Below the pieces are notes generated by a model. That model ran no database searches. It was given only the letters and a program-made list of their open reading frames with translations, and was not told the DNA's origin. From Synergistaceae bacterium (lineage in GTDB: Bacteria; Synergistota; Synergistia; Synergistales; Aminobacteriaceae), in the NCBI GenBank assembly GCA_017445205.1, contig JAFSUP010000023.1:1-59319 (forward strand): a stretch of DNA of 59,319 nucleotides. Reading direction: 5' to 3'. The translations under genes were made by a program, and so were the position numbers. Positions 1 through 59,319 of the stretch are shown here, piece by piece (positions within the stretch are counted from its first letter, which is position 1; each line of letters begins with the position of its first letter).

Positions 1-1
1 C

Positions 2-1675
2 TGCAAAATTTTAATTGACGCTACGGAATATGGCGACATGATCCCACTTTCAAAAATTCCATATAGGGCCGGCAATTCTGTTTCACCGTTTTTAAATCCT
101 GATGCAATGGTTCAAGAAATTACTTGGGTGGCTGTGCTCCATAAATATATGCCGAGCGTCCCTGATCATCTTAAACCGCGCGAGCCGCTGCCGGGTTACG
201 AACTTGCAAAGCGAAATTATGAAAGTTATGTTTCAGACGACGGCTTCAACTTCAGAAACACTTACCCCGTTCAAACTCCTGTGAATTTCATGACGCACAA
301 CGCATATCGCGGTCTCCCCGACAGCATGAACCCTTATAGCTATGACGCAGATAAAGACAATCGCGAATACATCACAAAGACCACGGTAAATTGGGGCAAT
401 GATTATCCCGGTACTTACGCATGGAACGGCAAGCGCGGCCTTCCGGTCGGTTATCTCGAAGACAGAAATTTAAGAAAGCAAATTGAACGCGAGGCCTTAA
501 TCAAGACTTTACATTTTATATATTATGTTCAGAATGAACTCGGCGAGGAATGGAGCGTCGCTGATGACGAATATAAAAATAGAATCCTCCCCGAAGCCGC
601 TAGAGATCTCCCGGCGGAATGGCAAGAAATTGTTAAGCGTATGCCAGTTATACCTTATGTTCGAGAATCTCGGCGCATAGTTGGCGAACACACTTTGACT
701 TCTCACGAACTTCTTCAAAATTCTTTGAGCTACAGAGATGGACAGACTAGCCACGAATTTTCAGACGCTATAGCGATCGGCGGTTATATTCTTGACCTTC
801 ACGGAGCGAACACGGATTCAGATATGGAATGGGATTTAGACGAGCGCGCTAACACTTCCATAGTCAACAGACCGCGCGGGCCGTTTCAAGTCCCGATGAA
901 TATTTTGATTCCTAAGGATACGGACGGATTTATAGCAGCAGAAAAGAATTTGTCGATGTCGCGACTTGCACAGGGAGCTTTGAGGCTTCAGCCTATCACA
1001 ATGATGACGGGACAAGCTGCGGGAGCGTTGGCGGCGGTTGCCGTTCGTGAAAAGAAAGAGCCGCGCGAAGTTCACCCGCTAAACGTCCAGTGGGAATTAT
1101 TAAATTCTGGCGTGAATATTTCACTTTGTAATTACACGGACGTCCCTGAAACTCATTCATTAAATAAGGCCATTCAAATTTCAAATCTTTATGGCTTAAT
1201 CGCGCCTAAAGAATATCCGCATTCAGTTTCATTTAATCTTGGCTTCCTTGATGATCCAGTTTGGGAAATGGCAATCATAAAAGGCGAGGACAAAGGCGAG
1301 TTTGGCGTCAACGAACTTGTAACTACGCTCGACGTTCGCGAAATTCTCACGAAAGCACAACGAGCCTTGAAAATGAAAAAGCGTCCTGTGCCTTCGGGAC
1401 TTGATAAAGATAAACTCATGGCGCGCGGAGAACTTGCTCGTGTCGTTTGCGAAGCTTTCCCGACACTCAAAAATATTCCGCGGAAGAAGGGCGCGAAGCT
1501 CCCATTTAAAATTGAAGCGAACAGAAATTCGGATTACGTTACGACGCTCGCAGCTCTTGGAGTTTTGAACGTTTATTCGATAGAAGGCAATTTTTATTAC
1601 GGACGACCTGTAACGAAGGGCGAAGCAATTGACATAATCGTCAGGGCTTGCGTTTTGGCCGCAGAAGAAATTTAG
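2..1675 (+). CDS. FAD-dependent oxidoreductase family protein, 5' partial, with SLH-like C-terminal repeats
   Basis: The frame is open from the window edge (KILIDATEYGDMIPL...). It has an IPYVRESRRIVGEHTLT motif and a GQAAG segment typical of the FAD_oxidored family. The tail has two SLH-like segments (GELARVVCEAF, VTKGEAIDIIVRA). Confidence 0.6.
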   Translation, partial: CKILIDATEYGDMIPLSKIPYRAGNSVSPFLNPDAMVQEITWVAVLHKYMPSVPDHLKPREPLPGYELAKRNYESYVSDDGFNFRNTYPVQTPVNFMTHNAYRGLPDSMNPYSYDADKDNREYITKTTVNWGNDYPGTYAWNGKRGLPVGYLEDRNLRKQIEREALIKTLHFIYYVQNELGEEWSVADDEYKNRILPEAARDLPAEWQEIVKRMPVIPYVRESRRIVGEHTLTSHELLQNSLSYRDGQTSHEFSDAIAIGGYILDLHGANTDSDMEWDLDERANTSIVNRPRGPFQVPMNILIPKDTDGFIAAEKNLSMSRLAQGALRLQPITMMTGQAAGALAAVAVREKKEPREVHPLNVQWELLNSGVNISLCNYTDVPETHSLNKAIQISNLYGLIAPKEYPHSVSFNLGFLDDPVWEMAIIKGEDKGEFGVNELVTTLDVREILTKAQRALKMKKRPVPSGLDKDKLMARGELARVVCEAFPTLKNIPRKKGAKLPFKIEANRNSDYVTTLAALGVLNVYSIEGNFYYGRPVTKGEAIDIIVRACVLAAEEI

Positions 1676-1750
1676 ATTTGTGAGCGGCAATGCCTGATTA
1701 GTCAAGCAAAGCCGCCTACACCCCCCAAAAAGTGAGAAATGAGAAAACCG

Positions 1751-2764
1751 TTATAATAACTGCTTTTTTTTAAAGCCGTTTTCAGTTTTGAGACACATTT
1801 TATCAAGAATCCTATAAACGGTTGCTGGAGCAGCCTTGAACTTTTCGCAAATTTCTTTCGCTGTAAATAGCGTTCCGTTCGGTTGCGTCATAATGAAATT
1901 CTCAATTTTCAACCGCGCCTTTGTGGCGTTGTTTTCGGGATTGCTATCTTCAAAGAAAACTTCTTTGTCTTTATTGTACATTCGGTACGTTAAAGCAAGG
2001 GTGTTTTTCCACCATGACTTGACCGGTTTTAAGCAATAATCTTCACTTCCGTACTTTGATAAAATGAACGCCGTTCCGCACATTCTGACTAATGCTGACG
2101 AACCGATAATTTCGTCTTGGTCAATTTCACCTTTGGCCTTTTTGTCGGTTTTTCGTAAATGATGTGTTACAATAATAGCGGCGTTGTTAGCTTCAGCTAT
2201 TGCCTGAAGGCGGCTCATCATTTGCGTAGTATCTTGGGCCGTGTTTTCGTCGTCGTCCCTGAATGACATCAGGGTATCGAGGATTATCAAATCCGGCTTG
2301 TAGGCTTTTACAAACATCTCCATTGCTCTCGCGCCTTCTGTTTTGTTGATATTCAAGAGAAATCCTTTTTTGGCTGCCTCAAGTTTTGATATTATGGCAA
2401 TGTTTTTGGCGTTTGCTTTGTCGTGCATTTCGCGTTGCCTTTCCGTTATAAGCTGGATTCCTGTTTCTCCGCAAAATAAAAGGCTTCTTGCCAGCGGCTC
2501 GAAGTATGCCTGAGAAATGAAGATTGTTCCTCCAACTGAAAGGTCGGTAATCAATTTCAAAATATACCATGTTTTCCCTACTCCTGCCTTTGAGGCTATA
2601 ACGGTAATGTGTTTTCGGGGAAAAATCCCCGCTACAAATTCTGTATTCGGGGATTCTTCATTAATTGAATGAAAAAGTGATTGAATATCTTCAGGGAGAT
2701 TGGGATTAATCCCTAAGTCAATTTCTCTTTCAGTTACTTTTTTCACTGTGTACACTTCGCTCAT
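1751..2764 (-). CDS. RepA-like / AAA_25-type replicative ATPase with a wHTH-like C-terminal tail (mobile-element replication protein)
   Basis: Walker A is ASKAGVGKT and Walker B is LIILD, followed by IIVTHHLRK. The C-terminus reads ATVYRILDKM. An ATGA overlap links it to the upstream gene. Confidence 0.65.
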   Translation of the reverse strand: MSEVYTVKKVTEREIDLGINPNLPEDIQSLFHSINEESPNTEFVAGIFPRKHITVIASKAGVGKTWYILKLITDLSVGGTIFISQAYFEPLARSLLFCGETGIQLITERQREMHDKANAKNIAIISKLEAAKKGFLLNINKTEGARAMEMFVKAYKPDLIILDTLMSFRDDDENTAQDTTQMMSRLQAIAEANNAAIIVTHHLRKTDKKAKGEIDQDEIIGSSALVRMCGTAFILSKYGSEDYCLKPVKSWWKNTLALTYRMYNKDKEVFFEDSNPENNATKARLKIENFIMTQPNGTLFTAKEICEKFKAAPATVYRILDKMCLKTENGFKKKQLL

Positions 2765-2973
2765 TTACAACACTCTTTTGCGTACTTATCAGCTTCTTCA
2801 ACCATTCGCGCAACGTCCATATAACATTCCGACTTTGCACAATTAGCGTCGCTAATGTCAAAAGATACTGGGCAATCGAAATAATCAAGTGAACGATCAT
2901 GTTCAACGAGTGGACAATCATTGCAAAAGCCTTCAATGCTCCACGCCTCCTCATCAAGCTTCACTATCTTCAA
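2761..2973 (-). CDS. small Cys-rich hypothetical protein (possible zinc-binding)
   Basis: The likely start is an in-frame TTG at 2973 or GTG at 2964, after a GGAGGTG RBS, rather than the ORF-track ATG at 3039. Cys pairs are FCNDCP, FDCP and NCAKSEC. It is coupled to the flanking genes. Confidence 0.45.
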   Translation of the reverse strand: MKIVKLDEEAWSIEGFCNDCPLVEHDRSLDYFDCPVSFDISDANCAKSECYMDVARMVEEADKYAKECCK

Positions 2974-3190
2974 TTTCTTCCCACCTCCTATCACTTTGCA
3001 GCTTGTAGATGGTATCCTTTGAAATTCTTTTGATTTCAAAGAACAGATGGGCGATTTTCATCATTGCCGATTCAATTTCATACGGCATATCTTCGCTCCT
3101 ATCGAGCATTTTCCAAATAACTTCGTATATGTCGAAGCTGTCTTCTCCGATAATTCGGAGTCCCATTTCATATGAAGATTTTTCTTTCAT
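2954..3190 (-). CDS. hypothetical acidic protein, first gene of the element-like operon
   Basis: The ATG at 3190 is preceded by AAGGAGAA. I recognise no family. Confidence 0.4.
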   Translation of the reverse strand: MKEKSSYEMGLRIIGEDSFDIYEVIWKMLDRSEDMPYEIESAMMKIAHLFFEIKRISKDTIYKLQSDRRWEEIEDSEA

Positions 3191-3311
3191 ATTTTTTTCT
3201 CCTTTCAAAATTTATTAAGAGAAACCCTTAAAATAATGAGAGAAAGGAACGGCTTCATGCTCCTTTGAATAAATTTTTGAGAGAGGAAGGATTTCTCTTA
3301 ACGATTAATAC

Positions 3312-3345
3312 TTTAACATTGATTAAAAAAATTAACAATGTTAAA
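3312..3345. promoter_or_regulatory. perfect 10-bp inverted repeat TTTAACATTG-N14-CAATGTTAAA (candidate operator)
   Basis: Read directly from the sequence. It lies in the AT-rich gap between the minus-strand element genes and the flagellin-like ORF. Confidence 0.4.
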
Positions 3346-3397
3346 ATTACGGTTGTTTTTTCTCACTTACCTGTACTATGCCTTATGAAATTAGTAT

Positions 3398-5347
3398 TTG
3401 CAACAGTTTTCTCATTTCTCACTTTTTGGGGGGTACGGAAACGGAACAGGACGTGCTGGTCTTGAAGTTCCTGACGGTGCTAAACTTATGATTTCAAGTT
3501 CAGACGGTGACGGCGAAATTACAGGACAACTTGAAGCTTGGGGAGGAAAGTATGGCTCCGGTATTGGTGGGCCTGGGTTAACTTATTCATCTCAAGGACG
3601 TGCAGGTTTCATCAATATTGTTGGAGGAACAATCGAAGCACATGGTTCTTACGGAGGCGCAGGCATCGGTGGCGGAAACACAAACGGCTTTGATGGCGGA
3701 GGCGAAATACTTATTCAAGGTGGAAAGATTACGGCTTGGGGTGCTAACGATGGAACTGGCGGACCAGGCATCGGAAGTGGATTTTATCCAACTTATCCCA
3801 ATCACAATTATGCTTATACATCAGATAATACTTCTATTATCATTGAAGCTGTTGAAAGCTTAACAGCTTACGGAGGAGATCGTAGTGCCGGAATAGGAGG
3901 AGCTTACGCTAGCAGTGCTGGGACAATAAAAATCAATAAAAAAATTATTGATGAGAATCGTATTACAGCTGTTGCCGGGGGGACAGGTGCAGAACCTATA
4001 GGCTGGGGAGCATACGGCAGTCAAATAGAAGACAACGATATTGACCTAGATACTTGGGAAGATTATTTCTATACCTACGACGTCCCTGATCGTCCAACAA
4101 CTGAGGTGGAGGTTAAAACGGCGGAAACAAAATACGTTTACGAAGAAATAACAACGCCAGTGACAAAAGAAGTTACGCGCGAAGTCGTGAAAAAAGTGGA
4201 TAAAATTATCGGCGAGCGAGTTGTGGATACTATGCCTGTAATCAAGGGGCTCGATGGAGATTTTGTCTTTCATGAAAAAAATTTAGACTCAATTTCACAA
4301 TTTCATGACGCTAGCGGAAAATTCCTAGCTTCACAACCAAAAATAATTACAATAACTCAAGGCGACGGAAAAACGGCAAGTGTTGCGCTCTACGAACACG
4401 ATACTATGCAAGACGTTGCGAAAAAAATTAATGACACAATCGCAAATTCATTAGGCCAAGCGCAATATTCTGACAACATCGAAAAATTTTGCACTATTGC
4501 CGACGGGACAGACAATACTTCTGAAGCCGCATATAAAAAAGAACCTATTTACTCAGAAGAAGGTTATTTATCAGAATATGGATTTGATATTCCTGTAGGG
4601 ACTTTAATAGGCTATAAAGTTAGTTCAACAATGCTTGTACGTTCGGCGCTTCCCGGCAAAGCGGGCGAATTATATTTTTCAGGCGATGAAGATTTATTAA
4701 ACGCTCTCGGCTTGAACACGATTCAAGAATCACAAGAGGCAGAGTTCATGGCTTCGGTATATGACGCTCATTCAGGTGCGCCTGTTGCAATAAATGTCAA
4801 ATCTTCAGCACCGGAGTTTAAGAGTCTTATTCCGCCAGAAATTGATATTGAGGTTGACGCTATGGCGGGCTTGTCGGCAAATTGGGACGAAAACACGAAA
4901 CAATTTATAACCGCACGCAAAGAAGTTTATTCGGCTTACCTTCATCTTAAAAATAACGGCACAGTTTTTCAAGTCGGCGCAAACGAGGGCGAAGATTTTA
5001 TCGTTCAGCTTGGCGATTCTTCAAGCAACGCGCTTGGGATTTCAGCGGTTAATGTCCTGACTCGCGAGACGGCTTCACACGCAATAAGCACGATTGACAA
5101 CGCGATTAACAAAATTTCTTCACAGCGTGCAAAAATCGGAGCTTATGAGAATGCTCTCGAACACACAATGACGAATCTAACAACAACAAGTCTAAATCTC
5201 ACGAACGCTGAGAGCCGAATCCGGGACGCGGATATGTCAAAGTCAATGATGGAGCTTGTGAAACTTCAAATTTTGAATCAATCAGGAACTTCAATGTTAT
5301 CGCAGGCCAATCAGCTCCCGCAGTCAGTTTTAAGTTTGCTTCAGTGA
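3398..5347 (+). CDS. chimeric flagellin-C-terminal-domain protein lacking the flagellin N-terminal domain (possibly a 5'-truncated flagellin)
   Basis: The C-terminus reads QVGANEGEDF...RAKIGAYENALEHT...AESRIRDADM...LSQANQLPQSVLSLLQ, matching flagellin D1/D0. The N-terminal ~200 aa are I-x-I-x-GG-x-I-x-A-x-G-x3-GAGIGG repeats. A stop lies at 3392-3394 just upstream and the start is TTG. Confidence 0.7.
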   Translation: MQQFSHFSLFGGYGNGTGRAGLEVPDGAKLMISSSDGDGEITGQLEAWGGKYGSGIGGPGLTYSSQGRAGFINIVGGTIEAHGSYGGAGIGGGNTNGFDGGGEILIQGGKITAWGANDGTGGPGIGSGFYPTYPNHNYAYTSDNTSIIIEAVESLTAYGGDRSAGIGGAYASSAGTIKINKKIIDENRITAVAGGTGAEPIGWGAYGSQIEDNDIDLDTWEDYFYTYDVPDRPTTEVEVKTAETKYVYEEITTPVTKEVTREVVKKVDKIIGERVVDTMPVIKGLDGDFVFHEKNLDSISQFHDASGKFLASQPKIITITQGDGKTASVALYEHDTMQDVAKKINDTIANSLGQAQYSDNIEKFCTIADGTDNTSEAAYKKEPIYSEEGYLSEYGFDIPVGTLIGYKVSSTMLVRSALPGKAGELYFSGDEDLLNALGLNTIQESQEAEFMASVYDAHSGAPVAINVKSSAPEFKSLIPPEIDIEVDAMAGLSANWDENTKQFITARKEVYSAYLHLKNNGTVFQVGANEGEDFIVQLGDSSSNALGISAVNVLTRETASHAISTIDNAINKISSQRAKIGAYENALEHTMTNLTTTSLNLTNAESRIRDADMSKSMMELVKLQILNQSGTSMLSQANQLPQSVLSLLQ

Positions 5348-5369
5348 AAAATTAATTTTTTATCCCACA

Positions 5370-5378
5370 TGATAGAAT
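5370..5378 (+). promoter_or_regulatory. candidate extended -10 promoter (TGaTAGAAT) for the TAXI-TRAP genes
   Basis: Sequence motif located 33 nt upstream of the ATG at 5411. Confidence 0.3.
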
Positions 5379-5410
5379 AATTAAAAATTTTTTCAGGAGG
5401 TATTTTAAAA

Positions 5411-6370
5411 ATGAAGAAAATTATTTCTCTCGCTTTAGTCTTCGCGATGGCTATGACGTGCGCGGCGTTTGCTGACGCTTTGCCCGGTGGTTCGAGATTA
5501 ATCTTCACGACCGGTGGAGCGCAGGGAACTTATTACGGCTTCGGCGGAGTCCTTGCTGGCAAAGTCGGCGAAAAGACAAGCACAACCGTTACTGCGATCA
5601 CTTCCGGCGGCTCAAAGGCCAATATCGAAGCAATGGACGACGGCGACGCACAACTCGGCTTCACACAGTCAGACGTCGGCGCGTATGCTTACAGAGGCAC
5701 AAGACTTTTCGATGAAAAATATGACAACTTCTCAACAGTCGCTAACCTTTACATGGAGCAGGTTCAGATCGTAACGCTCGACCCGAATATTAAAACAGTT
5801 GCCGACCTCAAGGGCAAAAACGTTTCAATCGGCGCAGCAGGCTCTGGCGTTTATTTCAACGCCGTTGACGTTTTGAAAGTTTACGGCCTTGACGTCGAGA
5901 AAGACATCAAACCGACTTATCAATCATTCGGCGACAGCGTTGAAGCTTTGCAGGACGGCAAAATCGACGCGGCTTTCATCGTTGCAGGCGCACCTACGAC
6001 GGCAGTAACTTCACTAGCTACGACAAAGAAAGTTTATCTCGTTGGCTTTGATGATGAACACGTCCTCAAATTAATCGCCGAGTCTCCTTATTACTCAATG
6101 AACGTGATTAAGAAAGAAGTTTACGGCACTGACGAAGACACCGTAACAGTGGCGGTCGGCGCGGTCGTTATTGCTCTTGATGACGTTTCAGAGACCGACG
6201 TTTATAACTTCCTCTACGGGATCTTTGAAAACGTTGAAGAAATCACAGCGGCTCATGCGAAAGGTGCGGAACTTAATCTTAACTTCGCAGCCAGCTACAC
6301 GGCAGTTCCTTATCACAAAGGCGCAGTTAAGTATTTCGGCGAAAAAGGAATCAAAGTCGCAGGGAAGTAA
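5411..6370 (+). CDS. TAXI-family TRAP transporter solute-binding protein
   Basis: Signal peptide plus GGAQGTYYGFGGVLA and VPYHKGAVKYF motifs typical of TAXI receptors. Confidence 0.85.
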   Translation: MKKIISLALVFAMAMTCAAFADALPGGSRLIFTTGGAQGTYYGFGGVLAGKVGEKTSTTVTAITSGGSKANIEAMDDGDAQLGFTQSDVGAYAYRGTRLFDEKYDNFSTVANLYMEQVQIVTLDPNIKTVADLKGKNVSIGAAGSGVYFNAVDVLKVYGLDVEKDIKPTYQSFGDSVEALQDGKIDAAFIVAGAPTTAVTSLATTKKVYLVGFDDEHVLKLIAESPYYSMNVIKKEVYGTDEDTVTVAVGAVVIALDDVSETDVYNFLYGIFENVEEITAAHAKGAELNLNFAASYTAVPYHKGAVKYFGEKGIKVAGK

Positions 6371-6376
6371 AAACAA

Positions 6377-6411
6377 GTAGGAATTAGGAGTTAGGAAGTA
6401 GGAAGTAAAAA
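6377..6411 (+). repeat. heptad purine-rich repeat, copy a (GTAGGAA TTAGGAG TTAGGAA GTAGGAA GTAAAAA)
   Basis: Read directly. It starts 7 nt after the stop codon. Confidence 0.8.
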
Positions 6412-6438
6412 GTAAGATTCTTAACTCAGATGTACGAT

Positions 6439-6471
6439 ACGGCTGCGGCGTTTTGCTGTAGCCGTTTTTTT
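6439..6471 (+). terminator. intra-operon rho-independent terminator or attenuator between the TAXI receptor and permease genes
   Basis: An ACGGCTGCGGC...GCTGTAGCCGT stem is followed by a T7 tract. Confidence 0.6.
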
Positions 6472-6502
6472 ATAAAAATTTTTAGAAAGGGGAAAATTTT
6501 TC

Positions 6503-8566
6503 ATGAGTGATACTGATTTAATATCACGGGCTACTGGCGAATTATACAAAAATATTGACGCTATGCTTGACAGCGTTATGAAAAAATACGACCGTGAGTC
6601 TAACACTCGTATTTGGCATGGTCGCCCGGCTGTGCTTGTCAAATGTCTGTCGGCGCTGTTTTCACTTTATTGTATTTATGTTACGCTCTTCAGCACTGCT
6701 ATGCCGGAGATAAGACTCAATGTCTTCTTGGGATTAATTTTAATTCTTGGCTACTTACATTATCCGATTAGAAAAACTCCCAGCGAAATTTTGCAGGGAC
6801 TTGATGATTCAATTTCAATTCCGATTACATTCGATACAAAAGCGCGATCAAATTCTATTCCGTTTTATGACATTCTAATTATGTTGGCCGGAGCAATTCC
6901 GTTTTTTTATTTTGCTTTCAACGCCGAGAGCATTATTAAACTTGCTTTGCGCGTAACAAGTCCACGAAATCCGAATTATCATTTAATGATTACAATGGCG
7001 GTGCTTGCGATTTTATCGACGATGGAACTTTGCAGACGCTGCGTAGGCATTCCGATTTTGTGTGTCGTGGGTGCGTTGATGGTCTATGCGTTCTCTACAG
7101 TGAGATTCGGAAAAGTCATCTACGATTTATTTTATTCGACCGGCGACGGACTCCGAAGCACTCCGATTGAAGTCTGCGCTAAATATATCGTCGTGTTCAT
7201 AATCTTCGGAGCGTTTCTTGAGCGAACAGGAATTTCAACATTCTTTATTAATCTTGCGAACGCTATCGCAGGAGCGTCGGCGGGCGGCCCGGCAAAAGTC
7301 GCTGTTATATCGTCGGCTCTTTGCGGCATGGTCTCAGGCTCGTCAGTCGGAAACACCGTAACGACAGGCTCTGTAACTATCCCCATGATGAAGAAGACAG
7401 GTTATAAGCCCGAGTTTGCTGGCGCAGTCGAAGCGGCGGCATCGACTGGCGGTCAGATTATGCCTCCGATAATGGGAGCGGCGGCTTTCTTAATGGCCGA
7501 GTATATGGGCATTCCGTATTCGCAGGTCGCATTGAAAGCGATCCTTCCGGCGGTTTTATATTTCGCTGGAATTTATATCGCCGTTCATCTTGAAGCAAAA
7601 AAATTAGGATTGAAAGGCATTCCTAAAGAAGAGTTGCCGCGAATTTTGAAATTACTTCCGAAAGTTTATTTGCTCTTGCCGTTAATCGTTCTCGTCGTGA
7701 TGGTGTCCATGAACATTTACACGATGCAGTTTTCTGCGGCGATAGCTATCGGGCTTGCTATCTTCGTGGGACTCTTCAACAGCGACGAACGGATAACGCC
7801 GAAAAAAATTCTTGAAGCTCTCGAAGCGGGCGGACGCGGCACAATCACCGTAGCTGTAGCGTGTGCAATGGCGGGACTCGTAGCAGGCTGTATAACGTCA
7901 ACCGGTCTAGCATCAGAATTAATTACAATGGTCGTGAACGTTTCCGGCGGTCATGCTTTCATTGCGCTTGTGCTTACGATGATCTGCTGCGTAATTTTGG
8001 GAATGGGAGTTCCGACTACGGCGAACTATTGCATCATGGCGGCGACTTGTGCGCCTATCTTAATGGCTCCGGCTATCGGAATTGAAAAAATCTGCGCTCA
8101 TTTCTTCGTGTTTTATTTTGGAATTGTCGCGGATATAACGCCTCCTGTGGCTTTGGCGGCTTATGCTGGCTCGGCGATTGCTAAGGCTCCTCCGATGAAG
8201 ACGGCTTTTAATGCAACGAAACTCGCGATAGGCGCGTTCATTGTGCCTTATATCTTTGCGTTCACGCCGGCAATGTTATTTGAGAACGTGAGTCCGCTAA
8301 TTAACATCACGAACGCAGGGCCGGTCTTGACACAAATTTTAATCGCGTGCGAAATTATTTTAATCTGCGCTACAGCGTTACTTGGAATTTTCGGAGTTGC
8401 TGCAGCTCTCAATGGATTTTTGTACAAGCCTATAAATCCAATTTTCAGAATAATAATTTGCGCGGGCGGTCTTAGCATGTTGGTGCCCGGTCTTGTGAGC
8501 GATTTAATAGGACTTATGCTCGTGGGATTTGTTTTCACTGTTCAATATATGAAGAAAGATAGTTAA
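6503..8566 (+). CDS. TRAP transporter fused 4TM/12TM permease (TAXI-associated)
   Basis: A 687-aa polytopic protein with a DctM-like core (GGPAKVAVISSALCGMVSGS...), adjacent to the TAXI receptor gene. Confidence 0.85.
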   Translation: MSDTDLISRATGELYKNIDAMLDSVMKKYDRESNTRIWHGRPAVLVKCLSALFSLYCIYVTLFSTAMPEIRLNVFLGLILILGYLHYPIRKTPSEILQGLDDSISIPITFDTKARSNSIPFYDILIMLAGAIPFFYFAFNAESIIKLALRVTSPRNPNYHLMITMAVLAILSTMELCRRCVGIPILCVVGALMVYAFSTVRFGKVIYDLFYSTGDGLRSTPIEVCAKYIVVFIIFGAFLERTGISTFFINLANAIAGASAGGPAKVAVISSALCGMVSGSSVGNTVTTGSVTIPMMKKTGYKPEFAGAVEAAASTGGQIMPPIMGAAAFLMAEYMGIPYSQVALKAILPAVLYFAGIYIAVHLEAKKLGLKGIPKEELPRILKLLPKVYLLLPLIVLVVMVSMNIYTMQFSAAIAIGLAIFVGLFNSDERITPKKILEALEAGGRGTITVAVACAMAGLVAGCITSTGLASELITMVVNVSGGHAFIALVLTMICCVILGMGVPTTANYCIMAATCAPILMAPAIGIEKICAHFFVFYFGIVADITPPVALAAYAGSAIAKAPPMKTAFNATKLAIGAFIVPYIFAFTPAMLFENVSPLINITNAGPVLTQILIACEIILICATALLGIFGVAAALNGFLYKPINPIFRIIICAGGLSMLVPGLVSDLIGLMLVGFVFTVQYMKKDS

Positions 8567-8573
8567 TTTTTAG

Positions 8574-8607
8574 TCAGCCTTGTTCACACGGACGAGGCTG
8601 ATTTTTT
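8574..8607 (+). terminator. rho-independent terminator
   Basis: TCAGCCT-N14-AGGCTGA followed by T6. Confidence 0.6.
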
Positions 8608-8645
8608 GTATAATGTGAAAAATTTTTAATCAGGAGGAATTTTTT

Positions 8646-9809
8646 ATGAAAGCAAAGAAATTTTTTGCCGCGCTTCTTCTATTCGCGTTGTCAGCAACAA
8701 CAGCGCACGCAAAAATCACAGAGCAGCAGGCTTTAAGCGATGAGCGAATTGCACCTTACGTCGAAATCACAAAGCAGCAAGGCGCGAAACTCTTGCCGGG
8801 GCGTTACGCTCACGTTAAAGAAACTTTATCGCGAGTTAATCCCGCAGAAAAAATTTATGCGCCTACGGCTATCGTAGCCGAAATCGGAAATTTTAATTCC
8901 GAAAATAACGCCTTTCCTTCAAACTTCGACGTTTGGGGCGAAAATCTCACTCACGCTTATATAACTCTCGATACGTCCGGGGCTGTTCCGATTATGAAAA
9001 CATATATTGCGAACGACGCGGGCGAATATGAAGTCTTCGCTGAAGATTTTGCGGTCGTTATGCCAGAGGATAATAAAAAATATGCGTGGCTCTTAGCGTC
9101 AACAGAGACCGGCGAGATTCGTTATTTTTATCCGTTGAACGATTTTTGGTTCCCTGAAGAATGGTGGGAAGAAGATTGGATTTGCGCTGACGGTTCACAA
9201 ATTAGTCTTGACGATGGCACGATTAGCACAAACGGTCAATCGCTTGGGACATATATAATCTCTGACAACAGAATCGTAATTAAAACTCCCGACGGAAACA
9301 GAGATGTTATATACTGCGTTTATAATCCTTATAATGAATCTCTAGTTATGACGTTCACAAGTGGCCCTAACGGAATGGGCGAGAATGCGGGAGTTTTCAC
9401 AGAGATGGACGACGCTCCCCAAGCTCCTAAAACTCAAGCACCAATGTTCAAAGCGCCTGCGTCCACGACTTCAAAGCCGACGTTCCCGACGCCTTCAACC
9501 ACACCCGCGCCGAAGAATAATTTCCCGACATTCCCAATCGCAAAACCCGAAGTTAATATTGAAGGCGTATGGCAAGCGTATATGAATGGTCAGCAGCTTG
9601 TTCTTCAGTTCCAGGGGAATAATTATTATATTTGGCTCAATGGTCAGCCCGCAGAGATGGGCTCGTTTCAGCGCGACGGAAATAAATTAATCGGTCACAA
9701 AAGCACCGGCGAAGCGTTTCAAAATACTGTTCAAGTTGACGCAGCAGGGAAGAATTTAATTTTGACGGACTCGAATAACTTCAGCATGACTTATCAACGC
9801 GTTCAATAA
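8646..9809 (+). CDS. secreted hypothetical protein with a Pro/Thr-rich linker
   Basis: Signal peptide MKAKKFFAALLLFALSATTAHA, a PTFPTPSTTPAP linker and an AGGAGG RBS. Confidence 0.5.
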   Translation: MKAKKFFAALLLFALSATTAHAKITEQQALSDERIAPYVEITKQQGAKLLPGRYAHVKETLSRVNPAEKIYAPTAIVAEIGNFNSENNAFPSNFDVWGENLTHAYITLDTSGAVPIMKTYIANDAGEYEVFAEDFAVVMPEDNKKYAWLLASTETGEIRYFYPLNDFWFPEEWWEEDWICADGSQISLDDGTISTNGQSLGTYIISDNRIVIKTPDGNRDVIYCVYNPYNESLVMTFTSGPNGMGENAGVFTEMDDAPQAPKTQAPMFKAPASTTSKPTFPTPSTTPAPKNNFPTFPIAKPEVNIEGVWQAYMNGQQLVLQFQGNNYYIWLNGQPAEMGSFQRDGNKLIGHKSTGEAFQNTVQVDAAGKNLILTDSNNFSMTYQRVQ

Positions 9810-9818
9810 AATTAATAA

Positions 9819-9856
9819 AGCAGTTCCCCGGAATTACAAGGGAGCTGCTCTTTTTA
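9819..9856. terminator. bidirectional terminator between convergent genes
   Basis: An AGCAGTTCCCC...AGGGAGCTGCT stem is followed by a T tract. Confidence 0.5.
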
Positions 9857-9857
9857 T

Positions 9858-10349
9858 TTAATATAGCGTTATCCCCTCGACGACAGAGAACACTCCCGCA
9901 ATAATTAAAATACAGCCTAGTAAAATCATAATCGAAATTGAAGCTACGAACGGAGAAGCGCAAATTAGCAACGCCGAGATTATAAGTGCAAGACCGTTTA
10001 GCAGCACGACCCACCAGCCGCGAATTTTCGCACCGCCGAGCCAGAACGCCGCACACGTCCTCGCGATCCCCGTCGAGAATAACCACGCGCCAATTATGAA
10101 CGGCATAAAGAACGCGCTTAAACCCGGCTGCGCCAACATAATCACGCCGGCAATTAAATCAAGAAGGCCAAGTGCTAAAAATCTTTGGAACCTGACAAAA
10201 TACCAGCCCGTAAAATAATTCAAGCTTGATGCAACAAGTCCGCACCCGATAAAAAATCCTGCTGTCATTATCGCTTCAACTGGATAACGAAACGTAAGAA
10301 CACCAAGAAGAATTAAAATTCCTCCCGTAAGATAAAAATTCCAGCGCAT
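9858..10349 (-). CDS. HdeD/DUF308-family membrane protein
   Basis: Six predicted TM helices with the repeated DUF308 pattern (GGILILLGVLTFRYP...). Confidence 0.55.
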   Translation of the reverse strand: MRWNFYLTGGILILLGVLTFRYPVEAIMTAGFFIGCGLVASSLNYFTGWYFVRFQRFLALGLLDLIAGVIMLAQPGLSAFFMPFIIGAWLFSTGIARTCAAFWLGGAKIRGWWVVLLNGLALIISALLICASPFVASISIMILLGCILIIAGVFSVVEGITLY

Positions 10350-10355
10350 AATTTT

Positions 10356-10964
10356 CTACGCCTCCTTCAAAATTTTATTCAAATCTTCCTGCGCCTGTTT
10401 AAGATATGAGAACTGAATCCCATGAAAGCCAAAATCACGAGCGCCGTTTATGTTTTTTTCTAAGTCGTCAATGAAAACGCATTCCGAAGGCACAAGATTA
10501 TATTTTGTGGCTAGAGCCTCATAAATTTTTGGATCTGGTTTTATTAATTTGACATCGCAAGAAAAAATTCCGCCGTCAAGCAGCGGTAAAAAATCTAAAA
10601 CTTCCGGGTTCGCGTTCATGACATAGTGAGAGTAATTTGAGAGGTAAAGCAAACGATAGCCGCGCGATTTTAATTCTTTGAGCCAAACGGGAGTGGCTTC
10701 GCGCTTTCGTAAAGTCCCGCCGACGTGTGCAAAAATTTTTCTAAGTTCGGCTTCGTGTTCGGGGTCATAGTCGATTATGCTTTTAATCACGTCTTCGGGA
10801 TCATCGCCGGCATCAAGCCTGTCCCAACGTCCGCTGCCCCAAACGTCTTCGTCAAGTTTGTCGATTAATTTTTTATCCACGCCGGGAAACTCTCGCTCCA
10901 TGAAGCCGTCCCAATCGAAATCAATTAAAACGTTGCCAATATCAAAAATTATCGTGTTAATCAT
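10356..10964 (-). CDS. HAD-superfamily hydrolase (subfamily IA-like)
   Basis: N-terminal IIFDIGNVLIDF motif I and FIDDLEKN motif IV. Confidence 0.7.
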   Translation of the reverse strand: MINTIIFDIGNVLIDFDWDGFMEREFPGVDKKLIDKLDEDVWGSGRWDRLDAGDDPEDVIKSIIDYDPEHEAELRKIFAHVGGTLRKREATPVWLKELKSRGYRLLYLSNYSHYVMNANPEVLDFLPLLDGGIFSCDVKLIKPDPKIYEALATKYNLVPSECVFIDDLEKNINGARDFGFHGIQFSYLKQAQEDLNKILKEA

Positions 10965-11524
10965 GAAATCTTGACTCCCATTGAGGCAAGCTCTTTGACG
11001 TTCGCGAGATGATTTTTTTCATCGACCCACCCGAGCATGTTCGCAGGGACTTCGACAGAGCGACCGGATTTTAACAAAGCGAGAACGCTTTCACGGACGC
11101 AAAACTCGCTTGCTATTCCACAAACTAAAACATCGTTGCTAATTTCCTGATTTAATTCGCGCTTGGCCTTGTTTCGGGCATTGAAGGCTGAATATTCTTC
11201 TACGTCGTCATTATCGCCCTTGTAAAAAATATTTTCATCGTTAGGACGTTGCGCAGGATTTTTTATTTTCGTGTAGAAGTCCGCGTGAAGTTCCGCGCCG
11301 TGAGTTCCAGCTTGACAATGTAAAGGCCAAGTGCCGCCGTTGGGGATATAGCTGCAATGTTTCGGGCTGTGCCAGTCGGCGGAATAAAAAATTTTTGCGT
11401 CAGGTTTTGAATTAATGAAGGCGATTATGTTTTCGACGGCTTCAAGCGAATGGCCGCAGGCGAGTGAGCCATCAATAAAATCATATTGACAATCAACGAC
11501 TAAAATATCTTTTGACATTTTCAA
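10961..11524 (-). CDS. pncA: isochorismatase-family cysteine hydrolase, nicotinamidase-like
   Basis: ILVVDCQYDFIDGSL and CGIASEFCV catalytic-Cys motifs. Confidence 0.65.
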   Translation of the reverse strand: MKMSKDILVVDCQYDFIDGSLACGHSLEAVENIIAFINSKPDAKIFYSADWHSPKHCSYIPNGGTWPLHCQAGTHGAELHADFYTKIKNPAQRPNDENIFYKGDNDDVEEYSAFNARNKAKRELNQEISNDVLVCGIASEFCVRESVLALLKSGRSVEVPANMLGWVDEKNHLANVKELASMGVKIS

Positions 11525-11533
11525 AATTTCCTT

Positions 11534-12160
11534 TCATTTCTCGATTAAAAATTTTTCAGCAAGCTCGGCGGCAATCCTCAAAGAATTTTCGCGAACGTTA
11601 GGGCTAATTTTCCCGGCGAATAATTCGCTCACGCTTTTGAAATTTAATAACGACAGTTGCGTCAGAAGAATAATTTCATCGTGATTAAATTTTTGCGACG
11701 AATAAAAATTTACGAGGTCGGGAGCAAGTCCCCAATTTTCGAGCCATCGCCACAAAAATTTCCAGCTTGAAGCCTCGGGCGGGACGTTCGGCTCTCCTAA
11801 TAGTTTCATGCTCCAGTAGAGATTTGCAAGTAGTTCGTCATCAGCTTGACCGATGGTGAGATATTTTTTAATTATGTTCGTCCATTTAATCGCGGTTAGA
11901 ATTGTTTCGCGGCGTTTCCTAAGTGGCAGCATGTCGTCGGCAATTTCAAATTCATCAATGTAATAATTCGTTGTATTTTTTTTCTTTTTGAGGCCGAACT
12001 TTCCCCATATAAAAGGCTCTGTATCTCCGCTTGAGCGTCGCGCCGTAACGTTGACAATCCCGAAGCCCTTCAAAAACAGTTTCAGCCATAAATTTTTTTC
12101 GCCCGAAATATCGCGATAGAGAATTACGCCCGAAACTGTGAGAAAATTTCCCTCAAGCAT
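11534..12160 (-). CDS. RecO-like DNA repair protein (short form without zinc finger)
   Basis: N-terminal OB-fold-like pattern GVILYRDISGEKNLWLKLFLKGFGIVNVTARR, then a helical domain. The assignment is tentative. Confidence 0.4.
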   Translation of the reverse strand: MLEGNFLTVSGVILYRDISGEKNLWLKLFLKGFGIVNVTARRSSGDTEPFIWGKFGLKKKKNTTNYYIDEFEIADDMLPLRKRRETILTAIKWTNIIKKYLTIGQADDELLANLYWSMKLLGEPNVPPEASSWKFLWRWLENWGLAPDLVNFYSSQKFNHDEIILLTQLSLLNFKSVSELFAGKISPNVRENSLRIAAELAEKFLIEK

Positions 12161-12290
12161 AAAATCCGAATTGCCCTCCCGCTGAAAAATTTTTCAAAAT
12201 TATATAACGAGTGTAAATTAAGATATAATTATTCGAACCAAAATTTCAAATTCTATTTTCAAAAATTTTGAGGGGAGTGTTTATATCACG

Positions 12291-13655
12291 ATGAACCTGC
12301 CGACGTTTTTAGGCGGTGTACATCCGCCCGAAGGCAAAGCTCTCACGGAGAACAAGGCAATCGAAAAATTAATGCCCGAAAATCCCGGAGAGTTATTCGT
12401 TTATCCATTGTCCCAACATATAGGCGCACCATGTGCCCCACTTGTTAAGAAGGGCGACGCTGTGCTTGTCGGTCAAAAAATTGCAGACACTGAAGCATTT
12501 GTTTCAGCTCCGATTTTCTCCGGCGTGTCAGGGACTGTCAAAGAGATTGCTCCGAAGATGACAATCGCAGGCAGCATTGAAAACTGTATCGTCATTGAGA
12601 GCGACGGAAAGTATGAAAAAGCTCCTTCGCTTCTTGAAGAGCTTGGCCACAAACCCGAAGCTTCTGACTACGTGAAATTGATTCGTGCCGCCGGTATTGT
12701 AGGACTTGGCGGAGCATGTTTCCCTACGCACGTAAAACTTTCGCCGCCGAAGGACAAAGTTATTAATTGGGTGATTGTCAACGCCGCGGAGTGTGAACCG
12801 TATTTAAGCTGCGATAATCGACTCATGATTGAAAGCCCCGACGAGATAATCAGAGGCCTTCAATACGCGCTTGAAATTTTCCCGAACGCTCAAGGAGTTA
12901 TCGCTATCGAGAACAACAAGCCCGAAGCTATTAAGACCATGACCGAGCATAACAAGAATCCAAAAATTAAAATCATGCCTCACAAGGTCAAGTATCCGCA
13001 GGGCGCAGAAAAAATGTTAATCAAGTCCGTAACGGGTCAGGAAGTTCCATTAGTTCCGGCCTTGCCTGCTGATGTCGGCTGTATCGTTCTTAACACCCGC
13101 ACGACGTGGCAAATCTGCAAAGCTATTGAAGAAGGCTTGCCCGTGATTGAGCGAGTTATCTCTGTAACCGGCGACGCTGTGAACGAACCAAAGAATTTAC
13201 AAGTGCCGCTCGGAATTTCAGTCAGAAAATTAATCGACGCTTGCGGAGGTTTCAAAGAAGAGCCCGTGAAGATTATCGCAGGCGGCCCAATGATGGGACT
13301 TGCAATGCGTTCGGTAGATGTCCCGGTAGTGAAAGGGACTTCGGGAATTTTAGCTTTGACTTCAAAACTTGCTTACATTGCCGAAGAGAGCGCGTGCTTA
13401 CGCTGCGGAAAATGTGTTGAAGCTTGCCCAATGCACTTAGAGCCGACTTTGCTTGACCATGCTGTCAGAAGACGCGACTATGAAACATTTGAAGCTCACG
13501 GCGGAATGAACTGCATAGAGTGCGGCTCGTGCGCTTATTCGTGCCCGGCGTCAAGACACTTAGTTCAGAGTTACAAGAACGGCAAAGCGGCTGTCAACGA
13601 AGCTAGAAAGAAAGCTGCGGCACTTGCGAAAGAGAAAGCGGAGGCGAAAAAATAA
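12291..13655 (+). CDS. rnfC: Rnf electron transport complex subunit C
   Basis: Two ferredoxin motifs (CLRCGKCVEACP, CIECGSCAYSCP), an NADH/FMN-binding core and operon context. Confidence 0.9.
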   Translation: MNLPTFLGGVHPPEGKALTENKAIEKLMPENPGELFVYPLSQHIGAPCAPLVKKGDAVLVGQKIADTEAFVSAPIFSGVSGTVKEIAPKMTIAGSIENCIVIESDGKYEKAPSLLEELGHKPEASDYVKLIRAAGIVGLGGACFPTHVKLSPPKDKVINWVIVNAAECEPYLSCDNRLMIESPDEIIRGLQYALEIFPNAQGVIAIENNKPEAIKTMTEHNKNPKIKIMPHKVKYPQGAEKMLIKSVTGQEVPLVPALPADVGCIVLNTRTTWQICKAIEEGLPVIERVISVTGDAVNEPKNLQVPLGISVRKLIDACGGFKEEPVKIIAGGPMMGLAMRSVDVPVVKGTSGILALTSKLAYIAEESACLRCGKCVEACPMHLEPTLLDHAVRRRDYETFEAHGGMNCIECGSCAYSCPASRHLVQSYKNGKAAVNEARKKAAALAKEKAEAKK

Positions 13656-13657
13656 TT

Positions 13658-14605
13658 ATGTCAACACAGCTAACAGTATCAACTTCACCGCACGTTCATT
13701 CAGAATTTTCAACGCGCGGGATAATGTTCTCGGTTATTCTTGCTTTGCTTCCCGCCGGAATCGTCGGAACTTATTTTCTTGGACTTCGTTCGCTCGCTGT
13801 CATAGCTACCTGCATTATCGCTTGTGTCGCGAGTGAATGGTTCTGGCAAAAATGCGTAATGAAAACAAAAACGACAATCGGCGATTTATCCGCAGTCGTT
13901 ACGGGCTTGCTGCTTGCTTATAACTTACCGCCGACGATGCCGTTATGGATGGCAATCTGCGGTTCAATTTTTGCGATTATCGTTGTCAAAGGCTTTTACG
14001 GCGGTCTTGGCTGTAACATTGTCAACCCCGCATTAGCTGCCCGCGCAATGATGTTAATTTCTTGGCCCACAGCTATGACTACGTGGACGGTGCAAGGAAT
14101 GTCAGGCGCGACTCCGTTGGCCGCAATGAAAGCCGGGAACGCCGTTAATGTTTCATGCTGGGACATGCTCGTAGGCAACATGGGCGGCTGTATCGGCGAA
14201 GTAAGTTCGGTTTTGTTAATACTCGGCGGAATTTATTTAATTTGGGAAGAAGTAATTTCGTGGCGAATCCCTGTTGTTTATATCGCAACGACGGCAATTT
14301 TAGCGGCGTTATTCGGACACGGCGGCTTCATGACCGAAATTTTCACGGGCGGTTTGTTAATTGGAGCTTTATTTATGGCTACTGACTACACGACCTCACC
14401 GATGAGCGCGAAAGGACAATATATTTATGCTTTCGGCTGCGGCTTGCTAACCGCGTTAATTAGAACTTGGGGCGGCTATCCTGAAGGCGTTTCGTTCTCG
14501 ATTTTAATAATGAATATCGCTGTGCCGTTGATTGACCAGTACACAGCACCGAGAATTTTGGGTGCACCGAAAAGCAATTTCTTCAAGAGAACGGGGGGCA
14601 AATAA
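13658..14605 (+). CDS. rnfD: Rnf complex subunit D
   Basis: NqrB/RnfD-like membrane protein with the FMN attachment region MSGATPL. Confidence 0.9.
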   Translation: MSTQLTVSTSPHVHSEFSTRGIMFSVILALLPAGIVGTYFLGLRSLAVIATCIIACVASEWFWQKCVMKTKTTIGDLSAVVTGLLLAYNLPPTMPLWMAICGSIFAIIVVKGFYGGLGCNIVNPALAARAMMLISWPTAMTTWTVQGMSGATPLAAMKAGNAVNVSCWDMLVGNMGGCIGEVSSVLLILGGIYLIWEEVISWRIPVVYIATTAILAALFGHGGFMTEIFTGGLLIGALFMATDYTTSPMSAKGQYIYAFGCGLLTALIRTWGGYPEGVSFSILIMNIAVPLIDQYTAPRILGAPKSNFFKRTGGK

Positions 14606-14608
14606 ATC

Positions 14609-15181
14609 ATGAACGATAATGTCAAAAAAGCTCTTCACTTAGGCGGAACATTATTCGCAGTTACAGCCGTAACGGGATTGATTCTTGGAGTCGTTCAACA
14701 TTACACGGCTCAGGCTATCGCAAGAGTCGAACAGGAAGCCCGCAACGCCGCATTTAGAATCGTTATGCCGGCCGGAGAAAACTTCGAGACTTTTGAAATC
14801 AAAGAAGACGAGTTTGTCTCTGACGTTCAGAAAGCTAAGGACGCTAACGGCACTGTCGGCTGGTGCTTGACTGTCGGCTCAAAAGGCTACGGCGGAGTCG
14901 TAACTTTCATCGTCGGCGTTACTAAGGACGGCGGAGTTAAGGCCATTAACATTTTGAATCATTCAGAGACTCCCGGACTCGGTGCTAAATCAACAGAGCC
15001 GGAATTTTACGAACAGTTTAACGACAAGAACGCCTTGCCTTTGAAAGTCGTTAAGGGCGCGGCTTCAAATCCTGACGAGATCGCGGCGATTTCAGGAGCG
15101 ACTATAACGTCAAACGCTGTTACAAGCGGAGTTAATGCCGCCGTCGAATATTGGAACAAGAATTTGAAAGGGGCTGAATAA
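14609..15181 (+). CDS. rnfG: Rnf complex subunit G
   Basis: FMN-binding domain with the SGATITS motif. Confidence 0.85.
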   Translation: MNDNVKKALHLGGTLFAVTAVTGLILGVVQHYTAQAIARVEQEARNAAFRIVMPAGENFETFEIKEDEFVSDVQKAKDANGTVGWCLTVGSKGYGGVVTFIVGVTKDGGVKAINILNHSETPGLGAKSTEPEFYEQFNDKNALPLKVVKGAASNPDEIAAISGATITSNAVTSGVNAAVEYWNKNLKGAE

Positions 15182-15184
15182 AAA

Positions 15185-15880
15185 TTGAGCCGAAGTAAAT
15201 TTGGAATCATCACTAACGGAATTTTAGCCGAAAATCCTACGTTCGTTCAGTGTATCGGACTTTGCCCGACGCTTGCAGTTACAACGAGTGTCGCTAACGG
15301 ACTCGGAATGGGCATAGCGGCAACTTTCGTTTTAATAGCGTCGAACGCAGTTATTTCGCTTTTGCGCAAAATGGTGCCCGACGAAGTTAGAATTCCGATT
15401 TTTATCGTCGTTATCGCGGGCTTCGTTACGGTCATTGAATTTTTAATGAAAGGTTTTGCGCCCGAATTAAACAAATCGCTTGGAATTTTCATTCCGTTAA
15501 TCGTCGTCAACTGTATCATTCTCGCACGCGCCGAAGCGTTTGCATCTAAGAACGGCGTTTTTGAATCAGCTCTTGACGGTGTCGGCATGGGCTTAGGCTT
15601 CACGATCGCGTTAATGTTCTTAGGCTCAATTCGTGAGATTTTTGGCGGCGGTACATGGTTCGGAATGCCCGTAGTGAGTTTCGAGCCTGCGATGTTAATA
15701 GTGTTAGCGCCGGGCGGATTTATAATTCTTGGCTGCTGCATGGGAGCATTCAGAGCTATTCAGGCACGCGCTAAAGGAATCGGAGCGGCTCCGGCTGAGG
15801 CTTCAACTGGCTGCGGCTGCTGTGCTATGGCTAAGTTCTGCCACAAAGACAAAGACAACTGCGAGGAGGCGAAAGCATAA
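15185..15880 (+). CDS. rnfE: Rnf complex subunit E, with an unusual Cys-rich C-terminal tail
   Basis: NqrD/RnfE-like sequence (GLCPTLAVT, IPLIVVNCIILARAE). The start is TTG. Confidence 0.9.
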   Translation: MSRSKFGIITNGILAENPTFVQCIGLCPTLAVTTSVANGLGMGIAATFVLIASNAVISLLRKMVPDEVRIPIFIVVIAGFVTVIEFLMKGFAPELNKSLGIFIPLIVVNCIILARAEAFASKNGVFESALDGVGMGLGFTIALMFLGSIREIFGGGTWFGMPVVSFEPAMLIVLAPGGFIILGCCMGAFRAIQARAKGIGAAPAEASTGCGCCAMAKFCHKDKDNCEEAKA

Positions 15881-16467
15881 TGACGTTCACAGAATTAGTT
15901 TTGCTTTTCATAAGCTCAATTTTTGTTCATAACATTTTGCTTTCACGTTTCCTTGGCTGTTGTCCGTTCATGGGCGTTAGCTCAAAGTTAAAGACTGCTC
16001 AAGGAATGGGCGCGGCGGTCGTGTTCGTTATCGTGCTTGCGTCGCTGATGACGTGGCTGACGTATAACTATTTGCTCGTTCCGCTTCATCTTGAATATTT
16101 ATACACGCTTTCATTTATTCTCGTCATTGCGGCTCTTGTTCAGTTTGTTGAGCTTGCCTTGAAGAAATTAAATCCCGTGCTTTACAAGTCGCTGGGAATT
16201 TTCTTGCCGTTAATCACAACTAACTGCGCCGTTCTCGGTGTCGCAGTCTTAAACATGAACGAAGGCTACGGACTTGCGGCAGCTCTTGTGAACGCTCTCG
16301 GCTCGTCGCTGGGATTCTTGCTTGCTATTTCGTTAATGGCCGGTATTCGTGAACGAATCGAAGACAACGAAGGAATCCCTGTAAGTCTTCGCGGCTTGCC
16401 TATGGCTTTAATCACAGCGGGCTTGATGTCGATAGCTTTCATGGGCTTCACTGGAATTATTAAATAA
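15880..16467 (+). CDS. rnfA: Rnf complex subunit A
   Basis: NqrE/RnfA-like sequence (LGCCPFMGVS, LPLITTNCAVLG). Confidence 0.9.
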   Translation: MTFTELVLLFISSIFVHNILLSRFLGCCPFMGVSSKLKTAQGMGAAVVFVIVLASLMTWLTYNYLLVPLHLEYLYTLSFILVIAALVQFVELALKKLNPVLYKSLGIFLPLITTNCAVLGVAVLNMNEGYGLAAALVNALGSSLGFLLAISLMAGIRERIEDNEGIPVSLRGLPMALITAGLMSIAFMGFTGIIK

Positions 16468-16479
16468 GGAGGCTTTCAC

Positions 16480-17313
16480 ATGGATATAATGCACGTATTT
16501 GTAACGCCGCTTGCGTTAATGGGAATCATGGGCGGAGTTTTCGGAGTGTTGCTCGCGATAGCCTCGATAGTTTTCATGGTTCATCAGGACGAACGAATCG
16601 GCTTAATTCGCGCGGCTTTACCCGGAGCTAACTGCGGAGGCTGCGGCTATCCCGGCTGCGACGGTTACGCTTCAGGAGTCGTGAACGACGGCGCGGCGGT
16701 TAATAAATGTTCTGTCGGCGGTGCGCCTGTTGCAGAAAAAATCGCGTCAATAATGGGCGTCGATGCTGGCGAGTCCGTTCCGATGAGAGCATTCTTAAAA
16801 TGCAAAGGAACATGCGAGGCTTCACCGCGTCAGTTAGTTTATGATGGTATCAAAGACTGTCGTAGCGCAGCAACAATCCCCGGCGGCTCTCCTAACGCTT
16901 GCCCGTTCGGCTGTATCGGGCTCGGGACTTGCGTGAGCGTCTGCAACTTCAACGCGCTTTCAATGGGTGATGACGGCTTGCCGAAAGTCAACGTTGACAA
17001 CTGCGTCGGCTGTGGAGCTTGCGTAGCGGCTTGCCCGAAAGGAATCTTTACGCTTATCCCGAAGGCTTCTGATGTCGTTGTCGCTTGTAACTCTCATTGG
17101 AAAGGCCCGATGGTCAAGAGCGTTTGCTCGGCTGGCTGTATCGGCTGCACACTTTGCGCTAAAGTCTGCCCTGTTCAGGCTATCGAAATGGTTAACGACT
17201 TAGCCGTCATAGACCAGACGAAGTGTATAAAATGCAAGAAATGCGCAGAGAAATGCCCGGCCAAGTGCATAAAGACCGGCGAGAAAGTAGAAGTTTTAGC
17301 TAAGAGCGCGTAA
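16480..17313 (+). CDS. rnfB: Rnf complex subunit B
   Basis: N-terminal TM helix, a CGGCGYPGC motif and multiple 4Fe-4S ferredoxin motifs. Confidence 0.9.
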   Translation: MDIMHVFVTPLALMGIMGGVFGVLLAIASIVFMVHQDERIGLIRAALPGANCGGCGYPGCDGYASGVVNDGAAVNKCSVGGAPVAEKIASIMGVDAGESVPMRAFLKCKGTCEASPRQLVYDGIKDCRSAATIPGGSPNACPFGCIGLGTCVSVCNFNALSMGDDGLPKVNVDNCVGCGACVAACPKGIFTLIPKASDVVVACNSHWKGPMVKSVCSAGCIGCTLCAKVCPVQAIEMVNDLAVIDQTKCIKCKKCAEKCPAKCIKTGEKVEVLAKSA

Positions 17314-17334
17314 CTCAAATTTAAAATTAAAATT

Positions 17335-17379
17335 TAGGAGCGAGGAATTTTATTTTGATTCTTCGTTCCTAATTTTTTT
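17335..17379 (+). terminator. rnf operon terminator built from a heptad-repeat arm and its complement (copy f)
   Basis: TAGGAGCGAGGAAT pairs with ATTCTTCGTTCCTA in a 14-bp stem that includes 2 GU pairs. A T7 tract follows. Confidence 0.75.
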
Positions 17380-17403
17380 ATGCCCGATATAAATTAAAGA
17401 CAT

Positions 17404-17433
17404 TAAAAAAATCTCCCACGTTTGTGAGAGATT
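17404..17433 (-). terminator. rho-independent terminator downstream of tRNA-Pro
   Basis: The minus strand reads AATCTCTCAC-AAAC-GTGGGAGATT followed by T7. Confidence 0.6.
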
Positions 17434-17484
17434 CTTGAATTTCTTTTGTCTACTTCCCTTAGATGATTGCAATTATCACTTTTA

Positions 17485-17562
17485 TGGTCGGGACGAGAGG
17501 ATTCGAACCTCCGACCCCCTGCACCCCATGCAGATGCGCTAGCCAGACTGCGCTACGTCCCG
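17485..17562 (-). tRNA. tRNA-Pro (anticodon GGG) with encoded CCA
   Basis: Manual fold: acceptor CGGGACG/CGTCCCG, D stem GCGC/GCGC, anticodon stem TCTGC/GCAGG with loop AT-GGG-GT, T arm GGAGG-TTCGAAT-CCTCT, then discriminator A and CCA. Confidence 0.85.
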
Positions 17563-17608
17563 TAACACTCGAATTATTTTAGCGCATTTTTCTGTATCGT
17601 CAAGCAGT

Positions 17609-17869
17609 TTATTTTTCGCGCTTCATAATCACAAAAAATACATTCGGGTCAAACGTCGTTCTAACTGCAAAAATTTCAGAAACTTCCCAGCCGTCTGCGC
17701 CATATTTGTTCAAAATTTCTTCAATCTGTTGCGACTTCGTGGCCGCGGTCTTTTCTTTCTGAAGTCCGCCGAGCGACCCAAGCGGCACGATTTTATATTC
17801 AAACTGCGCAGCCGAAGCTCCGAACGTAAAACTCAAAATTAAAAATAACGCAAGCAAAAACTTTTTCAT
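17609..17869 (-). CDS. small secreted protein, DUF4177-like
   Basis: The start was moved to MKKFLLALFLIL at 17869 because the upstream gene ends at 17883. The FEYKIV...GWEV pattern supports the family call. Confidence 0.4.
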   Translation of the reverse strand: MKKFLLALFLILSFTFGASAAQFEYKIVPLGSLGGLQKEKTAATKSQQIEEILNKYGADGWEVSEIFAVRTTFDPNVFFVIMKREK

Positions 17870-17882
17870 GATTTTTATTCCT

Positions 17883-20183
17883 TTAATCATTAATCTGGTC
17901 AAGAATGACGCCGGCCGCAACTGCGACTTTGTAAATTATGTCAACCGTGTCTTTAAGATTTTCGATAGCGTTTCGATCCGAGTATTTCACCGGTACTACG
18001 ATCGTATCGCCCGGCTCAATCTTCGCTGAATAACCTTTCGGTGCCTTCCATGGTGTTGACAACATGCCCGTGCGGCGCGTAAGTCGAATAACAGTTCCGT
18101 CACTCTTTAATAAATAAAGCATTCGCTTATGAGCTTCTTTTAACGCACCACCGGCAGCGCTGATATAAGAATTAATGCTCATGTTTTGGTTATAAAGATG
18201 GCTCGATGACGAATAAACCGCGCCAATGATACTCACTGTTATAGGCGTTGCCGGTATACTAAGCGCATCGCCGTTTTGAAGTTCGTAATCCCATTGAGTC
18301 CCGGCGATTGACTGCGGCGTATCAATTTTTGTGATAACGCGTCCCATAATCTCAATATCGCGAAGACTATCTACTAATTGTCTGCGTCGGCGAAGCTCAG
18401 ACTCTTGCATCGTGCCGTTTATCGCTTGTGCGCTTTGCAATAAGTCGCGCTCTAACTGGTCGGCCATCTGTTGTAAAGCTCTTCTCTGTTCTCTTGCCAC
18501 GCTCACGCGCGTGAAAATCGCTCCTCTTAAAAATGCCTGCGGCGTGAAGCCTCCGGCGCGTTCGATTAAATCAGAAAGTTTTTCGCCCGGGAACATTGAA
18601 TAACGCCCCGGCCTATGCACTTCGCCCCCAATCGTAACCCAAATTTGGCTTTTCCAGTCTGGGATCGTCAAGACCGTAATCATATCGTTCGCTTGAAGCG
18701 CGATATTATTTTGCGGATCCCCCTGCAAAGCTTGAAAAATATTAACCCTAAATCTTTCATGAACCGGGCCTTCAAGCGTGGGCGTTATTCGTGTTACTTC
18801 GGCAATGTCCGCGGCCGTAACGGTCAAGCCGCCCGCGCGGTTGATGACGTCTGCTATTTTCGTTTCACCGGGAACAATCGCGTAATCTCCTCCACGAACG
18901 ACAGGGCCGGTTATGCTGATTGTGGTGGATAGATTGAAGATTGGGAACAGCCTGATTATGTCGCCGTCGTGAAGTTCAAAGTTTTCAAATTCCTTGAGTG
19001 TGCCTTCAAAGGCGCTTGCGTAAGAATTTCCGAAGATTCGATAATATTGAACGCGGCCTTGGAAAGTCATTGCGTTTAATCCGCCGGCTGTGAATAAAAT
19101 ATCCTGAACTCTTGTTGTTCCGTTTAACTCGTAAACGCCCGGCATTTGGACTTCGCCCGCAACACCAACTAACGGCCCGACCGGCGGTATATAAATCACG
19201 TCTCCGGCTTCGAGCCTCATATCCTGCGTTTTGTCGCCTTTTAATAACATTGCGTACATGTCGAAGACTGCAATCGTGCGTCCGTTTCGTTTAAGTTCGA
19301 TTTTTCTAAGCGTTCCGTTTCGTGAAGGGCCTCCCGAAGCAAGCAAAGCGTTCACGAGCGTAGAGAATGAAGAAATCGTATAAGCGCCCGGCCGTGCGGC
19401 GTTTCCAGTTACATAGACCATAATCGAACTTAATTGTCCCATAGCGAGGTTCATTTGGAAGCCGGAGTAATATTGATTAAGTTTTGAACGAATGACGCTC
19501 TCGGCCTGCCCTAACGTTAAGCCTGCGAGCCTAACGACTCCGATTCGCGGGATTCGTGCCATTCCGTCGCGCTCGACAGTGAAATTAAAATTTCCTTCTT
19601 CGGGGATCCCCCATACAGAAAGCGTCATGCTGTCGCCTACATTAATTCTATAATCCATCGTTACAGGGACTGTATCGCGAGGCGCGAACGTCGAAGGCGC
19701 ATTTCTGAAAAAGGACATTCCGTAGCGTGGAAGACGTTGCATCAAAGTGCCCATAGCGTTGCCTTCGTTTGCGGAGGTTAAAATTTGTTCAAAAAATCCG
19801 TTGACATCTTGCGCGTCCATTGGGGTATCAAGATTCAAATTTGCCTGCGAGCCCGTTTGTGCTCCGGCTGTTGTGTCTATGTTTGGGTTAGTCGTATAGT
19901 GTTCAGGGCCACCGAATAAATTGCCCCCAAAATCCGTGGTGTTTTGTTGCGAACCGTAATTTTGAAAACCTGAGTTTGCGTTTGCGTCAACATTTACATT
20001 TGAAGCATTGCCGAATGAGGTAGCGCCTTCAGCAGGGGCAGCAGCCGGAGCCATTCCGGCAGGTGCAGTCGTTGCAGCGGGAGCTGCTGGGGCCATCACA
20101 GCAGCTGCGGACGCCATTGAGCACAACGCGAATAAAAACGCAATCGCAATTAAAATTTTTTTGTTCTTACACACAAAATTCAT
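17883..20183 (-). CDS. polysaccharide export protein (Poly_export domain plus multiple SLBB repeats, Wza-like)
   Basis: YRINVGDSMTLSVWG...GQAESVIRSKL matches the Poly_export domain, and SLBB-like units recur as GGL...GD.I.VP. The N-terminus has a signal sequence and an Ala/Pro low-complexity stretch. A GAGGTGA RBS precedes the ATG at 20183. Confidence 0.8.
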   Translation of the reverse strand: MNFVCKNKKILIAIAFLFALCSMASAAAVMAPAAPAATTAPAGMAPAAAPAEGATSFGNASNVNVDANANSGFQNYGSQQNTTDFGGNLFGGPEHYTTNPNIDTTAGAQTGSQANLNLDTPMDAQDVNGFFEQILTSANEGNAMGTLMQRLPRYGMSFFRNAPSTFAPRDTVPVTMDYRINVGDSMTLSVWGIPEEGNFNFTVERDGMARIPRIGVVRLAGLTLGQAESVIRSKLNQYYSGFQMNLAMGQLSSIMVYVTGNAARPGAYTISSFSTLVNALLASGGPSRNGTLRKIELKRNGRTIAVFDMYAMLLKGDKTQDMRLEAGDVIYIPPVGPLVGVAGEVQMPGVYELNGTTRVQDILFTAGGLNAMTFQGRVQYYRIFGNSYASAFEGTLKEFENFELHDGDIIRLFPIFNLSTTISITGPVVRGGDYAIVPGETKIADVINRAGGLTVTAADIAEVTRITPTLEGPVHERFRVNIFQALQGDPQNNIALQANDMITVLTIPDWKSQIWVTIGGEVHRPGRYSMFPGEKLSDLIERAGGFTPQAFLRGAIFTRVSVAREQRRALQQMADQLERDLLQSAQAINGTMQESELRRRRQLVDSLRDIEIMGRVITKIDTPQSIAGTQWDYELQNGDALSIPATPITVSIIGAVYSSSSHLYNQNMSINSYISAAGGALKEAHKRMLYLLKSDGTVIRLTRRTGMLSTPWKAPKGYSAKIEPGDTIVVPVKYSDRNAIENLKDTVDIIYKVAVAAGVILDQIND

Positions 20184-20235
20184 GAAAAAAATCACCTCAT
20201 TAAAATTTTTTCTTAGTGTCTAAAATTCTTAATCT

Positions 20236-22389
20236 CTAATGAAAAATATACTCAAGCAAACTCGTTACAGTTTTTGAATCCTGCTCACGCTCTTCTTCAA
20301 ATGAGCAATACTCGCGCAACATCTTCTCGACGTTCTTTTTCATTGCGACAGGGCGCAACTGATTCATCATTCGTTCAGGAGTTCTAAGCGTAGCGCCTTC
20401 GCGAGCCGAGTGCATGTAATATTGTGAAAGTAAAATCGTGTTTTGTTCCCAAATGTGCGAACTTGAATTTCCGAACATCGTCCCGAGCCATTTCTCCGCA
20501 GGAATTTCAAGATGAACGCCCGCTTTCGTGAAGCTCTTGTCGGGAGCGTCTCTGTCAGCGTCAACAATCCAGAAGCCAATCGCTGTGTCGTCCCAATGAC
20601 GAGTGATTTCATATTTGAAGCCGCGATCTCTATCGATGTATTGCCCCCATGAGAGATTGAGGTCAAGGTCGAGCGCGTCAAGATGATAGCCAGCCTGAAG
20701 CCAGCCTGTGTAATACCATTCGCTGCCTTCGACAACGTGAAGATCCCACATGCGTCCGTATAAGTACGCGAGAACGCCATCTGCAAATCCCGCGAATGAA
20801 TACGGATCTCTGTCGCGGAAGAGTCCAAGGCGCGCGCCGATCCACCAACTGCCGTCGCCTCCGTAATATCGCGCCCAAGCGTTCAGGCCGAACCATTCTT
20901 CATCAAGCCAACCGCCGTCAGCAAAGAACCACGCGCGGCCGTTTTTTGAATATTTGTTCGCATACATTAAGCCGGCTTTTTGAAGCCTGATTTTGTCGTT
21001 CAAATCTTTTTCCCAATATATTCCCATATAGTCCGAAGTGTCTACATGATCGATAATCGGGAAACGAACATCAACGATCGACTGCCAGCCGTTTTTATAA
21101 CGACCTTGATAAACTAAATCTATGTTCCATCTATCCATATAGGCTTCCCATAATGTCTGGTCTAAGCGAGGCTCATAAACGACCATGGCTTTAAGTTCGT
21201 GCTTGGCTTTTTTATCGAGGAGATTTTTAGCGTCAGGCTCTTCGATTGCTTTAGATGAATCGACCCAGCCGAAAATGGCGGTCTTCATTGGGTCTTCTTT
21301 GCGAAGGCTTCGGGTGCGAATGTCAAATAATAAATTTCCGGGAAAAGTGGCTTTTACGACAGGGATACCCGCGTTTTTGTGAATAAGAGTGAGTTCGTCA
21401 ATGTCAGGCATGACTGCGGACAACAAAACTAAAATTCGTGTCATGGCTTCGGCGTGTGAAGAGTAACCGTAATTTTCGTAAGCTAAATATAAATTATGCT
21501 GTTTCTTGTCTGACTCTATTTTTACATCGACGTCGCGAACGCGGACATACTTTTCAATTCCGTTCTTAATTCGCGAAATTAATTTATCTTTTTCTAAACC
21601 GTCCCAACATGGAACGCGGGCATCGCCGGGAGTGTCAAAAGTTTTTCTGTGATTTCCAATGTAAGGCCCGGCTAGGTCGATTCGCTGCGAAATTCCAAAG
21701 ACCCATTCGCGCCCACGCTGATAACTCACGGCTGCTTCTGTTCCCCAAGGAGCTTTTATGACGAGTCCGGCATTATATTTTTTCTTTGGTAGTTTATCGT
21801 CAGTCAGAACGCGGCGGCCGCTCACAATGTCTTGCTTGTAATCGAGTGGGCTATACTCGGCCTTTAGGGTTAGCCAGTTGTCGATGTCCCATTCTACACC
21901 GCCGAAGACGCCGTTTAATCTGTCAGAGCCGTAGCCGATCGTCGCGGCAAATTTTCCATAACGCCACGTCGCAGCGCCGTAGTAAGCTTTCATTAATTCT
22001 GTGCCCATCATGTCAACGACTCCGCCAGCAAGCGAAGGGAGATACCACTTATCGGGGTCCTTCGTGTGCCATAACATGAATTTCAAATCTATAGCCTTGT
22101 CCATATAACGGCGTCCTTGGCCAGTGTAAATGCTATTGAAAGTGTCGAAGCGCGCGTTGACTTCGAGCCAAGGCAGCCACGCTAAATCTAAAAAATAAAA
22201 TCCGTAAGGAGTTGCCTTCGTTAAGCCGAATCGCCCCTGACCATCACCAGGCATTTCGGCTGTAGGATACTCCCACAGACCTGTAAGTCCAGTATTGCTC
22301 GCCGTGATAGCGAATGCGTAATCTTCAGATATAAAAATAAAAATCGTGAATAAAATTAGAAAGATAAAAGTCAGAAAGCCCCTGCGCAA
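20236..22389 (-). CDS. YjbH/GfcD-family outer-membrane exopolysaccharide protein
   Basis: Collinear similarity to E. coli YjbH as I recall it: LPWLEVNARF vs LFPWLETTLRY, DKAIDLKFMLW vs DKAFDLKLRLW, and VFGGVEW...LKAEY vs LFGGVEY...LKLEY. The start is TTG with an AAGGAGAG RBS. Confidence 0.75.
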   Translation of the reverse strand: MRRGFLTFIFLILFTIFIFISEDYAFAITASNTGLTGLWEYPTAEMPGDGQGRFGLTKATPYGFYFLDLAWLPWLEVNARFDTFNSIYTGQGRRYMDKAIDLKFMLWHTKDPDKWYLPSLAGGVVDMMGTELMKAYYGAATWRYGKFAATIGYGSDRLNGVFGGVEWDIDNWLTLKAEYSPLDYKQDIVSGRRVLTDDKLPKKKYNAGLVIKAPWGTEAAVSYQRGREWVFGISQRIDLAGPYIGNHRKTFDTPGDARVPCWDGLEKDKLISRIKNGIEKYVRVRDVDVKIESDKKQHNLYLAYENYGYSSHAEAMTRILVLLSAVMPDIDELTLIHKNAGIPVVKATFPGNLLFDIRTRSLRKEDPMKTAIFGWVDSSKAIEEPDAKNLLDKKAKHELKAMVVYEPRLDQTLWEAYMDRWNIDLVYQGRYKNGWQSIVDVRFPIIDHVDTSDYMGIYWEKDLNDKIRLQKAGLMYANKYSKNGRAWFFADGGWLDEEWFGLNAWARYYGGDGSWWIGARLGLFRDRDPYSFAGFADGVLAYLYGRMWDLHVVEGSEWYYTGWLQAGYHLDALDLDLNLSWGQYIDRDRGFKYEITRHWDDTAIGFWIVDADRDAPDKSFTKAGVHLEIPAEKWLGTMFGNSSSHIWEQNTILLSQYYMHSAREGATLRTPERMMNQLRPVAMKKNVEKMLREYCSFEEEREQDSKTVTSLLEYIFH

Positions 22390-22470
22390 ATTAAAATCTC
22401 TCCTTAAAAAATTTTTTATATTTTACACTATAGCAAGTAATTATAAACACCGACGCTTCAAACTGAAGAG

Positions 22471-22516
22471 CCGCGCCCGAAGCTCGGGGTGGGTGGGTGG
22501 GAGAGCGAGGGCGCGG
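22471..22516 (+). other. GC-rich hairpin whose loop is a GGGGTGGGTGGGTGGG G-quadruplex motif
   Basis: CCGCGCCC pairs with GGGCGCGG and GCTC with GAGC. These stems enclose the G-tract at 22486-22501. Confidence 0.7.
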
Positions 22517-22524
22517 AGAAAACA

Positions 22525-22553
22525 TTGACGCAACTGAAAGCCGCAATTAAAAT
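22525..22553 (+). promoter_or_regulatory. sigma70-type promoter TTGACG-N17-TAAAAT upstream of purB
   Basis: Hexamers and 17-nt spacing were read directly. Confidence 0.5.
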
Positions 22554-22596
22554 TTGAACGAATACTAAAAATTTTTTAATGGAGATATTTTTTAAT

Positions 22597-23895
22597 ATGA
22601 TAGAAAGATATTCAGAGCGTGATATTTCAAACCTCTGGGACGAATATAATCGCCTCAAAGTCATGCTTGACGTCGAGCTCGCTGTCTGCAAAGCGTGGGC
22701 AGAGGCTGGCCGAATCCCTCAAGATGCCCTCGAAGACATCTTAGCTAACGCTTCTTTCACTGTTGAACGCGTTCAAGAGATTGAAAAGAAAACTCAACAT
22801 GACGTCGTCGCCTTCGTTAGCGCCGTTGCCGAAAACATTGGAGAGAATGGCCGCTATTTGCATTTGGGAATGACGAGCAGCGACATCTTAGACACAGCTA
22901 GCTCAATCATGTTGCGCGATTCGCTTGATATTATCATTCGCGCCCTTGATGAACTTGATTTTGTTGTCGCAGAACTTGCAAAAAAATATAAATACCTTCC
23001 CACGATCGGACGCACTCACGGAATCCACGCCGAGCCTATCTCGATGGGATTAAAATTTTTGAACTGGCACGCCGAATTATTGCGCGACAAAGATCGACTT
23101 CAGAACGCCCGCAAAGATGTTTCAGCCGGGAAAATTTCCGGGGCTGTTGGAACTTACGCAATGTGTTCGCCGCAACTCGAAGCGCGAGTGTGTGAACTTC
23201 TTGGCCTCGAACATGCTAAAGTCTCGAATCAAATCTTACAGCGTGATCGCCACGCCGGAGTTTTGAACGCTCTTGCTTTAATGGGCTGCACTCTCGAAAG
23301 AATGGCGCTTGAAATTCGTAACTTGCAACGCACCGAAGTCCGCGAAGCCTTTGAGCCTTTCGGTGTCGGTCAGAAGGGCTCCAGCGCGATGCCTCATAAA
23401 CGAAATCCGATTAAATGCGAACGTATCTGCGGAATGTCAAGATTGTTGCGCGGCTATGCTATTACGGGAATGGAAAACGTAGCCTTGTGGCACGAGCGCG
23501 ATATCAGCCACTCATCAACCGAGCGCGTTATATGGCCGGACGCATTTAATATAGCGGCTTTCATGTTGCGAAGCATGACGAAAATTTTGAAAGGCCTGAC
23601 GATTGACGAGATCCGCGTGAAAGAAAACATAAACCAAACAAACGGGCTTGTTTATAGTCAGCGTGTCTTGACGTTCTTGCTTGACGAATTGCAATTATCG
23701 CGAGAGGACGCTTACGCGATTGTTCAAGAGAACGCAATGAAGACGGCTTCAAGCGGAGTAGCGTTCTTTGATTTATTGCGGACAGACCCGAGATTAAAAG
23801 ACGTTGACCCCGAACGCCTTCAAGAATTATTTGAGAATGATTTTTATCTGCGCTATGTCGATGAAATTTTTGCGCGCTTCTTTGATGAAGAATAA
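22597..23895 (+). CDS. purB: adenylosuccinate lyase
   Basis: MIERYSERDISNLW start, the GSSAMPHKRNP signature and a GGAG RBS 12 nt upstream of the ATG at 22597. Confidence 0.9.
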   Translation: MIERYSERDISNLWDEYNRLKVMLDVELAVCKAWAEAGRIPQDALEDILANASFTVERVQEIEKKTQHDVVAFVSAVAENIGENGRYLHLGMTSSDILDTASSIMLRDSLDIIIRALDELDFVVAELAKKYKYLPTIGRTHGIHAEPISMGLKFLNWHAELLRDKDRLQNARKDVSAGKISGAVGTYAMCSPQLEARVCELLGLEHAKVSNQILQRDRHAGVLNALALMGCTLERMALEIRNLQRTEVREAFEPFGVGQKGSSAMPHKRNPIKCERICGMSRLLRGYAITGMENVALWHERDISHSSTERVIWPDAFNIAAFMLRSMTKILKGLTIDEIRVKENINQTNGLVYSQRVLTFLLDELQLSREDAYAIVQENAMKTASSGVAFFDLLRTDPRLKDVDPERLQELFENDFYLRYVDEIFARFFDEE

Positions 23896-23915
23896 TTTTT
23901 GAATTTTAAAAAAAG

Positions 23916-23950
23916 AGCTCCCGGAAAATCCCGGGAGTTTTAATTTTTTC
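23916..23950. terminator. bidirectional terminator between purB and the orphan islet
   Basis: CTCCCGG-AAAATC-CCGGGAG flanked by A and T tracts. Confidence 0.6.
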
Positions 23951-23953
23951 GTT

Positions 23954-24394
23954 TTAGTTCAGTTTCACAAGTCCGCCGTTTTGAGTTTTGATTTCGACTT
24001 CGCCGACTTCGTAAAAATTTGGGGCGTTTTGAGGATAAACGTAGCAATCCATGATGCGTTTGGTGCGCTTGAGCCAGTCTTTTATCATGTCCCATTCTTC
24101 CGGGTGAGGTGTAACGCACAGAAGAACGTTAAGACAGTCGAGCCAATTTCCAGCGCGAATTACATGATAGACGAGCCAGCCGGTTTCTTTTTCAATTTTT
24201 TTGATGTCCTCGAAGATTATGTCGCTGCCTTTTGTAACTTTGTAGATTGAAGTCAACTCTCCGTAGTTTTCGTTTTCAGAGAGATAAATTACCGAAGTTT
24301 TTTTCTGAAAATCGCTGATGATTTGTTCATCAAGTCCCAACAATTTCATGCGCTCGATTGCTTCTTGTTTCATGTCGCTTTTTTTGACTGCCAT
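23954..24394 (-). CDS. hypothetical protein (146 aa)
   Basis: A GGAGG RBS lies 9 nt before the ATG. I recognise no family. Confidence 0.45.
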   Translation of the reverse strand: MAVKKSDMKQEAIERMKLLGLDEQIISDFQKKTSVIYLSENENYGELTSIYKVTKGSDIIFEDIKKIEKETGWLVYHVIRAGNWLDCLNVLLCVTPHPEEWDMIKDWLKRTKRIMDCYVYPQNAPNFYEVGEVEIKTQNGGLVKLN

Positions 24395-24419
24395 ATTAAA
24401 AAATCCTCCATTAAAAAAT

Positions 24420-24632
24420 TTACGAATTTTTTTGCCTCATCATGGCTTCTTCAGCTTCCGCAAGCCACAAATAATCGCCGCGTTTCATGTAAATGTCGAT
24501 AAGTTCATCGGCTTTATCTTGCTCTCCCATGTCGATATAAATGTGAGAAAGTTCTATCATTGCCGCAAAGTCTCCGTCTTCGACAAAGGCTTTTCTTAAT
24601 CGCGCTATTTTATCTTCGTCATATTTTTTCAA
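24420..24632 (-). CDS. hypothetical helical-repeat (TPR-like) protein (70 aa)
   Basis: A 4-nt ATGA overlap links it to the upstream ORF. The sequence is an acidic helical hairpin. Confidence 0.4.
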   Translation of the reverse strand: MKKYDEDKIARLRKAFVEDGDFAAMIELSHIYIDMGEQDKADELIDIYMKRGDYLWLAEAEEAMMRQKNS

Positions 24633-25027
24633 ATTTTTTCCTCGGACATAACTTTAATTATCATTGTCGCTTTACTTTCGTCTTTTTCGTAACAAGTCGC
24701 GACTGTGAAAATTTTGCTGTTCACGGACTTTTTGACATCATTCGGAACATAACCGAACGGTTCTAACACAAATTTTTGCATTCGACCGACTGCTTGACGT
24801 TCAAAATTTGATGCAGAAAAATTGCTTTGCGTTTTTGAGACGTAATCTTCAATTTTCTTGATACTCGCTGATAATGCGGGCTTGCCGTTTTCAATCGCTA
24901 AAATTGCCGCGAAAATTTGAGCGTCTTCGTTGAGAATGTCAAAAATTTTTTGAGCGTCAACATCATTTTGAAGTTTCGCCAACATCGAATTTGAGTTTAT
25001 AAAGCTCTGAAAATCTGCTTTAGGCAT
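24629..25027 (-). CDS. hypothetical protein (132 aa)
   Basis: An AAGGAG RBS precedes the ATG, and the gene lies downstream of promoter cassette R1. Confidence 0.45.
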   Translation of the reverse strand: MPKADFQSFINSNSMLAKLQNDVDAQKIFDILNEDAQIFAAILAIENGKPALSASIKKIEDYVSKTQSNFSASNFERQAVGRMQKFVLEPFGYVPNDVKKSVNSKIFTVATCYEKDESKATMIIKVMSEEKI

Positions 25028-25069
25028 TTATCACATCTCCTTTCTTAATTTTTAATCGTTGTTTGTGTG

Positions 25070-25130
25070 AGGCCTCATCAACAACGTGAAAAGATTATAA
25101 AGTACTAGGTTCAATTTGTCAACCTTGTAA
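25070..25130 (-). promoter_or_regulatory. 61-bp promoter cassette R1 (TTGACA-N17-TATAAT plus conserved leader)
   Basis: On the minus strand, TTGACA is at 25122-25117 and TATAAT at 25099-25094. R1 is about 87 percent identical to R2. Confidence 0.7.
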
Positions 25131-25132
25131 TT

Positions 25133-25687
25133 TTATTCGTAAGCTACTCCTTGGGTTACGTTGTATTTTTTTGAAGGACGCAGATAACTCGAAGTCAGTT
25201 TTTTGCCCTCATAATAATGGTAATACAAATAATCTTTGCTAGTATACAAACAATATTTATAATACATTCCCACAGACAGTCCAATGTCTTTAAGAACAAG
25301 GTAGTCTTTATTTTCTCCTTCCGGACTTTGCCACGCCCTCACTTCAAATTCTCCCGATTGAAACTCATTAGGAACCGGCGCAACTTCATAAAGAGGTTCA
25401 TCGTAATCATCACCATCACGAATTTTTTGAAGCGGCTTAAGAGCTATGCTGCGCAGTCTGACAAAAGTTTTTGCTCTTAATCCTGTTACTTGATAAAATT
25501 GTGTCAGTGAATAACTCTTCTGTGGTAACCATTCGTAGTCACGATGAAGACTATTAAACTGATAAAAAATATCTCCAATCTTGATATCATGGTTAGTGTG
25601 GAGTTTCCATTTTATGAAAACGTGGCGAAGGCTTGAAAAATATCTTTTTCTATGTTGTTCCGTGGCGCACTCTTTGACTTCTTCCAT
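25133..25687 (-). CDS. hypothetical Tyr-rich protein (184 aa)
   Basis: An AAGGAGCAG RBS precedes the ATG, and the gene lies downstream of promoter cassette R2. Confidence 0.45.
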   Translation of the reverse strand: MEEVKECATEQHRKRYFSSLRHVFIKWKLHTNHDIKIGDIFYQFNSLHRDYEWLPQKSYSLTQFYQVTGLRAKTFVRLRSIALKPLQKIRDGDDYDEPLYEVAPVPNEFQSGEFEVRAWQSPEGENKDYLVLKDIGLSVGMYYKYCLYTSKDYLYYHYYEGKKLTSSYLRPSKKYNVTQGVAYE

Positions 25688-25725
25688 TCGGCTGCTCCTT
25701 AAATTTGAAAAATGTTTTTTAGTAA

Positions 25726-25786
25726 AGGCCTCATCAACAACGTAAAAATATTATAAAATTAAAGGTTTAATTTGTCAACCTTATAA
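25726..25786 (-). promoter_or_regulatory. 61-bp promoter cassette R2 (TTGACA-N17-TATAAT plus conserved leader)
   Basis: On the minus strand, TTGACA is at 25778-25773 and TATAAT at 25755-25750. Confidence 0.7.
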
Positions 25787-25796
25787 AAATTAATTT

Positions 25797-25825
25797 TTGG
25801 CAAATTCTCAAAGAATTGTTATAGT
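25797..25825 (+). promoter_or_regulatory. sigma70-type promoter TTGGCA-N17-TATAGT upstream of miaB
   Basis: Read directly. It is divergent from R2. Confidence 0.45.
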
Positions 25826-25858
25826 TATGAAAAATTTATATTGCTTATGGGAGAATAA

Positions 25859-27205
25859 ATGCCTGATAAAAAATTTTGTGTCAAAGTTTACGGCTGTCAG
25901 ATGAACGTTTACGACGCCGACCGAGTGAGGACGGTTTTAAGTTCGCGAGGCTGGCAAGAAGTTGACGAATCCGAAGCCGACATCGTTATGATAACCGGCT
26001 GTAGCGTCCGTGCAAAAGCTGAGCAAAAAGTCTGGAGCGAACTCGGCCTTTATGACGCGTCGTGGAAAAAGTCGCAGCGTCCTTTAGTCGCTCTAACCGG
26101 CTGCATAGCTCAACGAATTGGCGAGAATGCGCTAAAAAGATTCCCTTATGTTCGACTTGTCGCCGGGCCTCGTCATATTGGATTATTGCCAAACGCTATC
26201 GAACAAATTTATGAACACCCTAAATCACGATTAAACTTGCTTGACACTGACGCGCGAGAATTTCATAGCCTCGATTTCGATTCTGACAACGTAACTATAA
26301 AACGCGAAAATAAATTCAAAGCTTACATCACGATCGCTCACGGCTGCGATAATTTTTGCACTTATTGCATAGTCCCGTATGTCCGCGGGCGATTTGTTTC
26401 GCGAAAACCAGAAGAAATTTTTTCTGAAGCCGAGATGTTAATCAAAGACGGAGTGAAAGAAATCACTTTGCTTGGTCAAAACGTCAACAGTTACGGCAAG
26501 GATATAAATTTGAATTTCGCGTGGCTCTTGCGTCAAGTTGCTCACATGGAAGGCTTAAAGCGCGTTCGATTCGTTACGTCATTGCCGCAGGACTTTACAG
26601 AAGATATTGTTGACGTCATGGCGAGCGAGCCGACTGTATGTCCATCGTTAAATCTTCCTATTCAAAATGGCAGCGATCGAATTTTGAAATTAATGAATCG
26701 AAAATACACTTACGCCGAATATCTCGAAAAAATTAAATTGGTTCGTGAACGTGTTCCCGGGCTCGGACTTACGACAGATTTAATCGTAGGCTTCCCGGGC
26801 GAGACGGACGAAGACTTTGAAGCCTCAATGAACGCGTTGCGCGAAATTAAATTTGACATGGTGCACAGCGCTGCTTATTCTGAACGAGATGGAACGCCCG
26901 CGGCGAAAATGGAAGGCGCTTTGCCTATGGATTTAAGATTGAAGCGCCTGATGACGTTAAACGAGTTGCAAGACAAAATCACGCTAGAAATTAATCAGGC
27001 TCTCACGGGAAAAATTTTTGAAGTTCTCGTTGACGGCCCTGCGCCCAAAGGTGAAAATTTGTTACAGGGCCGAACGCCGTCGGACAAAGTTGTAATTTTC
27101 GAGGGCGGTAAAAATTTGCTCGGCGAGTTCGTGAACGTAAAAATTAATTCTGCTGAAGCGTGGTGCCTTCATGGCGAAATATTAAAGACGGAGGTCAAAA
27201 ATTAA
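25859..27205 (+). CDS. miaB: tRNA-i6A37 methylthiotransferase
   Basis: UPF0004 N-terminal domain (VYGCQMNVYD), radical-SAM motif CDNFCTYC and a TRAM-like C-terminus. Confidence 0.85.
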   Translation: MPDKKFCVKVYGCQMNVYDADRVRTVLSSRGWQEVDESEADIVMITGCSVRAKAEQKVWSELGLYDASWKKSQRPLVALTGCIAQRIGENALKRFPYVRLVAGPRHIGLLPNAIEQIYEHPKSRLNLLDTDAREFHSLDFDSDNVTIKRENKFKAYITIAHGCDNFCTYCIVPYVRGRFVSRKPEEIFSEAEMLIKDGVKEITLLGQNVNSYGKDINLNFAWLLRQVAHMEGLKRVRFVTSLPQDFTEDIVDVMASEPTVCPSLNLPIQNGSDRILKLMNRKYTYAEYLEKIKLVRERVPGLGLTTDLIVGFPGETDEDFEASMNALREIKFDMVHSAAYSERDGTPAAKMEGALPMDLRLKRLMTLNELQDKITLEINQALTGKIFEVLVDGPAPKGENLLQGRTPSDKVVIFEGGKNLLGEFVNVKINSAEAWCLHGEILKTEVKN

Positions 27206-27207
27206 AA

Positions 27208-28296
27208 ATGGAAAATTTCAACCCTGTTACTAAAAACTTAGTTAGCCCGCAAAAATTTATAACAATCGGTGAAATCATGTTGCGGTTGACGCCTCCTAAC
27301 TACGACAAAATCAGAGTTGCTACAAGTTTTGAAGCAAGTTACGGCGGCAGCGAAGCTAATATCGCCCTCGCTCTTGCTAATCTTGGAATCGATAGCACGT
27401 TCTTTAGCGTCGTGCCTGACAATTCCATCGGCAAAAGCGCGATTAGAATGTTACGAAGCAACGACGTCCACTGCTCGCCCGTAATCTTAACCACGCCCGA
27501 AGAAACTCCGACGCACAGACTTGGAACTTATTATCTTGAAACAGGCTACGGGATTCGCCCTAGCAAAGTCATCTATGACCGCAAGCACAGCGCGATAACA
27601 GAATTTGATTTTGATGACGTCGATATAGATGATTTACTCGACGGTTACGACTGGTTACACATGAGCGGAATCACTCCTGCTTTGTCGCCAAGCTGCGCAG
27701 AGTTTACTCTTGAATGCTTAAAAGAAGCTCGCGAAAAAAATTTAACCGTGAGTTTTGATGGCAACTTCCGAAGCACGCTGTGGACATGGGAAGAAGCCCG
27801 GGATTTTTGCACGCGCTGCCTTCCATATGTTGATGTCCTCTTCGGAATCGAACCTTATCATTTATGGCGCGATGAAGACGATCACTCAAAAGGCGATGTC
27901 AAAGACGGCGTGCCTTTCCAACCTAACTATGAACAACAAGATTTAATTTTTCAAAATTTCGTTGAGCGTTATCCGAATTTACAGTGCATTGCGCGTCATG
28001 TCCGTTACGCTCACACGGGAAGCGAAAATAGTTTGATGGCGTTCATGTGGTACAACGGACATACTTTCGAGAGTAGGCTATTCACGTTTAATATTTTGGA
28101 TCGCGTCGGAGGTGGTGATGCGTTCGCTAGCGGTTTAATATACGCGATGATGCACAAGTATAAGCCTATGGACATGATTAATTTCGCGGTTGCAAGCAGC
28201 GTGATAAAACACACGATTCACGGCGACGCAAATATTATTGACGACGTCGAGAGCATTCGCAGCCTAATGAATATGAACTATGACATTAAACGCTAA
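27208..28296 (+). CDS. PfkB-family sugar kinase, 2-keto-3-deoxygluconate kinase-like
   Basis: The ATG at 27208 follows a GGAGG RBS and the miaB stop. ITIGEIMLRLTPP and GGGDAFASG motifs are present. Confidence 0.6.
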   Translation: MENFNPVTKNLVSPQKFITIGEIMLRLTPPNYDKIRVATSFEASYGGSEANIALALANLGIDSTFFSVVPDNSIGKSAIRMLRSNDVHCSPVILTTPEETPTHRLGTYYLETGYGIRPSKVIYDRKHSAITEFDFDDVDIDDLLDGYDWLHMSGITPALSPSCAEFTLECLKEAREKNLTVSFDGNFRSTLWTWEEARDFCTRCLPYVDVLFGIEPYHLWRDEDDHSKGDVKDGVPFQPNYEQQDLIFQNFVERYPNLQCIARHVRYAHTGSENSLMAFMWYNGHTFESRLFTFNILDRVGGGDAFASGLIYAMMHKYKPMDMINFAVASSVIKHTIHGDANIIDDVESIRSLMNMNYDIKR

Positions 28297-28762
28297 CAAC
28301 GGCGATGTTATAAAAGTAAATCGCGGGCTTTACAGTCATTTCGGAGTTTACGTGAAAGCCTCAAACACGATGATTCACTACACTGGCGAGACCGGCCCGA
28401 ACGATTTTAACGGTGTTGTCCGTGAAACTTCGCTCGAAGAATTTTTGAACGGCTCTGAAAAATTTTCTGTTTGTTCATTCCCGGCGACGCCTCAAGAATT
28501 TATTGCTTCAATAATGAGCCGCAACAGTTACAGAGGGAATAAATTTTTAAGATTCGTTCAATTACTTCGCGTAATGACTGCGAATTATCATTTGTACTCC
28601 GGCGATGAAACAGTGGCGCGCGCCCGCAGCAGAATCGGACAAGGCGGTTATAATCTTGCGCTCAATAATTGCGAACACTTCGCCGTCTGGTGCAAGACAG
28701 GCGTCAAAGACTCTTCGCAAGTCGATAACGTCCTCGAAGCTCTCGCAAAACTTTTCACTTAA
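28280..28762 (+). CDS. LRAT/NC-domain (NlpC/P60 superfamily) protein
   Basis: A conserved His lies in YSHFGVYV and the catalytic motif is NCEHFAVWC. Confidence 0.65.
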   Translation: MTLNANNGDVIKVNRGLYSHFGVYVKASNTMIHYTGETGPNDFNGVVRETSLEEFLNGSEKFSVCSFPATPQEFIASIMSRNSYRGNKFLRFVQLLRVMTANYHLYSGDETVARARSRIGQGGYNLALNNCEHFAVWCKTGVKDSSQVDNVLEALAKLFT

Positions 28763-28879
28763 TCATCAAATCTAATCTTAAAAACGGCCTCCTCGAAAAA
28801 AATTTTTTCGCCTCGTGTAATATAATTTACATATTCAAAACTTTTTTCAAAATTTTTATTAACAGGAGGTCTTCATACT

Positions 28880-29881
28880 ATGAAGAAATTTGCGCTTACT
28901 CTTGCGTTAGTCGCTATGTTATGCGGCTCGGCTTTTGGTGCCGAAGTCGTCAAGGCTTATACGACTATGGAAGAACCGTTAGCGAAGGCTTTGTTCGATG
29001 CCTTTGAAGAAGAAACAGGGATTAAAGTCGAATGGGTCAGACTTTCCGGCGGCGAAGCGATCGCGCGTCTTGAAGCTGAAAGAGCAAACCCGCAGGCTTC
29101 AATCTGGGTCGGCGGTGTCGGAACTCAGCACATCGAAGCTAAACTTCGCGGACTTTCCACGCCTTATCGTTCGAGAGTCGCCAGCAGCATTCCGTCCCGT
29201 TATCGCGATCCCGATAATTATTGGACAGGCCTTTACGTCGGGCCGATAGCGTTCTGCATGAACACAGAACGCGCTAAAGAGCTTGGACTCACAATGCCGA
29301 AGAGCTGGGCCGATTTAATCAAGCCGGAGTATGCAAAGAAAGTCCGAGTAGCTCACCCGAGTACGTCAGGCACAGCCTACAACATGATTACGACCGTTAT
29401 AAGAATTAACGGTGGCGACGAAGACAAGGCCTTCGCTTATTTCAAGGAGCTTTCAAAATCCGTCGAACAGTTTACGCGCTCAGGTTCCGCACCGGGCAAG
29501 AGCTGTGCTCTCGGAGAAATCCCTGTAGCGATTGGCTATCTTCATGACCAGATTAAATTGCAGCGTGAAGGCGCGAAAATCGAAATCGTTATTCCCGAAG
29601 ACGGAACAGGATTTGAAACTGCTTCAATGTCGATCCTTAAAGACGGCCCTGACCCTCTTAACGCTAAAAAATTATATGACTGGGTACTTGGCCAGAAGGC
29701 TATGGATATAATCGCGCGCTGGTATGTCATTCCACTTTCAAAACTTGCAACGCCGACTAACACAGGCTTCTCGCTTGATAACATGAATCTCGTTAATCAG
29801 GACGACCAGTGGGACGCTTCCAACAAAGAAAGATTATTAGAACGCTGGAACAAAGAAATTTCAACAGCACCGGAGAAATAA
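28880..29881 (+). CDS. ABC transporter periplasmic substrate-binding protein (Fe3+/FbpA-like family 1)
   Basis: Signal peptide, SGGEA...W.GG pattern and operon context. Confidence 0.7.
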   Translation: MKKFALTLALVAMLCGSAFGAEVVKAYTTMEEPLAKALFDAFEEETGIKVEWVRLSGGEAIARLEAERANPQASIWVGGVGTQHIEAKLRGLSTPYRSRVASSIPSRYRDPDNYWTGLYVGPIAFCMNTERAKELGLTMPKSWADLIKPEYAKKVRVAHPSTSGTAYNMITTVIRINGGDEDKAFAYFKELSKSVEQFTRSGSAPGKSCALGEIPVAIGYLHDQIKLQREGAKIEIVIPEDGTGFETASMSILKDGPDPLNAKKLYDWVLGQKAMDIIARWYVIPLSKLATPTNTGFSLDNMNLVNQDDQWDASNKERLLERWNKEISTAPEK

Positions 29882-29887
29882 TTTTAA

Positions 29888-29935
29888 TTAGGAATTAGGA
29901 GTGAGGAGTTAGGAATTTTTCTTAATTCCTCATTA
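29888..29935 (+). repeat. heptad purine-rich repeat, copy b (TTAGGAA TTAGGAG TGAGGAG TTAGGAA) plus AGGAATT/AATTCCT hairpin
   Basis: Read directly. It begins 7 nt after the stop codon. Confidence 0.8.
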
Positions 29936-29970
29936 TTTTTGATTTTTGAAAATATAAAGGAGGGAAAAAT

Positions 29971-32172
29971 TTGAATAAACGATTTATAAACTTTTTATTG
30001 ACGATGCTGTTTGTCGTTCTCGTCGGAGCATGGATATATACGAGCGTCCGCGATGAATTTTTGAAACAGTCCCGAACGGCTCAGCGTCGAACAGTCGAGA
30101 CGGTCGCGGCAGGTTATCCCGAGCCTGAAGACGTTGACGAATGGTTAAAGCGCTTGGCCGACGAGGCAACAGAATATAAAGTCGCTCTAGTGTCAGAAAT
30201 TCCTATGCCGGGCGAAAAATTAAACGAGACTCCCAAAGGCGATTCGGATTTAGCTAAACTCACTGAAAGCTCCGCAACTGACCCGGAATTTTCAAAAGGC
30301 TTTGACAATGCGGCCTATGAAGAAATTTATAGAGCTTCAAAAAATTGGACAGTCGGCACCAAAGAAGAGCAAGCGATTTTCTTTGCTCCCGCGGTCAGTT
30401 TGAAAACTCACGACATCGAAGGCGCGTTAGTCTTTGCTTTCAACACCGACGGCGAACAAGGCTTCATGCGAATGATAAACACTCTTTTCTTCGGAGCTTT
30501 TATTTTGTTTGCTGTAGTCATTTGGCAATTAATGATGAGTCGCGACCCTATCGTAGGCTTTGCGCTCGCGGGCTTGTTCTTAATGACGCTCGTGTTCGTA
30601 GCTTATCCGTTGTTCGAGGCGTTAAGACTTTCATTTATAGAGAATGGGAAATTTTCTCTTTCAATCTGGAAGACAATTCTAAATTCAGAAGGCTATATGT
30701 CAGCACTATGGGGAAGTCTCAAGCTCGGCTGCTGGACAGCGACTTTCTCAACGCTTGTAGGATTCTTATTTGCCTTCGTAGTTGCAAGAACAAACGCGCC
30801 TTGCAAAAAATTAATCTCGACTATGGGCGTGTTGCCTGTAATTTCTCCTCCGTTCTCGTTGACGCTCTCAATAATTTTACTTTTCGGCAACAACGGATTA
30901 ATAACGCGCTGGCTTCGTGTAGTCGGATTAAATTTTTCAATTTACGGCTTGCCCGGCCTCGTTATCGTTCAGACTATGGGAATGTTTCCGATAGCGTTCT
31001 TAACTTTAAGCGGAGTTTTGCAGGCTATTGACTCAACTTACGAGGAAGCTTCTCTAAATCTCTCTGCAAGTCGTTTCAAAACTTTCTCGTCGATAACATT
31101 GCCGCTCGCGATCCCCGGATTATTAAGCGCGTGGCTTTTAGTTTTCACGACTTCGTTAGCTGACTTCGCGAACCCGTTGTTACTCGCCGGAGATTTAAGA
31201 GTCCTTTCGCTTGAAAGCTATATCGAAGTTACAGGCATGAACAGACTAGGACACGGCGCAGCACTTTCGATTTTATTATTGTTGCCGACGCTCACAGCGT
31301 TCTTAGCTCAAAGATTTTGGGTGGCCAAGCGCTCATATGTAACAGTAACAGGCAAACCGTCAGGACGAATCACGGAACTGACTACGCCGTTAGTACGAAG
31401 AATTTTAACGGGAATAATTTTTACGATTGTTTTCATTTTAATTTTGCTTTACGGAACAATTTTCGCGGGCTGCTTCGTCAAGAACTGGGGAATTGATTAC
31501 ACTTTCAGCCTTGAAAACATCACCGAAGCTATTACGCGCTCGAAGGACGCGTTGTTCGACACTGTAACTCTTGCGGCAATCGCGACTCCTATCGCAGGCA
31601 TAACGGCAATGATAGCGGCGTTATTAATCGTTCGTCGAAAATTTCATGGCAAGAGATTATTAGAAATGCTATTAATGACTCCGTTCGCCTTGCCGGGGAC
31701 GCTCGTCGGTATCAGCTACATCTTAGCTTTCAATCATGCTCCGATTATTCTCGTAGGGACGGCGGCAATTATCATTATTAATTACGTCATTCGAGAGTTG
31801 CCCGTCGGAATTGAAGGCGGCATAGCGTCATTAAGACAAATAGATCCGTCAATCGAAGAAGCGGCTACGGACTTGGGCGCGGATCAAGCGACGGTATTTA
31901 AGACTGTCGTGCTTCCGTTGGTGCGTCCGGCGTTCCTGTCGAGCTTGTCATATACATTCGTTCGCTCAATGACGGCAGTCAGTGCAGTTATATTCTTAAT
32001 TTCGGCGCGATGGTATCACTTGACGGTCTTAATTTACAACTTCTCTGAAAATTTAAGATTCGGACTTGCAAGCGTGCTTTCGACGGTGTTAATAATAATC
32101 GTGTTCGGAGCTTTTGGAATAATGCGGCTCTTAGTTCGCGAAAATGCAAATTTAACAAAGAGCGTAAATTAA
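29971..32172 (+). CDS. ABC transporter fused double permease (FbpB-like) with an extra N-terminal domain of about 190 aa
   Basis: Two BPD_transp_1-type halves are present. The start is TTG after an AAGGAGGG RBS. Confidence 0.75.
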   Translation: MNKRFINFLLTMLFVVLVGAWIYTSVRDEFLKQSRTAQRRTVETVAAGYPEPEDVDEWLKRLADEATEYKVALVSEIPMPGEKLNETPKGDSDLAKLTESSATDPEFSKGFDNAAYEEIYRASKNWTVGTKEEQAIFFAPAVSLKTHDIEGALVFAFNTDGEQGFMRMINTLFFGAFILFAVVIWQLMMSRDPIVGFALAGLFLMTLVFVAYPLFEALRLSFIENGKFSLSIWKTILNSEGYMSALWGSLKLGCWTATFSTLVGFLFAFVVARTNAPCKKLISTMGVLPVISPPFSLTLSIILLFGNNGLITRWLRVVGLNFSIYGLPGLVIVQTMGMFPIAFLTLSGVLQAIDSTYEEASLNLSASRFKTFSSITLPLAIPGLLSAWLLVFTTSLADFANPLLLAGDLRVLSLESYIEVTGMNRLGHGAALSILLLLPTLTAFLAQRFWVAKRSYVTVTGKPSGRITELTTPLVRRILTGIIFTIVFILILLYGTIFAGCFVKNWGIDYTFSLENITEAITRSKDALFDTVTLAAIATPIAGITAMIAALLIVRRKFHGKRLLEMLLMTPFALPGTLVGISYILAFNHAPIILVGTAAIIIINYVIRELPVGIEGGIASLRQIDPSIEEAATDLGADQATVFKTVVLPLVRPAFLSSLSYTFVRSMTAVSAVIFLISARWYHLTVLIYNFSENLRFGLASVLSTVLIIIVFGAFGIMRLLVRENANLTKSVN

Positions 32173-32245
32173 TTAGGAGTGAGGAGTTAGGAGTTAGGAA
32201 GTAAAAAAAAATTTCAGTTCCTACTTCCTCCTTCCTAATTCCTAC
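32173..32245 (+). repeat. heptad repeat, copy c, with its inverted complement (long imperfect hairpin)
   Basis: TTAGGAG TGAGGAG TTAGGAG TTAGGAA starts at the first base after the stop codon. The complementary arm is at 32218-32245. Confidence 0.8.
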
Positions 32246-32274
32246 TTGCTTTATTGAAAGGAGAGAAATTTTAA

Positions 32275-33384
32275 GTGGCGAATAATAAATCGAAATCAGT
32301 AACATTTGAAAAAATCACGAAAATCTTCCGAGATCCTCAATCTAAGCAGGACGTTACGGCGGTCAACGAAGTTTCATTCAGGCTTGAGCCGGGCGAACTT
32401 GTAACATTGCTTGGGCCTTCAGGCTGTGGAAAGTCAACAATCCTGCGAATGCTTTCAGGCTTTGAACAGCCGACTTCGGGGAAAATTTTCATCGGCGACA
32501 ACGACGTAACTTTCACGCCTCCTAACAAGCGCGATACAGCAATGGTCTTTCAGAGCTACGGACTCTTCCCGCATATGGACGTTTTTAATAACGTTGCTTA
32601 CGGTTTAAGGCTCCGTAAAGTCCCAGAAAATGAAATCGCCGAGAAAGTTCAAAGATTTTTGGAGATGGTCGGACTCGGCACGATGGGCAAACGTCCGCCT
32701 TCGAGGTTGTCCGGCGGTCAGCAGCAAAGAGTCGCTCTCGCTCGTTCGTTAATCGTTGAGCCGTCGGTTTTGTTGCTTGATGAGCCGTTATCGAATCTTG
32801 ATGCCCTTCTTCGTGAGCAAATGCGCGTCGAAATCCGCAGGCTTCAAAAGTCGCTTGGCATAACGGCAATGTATGTAACTCATGACCGAGTCGAAGCGAT
32901 GAGTCTTTCGGACAGAATAATAGTAATGAAGAGCGGCAATATAATTCAAGTCGGAACACCCAGCGATATATATCGCGATCCTGTCGATACGTTTGTGTCT
33001 GGATTTGTCGGCAAAGTTGCTTTCTTCCCGTGCGAAGTCAAAGGCATTGAAAATAATTCCTGCGTCGTTGACATTAAAGGAAAAATTTTCACAGCGCCGC
33101 GCTATTCCGATAAATTAAAAGTCGGCGACAAAGCTCTCGTAATGGCGCGTCCTGAATCGCTTTCAATCGGCGAAGCAGGCTCGGGCGTTGAAGACGGAGT
33201 CGTTACGGCGAATATTTATCTTGGCAACAGCGTCGAGACTTGGGTTAAAACGGACTTGGGGAATGTCCTTGTTCAAATTGATAACCCAGACGTGAAAAAA
33301 ATCTGGGACGAGGGCGAAAAAGTTTCTTTGTCGTTCGATCCGACTTTAACAAAAGTTCTTGTTGATGACTTAGAAAAGGTGTAG
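32275..33384 (+). CDS. ABC transporter ATP-binding protein (FbpC/PotA-like)
   Basis: Walker A GPSGCGKST, signature LSGGQQQR and Walker B LLLDEP. The start is GTG. Confidence 0.85.
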   Translation: MANNKSKSVTFEKITKIFRDPQSKQDVTAVNEVSFRLEPGELVTLLGPSGCGKSTILRMLSGFEQPTSGKIFIGDNDVTFTPPNKRDTAMVFQSYGLFPHMDVFNNVAYGLRLRKVPENEIAEKVQRFLEMVGLGTMGKRPPSRLSGGQQQRVALARSLIVEPSVLLLDEPLSNLDALLREQMRVEIRRLQKSLGITAMYVTHDRVEAMSLSDRIIVMKSGNIIQVGTPSDIYRDPVDTFVSGFVGKVAFFPCEVKGIENNSCVVDIKGKIFTAPRYSDKLKVGDKALVMARPESLSIGEAGSGVEDGVVTANIYLGNSVETWVKTDLGNVLVQIDNPDVKKIWDEGEKVSLSFDPTLTKVLVDDLEKV

Positions 33385-33445
33385 AATAGTCATGCGAAAA
33401 TGTTTACTTATAGTTGTATGATATAATTAACTCCAATGGTAGAAC

Positions 33446-33480
33446 TCCCGTTTGCAAATCGCGGACGGGAATTTTATTTT
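33446..33480 (+). terminator. rho-independent terminator of the ABC operon
   Basis: TCCCGT-N13-ACGGGA followed by ATTTTATTTT. Confidence 0.6.
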
Positions 33481-33560
33481 GGCCACTACTTTGGTCACTA
33501 CAAAAATCACACTTAAACACAGCTATTTCAAAATTTTACAAAGGAGATTTTAAAATTAAA

Positions 33561-34406
33561 ATGATGAGTTTCAAATTAAACAATGGAATTGAAATTCCCG
33601 CGATCGGTTTCGGAACATACAAGGCCGCTCCGAATGAAAGCGTCGAAATAATTTCTAAAGCAATCGAAGCGGGCTATCGTTATTTCGACACGGCGTCTTA
33701 CTACGGGACTGAAAACTTTATCGCCGAAGCTATCAAGCAAAGCGGACTTAAACGCGAAGAATTTTTTATCGCGTCGAAGCTCTGGAAGTCCGACATGGGC
33801 TACAAAGAAACTAAAGCGGCTTTCAACAAAACACTCGAAAATCTTCAAACTGAATATATCGACGTGTTTATGATTCATTGGCCGCGCCCGGATTTGACTC
33901 GAACAGACTGGAAAGAATTAGACATTGAAACTTGGAAAGCTCTCGAAGAATTTTATGAGCAAAAAAAAGTTCGCGCTCTTGGCCTCAGCAATTTCCTTCC
34001 GTACCATGCCGACAACATAATAAAAAATTCAAAAATCTTGCCTGCCGTCGCTCAATTAGAATTTCACCCCGGACATACACAGACATTCGCGTTGAATTAT
34101 TATCGCGAGAAAAAAATTTTGCTTCAGGCTTGGAGCCCTATGGCGCGCGGACGAGTTGCTGATGACGAATTAATAATCGAACTTGCAGAAAAATATCATG
34201 TTACAGCCGCGCAGATTTGTTTGAGATTTTGTATTCAAGAAGGCGTTATGCCATTGCCGAAAGCTTCATCACTTGAACGAATGCAGGCAAATTTAGCGGC
34301 TCTGGATTTTGAAATTTCTGAAGAAGATATTTCACGCATTGAGAACATGCCGCCTTTAGGTTGGAGTGGCGAACACCCTGACCGCGTCAGAAAAATTATA
34401 AAATAG
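33561..34406 (+). CDS. aldo/keto reductase (2,5-diketo-D-gluconate reductase-like)
   Basis: MMSFKLNNGIEIPAIGFGTY start, and DTASYYG and IHWP motifs. The upstream part of the track ORF spans a terminator. Confidence 0.85.
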   Translation: MMSFKLNNGIEIPAIGFGTYKAAPNESVEIISKAIEAGYRYFDTASYYGTENFIAEAIKQSGLKREEFFIASKLWKSDMGYKETKAAFNKTLENLQTEYIDVFMIHWPRPDLTRTDWKELDIETWKALEEFYEQKKVRALGLSNFLPYHADNIIKNSKILPAVAQLEFHPGHTQTFALNYYREKKILLQAWSPMARGRVADDELIIELAEKYHVTAAQICLRFCIQEGVMPLPKASSLERMQANLAALDFEISEEDISRIENMPPLGWSGEHPDRVRKIIK

Positions 34407-34411
34407 TTTTC

Positions 34412-34446
34412 AGGAGCTGAGTAGGTAAAGTTCGGCTCCTTTTTTG
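34412..34446 (+). terminator. rho-independent terminator
   Basis: AGGAGCTG...CGGCTCCT followed by T5. Confidence 0.55.
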
Positions 34447-34508
34447 CTATTTTTTAAGGAAAAATTAATCATGAGAAATAAAAAATGTTTAACGCTCGTT
34501 GAATAAGA

Positions 34509-34539
34509 TTGTAAACTAATATTTTATAATTGTTGACAA
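34509..34539 (+). promoter_or_regulatory. BirA-operator-like inverted repeat TTGTAAAC-N15-GTTGACAA overlapping the -35 element
   Basis: The half-sites match in 7 of 8 positions with an AT-rich 15-nt spacer. It lies directly upstream of bioY-bioBDA. Confidence 0.5.
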
Positions 34540-34560
34540 TAAATAAAACCTCGTTACAAT
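34533..34560 (+). promoter_or_regulatory. sigma70-type promoter TTGACA-N16-TACAAT for the bio operon
   Basis: Read directly. Confidence 0.5.
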
Positions 34561-34586
34561 AAACGCAAAAATTTTATTTAAGCGGA

Positions 34587-35154
34587 GTGTTTTTATATTT
34601 GTCAAAGAACAGAAAGAAAATCAAAGAAATTATTTTATGCTCGCTATTCGCGGCATTAATTGCTGTGGGAGCGTTCATAAAAATCCCCTGTCCCTGTTGT
34701 GCCTTTCACATTGCAATTCTTATTCACAGATATGGCCGGGTTATTGCTTGGCTCAAGATTAGGATTTATAGCGGTTATGTCATATATTGCGGTCGGTCTC
34801 GCCGGGATTCCTGTATTTGCTCAAGGCGGAGGACTGAATTATATTTTTCAGCCTAGCTTCGGTTACTTAATCGGCTTCGCGCTCGGAGCGTTCGTAACGG
34901 GGAAAATCGCGGAACGCTTCAAAAATCCCTCCTTCAAAATTTTAATCTTTGCAAACTTCGCGGGACTGCTTACGGTCTATGCGCTAGGAATGATTTATTA
35001 CTCGCTAATGAGTAATTTTTATTTAGGGACGCCGATCGGCTTGTGGCCTTTATTTTTATACTGTTTTATTTTGGCAGTGCCGGGGGATATAGCGCTGTGT
35101 GTGTTAAGCGCTTCGCTTGGGAAATTTTTAATTCCTGCTTTAAGGGAGCTGTAA
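34587..35154 (+). pseudogene. bioY: biotin transporter BioY, frameshifted at an A5/C4 homopolymer (34679-34688)
   Basis: Frame A gives KEIILCSLFAALIAVGAFIKIP and frame B gives VPVVPFTLQFLFTDMAGLLLG...GIPVFA. Removing one C restores a contiguous BioY. Confidence 0.75.
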
Positions 35155-35157
35155 AAA

Positions 35158-36129
35158 TTGAATTACTCAAAAATTTTGTGCGAGAAAGTTCTGAACGGTT
35201 ACGAAATCACGCGTGCGGAAGCGTTGAATTTATATTCACAGCCGCTTGACGAGTTATGCACGTGTGCTGACGAGATACGAAAAAAATTTTGCGCCGAAAA
35301 ATTTGACATTTGCACAATCATAAACGCTCGCAGCGGACGCTGTTCAGAGAACTGCAAGTTCTGCGCTCAATCATCGCACTACAAGACAGGCATAGAAGAA
35401 TATTCGTTATTATCGCCCGAAGAAATTACACAAAAAGCAAAAATTGATTACGCTGAAGGCGCGGTGCATTATGGCATTGTAACTTCGGGAAGAAGTCTTA
35501 ACGATGATGACGTTGAAAAAATTTGCGAGGCTGTCAAGAAAATTAAATCTGAAACAGGAATTGCGGTTTGTGCTTCGCTCGGTCTTTTGAACGAAGAGCA
35601 ATATAAAAAATTAAAGGCCGCCGGGCTTGCGCGAGTTCACAATAATCTTGAAACATCAGAAAATTATTTTCCTCAAATTTGCACGACTCATAAATTTTCA
35701 GACAAAGTCAACGCCATCAAAGCTGCTCAACGCGCCGGCCTCGAAGTCTGTAGCGGCGGGATAATCGGAATCGGCGAAAGCATTGAAGATAGAATCGACA
35801 TGGCTTTTTCATTGCGAGATTTGAAAATTGGAAGCGTACCCGTGAATATGCTCAACCCTGTTAAAGGTACGCCGTTCGCTGAAAATCAAAAATTATCTTC
35901 TGATGATTTAAGACGCACGATAGCCGTTTATAGATTTATATTGCCAAACGCGTATATCAGACTTGCTGGCGGACGTGGACTTTTGAGCGACAGGGGCAAA
36001 GGTTGCTTTTTATCCGGCGCGAACGCTTCAATCTCGGGCGACATGCTCACGACCGCAGGCATAAGCATAAAGACAGATATAAAAATGTTAGAAGAATTAG
36101 GCTTCAAAGTTCAATACTGCGATGATTAA
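35158..36129 (+). CDS. bioB: biotin synthase
   Basis: Radical-SAM motif CSENCKFC, BATS-type C-terminus and a TTG start. Confidence 0.9.
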   Translation: MNYSKILCEKVLNGYEITRAEALNLYSQPLDELCTCADEIRKKFCAEKFDICTIINARSGRCSENCKFCAQSSHYKTGIEEYSLLSPEEITQKAKIDYAEGAVHYGIVTSGRSLNDDDVEKICEAVKKIKSETGIAVCASLGLLNEEQYKKLKAAGLARVHNNLETSENYFPQICTTHKFSDKVNAIKAAQRAGLEVCSGGIIGIGESIEDRIDMAFSLRDLKIGSVPVNMLNPVKGTPFAENQKLSSDDLRRTIAVYRFILPNAYIRLAGGRGLLSDRGKGCFLSGANASISGDMLTTAGISIKTDIKMLEELGFKVQYCDD

Positions 36130-36784
36130 CAAATATATTTTCATCACCGGCACCGGCACTGACGTAGGAAAAACGTTTATCGCGGCTCTTATCTTGAAAA
36201 ATTTAATCGACAATGGCGTTAACGCTGCTTACTTCAAGGCCGCAATGAGCGGAAACTCACGCGACGAAAATAAAAATTTAATTCCCGGCGACGCTCTTTA
36301 CGTCAAAAAAATTTCGGGAAGTTCGCAAAGTTTAGAGTCGATGTGTCCGTATGTTTACGAGAGAGCTTATTCGCCACACTTGGCCGCAAAAATCGAAGGC
36401 GATCCCGTCGATTTAGATTTAGTCGTTGAAAAATTTCGTGAGCTTAAAAAAATTTATGATTGCGTCATTGTCGAAGGCTCCGGCGGGATTTTGTGCCCGA
36501 TAAGATTTGATGAAAATAAAAAAATTTGGCTAAAAGATATTATCAAAGCTCTTGGCCTAAGCTGTGTTCTTGTTGCGGACGCAGGACTAGGAACGATTAA
36601 CACCGTCGGCCTCACCGCAGAATACATGAAAGCAAATGAAATTTCACTTGACGGAATTATTTTCAATCATTTTAAAAACGGAAATATTTTGCACGAAGAT
36701 AATTTGAAGATGTGCGAGTGTTTCACAGGCTCAAAAGTCATCGCGTGTGTTCACGACAACGACAAGGAGATAATTATAAAATGA
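36122..36784 (+). CDS. bioD: dethiobiotin synthase
   Basis: ITGTGTDVGKT P-loop and EGSGG motif. Confidence 0.85.
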   Translation: MINKYIFITGTGTDVGKTFIAALILKNLIDNGVNAAYFKAAMSGNSRDENKNLIPGDALYVKKISGSSQSLESMCPYVYERAYSPHLAAKIEGDPVDLDLVVEKFRELKKIYDCVIVEGSGGILCPIRFDENKKIWLKDIIKALGLSCVLVADAGLGTINTVGLTAEYMKANEISLDGIIFNHFKNGNILHEDNLKMCECFTGSKVIACVHDNDKEIIIK

Positions 36785-37998
36785 TTTGGTATCCATACAC
36801 GCAAATGAAAAACATGAAAGCTCCTTATAAAATCATTGATGCCGAAGGAGTTTATTTATACACGGAAGACAACAAAAAATTAATTGATTCGATTTCGTCA
36901 TGGTGGAGCGTCATTCATGGTTACAAAAATCCCAAATTAAACGCCGCAATAATTTCACAGGTTGAAAATTTTTCTCACGTTATGCTTGGCGGCTTAACTC
37001 ATTCGCCGGTTGAAAAGCTCGCGAAAAAATTAAGCGAATGGTTGCCGGGAGATTTAGATTACTGTTTCTTTTCGGACTCTGGAAGCGTCGCTGTCGAAGT
37101 CGCTTTGAAAATGGCGCTACAATTTTTTATAAACCGTGGCGAAACTCGAACGATGACACTTGCTCTTGAACATGCCTATCACGGCGACACTTTCAAAGCT
37201 ATAGAAGTCGGCGACGATGAAGACTATCATTTTATATTGAAAGCACTCGGTCGGGGGCCGACTGCCAGCAAGAATCAAAATATTATTCACATTCCCGCGA
37301 AGATTGACGCGCTCGAAGAAGCATTTGAAAAATATCACGAAAAATTAAATTCTTTCATTGTCGAGCCGTTGTTACAATGCGCCGGAGGATTTCATATTCA
37401 TGATGTCGAATTTTTGCGACGAGCTAGAGAACTTTGCGACGAATATAACGTGATTTTAATTTTTGATGAAGTCGCTACGGGCTTCGGACGAACAGGGAAC
37501 AGATTTGTAGCGGATTTAGTTCAGCCGGATATTTTGATTTTAGGCAAAGCACTGACAGGCGGTTATATCGGCCACGCGGTAACAGTTGCGAACAAAAAAG
37601 TTTTCGACGGATTCTATGATGACAATCCCGAACATGCTCTAATGCACGGACCGACTTTCATGGGCAACGCTCTAGCCTGCGCGGTAGCTCTGAAGTCAAT
37701 CGAAATTTTTGAGCGCGAAAATTATATTTCAAAAATTAAAAACATCGAAAGAATTGCAAAACGCGAATTTGAAAATTTTTCTGCCGACGGCGTTAAAGAA
37801 GTAAGAATTTTAGGCGGCTGTATCTGTATCGAATGCACAAGCCCGGATTTTATAAAAGGCTTTCAGGATTTCGCATATGAGCGCGGAGTTTTCAATCGGC
37901 CATTCTTAAAATATATTTACGCAATGCCGCCTTATATTATTAAAGATGAAGAACTTTTGAAAATTTTCGACGTAATGAAAGCATGGTTCGAAAAATAA
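36781..37998 (+). CDS. bioA: adenosylmethionine-8-amino-7-oxononanoate aminotransferase
   Basis: MIWYPYTQMK start in an ATGA overlap with the bioD stop. Class-III aminotransferase motifs are present (DEVATGFGRTG, ILGKALTGG). Confidence 0.85.
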   Translation: MIWYPYTQMKNMKAPYKIIDAEGVYLYTEDNKKLIDSISSWWSVIHGYKNPKLNAAIISQVENFSHVMLGGLTHSPVEKLAKKLSEWLPGDLDYCFFSDSGSVAVEVALKMALQFFINRGETRTMTLALEHAYHGDTFKAIEVGDDEDYHFILKALGRGPTASKNQNIIHIPAKIDALEEAFEKYHEKLNSFIVEPLLQCAGGFHIHDVEFLRRARELCDEYNVILIFDEVATGFGRTGNRFVADLVQPDILILGKALTGGYIGHAVTVANKKVFDGFYDDNPEHALMHGPTFMGNALACAVALKSIEIFERENYISKIKNIERIAKREFENFSADGVKEVRILGGCICIECTSPDFIKGFQDFAYERGVFNRPFLKYIYAMPPYIIKDEELLKIFDVMKAWFEK

Positions 37999-38057
37999 AC
38001 TCTTAACTTAAATACGAGTTTAACTTCGTGCCCCTCTCCCTCTTGTCAGTGGGCGCG

Positions 38058-38066
38058 TGATATAAT
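38058..38066 (+). promoter_or_regulatory. extended -10 promoter TGaTATAAT upstream of the radical-SAM cassette
   Basis: Read directly, 26 nt before the GGAGGA RBS and ATG. Confidence 0.45.
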
Positions 38067-38091
38067 CAAAAAAATCGGACGTGCGGAGGAG

Positions 38092-39149
38092 ATGAACTTA
38101 CATTTGAAGGATTTTGTAAAAATAAATTACTTGCGCGACAAAAAACAGGCTATCGACGAAGCAAAAAGCTTACAATCATTAATTGACGCAGAATTATATC
38201 CGGAATATTTTACAATGCCATTGACTTTGCAATTTGAGCTAACTTTAAAGTGTAATGTTAAGTGCAAACATTGCTATAATTCTTCAGGCGAAGCAAGCGC
38301 GCAACAAGACAGAATGACGCCTGAACGATGGAAAGATTTTTCACGTTCTCTTGTTAAGGGGGGGGTATCTTTCACTGCATAATCTCGGGCGGCGAACCAT
38401 TAATTTTAGGTGATAGCCTCTTCGAGATAATGGATATTCTTCACGATGATGGCACAAGTTTTTTAGTCATCTCGAACGGCTTATTAATGACTCAAGATAA
38501 AGCCGAACGCTTCAAAAAATACCGCTACAAATGGTTTCAAATTTCAATAGACGGCGCAACGCCTGAAGTACATGATAATTTCAGACAGCATAACGGAAGT
38601 TGGGACGCGGCCGTAAAATCCGTTTTCATGTTATCAAATTTAGGAATTCCCGTAACAGTTGCTCACACAGTAACGCCGCAAAATCTCAATCAGCTTGATG
38701 AAATGTGTGAATTAGCATATTCATTAGGAGCTTCAAATATAATTTGTGGAACTGTAATGCTTTCCGGAAGATCTTTTCTTAATCCCGAAATAATAATGAA
38801 TCACGAACAACGGAGTATTTTTGCAGAAAAAATTGAAAAGAACGTGCAGAAATTTTCGGGCAAAATGACCGTGCAACGCAGTGCTTCAACAAAAATACAA
38901 CTTCTTCGAGGTTTGAACACTCCGAATCAGGGCGCGATAATTCGTCCGAATGGCGATATAAGATTAGATTGCGTTGCTCCGTTCACGATCGGAAATGTTC
39001 TCGATGATGATTTCTTTGAAGTCTGGCGCAAAAAAGCTAAAGACGTTTGGAAAAGCCCTGAGATACTCAAGTATTATGAGTCTTGGGACGGAGAAGAAGA
39101 AATCACGACCGGCATTAAAAATTATTTTGATGACGACGTTAAATTATAG
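38092..39149 (+). CDS. radical-SAM peptide-maturase-like enzyme, interrupted by a frameshift at a G8 tract (38358-38365)
   Basis: CNVKCKHC lies in the upstream frame. ISGGEPLILGD, ISNGLL and PNGDIRLDCVAPFTIGNV lie in the downstream frame. The two frames join through the G run. Confidence 0.75.
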
Positions 39150-39158
39150 GAGCAAAAC

Positions 39159-39452
39159 ATGAACACGCCATACGAATTTATTAAAGGATATATTCCGATA
39201 AAGAACGCGCTCAAGACTCGTGAGAACGATTCGTTTTTAATAGTCGCTAATCGTGAAAGCAATGTTTATTATCTCAATGGAACAGGGCGCGAAATTTGGG
39301 AGAACATAGACGGAAGCAAAAGCATCAACGAAATTTGCGAATGTCTTTTAAGTGAATACGATGTGAGCCGCGAAGTGCTTGAAAGAGATTTAACAAGTTT
39401 TGTGCGCGACATGCAATGGAAAAAATTATTGCGGCTAAAGAAAGGAGGCTAA
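39159..39452 (+). CDS. PqqD-family peptide chaperone (RRE-type domain)
   Basis: YYLNGTGREIWENIDGSKSINEICECLLSEYDV...LERDLTSFVRDM matches the PqqD pattern. An AGGAG RBS is present. Confidence 0.75.
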   Translation: MNTPYEFIKGYIPIKNALKTRENDSFLIVANRESNVYYLNGTGREIWENIDGSKSINEICECLLSEYDVSREVLERDLTSFVRDMQWKKLLRLKKGG

Positions 39453-39455
39453 ATC

Positions 39456-39641
39456 ATGAAACGATATACAACGCCTAAAATAACTAGCGATTCGATTGAA
39501 GAAAGAAGTTTTGCTATACCCTTTATAGCAGGTGTTATCGCTGCTACTGTGGCGGCAAAAGTTGCTTCAAAAGCTGTAGATGCAATTTTCGAGCGTTCGG
39601 TGCCATTCAACACCAATAAACTCGAACCTGTTTTAGCATAA
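39456..39641 (+). CDS. candidate precursor peptide 1 (61 aa, Cys-free)
   Basis: An AAAGGAGG RBS precedes the ATG, 4 nt after the pqqD-like stop. It shares MK+Y..P.[IV]TS, FAxxFxAG and LE.... motifs with peptide 2. Confidence 0.6.
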   Translation: MKRYTTPKITSDSIEERSFAIPFIAGVIAATVAAKVASKAVDAIFERSVPFNTNKLEPVLA

Positions 39642-39665
39642 TTAAAAGAAAGGAGGTAGATTATC

Positions 39666-39833
39666 ATGAAGCAATATGTTTCACCGTCGGTAACGTCATC
39701 GCCGTTGATTTCATTATCGTCAAGACCGTCAGCAACATCAGAATTTGCGAGCGGATTTATGGCAGGCTTCGGTTTCGGTTCACCGCGATTGAGTCCGGAA
39801 ATGCCGCCATCTTTAGAAGCTTACGTAGAATAA
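39666..39833 (+). CDS. candidate precursor peptide 2 (55 aa, Cys-free; not in the ORF track)
   Basis: An AGGAGG RBS lies 9 nt upstream. The hand translation is MKQYVSPSVTSSPLISLSSRPSATSEFASGFMAGFGFGSPRLSPEMPPSLEAYVE. Confidence 0.55.
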   Translation: MKQYVSPSVTSSPLISLSSRPSATSEFASGFMAGFGFGSPRLSPEMPPSLEAYVE

Positions 39834-39839
39834 AAAAAT

Positions 39840-39883
39840 AAAAAAATCCCCTCACGACTTTAAATCGCGGGGGGAAATTTTTA
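39840..39883. terminator. bidirectional terminator between the peptide cassette and the convergent transporter gene
   Basis: A TCCCCTC...GCGGGGGGA stem is flanked by A and T tracts. Confidence 0.55.
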
Positions 39884-39894
39884 TGCCTGAATTT

Positions 39895-42210
39895 TTACAG
39901 CGGCGTAACTCCCAAGAGTATGCAAGCTGCAATCGAAAGAATACTGACTCCCCAAATCCACGGAAGCGAGTATTTAATATGTTCGCCAACGTCAATTTCA
40001 AGAAGTCCAAGACCTAAATACATCGCAGGCGACAACGGGGAAATCATAACGCCAACGTTCTCTGCAACGAGAAGCACGCACGCAACGTCCATAGGATTGA
40101 CGCCGAACTGTGAAGCTATCCCCACAACAACCGGCAATAATCCAAAATAGAAGCTGTCTGTTCCAAGGCACATGATTAACGGCACCGCGAAGCACGCGAC
40201 TATAAAATGTGTATAGCGTCCAAGGTCCGGAGGAATAACCGTAACGATCGCCGAAGCCATTGCGTTTAACATTCCTGTACCGCTCAAAACGCCAGTGAAA
40301 ATTCCTGCCGCGAACAACGTAACGACCATCGACATAGCCGCAACACCGTAATTTTTCAATTTCGCGTTCTGTTCTTTGAGCGATTTAATATTAAACGGTA
40401 ACGAAATCGCAAGCGCAATCATGAACACGTACGCAGGGTTGAAGCTACCGAACATCAAAGCGCAAATTACAGCAACGACGAGAATAAAATTATATGTCTG
40501 AAGAGCTGTGGAAACTTTCGGGCCATTAGCTTCGGCCTTGGCATCATCAGTTGAATCATCAGCGCTAAGTCCGAGCTTTTTAATTCTTCTCTTCTGAATG
40601 CCGCTAAGCAAGAACGCTACTACAAACGTTACTACGAGCATAGTGCCCTGTACCGGCAACAATCTGTGCCAAAGGATATTCGGGTCCGTTTCAAGAACTG
40701 TAGCAGCTCTGATTGTCGGGCCTCCCCACGGGCAGACGTTCATAACTCCGATAGCGACGCAGATTAATAACATTAAAGCGCGGCCGTCCATTTTCAATTT
40801 CTTGAACAAAGGCAACATTGCTGTAATCGTGATAATGAAAGTCGTTGCGCCGGAGCCGTCAAGATGTCCGATAATACCAACGGCAGCCGTGGCAAGCATT
40901 ACGAGCGTTACGTTAGTTCCAGCTTTCTTGATTAAGAAGTTGACGATGGGGTCAAAAACTCCCTGATCGCTCATCAATGAGAAGAATGAAATCGAGAACA
41001 CGAACAGCGAGACCGTCGAAACCATTTTTGAAATTCCTGACGCCGCGAACTTGTTTACAGCCATCGGATCGAAGCCTGCAATAAGAGCCGCGATTGTCGG
41101 CAATAAAATAAATGCGATTGGTGGGATTACGACTTTCTTAATTAAGCAGAAAATCAAAACTATGACCATCACGAAGCCAATAACCGCGAGTTTCGTTGAA
41201 GGAGCCGCCTTCTTCGCGGGGGCCTTCGCGGGCTTCAACATATCGGTGAAAGTTTTGTATTCTTGGGTGAGAGTTTCCGTATAGTCTAAGCCGTTCGTGT
41301 AGCCGGGACGTTCATCATAGCCGCCCTGCTGCAAAAAGTCGTTCCATTCGGGCGTCCGTGTAGCGTTCAAGATGGCTCCTTCGAGAGCGTTAATAGCGGA
41401 TTCCGGCGTGCCCTTCTTGGCAAAAATTCCGCGCTCCGAACCTAAGAATGCGTTAATGCCTAACTCATTTGAGCATTCAACATTCGGATAACGATTCATT
41501 CTCTTTTCAGCGAGAACTAACAAAGGAATAATTTCGCCGGCTTCAATTAACGGTGTAATTTCCTGAGTACCTGTTACCATTAAATCAATCTGACCACGGA
41601 TTAAAGCTTCTGTCATGCCTGCGCCCGTCGGATAATCAACTTCGAGAATGTTTAATCCCTCGGTAGCCTGCTGGAAAGACAAACCGTCAACGCCAATTCG
41701 AGTCAACATTCCGATCGAGATGCTATACGGGTGAGCTTTGACATAATCACGAAGTTCGCTGAAAGATTTGTAGCCTCGTTCTTCCATTGCACGTTTTGAA
41801 GTCGCGATGACGTCGATAGCGTGAACAAGCCTTGCGACAGGGACGAACTCATCAAGAAATTTGAATTTCATTTCGCCCATTATGTCTTGAATTAAAAGAC
41901 TTTGTGTGCCAAGCAGGAACGTGTAACCGTCAGCTTCATGTTCTTTTACGTAGGCTGCGCCGTTCGATCCATTACCGCCGGTAACGTTAAGAATTTCGAC
42001 TTCTTGCCCGATCTCTTTTTCGAGCAACGGCTTTAATGCTCTTATAGTAGCGTCAGCTCCGCCGCCTTCACCCCACGGACAAACGATCGTGATTTTGTGG
42101 TCGAACTTGAAACTAGCAGGTGCGGCTTCTGTGTCAGCGGCCATTACTGCGGACACGCACAAAGTTAGCGCAAGAATAGCAGTGAGGAAAATAGATAAAA
42201 ATCTCTTCAC
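39895..42210 (-). CDS. fusion protein: TctC/Bug-type periplasmic binding domain plus CitMHS-type permease
   Basis: The N-terminus has a signal peptide and ITIVCPWGEGGGADATIRAL...NVTGGNGSNG (TctC-like). A KPAKAPAKKAAPS linker follows. The C-terminal half is polytopic with HLDGSGATTFIITI and NVCPWGGPTIRAA (CitMHS-like). Confidence 0.6.
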   Translation of the reverse strand: MKRFLSIFLTAILALTLCVSAVMAADTEAAPASFKFDHKITIVCPWGEGGGADATIRALKPLLEKEIGQEVEILNVTGGNGSNGAAYVKEHEADGYTFLLGTQSLLIQDIMGEMKFKFLDEFVPVARLVHAIDVIATSKRAMEERGYKSFSELRDYVKAHPYSISIGMLTRIGVDGLSFQQATEGLNILEVDYPTGAGMTEALIRGQIDLMVTGTQEITPLIEAGEIIPLLVLAEKRMNRYPNVECSNELGINAFLGSERGIFAKKGTPESAINALEGAILNATRTPEWNDFLQQGGYDERPGYTNGLDYTETLTQEYKTFTDMLKPAKAPAKKAAPSTKLAVIGFVMVIVLIFCLIKKVVIPPIAFILLPTIAALIAGFDPMAVNKFAASGISKMVSTVSLFVFSISFFSLMSDQGVFDPIVNFLIKKAGTNVTLVMLATAAVGIIGHLDGSGATTFIITITAMLPLFKKLKMDGRALMLLICVAIGVMNVCPWGGPTIRAATVLETDPNILWHRLLPVQGTMLVVTFVVAFLLSGIQKRRIKKLGLSADDSTDDAKAEANGPKVSTALQTYNFILVVAVICALMFGSFNPAYVFMIALAISLPFNIKSLKEQNAKLKNYGVAAMSMVVTLFAAGIFTGVLSGTGMLNAMASAIVTVIPPDLGRYTHFIVACFAVPLIMCLGTDSFYFGLLPVVVGIASQFGVNPMDVACVLLVAENVGVMISPLSPAMYLGLGLLEIDVGEHIKYSLPWIWGVSILSIAACILLGVTPL

Positions 42211-42283
42211 TTAAAATTTACCCCCTAAATAAAAATTTTTAGTTGAATTTTGAAAAGTGTTTATATTATAGCGGAATTTGAGA

Positions 42284-42325
42284 ATAAAAAAATTAACTTC
42301 TGGACACCGTATCCAAAAGTTAATT
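42284..42325 (-). terminator. ftsH terminator
   Basis: The minus strand reads AATTAACTT-N17-AAGTTAATT followed by T7. Confidence 0.55.
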
Positions 42326-42354
42326 AAGAATGTTGCGTCAAAAATTTTAATTCT

Positions 42355-44235
42355 TTATTCGCTCTGTGCTTCTACTTTATCTCGATCGACGATCGCTTGA
42401 ATCTCTTCGTGATTGATGACTTCTTTTTCTTGAAGAATGCCCGCAACTTCGTGAAGAATTTTTTCATGCTCCTTCAAAATATTAATTGCGTGTTCTTGAG
42501 CTTCGGTTACAAGTCTGCGAATCTCTGCGTCAATCACGACGGCCGTATCGTCGCCAGTGTCTTCGCGAATATGCGTTGCGCCTCCTAGATACATCATAGC
42601 CGGTGCTGCATAACGAACAGGCCCAAGCTTTGAAGACATTCCGAACTCAATCACCATTCGCCGCGCCGTCTCTGTCGCGCGTTCAAGATCATTCGACGCT
42701 CCCGTAGTAGGTTCGTTAAAAACTAAAAGCTCCGCCGCTCGTCCTCCTAACATAACGGCCATACGAGTTTTTAATTCGTTCTCGCTGACAAGATATTGAT
42801 CTTCAGTGGGCCGTTGCATCGTGTAACCAAGCGCGCCTTTAGTCGTTGGGATTATGCTGACTTTGTGAACAGGGTCGGAGCCGGGCAAGTAGCAAGCTAC
42901 GAGGGCGTGTCCAGTTTCATGATACGCGACTTTTTTACGAATTTCAGGAGTTAAAGGCGTCTTTCTTTGAAGTCCCGCTACGACTCTCTCAATCGCTAAA
43001 TCAAAATCGTTCGGCGAAACTTTTTCGGCTTTATGTCTTGCGGCCAGTAACGCAGCTTCGTTGGCAATGTTCGCGAGGTCAGCTCCAGAGAAGCCCGGCG
43101 TAACTTTCGCGACCGAACGCAAATCGACTTCAGGAGCTAAAGGAACTTTCTTAGTATGGATTTTCAAAATTTCTTCGCGGCCCTCTTCTGTCGGAAGCAC
43201 AACTTGAATTTGTCTATCGAATCGTCCCGGCCTCATCAACGCTTGGTCAAGAATTTCCGGCCTGTTCGTCGCGCCCATGATTACGACACCGTTGTTATCT
43301 TCAAAGCCGTCCATCTCGGCTAATAATTGATTGAGCGTGTTCTCTTGTTCAGAATTGCCGTTATAGACGTTCATTCGAGATTGTCCGATAGCGTCGATTT
43401 CGTCAACGAAGATAATACACGGAGCTTTCTTCTTAGCTTGGTCAAATAAATCACGAACTCGAGCAGCGCCGACACCCACGAACATTTCAACGAAGCTGGA
43501 GCCGGTTATAAAGAAGAATGGAACATCAGCTTCGCCTGCCGTGGCCTTCGCTAATAAAGTCTTTCCCGTGCCGGGAGGCCCAACGAGTAAAACGCCGCGC
43601 GGCAATTTCGCTCCGAACTTGTCGAAGCGTTTCGGGTCTTTCAAAAAGTCGATAATCTCGCGCAATTCTACTTCGGCTTCGCCCGCTCCGCCAATGTCGC
43701 TAAAGTGGACGCCGGTCATCTCGCCTTGAAGTTCTTTAGCTCGGCTTCGACCGAATGAAAAAATTCCTCCCGCTCCGCCAACGCCGCCCATGTTTCTGAA
43801 AATCAGATACCAGATAATCATCAAAGGCAACAGCGGCAGCATGATCCCCATAAATAAATCTATGATTGTGTCGTGCTTAGCGATCCCGCCAAATTCGATA
43901 TCAGCACTTGCGAGGCGTTCTATTAAAAACGGATCTGTAAGCCGCACAACGCTCTTGAGGTTTTCTGTCTTTTTATTTTTTTTGTTCGATAAGATCACGC
44001 CGCCGACTATCGGACGCTTATCAGGGCTTGTAGTTTCTTTTACAGCGTAAGTTATTCTGCCTTCGGTGATGTCAACTTTCTCAACGTTGCTTGCGTCGAG
44101 GTCAGCAAGAAATTCGCTGTAAGGCACTTCGCCTTGTTTTTCGGCGTAAGGTTTATAAATATACTCGGCAAATAGCCACGCAAATATCAACGCGCCTAAA
44201 AAAAACCATACTGAAAATTTTTGTCCCTTGTCCAT
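42355..44235 (-). CDS. ftsH: ATP-dependent zinc metalloprotease FtsH
   Basis: Walker A GPPGTGKT, the SRH region and the zinc motif HETGHA. Confidence 0.95.
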
Positions 44236-44268
44236 TTTTGAATTTTTTTGTGGAGTTCCTTTCTAAAT

Positions 44269-44727
44269 TTAATTTTTTATTCCAAGTTGACTGAAGAAAG
44301 CTCGGCCATTTTCACTTCGTTTAGTTCTGTTGTGCAAGCGAGCGAACTCTTCATTAAATTCTTCGCGTTCTTCTTTATCAACTGGCATTAAATCCAAAAA
44401 ATTATTTAATTTGCTCTCAAGTCCTTCGATTTCTTTTGTGCTTGGCGGAACTGTTCGGCCGATGTTCTTCAAACTCATGACCGCGATTTCTGCAATTAAG
44501 ACGGCCATATCGTGAAGCTCTTTATCAGTTTGAGGATCGCTGACGGCTTCCTTAGAAGTGTCTGAATCATTTTTAATTCTCGTTGCGAAACACAAAAAGC
44601 CGACCGCCATTGCCAACCACGTTGCGCCGCCGGCGACGTTATCAATATAAAACATGTAGCCCGCGAAGATGCTCGTGATTATCCCGGCGCAAAATAAAAA
44701 CCAACGGAAAATTTTTTCAAGAGTCAT
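44269..44727 (-). CDS. hypothetical membrane protein
   Basis: Two N-terminal TM helices. I recognise no family. Confidence 0.4.
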   Translation of the reverse strand: MTLEKIFRWFLFCAGIITSIFAGYMFYIDNVAGGATWLAMAVGFLCFATRIKNDSDTSKEAVSDPQTDKELHDMAVLIAEIAVMSLKNIGRTVPPSTKEIEGLESKLNNFLDLMPVDKEEREEFNEEFARLHNRTKRSENGRAFFSQLGIKN

Positions 44728-45289
44728 TTTTGATTAAGTTTCTAAGTTCGCGGGAAGCAGTTTCTAAATCGTCATTGATGATTACAAAATCATACTCATC
44801 TTTTAATTCAAGCTCTTTGATAGCGTTGCTCAATCGTAGCTTCAAATGCTCTTCGGTTTCAGTGTGCCTGTCGCGAAGTCGTTTTTCAAGTTCTTCAATC
44901 GAAGGTGGCGCTATGAAAATCAAAATCGCTTCGGGCATTTTCTCACGAACTTGCAAAGCTCCCTGAACGTCAATTTCAAGTAATACGTCGCGGCCGGCCT
45001 CTAATTCTTTTAACACGTCGGCCTTCAAAGTCCCGTAATAATCCGCGTGAACGTGAGCGTATTCGAGAAATAAATTTTTTTCTATGTCTTCTTTGAATTT
45101 TTCGTGAGTTATAAATCTGTATTGAACGCCATCAACTTCGCCTTCACGCGGCTGACGAGTTGTGCAAGAGATTGAGTAAACGAGATTTTGAAAATCGCTT
45201 AACGCGCGCTCTCTTAGAGTTCCTTTGCCTGCTCCGCTTGGCCCGGAGATTACAAATAATTTTCCGTGATTTAATTTTTTATTCGACAT
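44717..45289 (-). CDS. gmk: guanylate kinase
   Basis: GPSGAGKGT P-loop and TTRQPREGEVDG. The start is placed at MSNKKLNHGK. Confidence 0.9.
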   Translation of the reverse strand: MSNKKLNHGKLFVISGPSGAGKGTLRERALSDFQNLVYSISCTTRQPREGEVDGVQYRFITHEKFKEDIEKNLFLEYAHVHADYYGTLKADVLKELEAGRDVLLEIDVQGALQVREKMPEAILIFIAPPSIEELEKRLRDRHTETEEHLKLRLSNAIKELELKDEYDFVIINDDLETASRELRNLIKNDS

Positions 45290-46166
45290 TTTGAATTTGT
45301 TCGCGCATTTTTTCAACGCAAGTTTTAGCATTAACGACGAGCCAACGAAATTCACTATCCGCAACTTTTGAACCCATCGTATTAAGTTCTCTGATTATCT
45401 CTTGAATCAAAAAATCTAACTTTTTCCCCGAACATTCATCTTCATTCAAAACGATTTTGAATTTTTCAATATGAGCTTCAAGCCTGTCGCTCTCTTCTGT
45501 AACGTCCCAACGGTCAGCAGCAAGTGTAACTTCTTCAGCTATTCTTGGTTCGTCAAGTTCGAGATTATATTTTTCAAGGACGGTTTCGATTCTTGTCCTT
45601 ATGGACTCTAAAGCAGCGTCGCGCGCAATTTCCCAACGTGCTTTCATATCTTCGAGGGAAATTTCTAAATCTGAAAGATTATTTTTAAGAACGATTTTAA
45701 TTTTCTCTCCTTCAGATTTTTTCATTTCGATCATGGATTCGATTGCGTCTTTTGCGAGGCTGTCCCAAAGTTCAGGATTCTCGAGCGCGGCACGTTCAGC
45801 GACTGTGGAGGCTCCGCCAAAAAGTCCGGGGATTAATAATAAATTCGTGATGTCGTTTGAAAGTTCGAGATTATTGCGTCGCGTAATTCGTTTTATCTGA
45901 TTATAGAGATTTATAAGTCCTTCTTCGCTAAGCGTGGGCAAATCTGAACCCGGATTCCAAGCTATCGTGGCAGATAGACGAACTTTCCCGCGCTTCACAA
46001 GAGTACGAAGCAAATTTAATAATCTGTTTTCAAGTGATGCTAATTCGACGGGAAGTCTTACGGAAAAATCTTGATACTTATGATTAGTAGAAGACGCTTC
46101 AAAAATTACAGTGCCCCATGGAAAATCATAAGATTTATTTCCGAAGCCGGTCATGCTTAATAACAT
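45279..46166 (-). CDS. YicC/YloC-family protein
   Basis: N-terminal MTGFG motif and the C-terminal DUF1732-like EIIRELNTMGSK. Confidence 0.8.
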   Translation of the reverse strand: MLLSMTGFGNKSYDFPWGTVIFEASSTNHKYQDFSVRLPVELASLENRLLNLLRTLVKRGKVRLSATIAWNPGSDLPTLSEEGLINLYNQIKRITRRNNLELSNDITNLLLIPGLFGGASTVAERAALENPELWDSLAKDAIESMIEMKKSEGEKIKIVLKNNLSDLEISLEDMKARWEIARDAALESIRTRIETVLEKYNLELDEPRIAEEVTLAADRWDVTEESDRLEAHIEKFKIVLNEDECSGKKLDFLIQEIIRELNTMGSKVADSEFRWLVVNAKTCVEKMREQIQNVE

Positions 46167-46188
46167 TTTTATTTCCCTTCATTCATTA

Positions 46189-46815
46189 TTAATTTGCGGC
46201 TTCAAGTTCTCGCATGGATTTTTCAAGCGCTGCCATTATGACGTTGCGGCCGTCTTTACTTTTATAAACTTCGCTTGAAAATTTCAGCGGCTTCCCGAAA
46301 GTGATTTTTATTTTCTTGGGTTTCACGAACGTAGCACCGGTTGGCATTGCCTCATAAGAACCTTTGATGAAGGCAGGGAGGATCGGAGCTTCACAACGCG
46401 CAGCGATTAACGCGACTCCGGCTTCAAGAGGCTGTAATTTACCGTCAAGACTTCTGCCGCCCTCTGGAAAAATTAAAACGTCGCTGCCTTCTTGAAAAAG
46501 TTTCATAAAGCCACGCAACGCACTCGCCGCCGAAGCATTGCTATCACGAGCCACGGGCACGGCACCTAAAGCGCTGATGCACGCGCCGAAGAGTTTATTA
46601 TGAAATAATTCTTCTTTAGCAAAATATTTGAGTCGCCGCGGAAAGAAGCAACCTACGACTAACGGATCTAAATTGCTGACGTGGTTGCAAGCGACTATAA
46701 ATTTTTCATCGGGATTTAATTTTTCGAGCCAGCGGACTGAACAGCGATTATAAATTTTGAGTAAGAAAATAAAAAAGTATTTGACTATAGCGTAAAAAAT
46801 TTTGTTTTGTTTCAT
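46189..46815 (-). CDS. plsC: 1-acyl-sn-glycerol-3-phosphate acyltransferase
   Basis: NHVSNLD (HX4D) and FPEGGRS motifs. Confidence 0.8.
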   Translation of the reverse strand: MKQNKIFYAIVKYFFIFLLKIYNRCSVRWLEKLNPDEKFIVACNHVSNLDPLVVGCFFPRRLKYFAKEELFHNKLFGACISALGAVPVARDSNASAASALRGFMKLFQEGSDVLIFPEGGRSLDGKLQPLEAGVALIAARCEAPILPAFIKGSYEAMPTGATFVKPKKIKITFGKPLKFSSEVYKSKDGRNVIMAALEKSMRELEAAN

Positions 46816-47486
46816 TTTGATAAAGCCTCGTTCACGCGGTCCACTATAAAATTCACTGCTTGCGTTTCGGTCATGTCGGACGTGTCTAAATAAATCGCTC
46901 CGTCCGGGACACTTAAAGGCGCAAGCTCGCGTGTTGAATCATTAATATCGCGTTGCTTGATTGAGTTTAAGATTTCGTCATAATCGGCCTCTTTGCCCTT
47001 CGCGATTCTTTCAAGATAACGACGTTTCGCTCGCGCTTCGGGACTTGCAGTCAAAAAAAATTTCACTTTCGCTTCCGGAAAGACGACGCTGCCGACGTCG
47101 CGACCTTCGGCAACAAGAGAGCCGTAATTTTCTTGTTCCTTTTGAAGTCCCAAGAGAGCCTCACGAACGGCCGGCACCGCCGAATAAATCGAAGCAAGCT
47201 CATCGACTTCAGGAGTTCTGATTTCACTACTGACGTCAAAATCATTCACAAGTACGGACTTATCTTTTAATTCGATTTTGATTTCGCTAAGAGCTTCGCG
47301 CAAAAATTCTTCTGCGTCGGGTTTGATTTCTGACTTCGCAAGAATTAGCGCGATCGCTCTATAAATTGCTCCTGTGTCGAGATATTTTATTCCGAGTTCT
47401 TGAGCTACGCGTTTTGCCACAGAACTTTTACCGGCGCCGGCGGGGCCGTCAATCGTTACCACATAAGACGACTTTGTTATCTCCAT
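46812..47486 (-). CDS. cmk: cytidylate kinase
   Basis: IDGPAGAGKSSVAK P-loop and a GRD motif. Confidence 0.9.
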   Translation of the reverse strand: MEITKSSYVVTIDGPAGAGKSSVAKRVAQELGIKYLDTGAIYRAIALILAKSEIKPDAEEFLREALSEIKIELKDKSVLVNDFDVSSEIRTPEVDELASIYSAVPAVREALLGLQKEQENYGSLVAEGRDVGSVVFPEAKVKFFLTASPEARAKRRYLERIAKGKEADYDEILNSIKQRDINDSTRELAPLSVPDGAIYLDTSDMTETQAVNFIVDRVNEALSK

Positions 47487-47511
47487 TCCTCATTCCTAAT
47501 TTCTAAAATTA
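47487..47511 (-). repeat. heptad repeat, copy e (TTAGAAA TTAGGAA TGAGGAA TGGAG), filling the HDOD-cmk spacer
   Basis: Read on the minus strand. It runs from the upstream stop into the cmk start codon. Confidence 0.6.
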
Positions 47512-48405
47512 AAGTCCAGCCATGTCGCCCATATCTACTGAAACGCTCGCAGCGAAGTCGATCATTTCGGCCAGAAGACCTTCAAAATTTGTTATCCCAA
47601 GACGCTCAAGAGGCTCCGGGAAAATGTAAGACTGAAGACCATCAGCACCAAGTCCGATCCCGAGCATCAAGCATATAGTGTTAGCGACTGTTACGACGTC
47701 GAGTAAAGGCTGATATTCAAGTTTATCTTCGGGAAGTTCGTTGGGCTTATGATGATAAGCGACAGCGACGCGATAGGCTTCGGGCATACCCCATTTTTTA
47801 ATCATGATTTCGCCGATTTCAGCATGGTCAAAGCCGAGCACGTTCACTTCCGCTTGAGTGAAAGGAATATGTTTTTCCTCGACCATCTTAACTATAATTC
47901 CGTAACCGAAACGAACATAATCATTCAAAATTACTTTGCCAATGTCATGAAGCAGTCCTCCGACATAAGCGTCTTCGGTGCCTACCTTTTCGGTCTTCTT
48001 TGCTATTTCTCTTGACGTGTACGCAACCATTAAAGAATGTCGCCACAGTTCGCCGCGATCAAGAGCGTAACCTGTCAATCCCTTATCCATTGCAGAATAA
48101 ACAGTCGCAGCTAAAACAATGTTGCTGACGCTCTTATAACCAAGAAGCGCTATAGCCTCAGAAATATTTGAAATTGTTCTTGACATTCCGTAAGCTCCAG
48201 AATTTGCGAGCTTCAAAATTCTTAACACGAGTCCTTCATCGCGAGAAAGACTTTTCGCAACGTCCGCAGCATTGCTTTCAGGGTCATTTAACTTTCTCAT
48301 CGTTTCCATGACGAACTGCGGGAACGATTTTATGTCTTGCATCTTGTTGATTATTTTGGATTTAATTATTTCTCTGGATTTTGCATCGATCTCACTCACG
48401 GACAC
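47509..48405 (-). CDS. HDOD-domain signalling protein
   Basis: FPQFVMETMRKLNDP...LKLANSGAYG followed by GLLHDIGK. Confidence 0.7.
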   Translation of the reverse strand: MSVSEIDAKSREIIKSKIINKMQDIKSFPQFVMETMRKLNDPESNAADVAKSLSRDEGLVLRILKLANSGAYGMSRTISNISEAIALLGYKSVSNIVLAATVYSAMDKGLTGYALDRGELWRHSLMVAYTSREIAKKTEKVGTEDAYVGGLLHDIGKVILNDYVRFGYGIIVKMVEEKHIPFTQAEVNVLGFDHAEIGEIMIKKWGMPEAYRVAVAYHHKPNELPEDKLEYQPLLDVVTVANTICLMLGIGLGADGLQSYIFPEPLERLGITNFEGLLAEMIDFAASVSVDMGDMAGL

Positions 48406-48424
48406 TACCCCCTTTGTGAAAAAA

Positions 48425-49141
48425 TTAAACTACTCCGCCATTGAATATTTTAGTGTAGAGATCTGAAAAAGACAAACGTATAAACTCACCCGACTTTAAT
48501 TTTTCGAGTTTCATTTTGCCGATCTTGCGCCTGATTAATCGCTTGACATTAAAGCCGGCTTGTTTAGCCATCAATCTAATTTCGCGTTTCAGACCTTCCG
48601 CTATCGTTATTGAAATCCATTGATTCAAAGGCTCTTGGTCCATGACGTTTATATTTATCGGCGCAACGTGTCGGCCTTCTTCAATTTCAAAACCACGTCG
48701 CCAACGTTCAATTTGTTTTTTATTAATCGGAATGTTCAATAACGCTTCGTATTCTTTGAAAATTTTTTTAGACGGGTGAAGGACGCTTTGAGTAAAATTT
48801 CCGTCATTCGTAAGAATCAAAAGTCCTTCGCTCTCGCGGTCAAGCCGTCCGACAGGATAAAGCCGTTCTTTACAATCTGAAATTAAATCTACGATGACAG
48901 GGTCATACTTATCGCTCACGGCGCAGACATAGCCAACGGGTTTATTAATCACGTAATAGACATGCTCAGAAAATTTCAAAATTTTTTTGTCGAGAGTTAC
49001 GGAATCGTTTTCAGGGTCCACTTGAAAGAACGGCGCAAGAACAATTTTGCCATTAACTTGCACGCGCCCTTCGAGGATTAAAATTTCAGATTTTCGCCTC
49101 GACGCTACGCCGCATGATGACAAGAACGAGTTAAGCCTCAA
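48425..49141 (-). CDS. RsuA/RluB-family pseudouridine synthase with S4 domain
   Basis: S4 N-terminus (RLNSFLSSCGVASRR) and catalytic GRLDRESEGLL. The start is TTG after a GGAGG RBS. Confidence 0.85.
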   Translation of the reverse strand: MRLNSFLSSCGVASRRKSEILILEGRVQVNGKIVLAPFFQVDPENDSVTLDKKILKFSEHVYYVINKPVGYVCAVSDKYDPVIVDLISDCKERLYPVGRLDRESEGLLILTNDGNFTQSVLHPSKKIFKEYEALLNIPINKKQIERWRRGFEIEEGRHVAPININVMDQEPLNQWISITIAEGLKREIRLMAKQAGFNVKRLIRRKIGKMKLEKLKSGEFIRLSFSDLYTKIFNGGVV

Positions 49142-49172
49142 AAAATCAGCCTCCTAAAATTTTTCGTAAATT

Positions 49173-49207
49173 ATAAAAAATCTCCCTCGCACTTGGCAAA
49201 GGAGATT
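49173..49207 (-). terminator. trpS terminator
   Basis: The minus strand reads AATCTCC...GGAGATT followed by T6. Confidence 0.45.
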
Positions 49208-49237
49208 TCAAAAATTAATTTTAATTTTCTAAAAAAT

Positions 49238-50254
49238 TTAATTGACGCGCTTGGGGTTCACTAACATTCCCATAGCCGGGTAAATCGTGCTCATTGTTTC
49301 GCGGGCGACTTTCCCAGCGCGTTCGGCACCGTCAGCAAGAATTTCATCGAGCAACGATTTTTTGCCTTCGTATTGCGCGCGGCGTTCTCTAACCGGGGTC
49401 ATCATTTCTTGAATATGAGCGTTTAATTTTTTCTTGCAGTCTATGCAGCCGATCCCGGCGGACTTGCAGCCTTCGCAAATTTCTTTTTTCTCTTCTTCGT
49501 CGTGATTGAAGACTTTATGTAAATCCCAGACGGGACATTTTTCGGGGTCGCCGGGGTCAGTACGTCGCATTCGGGCGGGGTCAGTCTTCATGGTGCGAAG
49601 CTTCTGCCACATTGAATCAGCCGATTCTGAAATTTCAAGCGCGTTCCCGTAAGACTTGCTCATTTTGCGGCCGTCGATGCCCGGGACTTTCGGAGTCTGT
49701 GTGAAGAGCGGTTGAGGTTCGACTAATAAATCTTCGCCGAAGAAATTATTAAAGCGTCGGACGGTCTCACGACTTAATTCTAAGTGGGCGCTCTGGTCTT
49801 CACCGACTGGGACAAGCGACGCACGATATAACAGAATGTCCGCGGCCATTAAGACAGGATAGCCAAGAAAAGCGTAAGTGCTTAAATCTTTGTTTTTGAT
49901 GTTTTCAATTTGTTCTTTATAAGTCGGATTTCTGAACAACCAACCGAGCGGCGTTATCATTCCTAACGCTAGAGCGAGTTCGGCATGTTGCGGGACGTGC
50001 GACTGAATGAAGACGGGGCTCTTGGCCGGGTCAATTCCAACTGCGAGCCAGTCAAGCAGAGCCGTGTAACAATATTCGCCAGTATTAGCCGAGTCAGCGT
50101 AATTTGACATTAGCGCGTGCCAGTCGGCGATACTGTAAAAGCATTCATAATTATCATCGTTCTGAAGTTTTACAAAGTTGCTCAAAGCTCCGGCCATGTG
50201 TCCAAGATGTAAAGGCCCTGTCGGACGCATTGCGCTTAAAACTCTTTTTTTCAT
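49238..50254 (-). CDS. trpS: tryptophan--tRNA ligase with a Cys-rich insertion
   Basis: GHMAG (HIGH-like) and KMSKS motifs, plus C-x19-C-x2-C-x6-C-x2-C. Confidence 0.9.
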   Translation of the reverse strand: MKKRVLSAMRPTGPLHLGHMAGALSNFVKLQNDDNYECFYSIADWHALMSNYADSANTGEYCYTALLDWLAVGIDPAKSPVFIQSHVPQHAELALALGMITPLGWLFRNPTYKEQIENIKNKDLSTYAFLGYPVLMAADILLYRASLVPVGEDQSAHLELSRETVRRFNNFFGEDLLVEPQPLFTQTPKVPGIDGRKMSKSYGNALEISESADSMWQKLRTMKTDPARMRRTDPGDPEKCPVWDLHKVFNHDEEEKKEICEGCKSAGIGCIDCKKKLNAHIQEMMTPVRERRAQYEGKKSLLDEILADGAERAGKVARETMSTIYPAMGMLVNPKRVN

Positions 50255-50289
50255 TTTTAATTTAGAAACCTTTCTTTTAAAATTTAGAT

Positions 50290-51393
50290 TTAAATTCGGT
50301 CAACTCGCCACGCGAAGAAGAAAGCAATAATCATAAAGACGAGGTTAGGCCCCCAACCTGCAACGGCGGGAGGAATGTTTCCGGCTTCGCCTAATGCGCG
50401 ACAGAAAGACATTACGACATAATACGCGAAGACTATAACGACGCTTATCCCGAAGCCGACGCCACCGCCCGAACGTCCTCGCCGCGAAGCGCCGAAGCCA
50501 GCTCCAAGTACCGCCATGATGACGCACGCCCAAGGTACAGCAAGTTTCAAATGAAACATTACCCACAGTTGCGACAAGTCCGTGCCAAGATTCTGAACTT
50601 GATTTATATATGACCAAAGCTCGTGCGCGCTCATGTTTGAAGGTTTACGAGTGCTGCGCTGCAACTGGTCCGGCGATAATCGTAAGGCGAGTTTTTGACG
50701 TTCAAAGCGAAGCAACAAAACTACTTCGCCTTCGCTCGTAACGTTATACATTCGCCCGTCTTCGATCCACCATTGATTATCTTGCCTCATTCCGCGCCGC
50801 GCGTTCAAAGTCGTAGCAAGTCGGCCCGTGTCGTCAAACTCGTGAACCATGATGCCGCTGATTAGTCCTTTATTCGTGTCTAGCTCGTCAATATAGAGAA
50901 CGCGTTTTAATTTTCCTTTCTCTGTGTCGCGAAGAAAAACTTTTTGTTGAATAGCCGAAGCTTGATTTTTCATTATCTCGTAGCGCATTAATTTATCCGC
51001 CGCTATCGAAGCAAACGGCACGACGGTTTCATTAAAGCACAACGCCCCTAGCGCAATAAGAACTGAAGTTAAAATCACGGGCCTTAAAATTCGAGTGAAG
51101 GGAATACCTAGCGACTTTAGCGCGATTAATTCACTTCCTGCGTTCAGCGTTGACATTCCCAGAAGCCCGGCCAAGAGCGACGACATCGGGATTGTCATAA
51201 CGACAACTTCGGGCAGTCGATAAAAAAACAGGCGCGCAACAACTCCAAATGCAACGCCCTGTTCGATTATTAATTTTGCAGCCTGAAATAACAAATCGCC
51301 AGCAACAAAAATTAAAACAAAAATCAAAATTCCAAACAAGAACGGCGAAGCGCACGCGCCTAAAATCAATTTATTTAATAAACTTCTCTTCAT
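50290..51393 (-). CDS. LptF/LptG-family LPS export permease
   Basis: YjgP/YjgQ architecture: 3 TM helices, a periplasmic beta-jellyroll-like region, then 3 TM helices. Confidence 0.7.
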   Translation of the reverse strand: MKRSLLNKLILGACASPFLFGILIFVLIFVAGDLLFQAAKLIIEQGVAFGVVARLFFYRLPEVVVMTIPMSSLLAGLLGMSTLNAGSELIALKSLGIPFTRILRPVILTSVLIALGALCFNETVVPFASIAADKLMRYEIMKNQASAIQQKVFLRDTEKGKLKRVLYIDELDTNKGLISGIMVHEFDDTGRLATTLNARRGMRQDNQWWIEDGRMYNVTSEGEVVLLLRFERQKLALRLSPDQLQRSTRKPSNMSAHELWSYINQVQNLGTDLSQLWVMFHLKLAVPWACVIMAVLGAGFGASRRGRSGGGVGFGISVVIVFAYYVVMSFCRALGEAGNIPPAVAGWGPNLVFMIIAFFFAWRVDRI

Positions 51394-51424
51394 TTTGTTT
51401 TAGAGTCAGAAATGAAATTTTTTT

Positions 51425-51455
51425 CTCACTCCTAACTCCTCACTCCTAATTCCTA
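51425..51455 (-). repeat. heptad repeat, copy d (TAGGAAT TAGGAGT GAGGAGT TAGGAGT GAGAAAA)
   Basis: Read on the minus strand. The first TAG is the stop codon of the upstream gene. Confidence 0.8.
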
Positions 51456-52607
51456 ATTGGATAAAGCATTCGCTGAATATTTGCGCGTCATTGCGTGGGT
51501 TAGTCGGTCAACAAGTTCTTGAGCCGTCGGAAGATTATTCGCATTCTCAAAAACTTCGTGAACGGTCAACATCGTAACGTGTAAAAATTCCTCAAACGTC
51601 GGGCACAGCGCATTCACTATAGCCGTAAGACGCTCAGAAATGTTCTCGATCATTTGATACGGACATTCAGACAGGACGATAAGAATCTGAAATTCCCCGG
51701 TCTGAATAGCCGTGTCTGTCTGACGAATGTCTTTCATGACGCGAGCACAATAAGCACGGAACGGCCTTACATATTTTTCCATGTCGTCATCTGGCAGCAA
51801 CTGCGGGAACACTACGCGAATCATTAAGGCAGCCACAGGGTGATTATATCGGCCGGCCCTGTAAAGCTCGTCAGAGATTCTTGAAAGTCCGTATGTATAA
51901 GAATGCAGCTGTGTATCAGGGTCAGTAAATTGCACCGACTGACCACTTGAAGATTGGCCGTCAGAATTTTCTTCGCCGACCGGAAGACCTTTAGGCGTGA
52001 GCTCAAAATAAAACCTTCGGCCGTTATCCATTCCGATTCTTTTGACGTCCCAAATTTTTTCATTAATTTCGGCTGTCTTAGATACGGGGCTAAACCATTC
52101 GCTAATATTTTTGCCAAGCGTGTTGAGCCTGTCGATTTTTAATATTTTCAACATCTCTTCGCTCAAATTCAAAATCAGTCCCGTTTCGTCCGTGATAAAA
52201 AAATTCAATGGCAACTGCTTGACGTCGTCTTCAACTTCGACAGGAACAACTTTATTTCGTTCCGTCTCTGCTTGATTATAAATAACGACTAGCGCAGCCG
52301 CTCCGCAAATCGCGATTATGACACCGAGCCATTGAAACATTCGCGCGCCGTAAACGATCGACATCGGGCAAAGCAAAATTCCTTGCGCAACAGCTTCAAG
52401 CGGAATCAATCCGACGCCGAAACCGTTTCCGATGAAAGTCCCGTAAAGCACGCTCAAAATTATGAACATCAGCCAGACAAGCGCCCATATAGCAAGGTCA
52501 ACTTCGCCGACTATGCTGCCTTCGCCCATCGCACGCGCAAGCATAATCGTTAAAATCGCAATGACGGGCGGAAACGCTAGCCACTTAAAAAAATTATTCT
52601 GTCCCAT
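51453..52607 (-). CDS. membrane protein with a PAS-like region and a degenerate GGDEF-like domain
   Basis: Four N-terminal TM helices. The C-terminal domain is collinear with GGDEF, but the active-site position reads TGEFQ. Confidence 0.4.
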   Translation of the reverse strand: MGQNNFFKWLAFPPVIAILTIMLARAMGEGSIVGEVDLAIWALVWLMFIILSVLYGTFIGNGFGVGLIPLEAVAQGILLCPMSIVYGARMFQWLGVIIAICGAAALVVIYNQAETERNKVVPVEVEDDVKQLPLNFFITDETGLILNLSEEMLKILKIDRLNTLGKNISEWFSPVSKTAEINEKIWDVKRIGMDNGRRFYFELTPKGLPVGEENSDGQSSSGQSVQFTDPDTQLHSYTYGLSRISDELYRAGRYNHPVAALMIRVVFPQLLPDDDMEKYVRPFRAYCARVMKDIRQTDTAIQTGEFQILIVLSECPYQMIENISERLTAIVNALCPTFEEFLHVTMLTVHEVFENANNLPTAQELVDRLTHAMTRKYSANALSN

Positions 52608-52628
52608 TTGAAAATCTCTTAATCTGAA

Positions 52629-54224
52629 TTATCTGTAGAGTAATTCTTCGCCGCTTGGATAACTCAATTTATAATCTACGATAATCGGAACTGTCGCGCC
52701 GGCCGGGACAGTAATTTCCCAAGTGAGTCTGTTCTCTGTGTCGCGCTCTTTCTCTTTTGGGTCAATGCGATTGACTTCGAGTTTAATTTTTTCGTCCGTC
52801 GGAATCGGTAAACGATCCTTGACTGTGATAACGCGTTCGGACTTTGTACCGTTTGTAATTTCGAGTTTATAGCCGCTCGTGAAAACTCCACTGAACCATG
52901 AAACGCCCGTTTTCTCAACTAAGGCTTCTTTCTTGACCGTGATAGCGTCGGCGTAACCGAAAGGAACTTGTTTTTGAGTTTCATATTCGCCGATTGAAAT
53001 TTTTCCTGTCGTCTCGCCATCGACGCGAAGCTCTGCCGTAGCCGGGATTAATTTGTCGTTGCTCTCGTCCATGCTCACAATTATCCAAGCGTTATTGCGC
53101 TGCTCAGGGATCAACATTATAAGAAGCTCGCCTTTCAAGTTAATGGTGGTCATATAAATTTCAAGCTCACGTTCTGAACCGTCGCCGGGCAATTCGCCCT
53201 CAGCGTCTATAGTTCTGTCGGCCAAGGTCTCTTTTACAGATTGCACTCTCTTTGCCTCCGGTGCTGCGCCGAAGTCTTCATCTTCTTCAAAGGCCGCTGT
53301 GTCCGCCATCATCATAGGCATCGCTCGCGCTGATTCAAACATTCTGTTGTTTCGTGAATAACTGACCGAGCCGACGGTAGCAAGTTTTTCTTCTTTGGGT
53401 TTAATTCCGACTTTCAAAGGATTCAAAACCGGATTCACGATTCGTTCATCTGGAGTTTTAGTGTGAAGAATGATGTCGCCATCTTTGAAGTCAAGTCCAG
53501 TTCTCTGTGAAGCTCTGACGTAAAGATCTGTGCCAATTTTTCCGCTCGTCGTGCTTAGGTCAAGAACGTATCTTGGCTGCCACCATGCCGCCGACGTGAA
53601 CGCCGTGAACTCCACAGTGTTTGACGCTTTGCCCGAAACGACTATAAACGACGTGTCGCCACTTGGCCTTCGGGAATTTAATTCGGAGTTTATGGCCTTG
53701 AGTTTTGCCTGCGCCCTCGTGATTTCAGATTTAATATTAATGAGTTCGTTCTCCGTGTCGAGCCTCAAAGTTTGCGTATCTTTAATGTAACTCAAGAGTT
53801 CGCCCGGATTAGATTTTTCCGGTTTAACTTCGCTCAACATTTCGAGAGTTTGTTCAAGAGCTGCGCGCTGCGCTTTGAATTTTTCGATTTTGTTTTCAAG
53901 TTCTTCGGCTTGAGATTTCATTGGAGCGAGCCACGAAGGAATCCAACGTTCCCGCGAGAAAGTTTCGACTCGAATGTCGCCTTCAATGTACTCAGGGTCT
54001 AATGCTCTGATCGAATCCGCATTGAACGACCCCGGCAACACCGCTTTGAAATTTCCATCTTTGTCGGCCGGTTCAACTTTGAAAGAAAATTTTGCTCCGC
54101 TTGGATAAAAATCAATTGCTGTAATCGTGTCAGTGTAATTTTCTGGTGCTTCGATTGCTTCTGAAAAGTTCGCATTCAAAAAAACAAACGCAAATAATAA
54201 AATTAAAAAAGTAAATGCCTTCAT
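52629..54224 (-). CDS. DUF4139 / MuiA-family secreted protein
   Basis: The ATG at 54224 follows an AAGGAG RBS and is followed by a signal peptide. A coiled-coil segment and AAWWQPRYVLDL...ASQRTGLDF are present. Confidence 0.5.
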   Translation of the reverse strand: MKAFTFLILLFAFVFLNANFSEAIEAPENYTDTITAIDFYPSGAKFSFKVEPADKDGNFKAVLPGSFNADSIRALDPEYIEGDIRVETFSRERWIPSWLAPMKSQAEELENKIEKFKAQRAALEQTLEMLSEVKPEKSNPGELLSYIKDTQTLRLDTENELINIKSEITRAQAKLKAINSELNSRRPSGDTSFIVVSGKASNTVEFTAFTSAAWWQPRYVLDLSTTSGKIGTDLYVRASQRTGLDFKDGDIILHTKTPDERIVNPVLNPLKVGIKPKEEKLATVGSVSYSRNNRMFESARAMPMMMADTAAFEEDEDFGAAPEAKRVQSVKETLADRTIDAEGELPGDGSERELEIYMTTINLKGELLIMLIPEQRNNAWIIVSMDESNDKLIPATAELRVDGETTGKISIGEYETQKQVPFGYADAITVKKEALVEKTGVSWFSGVFTSGYKLEITNGTKSERVITVKDRLPIPTDEKIKLEVNRIDPKEKERDTENRLTWEITVPAGATVPIIVDYKLSYPSGEELLYR

Positions 54225-54556
54225 AAAAATTTGCTCCTTCCTTTCTTCTTTCATAAACATAGCTTGAAAATGAAATTTTAATCTTTAATCCCTCGTTGCC
54301 TTAATTATAGTGTATAATCAAAAATATTTTGCGTCTGCCCAAAATTTAACATATGAATTAAAAATAAAATCGCGGGTGTAGAATTAGCTTGGTAAAAAAT
54401 AGAAAGGGCGAAAGAGAATTTTATGACCGGCCAGCCATTCAAGGACGAAGGTTGAGAGGGCCGGCTTTCCAGCACCACATCAATAAAATTAAAAATTATG
54501 AAGCATATCGACGGAGCGAGAAAAATAAATTATCTGAGCGGGAGGCCTATTATTTA

Positions 54557-54904
54557 ATGGAGCGTCTTTTAATAGATTTTTCACAAGTATATGGACAAAA
54601 CGGAACACGAGAGGCATCAAGAAGCGTTTATAACACACACGCATCGCCGCTCAAAGGGCAAGATAAGACACAGGAAGCTCCGCGAGTTTCTTTCGAGGAT
54701 ATGCTTTCAAACTCGATTAAAAATGTAAACAATCTCCAACTAGAAGCAGAGAAAAAAGTTCGTGACATGGCTATCGGCGACGTAGATGATATTTCTGAAG
54801 TCGTTCTTGCGTCATCGAGAGCCGACACTGCGCTACGCTTAGTCATGGAAATGCGAAATAAATTTCTTGACGCTTATCAGGCATTGTCGCGAATTACGGG
54901 CTAA
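54557..54904 (+). CDS. fliE: flagellar hook-basal body complex protein FliE
   Basis: The C-terminus reads FEDMLSNSI...DISEVVLASSRADTALRLVMEMRNKFLDAYQ. A GGGAGG RBS precedes the ATG at 54557. Confidence 0.75.
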   Translation: MERLLIDFSQVYGQNGTREASRSVYNTHASPLKGQDKTQEAPRVSFEDMLSNSIKNVNNLQLEAEKKVRDMAIGDVDDISEVVLASSRADTALRLVMEMRNKFLDAYQALSRITG

Positions 54905-54922
54905 AATTAAAATTAGAACATC

Positions 54923-56500
54923 ATGGACAGCATAAGACGCTGGTGGGCCGCCTTCCTAAATTTCTGGGCTTCGTTAAAACTATGGCAGAGAGCGTCAATA
55001 ATTTTAGCGGTACTTTTTGTTTTCGGGGGCCTCGGAGCTTTAATTTTTATGACGGGCACCACCAATTACGAACCCTTATACGCCGGTCTTGAAGTTGACG
55101 ATCAGGCTGCTATTGTAGATTATCTGAAGGAAAACAACCTGCCTTATAGACTTGACCCAAAAGCAAACGCAATCTTAATGCCCGGGGGCGCCGTTTATGA
55201 AACTCGATTGACCCTCGCACAAATGGGACTTCCAAAGGGCGGCACGACAGGCTTTGAAATTTTCGACGATTCTAAGATGGGCATGAGCGAATTTCAGCAG
55301 CGCATAGCCTACATGAGAGCTATTGAAGGCGAATTAGCGCGAACGATTTCGCAAATGGCTCCCGTCGAGAACGCGCGCGTTAGTGTCGTTATTCCCGAAC
55401 AAAGATTATTTCTTGAGCAGCAGAAGCCTTCGACCGCTTCGGTCTTGTTGAGATTGAGACAAGGCGCTACGATTGGGCCGACGCAAGTTAAATCGATAAT
55501 TCACTTGGTCGCGCATAGCGTTGACGGCCTCACACCTGATTCAGTTACGGTCGTCGATACGAACGGGCGAATTTTATCCGACATGATTTCGGACTCAATG
55601 ATTATGTATAACCCTGACGGCACGAACTCCGTTACGTCTGTTCAGCGTGAGCTAGAACGGCAACATGAACACGAATTAGAAAATAAAGTCCGCGCTATGC
55701 TCGAACAAGTTTTCGGGCCCGGCACAGTTGTCGTAAGAGTCAAAATAGATTTAGACTTCGACAAAAAGACAAGTTCATACGTGGAGTACACGCCCAACCC
55801 CGAAACAGGCACCGGCGTTCCTCGAAGTAATGAACGTCAAGAAGAAAGTTACACGGGCCAAGGCAATCCTGTCAACGGCAACCCGGGCACTACTACGAAC
55901 ATTCCCGGCTATGCGATAAACTCAACTACGGTTGAAAGCGAATATAACCGTTCAAACGCCACGACTAACTACGAAATCAGCACGCGCAAAGGCGATCAAG
56001 TCGTAACGCCCGGCGGCGTTCGTAGATTGTCGGCTTCAGTCTTGATTGACGACAGAAACAATAACATCTCCGAAGAAAGATTAGAGGCTTTACAAGAAGT
56101 AATTTCGTCCGCGATTGGCTTTAACAGAGAACGCGGCGACAGTCTTGTCGTTCACGCGATGAGATTTTCAACGGCGTTCGCGGATTCAATGGCCGAACAA
56201 CTGCGACAAGATCGAATGTGGAAATTAATTTACGGGTCTATAGCGGCGTTCATCGTGTTATTGATTTTGGCGATAGCGTTCTATGTCTGGGTAAGAATGA
56301 AACGCGCGAAACTTGCGATTCAGGAAATCGAAGCCGAGGGCAAGAAAGTTCCGACGATTCAAGAGATGCTCACTTCGCCTGACCTACTCGCGTTCCAAGG
56401 TGAAATGGCCGTCCTTGAAGAGCAGCTTAAGGCTTACGCTAAGAGCCACCCTGATGAAATCGCGACGCTTGTCAACGAATGGTTATCTGCTGATAGTTAA
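54923..56500 (+). CDS. fliF: flagellar M-ring protein FliF
   Basis: YscJ/FliF family sequence (YRLDP...LPKGG, EGELARTI) with a C-terminal TM helix. Confidence 0.9.
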   Translation: MDSIRRWWAAFLNFWASLKLWQRASIILAVLFVFGGLGALIFMTGTTNYEPLYAGLEVDDQAAIVDYLKENNLPYRLDPKANAILMPGGAVYETRLTLAQMGLPKGGTTGFEIFDDSKMGMSEFQQRIAYMRAIEGELARTISQMAPVENARVSVVIPEQRLFLEQQKPSTASVLLRLRQGATIGPTQVKSIIHLVAHSVDGLTPDSVTVVDTNGRILSDMISDSMIMYNPDGTNSVTSVQRELERQHEHELENKVRAMLEQVFGPGTVVVRVKIDLDFDKKTSSYVEYTPNPETGTGVPRSNERQEESYTGQGNPVNGNPGTTTNIPGYAINSTTVESEYNRSNATTNYEISTRKGDQVVTPGGVRRLSASVLIDDRNNNISEERLEALQEVISSAIGFNRERGDSLVVHAMRFSTAFADSMAEQLRQDRMWKLIYGSIAAFIVLLILAIAFYVWVRMKRAKLAIQEIEAEGKKVPTIQEMLTSPDLLAFQGEMAVLEEQLKAYAKSHPDEIATLVNEWLSADS

Positions 56501-56538
56501 AGCCAAATGTAAGAGCGAAGGGAGTGGAGTTTTAGGAA

Positions 56539-57570
56539 ATGCCTAGGAATGACGAAAAGAGCGGCGACACTAAAGGACTGACGGGCAGAGAAAAAACGGC
56601 GGTCTTGATGGTGTCGCTTGGGAGCGATGTAGCTCCTGAAGTTTATAAACGCCTAGATGATTCTACAATCGAGTTAATCACACTTGAAATAGCAAATTTA
56701 AGAAAAGTATCGCCAGATGTAAAACTCACGGTACTGAAAGAAGCGCAAGAAATTTTAATGGCCCGTGAGTTTATGGCGCGTGGAGGTGTTGAATATGCCA
56801 GAGACGTTCTTGAAAAAGCTCTTGGCCCGGAGAGAGCTGCCTCACTGCTTGCACGAATTACAGCAAGCTTACAGGTCAAGCCGTTCGATTTCATGAGACA
56901 TACAGACGCAGGCCAGATTCTTGGCTTCATTCAGAACGAACACCCGCAGACTATCGCGTTAATTTTGTCTTATCTCGAACCGCCGCAAGCCGCTATGATT
57001 TTAGGAGGTTTGCCGCCGATTCTTCAGGCTGACGTAACAAAACGTATAGCCAACATGGACAGAATTACGCCGGAAGTTTTGAGGGAGGTTGAAAGAGTGC
57101 TTGAACGAAAATTGAGCAGCGTTATGGGACAAGATTTCACCGTCGCAGGAGGTATCGACGCCGTTGTCGCTATCGTCAACAGCACCGACAGAGCTACGGA
57201 ACGCAACATTATGGAATATCTTGAAGAGAACGACCCCGAACTCGCTGAAGAAATTAAAAAACGTCTATTCGTGTTCGAAGACTCTATGCGTCTCGACGAC
57301 AGATCTTTACAGCGCGTGTTGCGTGAAGTCGATATGAAGGAGCTTAGCCTCGCTCTCAAAGGCGCGACGGAAGACCTTAAAACGAAATACCTCAAAAACA
57401 TGTCGAAACGTGCGGCTGAAATGTTGCAAGAAGATATGGATTTCATGGGGCCGGTGCGCGTAAAAGATGTCGAAGAAGCTCAGCAGAAAGTTGTAAACAT
57501 AATCCGCGGCTTAGAAGAACAAGGCGAAATCGTCATTGCGTCCGGCGGAGGAGACGATATGATTGTCTAG
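56539..57570 (+). CDS. fliG: flagellar motor switch protein FliG
   Basis: EHPQTIALILSYL and MSKRAAEMLQEDM motifs. Confidence 0.9.
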   Translation: MPRNDEKSGDTKGLTGREKTAVLMVSLGSDVAPEVYKRLDDSTIELITLEIANLRKVSPDVKLTVLKEAQEILMAREFMARGGVEYARDVLEKALGPERAASLLARITASLQVKPFDFMRHTDAGQILGFIQNEHPQTIALILSYLEPPQAAMILGGLPPILQADVTKRIANMDRITPEVLREVERVLERKLSSVMGQDFTVAGGIDAVVAIVNSTDRATERNIMEYLEENDPELAEEIKKRLFVFEDSMRLDDRSLQRVLREVDMKELSLALKGATEDLKTKYLKNMSKRAAEMLQEDMDFMGPVRVKDVEEAQQKVVNIIRGLEEQGEIVIASGGGDDMIV

Positions 57571-58507
57571 CGGTCTTGCTCATCAGCGCGTGCTGCGGAC
57601 GGTTCGACTTTTGCCGCAAGCCGTCAAGATTGGCATTCTTGAAAGCGAGATTAAGCAGGCCGGTTCGCTACAGTCCGAACAAAAACAGACTGCACCGGAA
57701 CGAAAGCCAACACCGCGGCCGCCCGCTCAAAAAGTTCAGGTGAAAATCCCGGAGAGAAACTCAAAGGAGATCGAAGAGCTTACCGCGCAAGTTAAAGCCT
57801 TGACGAACAGTCTAAGTAATGCCGAAGTCGAAAACGCCGAACTCACTGAAGCAAAAAAGAAACTTGAAAGTGAAATCGGCGGAATTAAATCTGACTATGA
57901 GAAGCGCAGAAGGACTCTCGAATCTGAAGCTCAGGCTAATGCAAAAAAAATTGCCGACAAAGCACGCGAGCAAGCGATTTCTGAAGGTCAGGTAAAAGGC
58001 TACGAAGAGGGACTTCAAAAGGCACGCGCCGAAGTTGAGCAGGAATATTTAGAAAAATTTTCAGCCCTCGCAGGGGTCATTGAGAACGTCGGGAAGAAAC
58101 TTGACGAAAATTTTGCAGAACTCGTTCAACTTCATCAGCCGCAAATGATCCGAATGTGGACAAGAATGTTAGAGCGAATGCTTCATCGTCAAGTTGAATT
58201 AAATCCAGACACTATAGATTCTGTTCTTTCGGAACTGTTATCAAGATTGAGCGACAAAAATCAAATTTTAATTTACGTCTCTCCCGATGACTTGAAACAC
58301 GTCGAAGGCGAACTTGATACAAAATTTCATGAAGCGTTGCGCGGTGCTAAACGTGTCGAACTAAAAGCCGATCCGAACGTTCAAAACGGAAGTTGCATTG
58401 TCGAAACGTCGCTAGGAGTTTATGACGCGCGATGGAAAACTCAAATGGCTCAAATTGAATCCGTCGTTGATGAAATTTTCCAGCAGTCCTCAAAGGTAGA
58501 AAAATAA
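57563..58507 (+). CDS. fliH: flagellar assembly protein FliH
   Basis: Charged coiled-coil region plus a FliH C-terminal domain, positioned between fliG and fliI. The start codon is uncertain. Confidence 0.7.
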   Translation: MSSGLAHQRVLRTVRLLPQAVKIGILESEIKQAGSLQSEQKQTAPERKPTPRPPAQKVQVKIPERNSKEIEELTAQVKALTNSLSNAEVENAELTEAKKKLESEIGGIKSDYEKRRRTLESEAQANAKKIADKAREQAISEGQVKGYEEGLQKARAEVEQEYLEKFSALAGVIENVGKKLDENFAELVQLHQPQMIRMWTRMLERMLHRQVELNPDTIDSVLSELLSRLSDKNQILIYVSPDDLKHVEGELDTKFHEALRGAKRVELKADPNVQNGSCIVETSLGVYDARWKTQMAQIESVVDEIFQQSSKVEK

Positions 58508-58509
58508 TC

Positions 58510-59319
58510 ATGAACGATTTAGAAGACGTAGATTTATTTCAATTATTCTCGGTCGATTTACTTCAGAAGCCATTAATAAAAGTCAACGGGCGAATTGTTC
58601 AAGTTGTCGGACTTGTCGCAGAGTCGCAAGGCCCTGACGTTCGAGTAGGCGACTTGTGCCATATTTGTTTTCGCGACGGCTCGCACGAACTTGACGCCGA
58701 AGTCGTTGGCTTTCGTGAAGACCGCGTGCTATTGATGCCGCTTGGAGCTTTGCAGGAAGTCGGGCCCGGCTGTGATGTCGTTTCGTCTAACAGGCCCCTC
58801 GAAGTCCCTGTAGGCAATGCGCTTTTAGGACGAATCCTTGACGGTCTTGGGAATCCGATTGACGATAAAGGCCCTGTGGTAGCGAGCGATTTTTATCCGT
58901 TGTATGCAACGCCGCCGCACCCGTTGCGTCGAAAGATGGTTGACACTCCGCTGTCTGTCGGTGTTCGTGTCGTTGACGGAATGTTGACGCTTGGCAAAGG
59001 TCAACGAATAGGAATTTTTGCAGGCTCGGGCGTCGGCAAGAGTACGTTATTAGGAATGATGGCGCGCTACACGACGGCAGACGTAAACGTAATTTCGTTA
59101 GTCGGCGAACGTGGGCGCGAAGTTCGGGAATTTATTGAGCGCGATTTAGGCCCTGAAGGTCTGAAGCGTTCCGTTCTCGTTATAGCGACGTCGGATCAGC
59201 CCGCGTTAATCAAAATTAAATCCGCAATGACTGCGACAGCGATAGCCGAATATTTTCGCGACCAAGGCAAAGACGTTTTATTAATGATGGACACGGTAAC
59301 GCGTGTAGCACTTGCGCAG
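58510..59319 (+). CDS. fliI: flagellum-specific ATPase FliI, 3' partial
   Basis: Hand translation gives MNDLEDV...GRILDGLGNPID...GIFAGSGVGKSTLLGMM...SLVGERGREV. The frame stays open to the window end. This ORF is absent from the track because it has no stop. Confidence 0.9.
   Translation, partial: MNDLEDVDLFQLFSVDLLQKPLIKVNGRIVQVVGLVAESQGPDVRVGDLCHICFRDGSHELDAEVVGFREDRVLLMPLGALQEVGPGCDVVSSNRPLEVPVGNALLGRILDGLGNPIDDKGPVVASDFYPLYATPPHPLRRKMVDTPLSVGVRVVDGMLTLGKGQRIGIFAGSGVGKSTLLGMMARYTTADVNVISLVGERGREVREFIERDLGPEGLKRSVLVIATSDQPALIKIKSAMTATAIAEYFRDQGKDVLLMMDTVTRVALAQ

Follow-up and report, generated by a model that had tools for sequence, protein, structure and literature searches.

We conclude, with a probability of about 0.65, that the four-gene cassette described here belongs to a conserved, uncurated RiPP-type family of leader-guided radical SAM (rSAM) peptide-maturation cassettes, and that the window (the whole stretch of 59,319 nucleotides analysed, from a Synergistaceae bacterium) carries a minimal form whose enzyme gene is out of frame via a hypermutable poly-G tract. 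Cassettes that combine an rSAM with a RiPP recognition element (RRE) are a main source of new peptide chemistry. To our knowledge, no member of this enzyme clade or of these peptides has been characterised, and no curated family covers either. An earlier note on this DNA had proposed an undescribed rSAM RiPP system. The unit of rSAM, RRE and precursors that it saw is there and falls in no curated family, but the rSAM gene is broken and the C-terminal tail of the enzyme, which the note called SPASM-like, is vestigial. The precursor gene is co-localised and co-conserved with the enzyme and the RRE and carries a leader motif, which are the generic genomic criteria for a RiPP.

Organization of the cassette

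The features of the cassette are as follows.

38092-39833, + strand: four-gene cassette (rSAM enzyme, PqqD-type peptide-binding protein, two small peptides)
38058..38066, + strand: extended -10-like element TGATATAAT, putative promoter, seen in the sequence
38085..38091, + strand: ribosome-binding site GGAGGAG, 5' of the ATG (38092) that starts the rSAM gene, seen in the sequence
38092..38382, + strand: 5' part of the rSAM gene, from the start codon through CNVKCKHC (CxxxCxxC cluster motif) and the G tract to an out-of-frame stop at 38380-38382
38358..38365, + strand: homopolymeric G8 tract, rSAM out of frame, candidate slipped-strand switch (from the sequence and relatives)
38367..39149, + strand: 3' part of the rSAM gene, read in frame -1 with respect to the 5' part, with IFHCIISGGEPL (SAM-binding GGE motif), the remaining barrel and a vestigial SPASM/twitch hairpin (RPNGDIRLDC)
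39159..39452, + strand: PqqD-family protein, 97 aa, discrete RRE (PF05402, E = 1.2e-17)
39456..39641, + strand: peptide 1, 61 aa, with MKRYTTPKI leader, AIPF motif, hydrophobic Ala/Val-rich helix and KLEPVLA tail (peptide HMM, E = 6.6e-10)
39666..39833, + strand: peptide 2, 55 aa, with MKQYVSPSV leader, Ser/Pro-rich linker, SEFASGFMAGFGFGSPR core and SLEAYVE tail (peptide HMM, E = 4.4e-08)
39836..39884, no strand assigned: putative bidirectional intrinsic terminator, a G+C-rich hairpin (39847-39875) with flanking A-run and T-run (RNA folding)

The gene spacings of 9, 3 and 24 nt given by the earlier note agree with the ORF coordinates, and the 61-aa and 55-aa ORFs, for which strong ribosome-binding sites had been claimed, are each preceded by AAAGGAGG. 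The signals at the two ends of the unit stand less firmly. TGATATAAT is present at 38058-66 as had been described, but no -35 hexamer was located 16-18 nt from it, a consensus promoter scanner was silent at this position, and the element is not kept in relatives that carry the cassette in a different context. The hairpin of the proposed terminator folds at -19 kcal/mol (z = -3.2) between the cassette and a convergent TctC/TctA-type gene that ends at 39895 and would share it; a simple terminator scanner, however, reported nothing there, and the support comes from folding only. No direct or inverted repeats marking a mobile-element boundary were found in a repeat search around the cassette. An Rfam scan of the whole window gave one tRNA only, far from the cassette, and neither a riboswitch nor a leader RNA.

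A variable G tract splits the rSAM gene

Both motifs on which the earlier identification of the rSAM was based, CNVKCKHC and ISGGEPL, are present, but they lie in two frames split at the G8 tract and not in a single ORF (the second-frame ORF with ISGGEPL is listed as 38430 to 39149). Insertion of one G into G8 gave a repaired translation of 352 aa; G9 (or G6 or G12) would be the in-frame lengths. The tract is the sole G or C run of at least 7 in the 59 kb. In 14 contigs of the window clade (85-100% amino acid identity), tract lengths of G7, G8, G10 and G11 were found and no multiple of three. Individual lengths turned up repeatedly in samples and assemblers independent of one another (three times for G8, twice for G7 and eight times for G11), and length differed among strains with 98.3-98.7% DNA identity. 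Judged by its intragenic repeat, the locus is of the phase-variable kind: the tract is the frame-determining indel, and its length varies between strains whose flanking DNA is 98-99% identical. More distant homologues with an intact gene have CAC GGC GGG ATA at the tract site. All 14 clade contigs, representing about five independent lineage/tract states, were off and no on variant was found, which is not obviously what a freely switching locus would show. Homopolymer lengths can be miscalled in short-read metagenome assemblies.

All four cassette genes are under purifying selection, with dN/dS of 0.06-0.28 at dS of about 1. For the rSAM gene, dN/dS was 0.05 in the 5' part (sister lineages of the clade, L096 versus L097/L098) and 0.06-0.08 in the 3' part at dS 0.85-1.4; these values come from the C-terminal 261 codons and from sister-lineage comparisons, the N-terminal part of the window gene being excluded for a one-codon offset before the tract. 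Values of 0.07-0.09, 0.18-0.28 and 0.20-0.23 were obtained for the PqqD gene, peptide 1 and peptide 2, respectively. No other frameshift or stop was present in the rSAM gene in any of five lineages. Because the tract varies while the four genes stay under purifying selection, the observations fit a hypermutable switch rather than a dead gene. Slipped-strand phase variation, which we infer from the observed tract variability and selection, would let tract length set expression of the enzyme in the window clade, with G8 off and a multiple of three on.

Two other explanations of the split frame were weighed against the switch. The frame might be restored at the RNA or ribosome level, by -1 ribosomal frameshifting or by transcriptional slippage that adds one G, and expression would then be constitutive and low. 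It is consistent with this that the frame after the tract lies at -1 with respect to that of the start codon, that tRNA re-pairing after a -1 slip on GGG GGG would be perfect, that 11 of the 14 contigs (G8, G11) could be corrected by a single -1 event or one added G, and that the full-length homologues, the closest of which is 72% identical, yielded no in-frame allele. The G7 and G10 alleles would nevertheless require another shift, and length variation between strains as close as 98-99% points to instability at the DNA level; we regard such restoration as quite unlikely. Less probable still is that the break is an assembly miscall of a true G9, or that the gene is a pseudogene and the cassette a remnant. 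Homopolymers are error-prone and every sampled clade member is out of frame, but the recurrence of identical lengths in independent samples and assemblers and the intactness of the remaining long ORFs of the window argue against artefact. Long-standing decay is excluded by the low dN/dS of the rSAM gene and by the intact remainder of its frame in five lineages.

The rSAM enzyme

The repaired protein, for which frameshift repair is required, falls within the radical SAM superfamily (PF04055, E = 8.2e-26) and gave an rSAM-like AlphaFold2 model with a pLDDT of 93.5. In an alignment of 28 homologues, C54, C58 and C61 and the SGGEPL motif were invariant; besides these three cysteines of CxxxCxxC, only C96 and C294 were invariant cysteines. 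The best PDB matches to the model were the RiPP maturases SkfB (6efn; Foldseek E = 3e-17, TM 0.66) and SuiB, and SkfB was also matched at the HMM level (E = 8e-28). At E <= 1e-10 the homologues formed 687 clusters, all generically named. In the NCBIfam scan no curated family cutoff was reached, mycofactocin maturase being the best match. Membership in a non-RiPP family, which the earlier note had named as an argument against its proposal, was not seen, and the enzyme scored under every curated cutoff.

A SPASM/twitch domain is defined by a C-terminal CX9-15GX4C ... CX2CX5CX3C ... C pattern that ligates one or two auxiliary Fe-S clusters. The tail that had been called SPASM-like proved to be a vestige: PF13186 scored 17.7 bits against a cutoff of 21.5, and C294 is the sole canonical cluster cysteine kept, at the GX4-5C position and aligned with the twitch-hairpin cysteine of SkfB. 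The first cysteine position is Asn and CX2CX5CX3C is absent, while the fold of the hairpin is kept in the model. Because one cluster cysteine alone is retained, the enzyme probably has no auxiliary cluster, as judged from its sequence.

The PqqD protein and the two peptides

The 97-aa protein was correctly assigned to the PqqD family by the earlier note, with 64.4 bits against a PF05402 cutoff of 23.4 over profile positions 4-67 of 67. Its best NCBIfam match was the lasso PqqD chaperone, at 39.8 against a cutoff of 80.

Both window peptides start with YxxPx[I/V]. Discrete PqqD-type RREs of lasso pathways bind [Y/W]xxPx[L/V/I/F/A] (PMC13381572). Neither peptide contains Cys or Trp, and the absence of known class motifs reported before was borne out: there is no E-x3-Y, no KxxxW for lack of Trp, and no GVY, the peptides ending in KLEPVLA and SLEAYVE. 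Peptide 1 reached a maximal hydropathy of 1.98 (Kyte-Doolittle, 19 residues) and has a helix at residues 13-48 in a low-confidence model. Peptide 2 is not hydrophobic (maximum 0.42) and is without the hydrophobic segment and the G-φ-φ-P motif of the family. Its core is kept in clade relatives.

The peptides are more than a chance finding: a peptide HMM matched only these two ORFs in the 59-kb window and gave 173 matches among 11,934 six-frame segments, every one on the rSAM strand. The family conserves Y4, P7 and a hydrophobic residue at 9, the YxxPx[ILV] N-terminus of residues 4-9. It shares an Ala/Gly-rich hydrophobic helix; G-φ-φ-P is present in 85/92, AAG in 77/92 and a C-terminal Leu in 76/92 peptides. 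In 70% of the family there is a hydrophobic segment of transmembrane grade, flanked by charges at either end. The Phe-rich core noted earlier is confined to peptide 2 in the window clade, and the family at large does not share it. Cys occurs in 33% of family peptides and at no conserved position; since it is so scarce and unconserved, thioether chemistry is unlikely, as had been suggested. Among 1.84 billion proteins the family comprised 267 representatives at 50% identity, none of them named. Pfam and NCBIfam scans of ten family peptides gave no significant family; weak holin-like matches below cutoff reflect hydrophobic composition.

Distribution and architecture of the cassette family

Homologous cassettes were found in 47 lineages, which belong to Synergistaceae, a Phascolarctobacterium-type lineage, Ruminococcus, Brachyspira and Epulopiscium. 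Anaerobes of the human gut, the rumen and the termite gut commonly carry them, and the Phascolarctobacterium-type enzyme by itself occurred in 341 index blocks of public assemblies. Homologous peptides adjoin homologous rSAM/PqqD pairs in several phyla, the conservation on which the earlier proposal depended. In the neighbourhoods of 109 loci from these lineages, PqqD was present in 37 lineages (95/109 loci) and a CxxCxxCC protein gene (PF03692, E = 2.5e-9), which directly adjoins the rSAM gene, in 28; nothing else exceeded 8. The dominant order, in 16 of the 32 complete lineages, was CxxCxxCC-rSAM-peptide-PqqD-peptide.

The window unit departs from the canonical form. Of the complete lineages, 22/32 also have the CxxCxxCC gene and 29/32 have a peptide between rSAM and PqqD, and the window, with no CxxCxxCC gene in its 59 kb, is a rearranged, minimal form of the family. 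The earlier observation that a dedicated protease and transporter are missing extends to the relatives: no protease, transporter or immunity gene was recurrent in the neighbourhoods of the 47 lineages. The products may thus not be classical secreted RiPPs. Two matches were on viral contigs, one amid sortase and LPxTG surface-protein genes and the other beside genes of prophage type, but in neither case does the context put the cassette within a phage. A literature search on rSAM RiPPs, YxxP leaders, epimerases, PF03692/YkgJ and phase-variable rSAMs found no account of the cassette family, and catalogues of RRE-associated rSAMs (PMC10288494) probably hold its members as unnamed nodes.

Candidate systems that were rejected

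Several known systems were tried and set aside. For sactipeptides and ranthipeptides, the peptides have no conserved Cys and the AlbA, SkfB, PapB and StsB models were all far under cutoff. Mycofactocin was rejected on the MftC score (TIGR03962, 107.8 bits against 265) and the missing C-terminal GVY, and PQQ on those of PqqE (85.1 against 381) and PqqD (33.4 against 46) and the lack of E-x3-Y in either peptide. A streptide-type (KxxxW) or other Trp/Lys cross-linked RaS-RiPP does not agree with peptides that have no Trp, and WgkB scored 80.6 against 650. A lasso pathway would need the B2 leader protease and the C lasso cyclase, neither of which was found in the window cassette or in the neighbourhoods of any of the 47 lineages. 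The PADLOC match to prokaryotic viperin (pVip) defence covers the generic rSAM core, residues 47-200, and NCBIfam viperin scored 61.6 against 180; PADLOC defence models gave no match for PqqD, CxxCxxCC, LRAT or DUF1232.

Proposed function and alternatives

By analogy with lasso-pathway RREs, PqqD would bind the N-terminal YxxPx[I/L/V] common to both peptides. The folds and the gene linkage suggest that it would then present the peptide to the rSAM, which would cleave SAM at its CxxxCxxC [4Fe-4S] cluster and take a hydrogen atom from the peptide. A redox-neutral outcome becomes likelier because the enzyme probably has no auxiliary cluster; L-to-D epimerisation in or near the G-φ-φ-P and Ala-Gly-rich segment is one speculative possibility, to which we give somewhat poor odds. 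The invariant lone Cys294 could in that case re-donate the hydrogen atom. The proteusin rSAM epimerases PoyD and OspD have no auxiliary cluster, and the hydrogen donor of EpeE is a Cys (PMC13012085). The one ground for proposing epimerisation is the absence of the auxiliary-cluster cysteines. The products would be small amphipathic or membrane-inserting peptides, usually paired, with no dedicated protease or exporter.

The same system might instead perform oxidative chemistry (a C-C, C-O or C-N cross-link, dehydrogenation or decarboxylation, for example near the C-terminal Leu motif) with the CxxCxxCC protein, or in the window clade a housekeeping ferredoxin, as electron acceptor in trans in place of the SPASM clusters. 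The CxxCxxCC gene lies beside the rSAM gene in 28/47 lineages, the proteins closest in structure and sequence (SkfB, SuiB, MftC, PqqE, AlbA) all make oxidative cross-links, and the peptides carry a conserved C-terminal motif, like MftA. In the window clade, however, the cassette is under purifying selection with no CxxCxxCC gene in the 59 kb, and the family conserves none of the aromatic, Lys or Cys pairs that known cross-links typically use, which leaves oxidative chemistry unlikely. The CxxCxxCC protein is a possible Fe-S partner in most lineages and could give redox capacity in trans, and hence oxidative cross-linking; this speaks against a redox-neutral view. A somewhat stronger contender, though doubtful, is that the peptides are not secreted but are small membrane proteins of the producer, which are modified so as to adjust a membrane or surface property in a cell-autonomous way. 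This would account for stochastic switching and for the lack of protease, exporter and immunity genes. It agrees with the transmembrane-grade segments of most family peptides and with the conservation of peptide termini and middle, unlike the usual conserved leader and variable core. Surface determinants are the classical targets of poly-G switches (PMC6321876). On the other hand, housekeeping peptidases and general Sec/ABC systems could take care of processing and export, pairs with hydrophobic Ala/Gly-rich cores also resemble two-component bacteriocins, and window peptide 2 is not hydrophobic. It is highly improbable that the rSAM/PqqD pair has a different substrate, with small ORFs that are non-coding or have no part in it. 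The peptides have no database annotation and nothing direct favours this reading, while across phyla they keep strictly to the strand and neighbourhood of the rSAM, are under purifying selection and bear an RRE-type leader motif.

For the leader-guided maturation cassette that we prefer, the loss of SPASM/twitch cysteines in an SkfB-like scaffold has a practical consequence. With the auxiliary-cluster cysteines missing, SPASM-type cross-linking chemistry cannot simply be extended to this enzyme, and reasoning that SPASM means cross-link does not apply; the same loss makes the family a good place for new or redox-neutral radical peptide chemistry. The CxxCxxCC protein, being co-conserved, may serve the enzyme in trans as a metal or redox partner, and the absent protease and exporter raise the question of the peptides' role. 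With the G tract retained over about one synonymous substitution per site in a gene under selection, the biology of contingency loci would reach into Synergistaceae and into peptide maturation. We put forward only tentatively that the cassettes make a new class of peptide product, in which an auxiliary-cluster-free rSAM with a lasso-type RRE would introduce an unseen, possibly stereo-inverting, modification into an Ala/Gly-rich membrane-inserting peptide pair that would require neither its own protease nor its own exporter, with the maturase under a heritable poly-G switch in one Synergistaceae clade. If true, the poly-G-switched maturase would be the first phase-variable RiPP pathway, and the bacteria would stochastically alternate between modified and unmodified membrane peptides.

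Comparison with known systems

SkfB/AlbA-type sactisynthases are the closest structural and sequence relatives. In these enzymes too, a β-hairpin with a Cys at G-x4/5-C comes after the rSAM barrel and the substrates are ribosomal peptides, but the cassette enzyme is without the remaining auxiliary-cluster cysteines, its RRE is separate and not an N-terminal fusion, and its substrates have no conserved Cys donor. Mycofactocin (MftA/B/C) and PQQ (PqqA/D/E) likewise combine a small peptide, a discrete PqqD-family chaperone and an rSAM, with MftC as top NCBIfam match, whereas the cassette probably has no SPASM clusters and has neither MftD/E/F nor PqqB/C. In lasso pathways a discrete B1 RRE binds YxxPxL, and every family peptide bears YxxPx[I/L/V] at residues 4-9; the partner enzyme here, however, is an rSAM, and there is neither a B2 protease nor a C cyclase.

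The rSAM epimerases (PoyD, OspD and EpeE/YydG) are rSAMs whose substrates are hydrophobic peptides; they abstract the Cα-H, and a Cys gives the hydrogen back. EpeE was among the structural matches of the window enzyme. There is no specific sequence relationship, the EpeE HMM match (E = 2e-6) covering the rSAM core only, and EpeE has a twitch cluster; epimerisation by the window enzyme is a hypothesis.

The G tract resembles the poly-G contingency loci of Campylobacter, Neisseria and Helicobacter, in that an intragenic tract of 7-11 G sets the frame and varies among near-identical strains while the rSAM gene is otherwise under purifying selection (PMC6321876). It differs from them in its host, a Synergistaceae-like gut/rumen anaerobe, in lying in a peptide-maturase gene, and in being known from cross-strain lengths alone, with no on allele sampled.

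Cassette layout and genomic context

The cassette lies on the + strand between bioA (ends at 37998) and the convergent gene of a 771-aa TctC/TctA-type transporter (ends at 39895).

Features of the cassette in the window
38058-66, + strand: putative promoter-like element TGATATAAT, read from the sequence
38085-91, + strand: ribosome-binding site GGAGGAG, read from the sequence
38092-38382, + strand: ORF with CNVKCKHC, first piece of the radical-SAM (rSAM) gene (ORF list)
38430-39149 as listed, + strand: ORF with the remainder of the rSAM, in a different frame (ORF list)
39159-39452, + strand: 97-aa ORF, the PqqD protein (ORF list)
39456-39641, + strand: 61-aa ORF, peptide 1 (ORF list)
39666-39833, + strand: 55-aa ORF, peptide 2 (ORF list)
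39847-75: G+C-rich hairpin with an A-run and a T-run at its sides (folding, -19 kcal/mol, z = -3.2)

The four products described in an earlier note correspond to ORFs at these coordinates. The description of the products omitted a frame break in the rSAM gene, the two pieces of which sit in different frames with a G8 run between them (38358-65); addition of one G gave a continuous 352-aa enzyme. The gene spacings of 9, 3 and 24 nt agree with the sequence, in which AAAGGAGG sites precede both small ORFs as claimed. A consensus scanner reported neither a promoter nor a terminator at the sites claimed for them; both elements are credible and are treated here as putative.

The upstream neighbour is a biotin operon (34699-37998, + strand) encoding a BioY-like membrane protein, BioB, which is itself an rSAM enzyme, BioD and BioA. 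It is ordinary context, without linkage to the cassette in relatives. Downstream, a single 771-aa ORF (39895-42210, - strand) carries an N-terminal TctC-like substrate-binding domain and a TctA/CitMHS-like membrane domain and is a fused tripartite-tricarboxylate-type transporter. Its gene is convergent with the cassette, and the putative terminator is common to both.

The neighbourhood differs inside the window's clade. The cassette follows bioA in the window and a tRNA 3' end (…GGTTCGAATCCCCTTATCTCCACCA) in two clade contigs, L097 (1-150) and L098 (1-140), whose rSAM is about 85% identical at the protein level. The cassette has thus changed its place on the chromosome within the clade; a search for repeats on either side of it in the window gave none.

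The rSAM enzyme

The repaired rSAM matched PF04055 (E = 8.2e-26) and scored 17.7 bits with the SPASM model, below the threshold of 21.5. It reached no cutoff among the curated NCBIfam families (June 2026); the top match was the mycofactocin maturase (108 bits vs a cutoff of 265), followed by AhbD, NirJ, AlbA, PqqE and SkfB, all below cutoff. Among 5.8 billion protein clusters searched, 687 were homologues at E ≤ 1e-10. Full-length homologues among the matches listed were about 341-375 aa long and 50-72% identical, and homologues bear generic names only, such as 'radical SAM protein'. Their named sources include Synergistaceae metagenome-assembled genomes, Brachyspira pulli, uncultured Ruminococcus, Epulopiscium and Phascolarctobacterium. 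Four related loci came from deer and goat rumen metagenomes (Synergistales/Synergistaceae assembled genomes). A viperin or defence identity was rejected, as PADLOC showed generic viperin-core similarity only.

Five cysteines are invariant in an alignment of 28 rSAM sequences: the CxxxCxxC triad, C96, located three residues ahead of SGGEPL, and C294, located within RPNGDIRLDC; C206 is nearly invariant. The AlphaFold2 model was confident (pLDDT 93.5), and its closest PDB matches were the RiPP maturases SkfB (E = 3e-17, TM 0.66) and SuiB, with BlsE, viperin, PqqE, anSME, DesII, CteB and EpeE ranked lower. When profiles were aligned with SkfB, C294 fell on the twitch-hairpin Cys of SkfB (GYVTPC). 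The family has Asn in place of the first Cys of the CX9-15GX4C motif and lacks CX2CX5CX3C. The alignment and the structure matches indicate that the enzyme is a SPASM/twitch-derived scaffold with one cluster Cys left. From these residues we infer an rSAM without a canonical auxiliary cluster.

The PqqD protein and the peptide family

The 97-aa protein matched the PqqD domain unambiguously (E = 1.2e-17); its nearest NCBIfam model is the lasso-pathway PqqD chaperone, with a score below cutoff. Discrete RiPP recognition elements (RREs) of lasso pathways recognise the leader motif [Y/W]xxPx[L/V/I/F/A] (PMC13381572; see also PMC12710340).

Neither window peptide matched any domain model. Synergistaceae loci all have a peptide after the rSAM, then PqqD and 1-3 further peptides, and the cassette peptides all start MK(K)Y..P; the same arrangement and peptide start occur in Phascolarctobacterium-type, Ruminococcus and Brachyspira loci. 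The peptide survey took in a further 80 metagenome and 2 viral-contig loci. A simple pattern gave 151 peptide candidates vs 31 in reversed-sequence controls, and a peptide profile gave 173 matches among 11,934 six-frame segments, all on the rSAM strand. In the entire 59-kb window the profile matched only the ORFs at 39456-39641 and 39666-39833. The small ORFs are genuine genes of the system.

Y4 and P7 are present in 92/92 peptides, both having been demanded by the pattern that gathered them. Position 9 is hydrophobic (I, V or L) in 80 of the 92, and a G-φ-φ-P motif lies 10-25 residues further on (Pro in 85/92). The family also has an Ala/Gly-rich segment ending AAGxAAG (Gly in 77/92) and a Leu near the C-terminus (76/92). 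A transmembrane-grade hydrophobic stretch occurs in 70% of family peptides and Cys of any kind in only 33%. Window peptide 1 conforms to the family pattern, with a maximum hydropathy of 1.98 and a helix predicted at residues 13-48 in a low-confidence model. Peptide 2 has the family leader and the C-terminal Leu, and its hydrophobic segment is replaced by a Ser/Pro-rich linker and a SEFxSGFMxGFGFGS core kept across its clade. Cross-linking on a Phe-rich core, which had been suggested earlier, is thus unsupported family-wide, as this core belongs to the clade of peptide 2. At 50% identity the family comprises 267 representatives in a set of 1.84 billion proteins; its members are all small (44-102 aa among the 150 matches listed) and are labelled hypothetical in public records. 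Pfam and NCBIfam contain no model for it.

Ruminococcus-type peptides vary in the length of a poly-Ala stretch between near-identical contigs (75, 73 and 72 aa; L051:1469-1627, L052:1373-1600, L053:1255-1476, L054:2099-2317), and in L051 the stretch shifts frame and runs on as a Cys-rich tail, a sign that the GCN-repeat coding region may itself be unstable.

Gene content and order across lineages

Clustering of the 109 loci carrying homologous cassettes at 85% rSAM identity gave 47 lineages. PqqD was found in 37, most of the remaining lineages being truncated contigs, and a ~90-aa CxxCxxCC protein (PF03692, E = 2.5e-9) in 28. Less frequent were an XRE-type HTH regulator (8/47), a WYL regulator (6/47), DUF1232 (6/47) and an LRAT-like protein (5/47). 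No recurrent protease or transporter was found among the 47 lineages. The order CxxCxxCC-rSAM-peptide-PqqD-peptide occurs in 16 of the 32 lineages with a complete cassette; the window's order, rSAM-PqqD-peptide-peptide, was seen in its clade alone.

The CxxCxxCC gene adjoins the rSAM gene directly and often overlaps its start codon (for example L001:4348-4626, L005:4723-5004 and L012:6971-7276). PF03692 is a putative Zn- or Fe-chelating domain, and the protein may act in trans as a metal or redox partner. The gene is absent from the entire 59-kb window and is lost from the window's clade.

An LRAT-family gene (PF04970, NlpC/P60-like thiol enzyme) is located at 28280-28762 (+ strand) in the window, 10 kb from the cassette and 3' of a PfkB kinase gene. 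In three Synergistaceae loci (L001-L003) an LRAT-like gene 62% identical to it comes directly after the last peptide gene, with a start that touches or overlaps the stop of the peptide gene. The product may serve as a leader peptidase or acyltransferase in some lineages only, or the two genes may be neighbours by chance. In the Phascolarctobacterium-type locus L005, an XRE-type HTH gene stands ahead of the CxxCxxCC gene, an IIGP-like GTPase gene comes after the cassette, and cas2 and cas1 lie about 4 kb off (neighbour genes at L005:7473-8417 and L005:10451-11050). A WYL-WCX regulator comes after Synergistaceae cassettes. These neighbours are defence-island-like; PADLOC reported nothing specific.

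A variable G tract in the rSAM gene

The best full-length match of the window rSAM in the protein search was just 72% identical. Four truncated clusters, 85-100% identical to the window's enzyme, led to further contigs of the clade, and in 14/14 contigs, the window included, the rSAM is split at one common place.

Tract length in the contigs of the window's clade
G7: L098, L099
G8: window, L101, L102
G10: L096
G11: L097, L100, L103-L108

No tract in the 14 contigs is in frame, that is, a multiple of three. Intact, more distant homologues read CAC GGC GGG ATA at this position, without a homopolymer, and the tract is the sole G or C run of at least 7 in the window. Its length differs between contigs that are 98.3-98.7% DNA-identical (G11 vs G7; G10 vs G11). 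The frameshift and the variable tract were missed in the earlier note.

A second tract of G6, G7 or G8 lies at the PqqD 3' end, within the ribosome-binding site that serves the first peptide (L103:1564-1570, L104:1553-1558, L105:1565-1572, L106:1976-1982). It varies among contigs 99.4-99.9% identical, altering both the PqqD C-terminus (98, 100 or 114 aa) and the distance between the ribosome-binding site and the ATG. At this place the window carries AAAGGAGGC.

Between clade lineages, dN/dS was 0.06-0.08 for the rSAM (261 codons 3' of the tract, dS 0.85-1.4), 0.07-0.09 for PqqD, 0.18-0.28 for peptide 1 and 0.20-0.23 for peptide 2. Purifying selection on all four genes excludes a long-dead pseudogene. 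The repeated finding of the same tract lengths in independent samples and with independent assemblers makes random assembly error unlikely. The tract follows the pattern of a simple-sequence contingency locus (PMC6321876). About five independent lineage/tract states are represented in all, too few for the missing on allele (rSAM in frame) to be statistically significant. Rescue at the level of RNA or the ribosome, by a -1 shift on GGG GGG, is possible; G8 and G11, found in 11 of the 14 contigs, are precisely the lengths from which a -1 event would restore the frame.

Proposed chemistry and comparison with known systems

The earlier observation was mostly right, and its central interpretation as an rSAM/RRE RiPP-type unit holds. 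The analysis establishes the domains, the linkage, the leader motif, purifying selection, tract variability and the loss of cluster cysteines; the probable loss of the auxiliary cluster had gone unnoticed. In the proposed mechanism, PqqD would bind the YxxPxφ leader and hand each peptide to the rSAM, which would abstract a hydrogen atom from it.

Oxidative cross-linking maturases of the SPASM/twitch scaffold rely on auxiliary clusters. The leading alternative on the chemical side, which seems unlikely, is an oxidative reaction with the CxxCxxCC protein or a ferredoxin acting in trans. The proteusin epimerases PoyD and OspD are cluster-free and carry out redox-neutral stereo-inversion, which in EpeE is Cys-dependent (PMC13012085). 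Since such enzymes epimerise, epimerisation or another redox-neutral outcome in or beside the G-φ-φ-P/Ala-Gly segment may be put forward tentatively, as a speculative proposal at well under even odds, with C294 as a speculative candidate hydrogen donor. The absence of protease, exporter and immunity genes, the conservation of the peptides over their full length and their membrane-like cores put a cell-associated role on a par with a secreted bacteriocin in plausibility.

Literature searches found no published description of the cassette family; catalogues of ~15,000 RRE-associated rSAMs (PMC10288494) probably hold its members as unnamed nodes. Of the features missed in the earlier note, the most informative are the frameshift with the variable tract and the probable auxiliary-cluster loss. 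In its logic the cassette resembles the MftABC and PqqADE trios; its leader and candidate RRE are lasso-like, and its rSAM is structurally nearest to SkfB, yet the defining tests of the mycofactocin, PQQ, lasso and SkfB families each place it outside. We classify it as RiPP-type peptide maturation dependent on an rSAM and an RRE, a known kind of system in a new variant.
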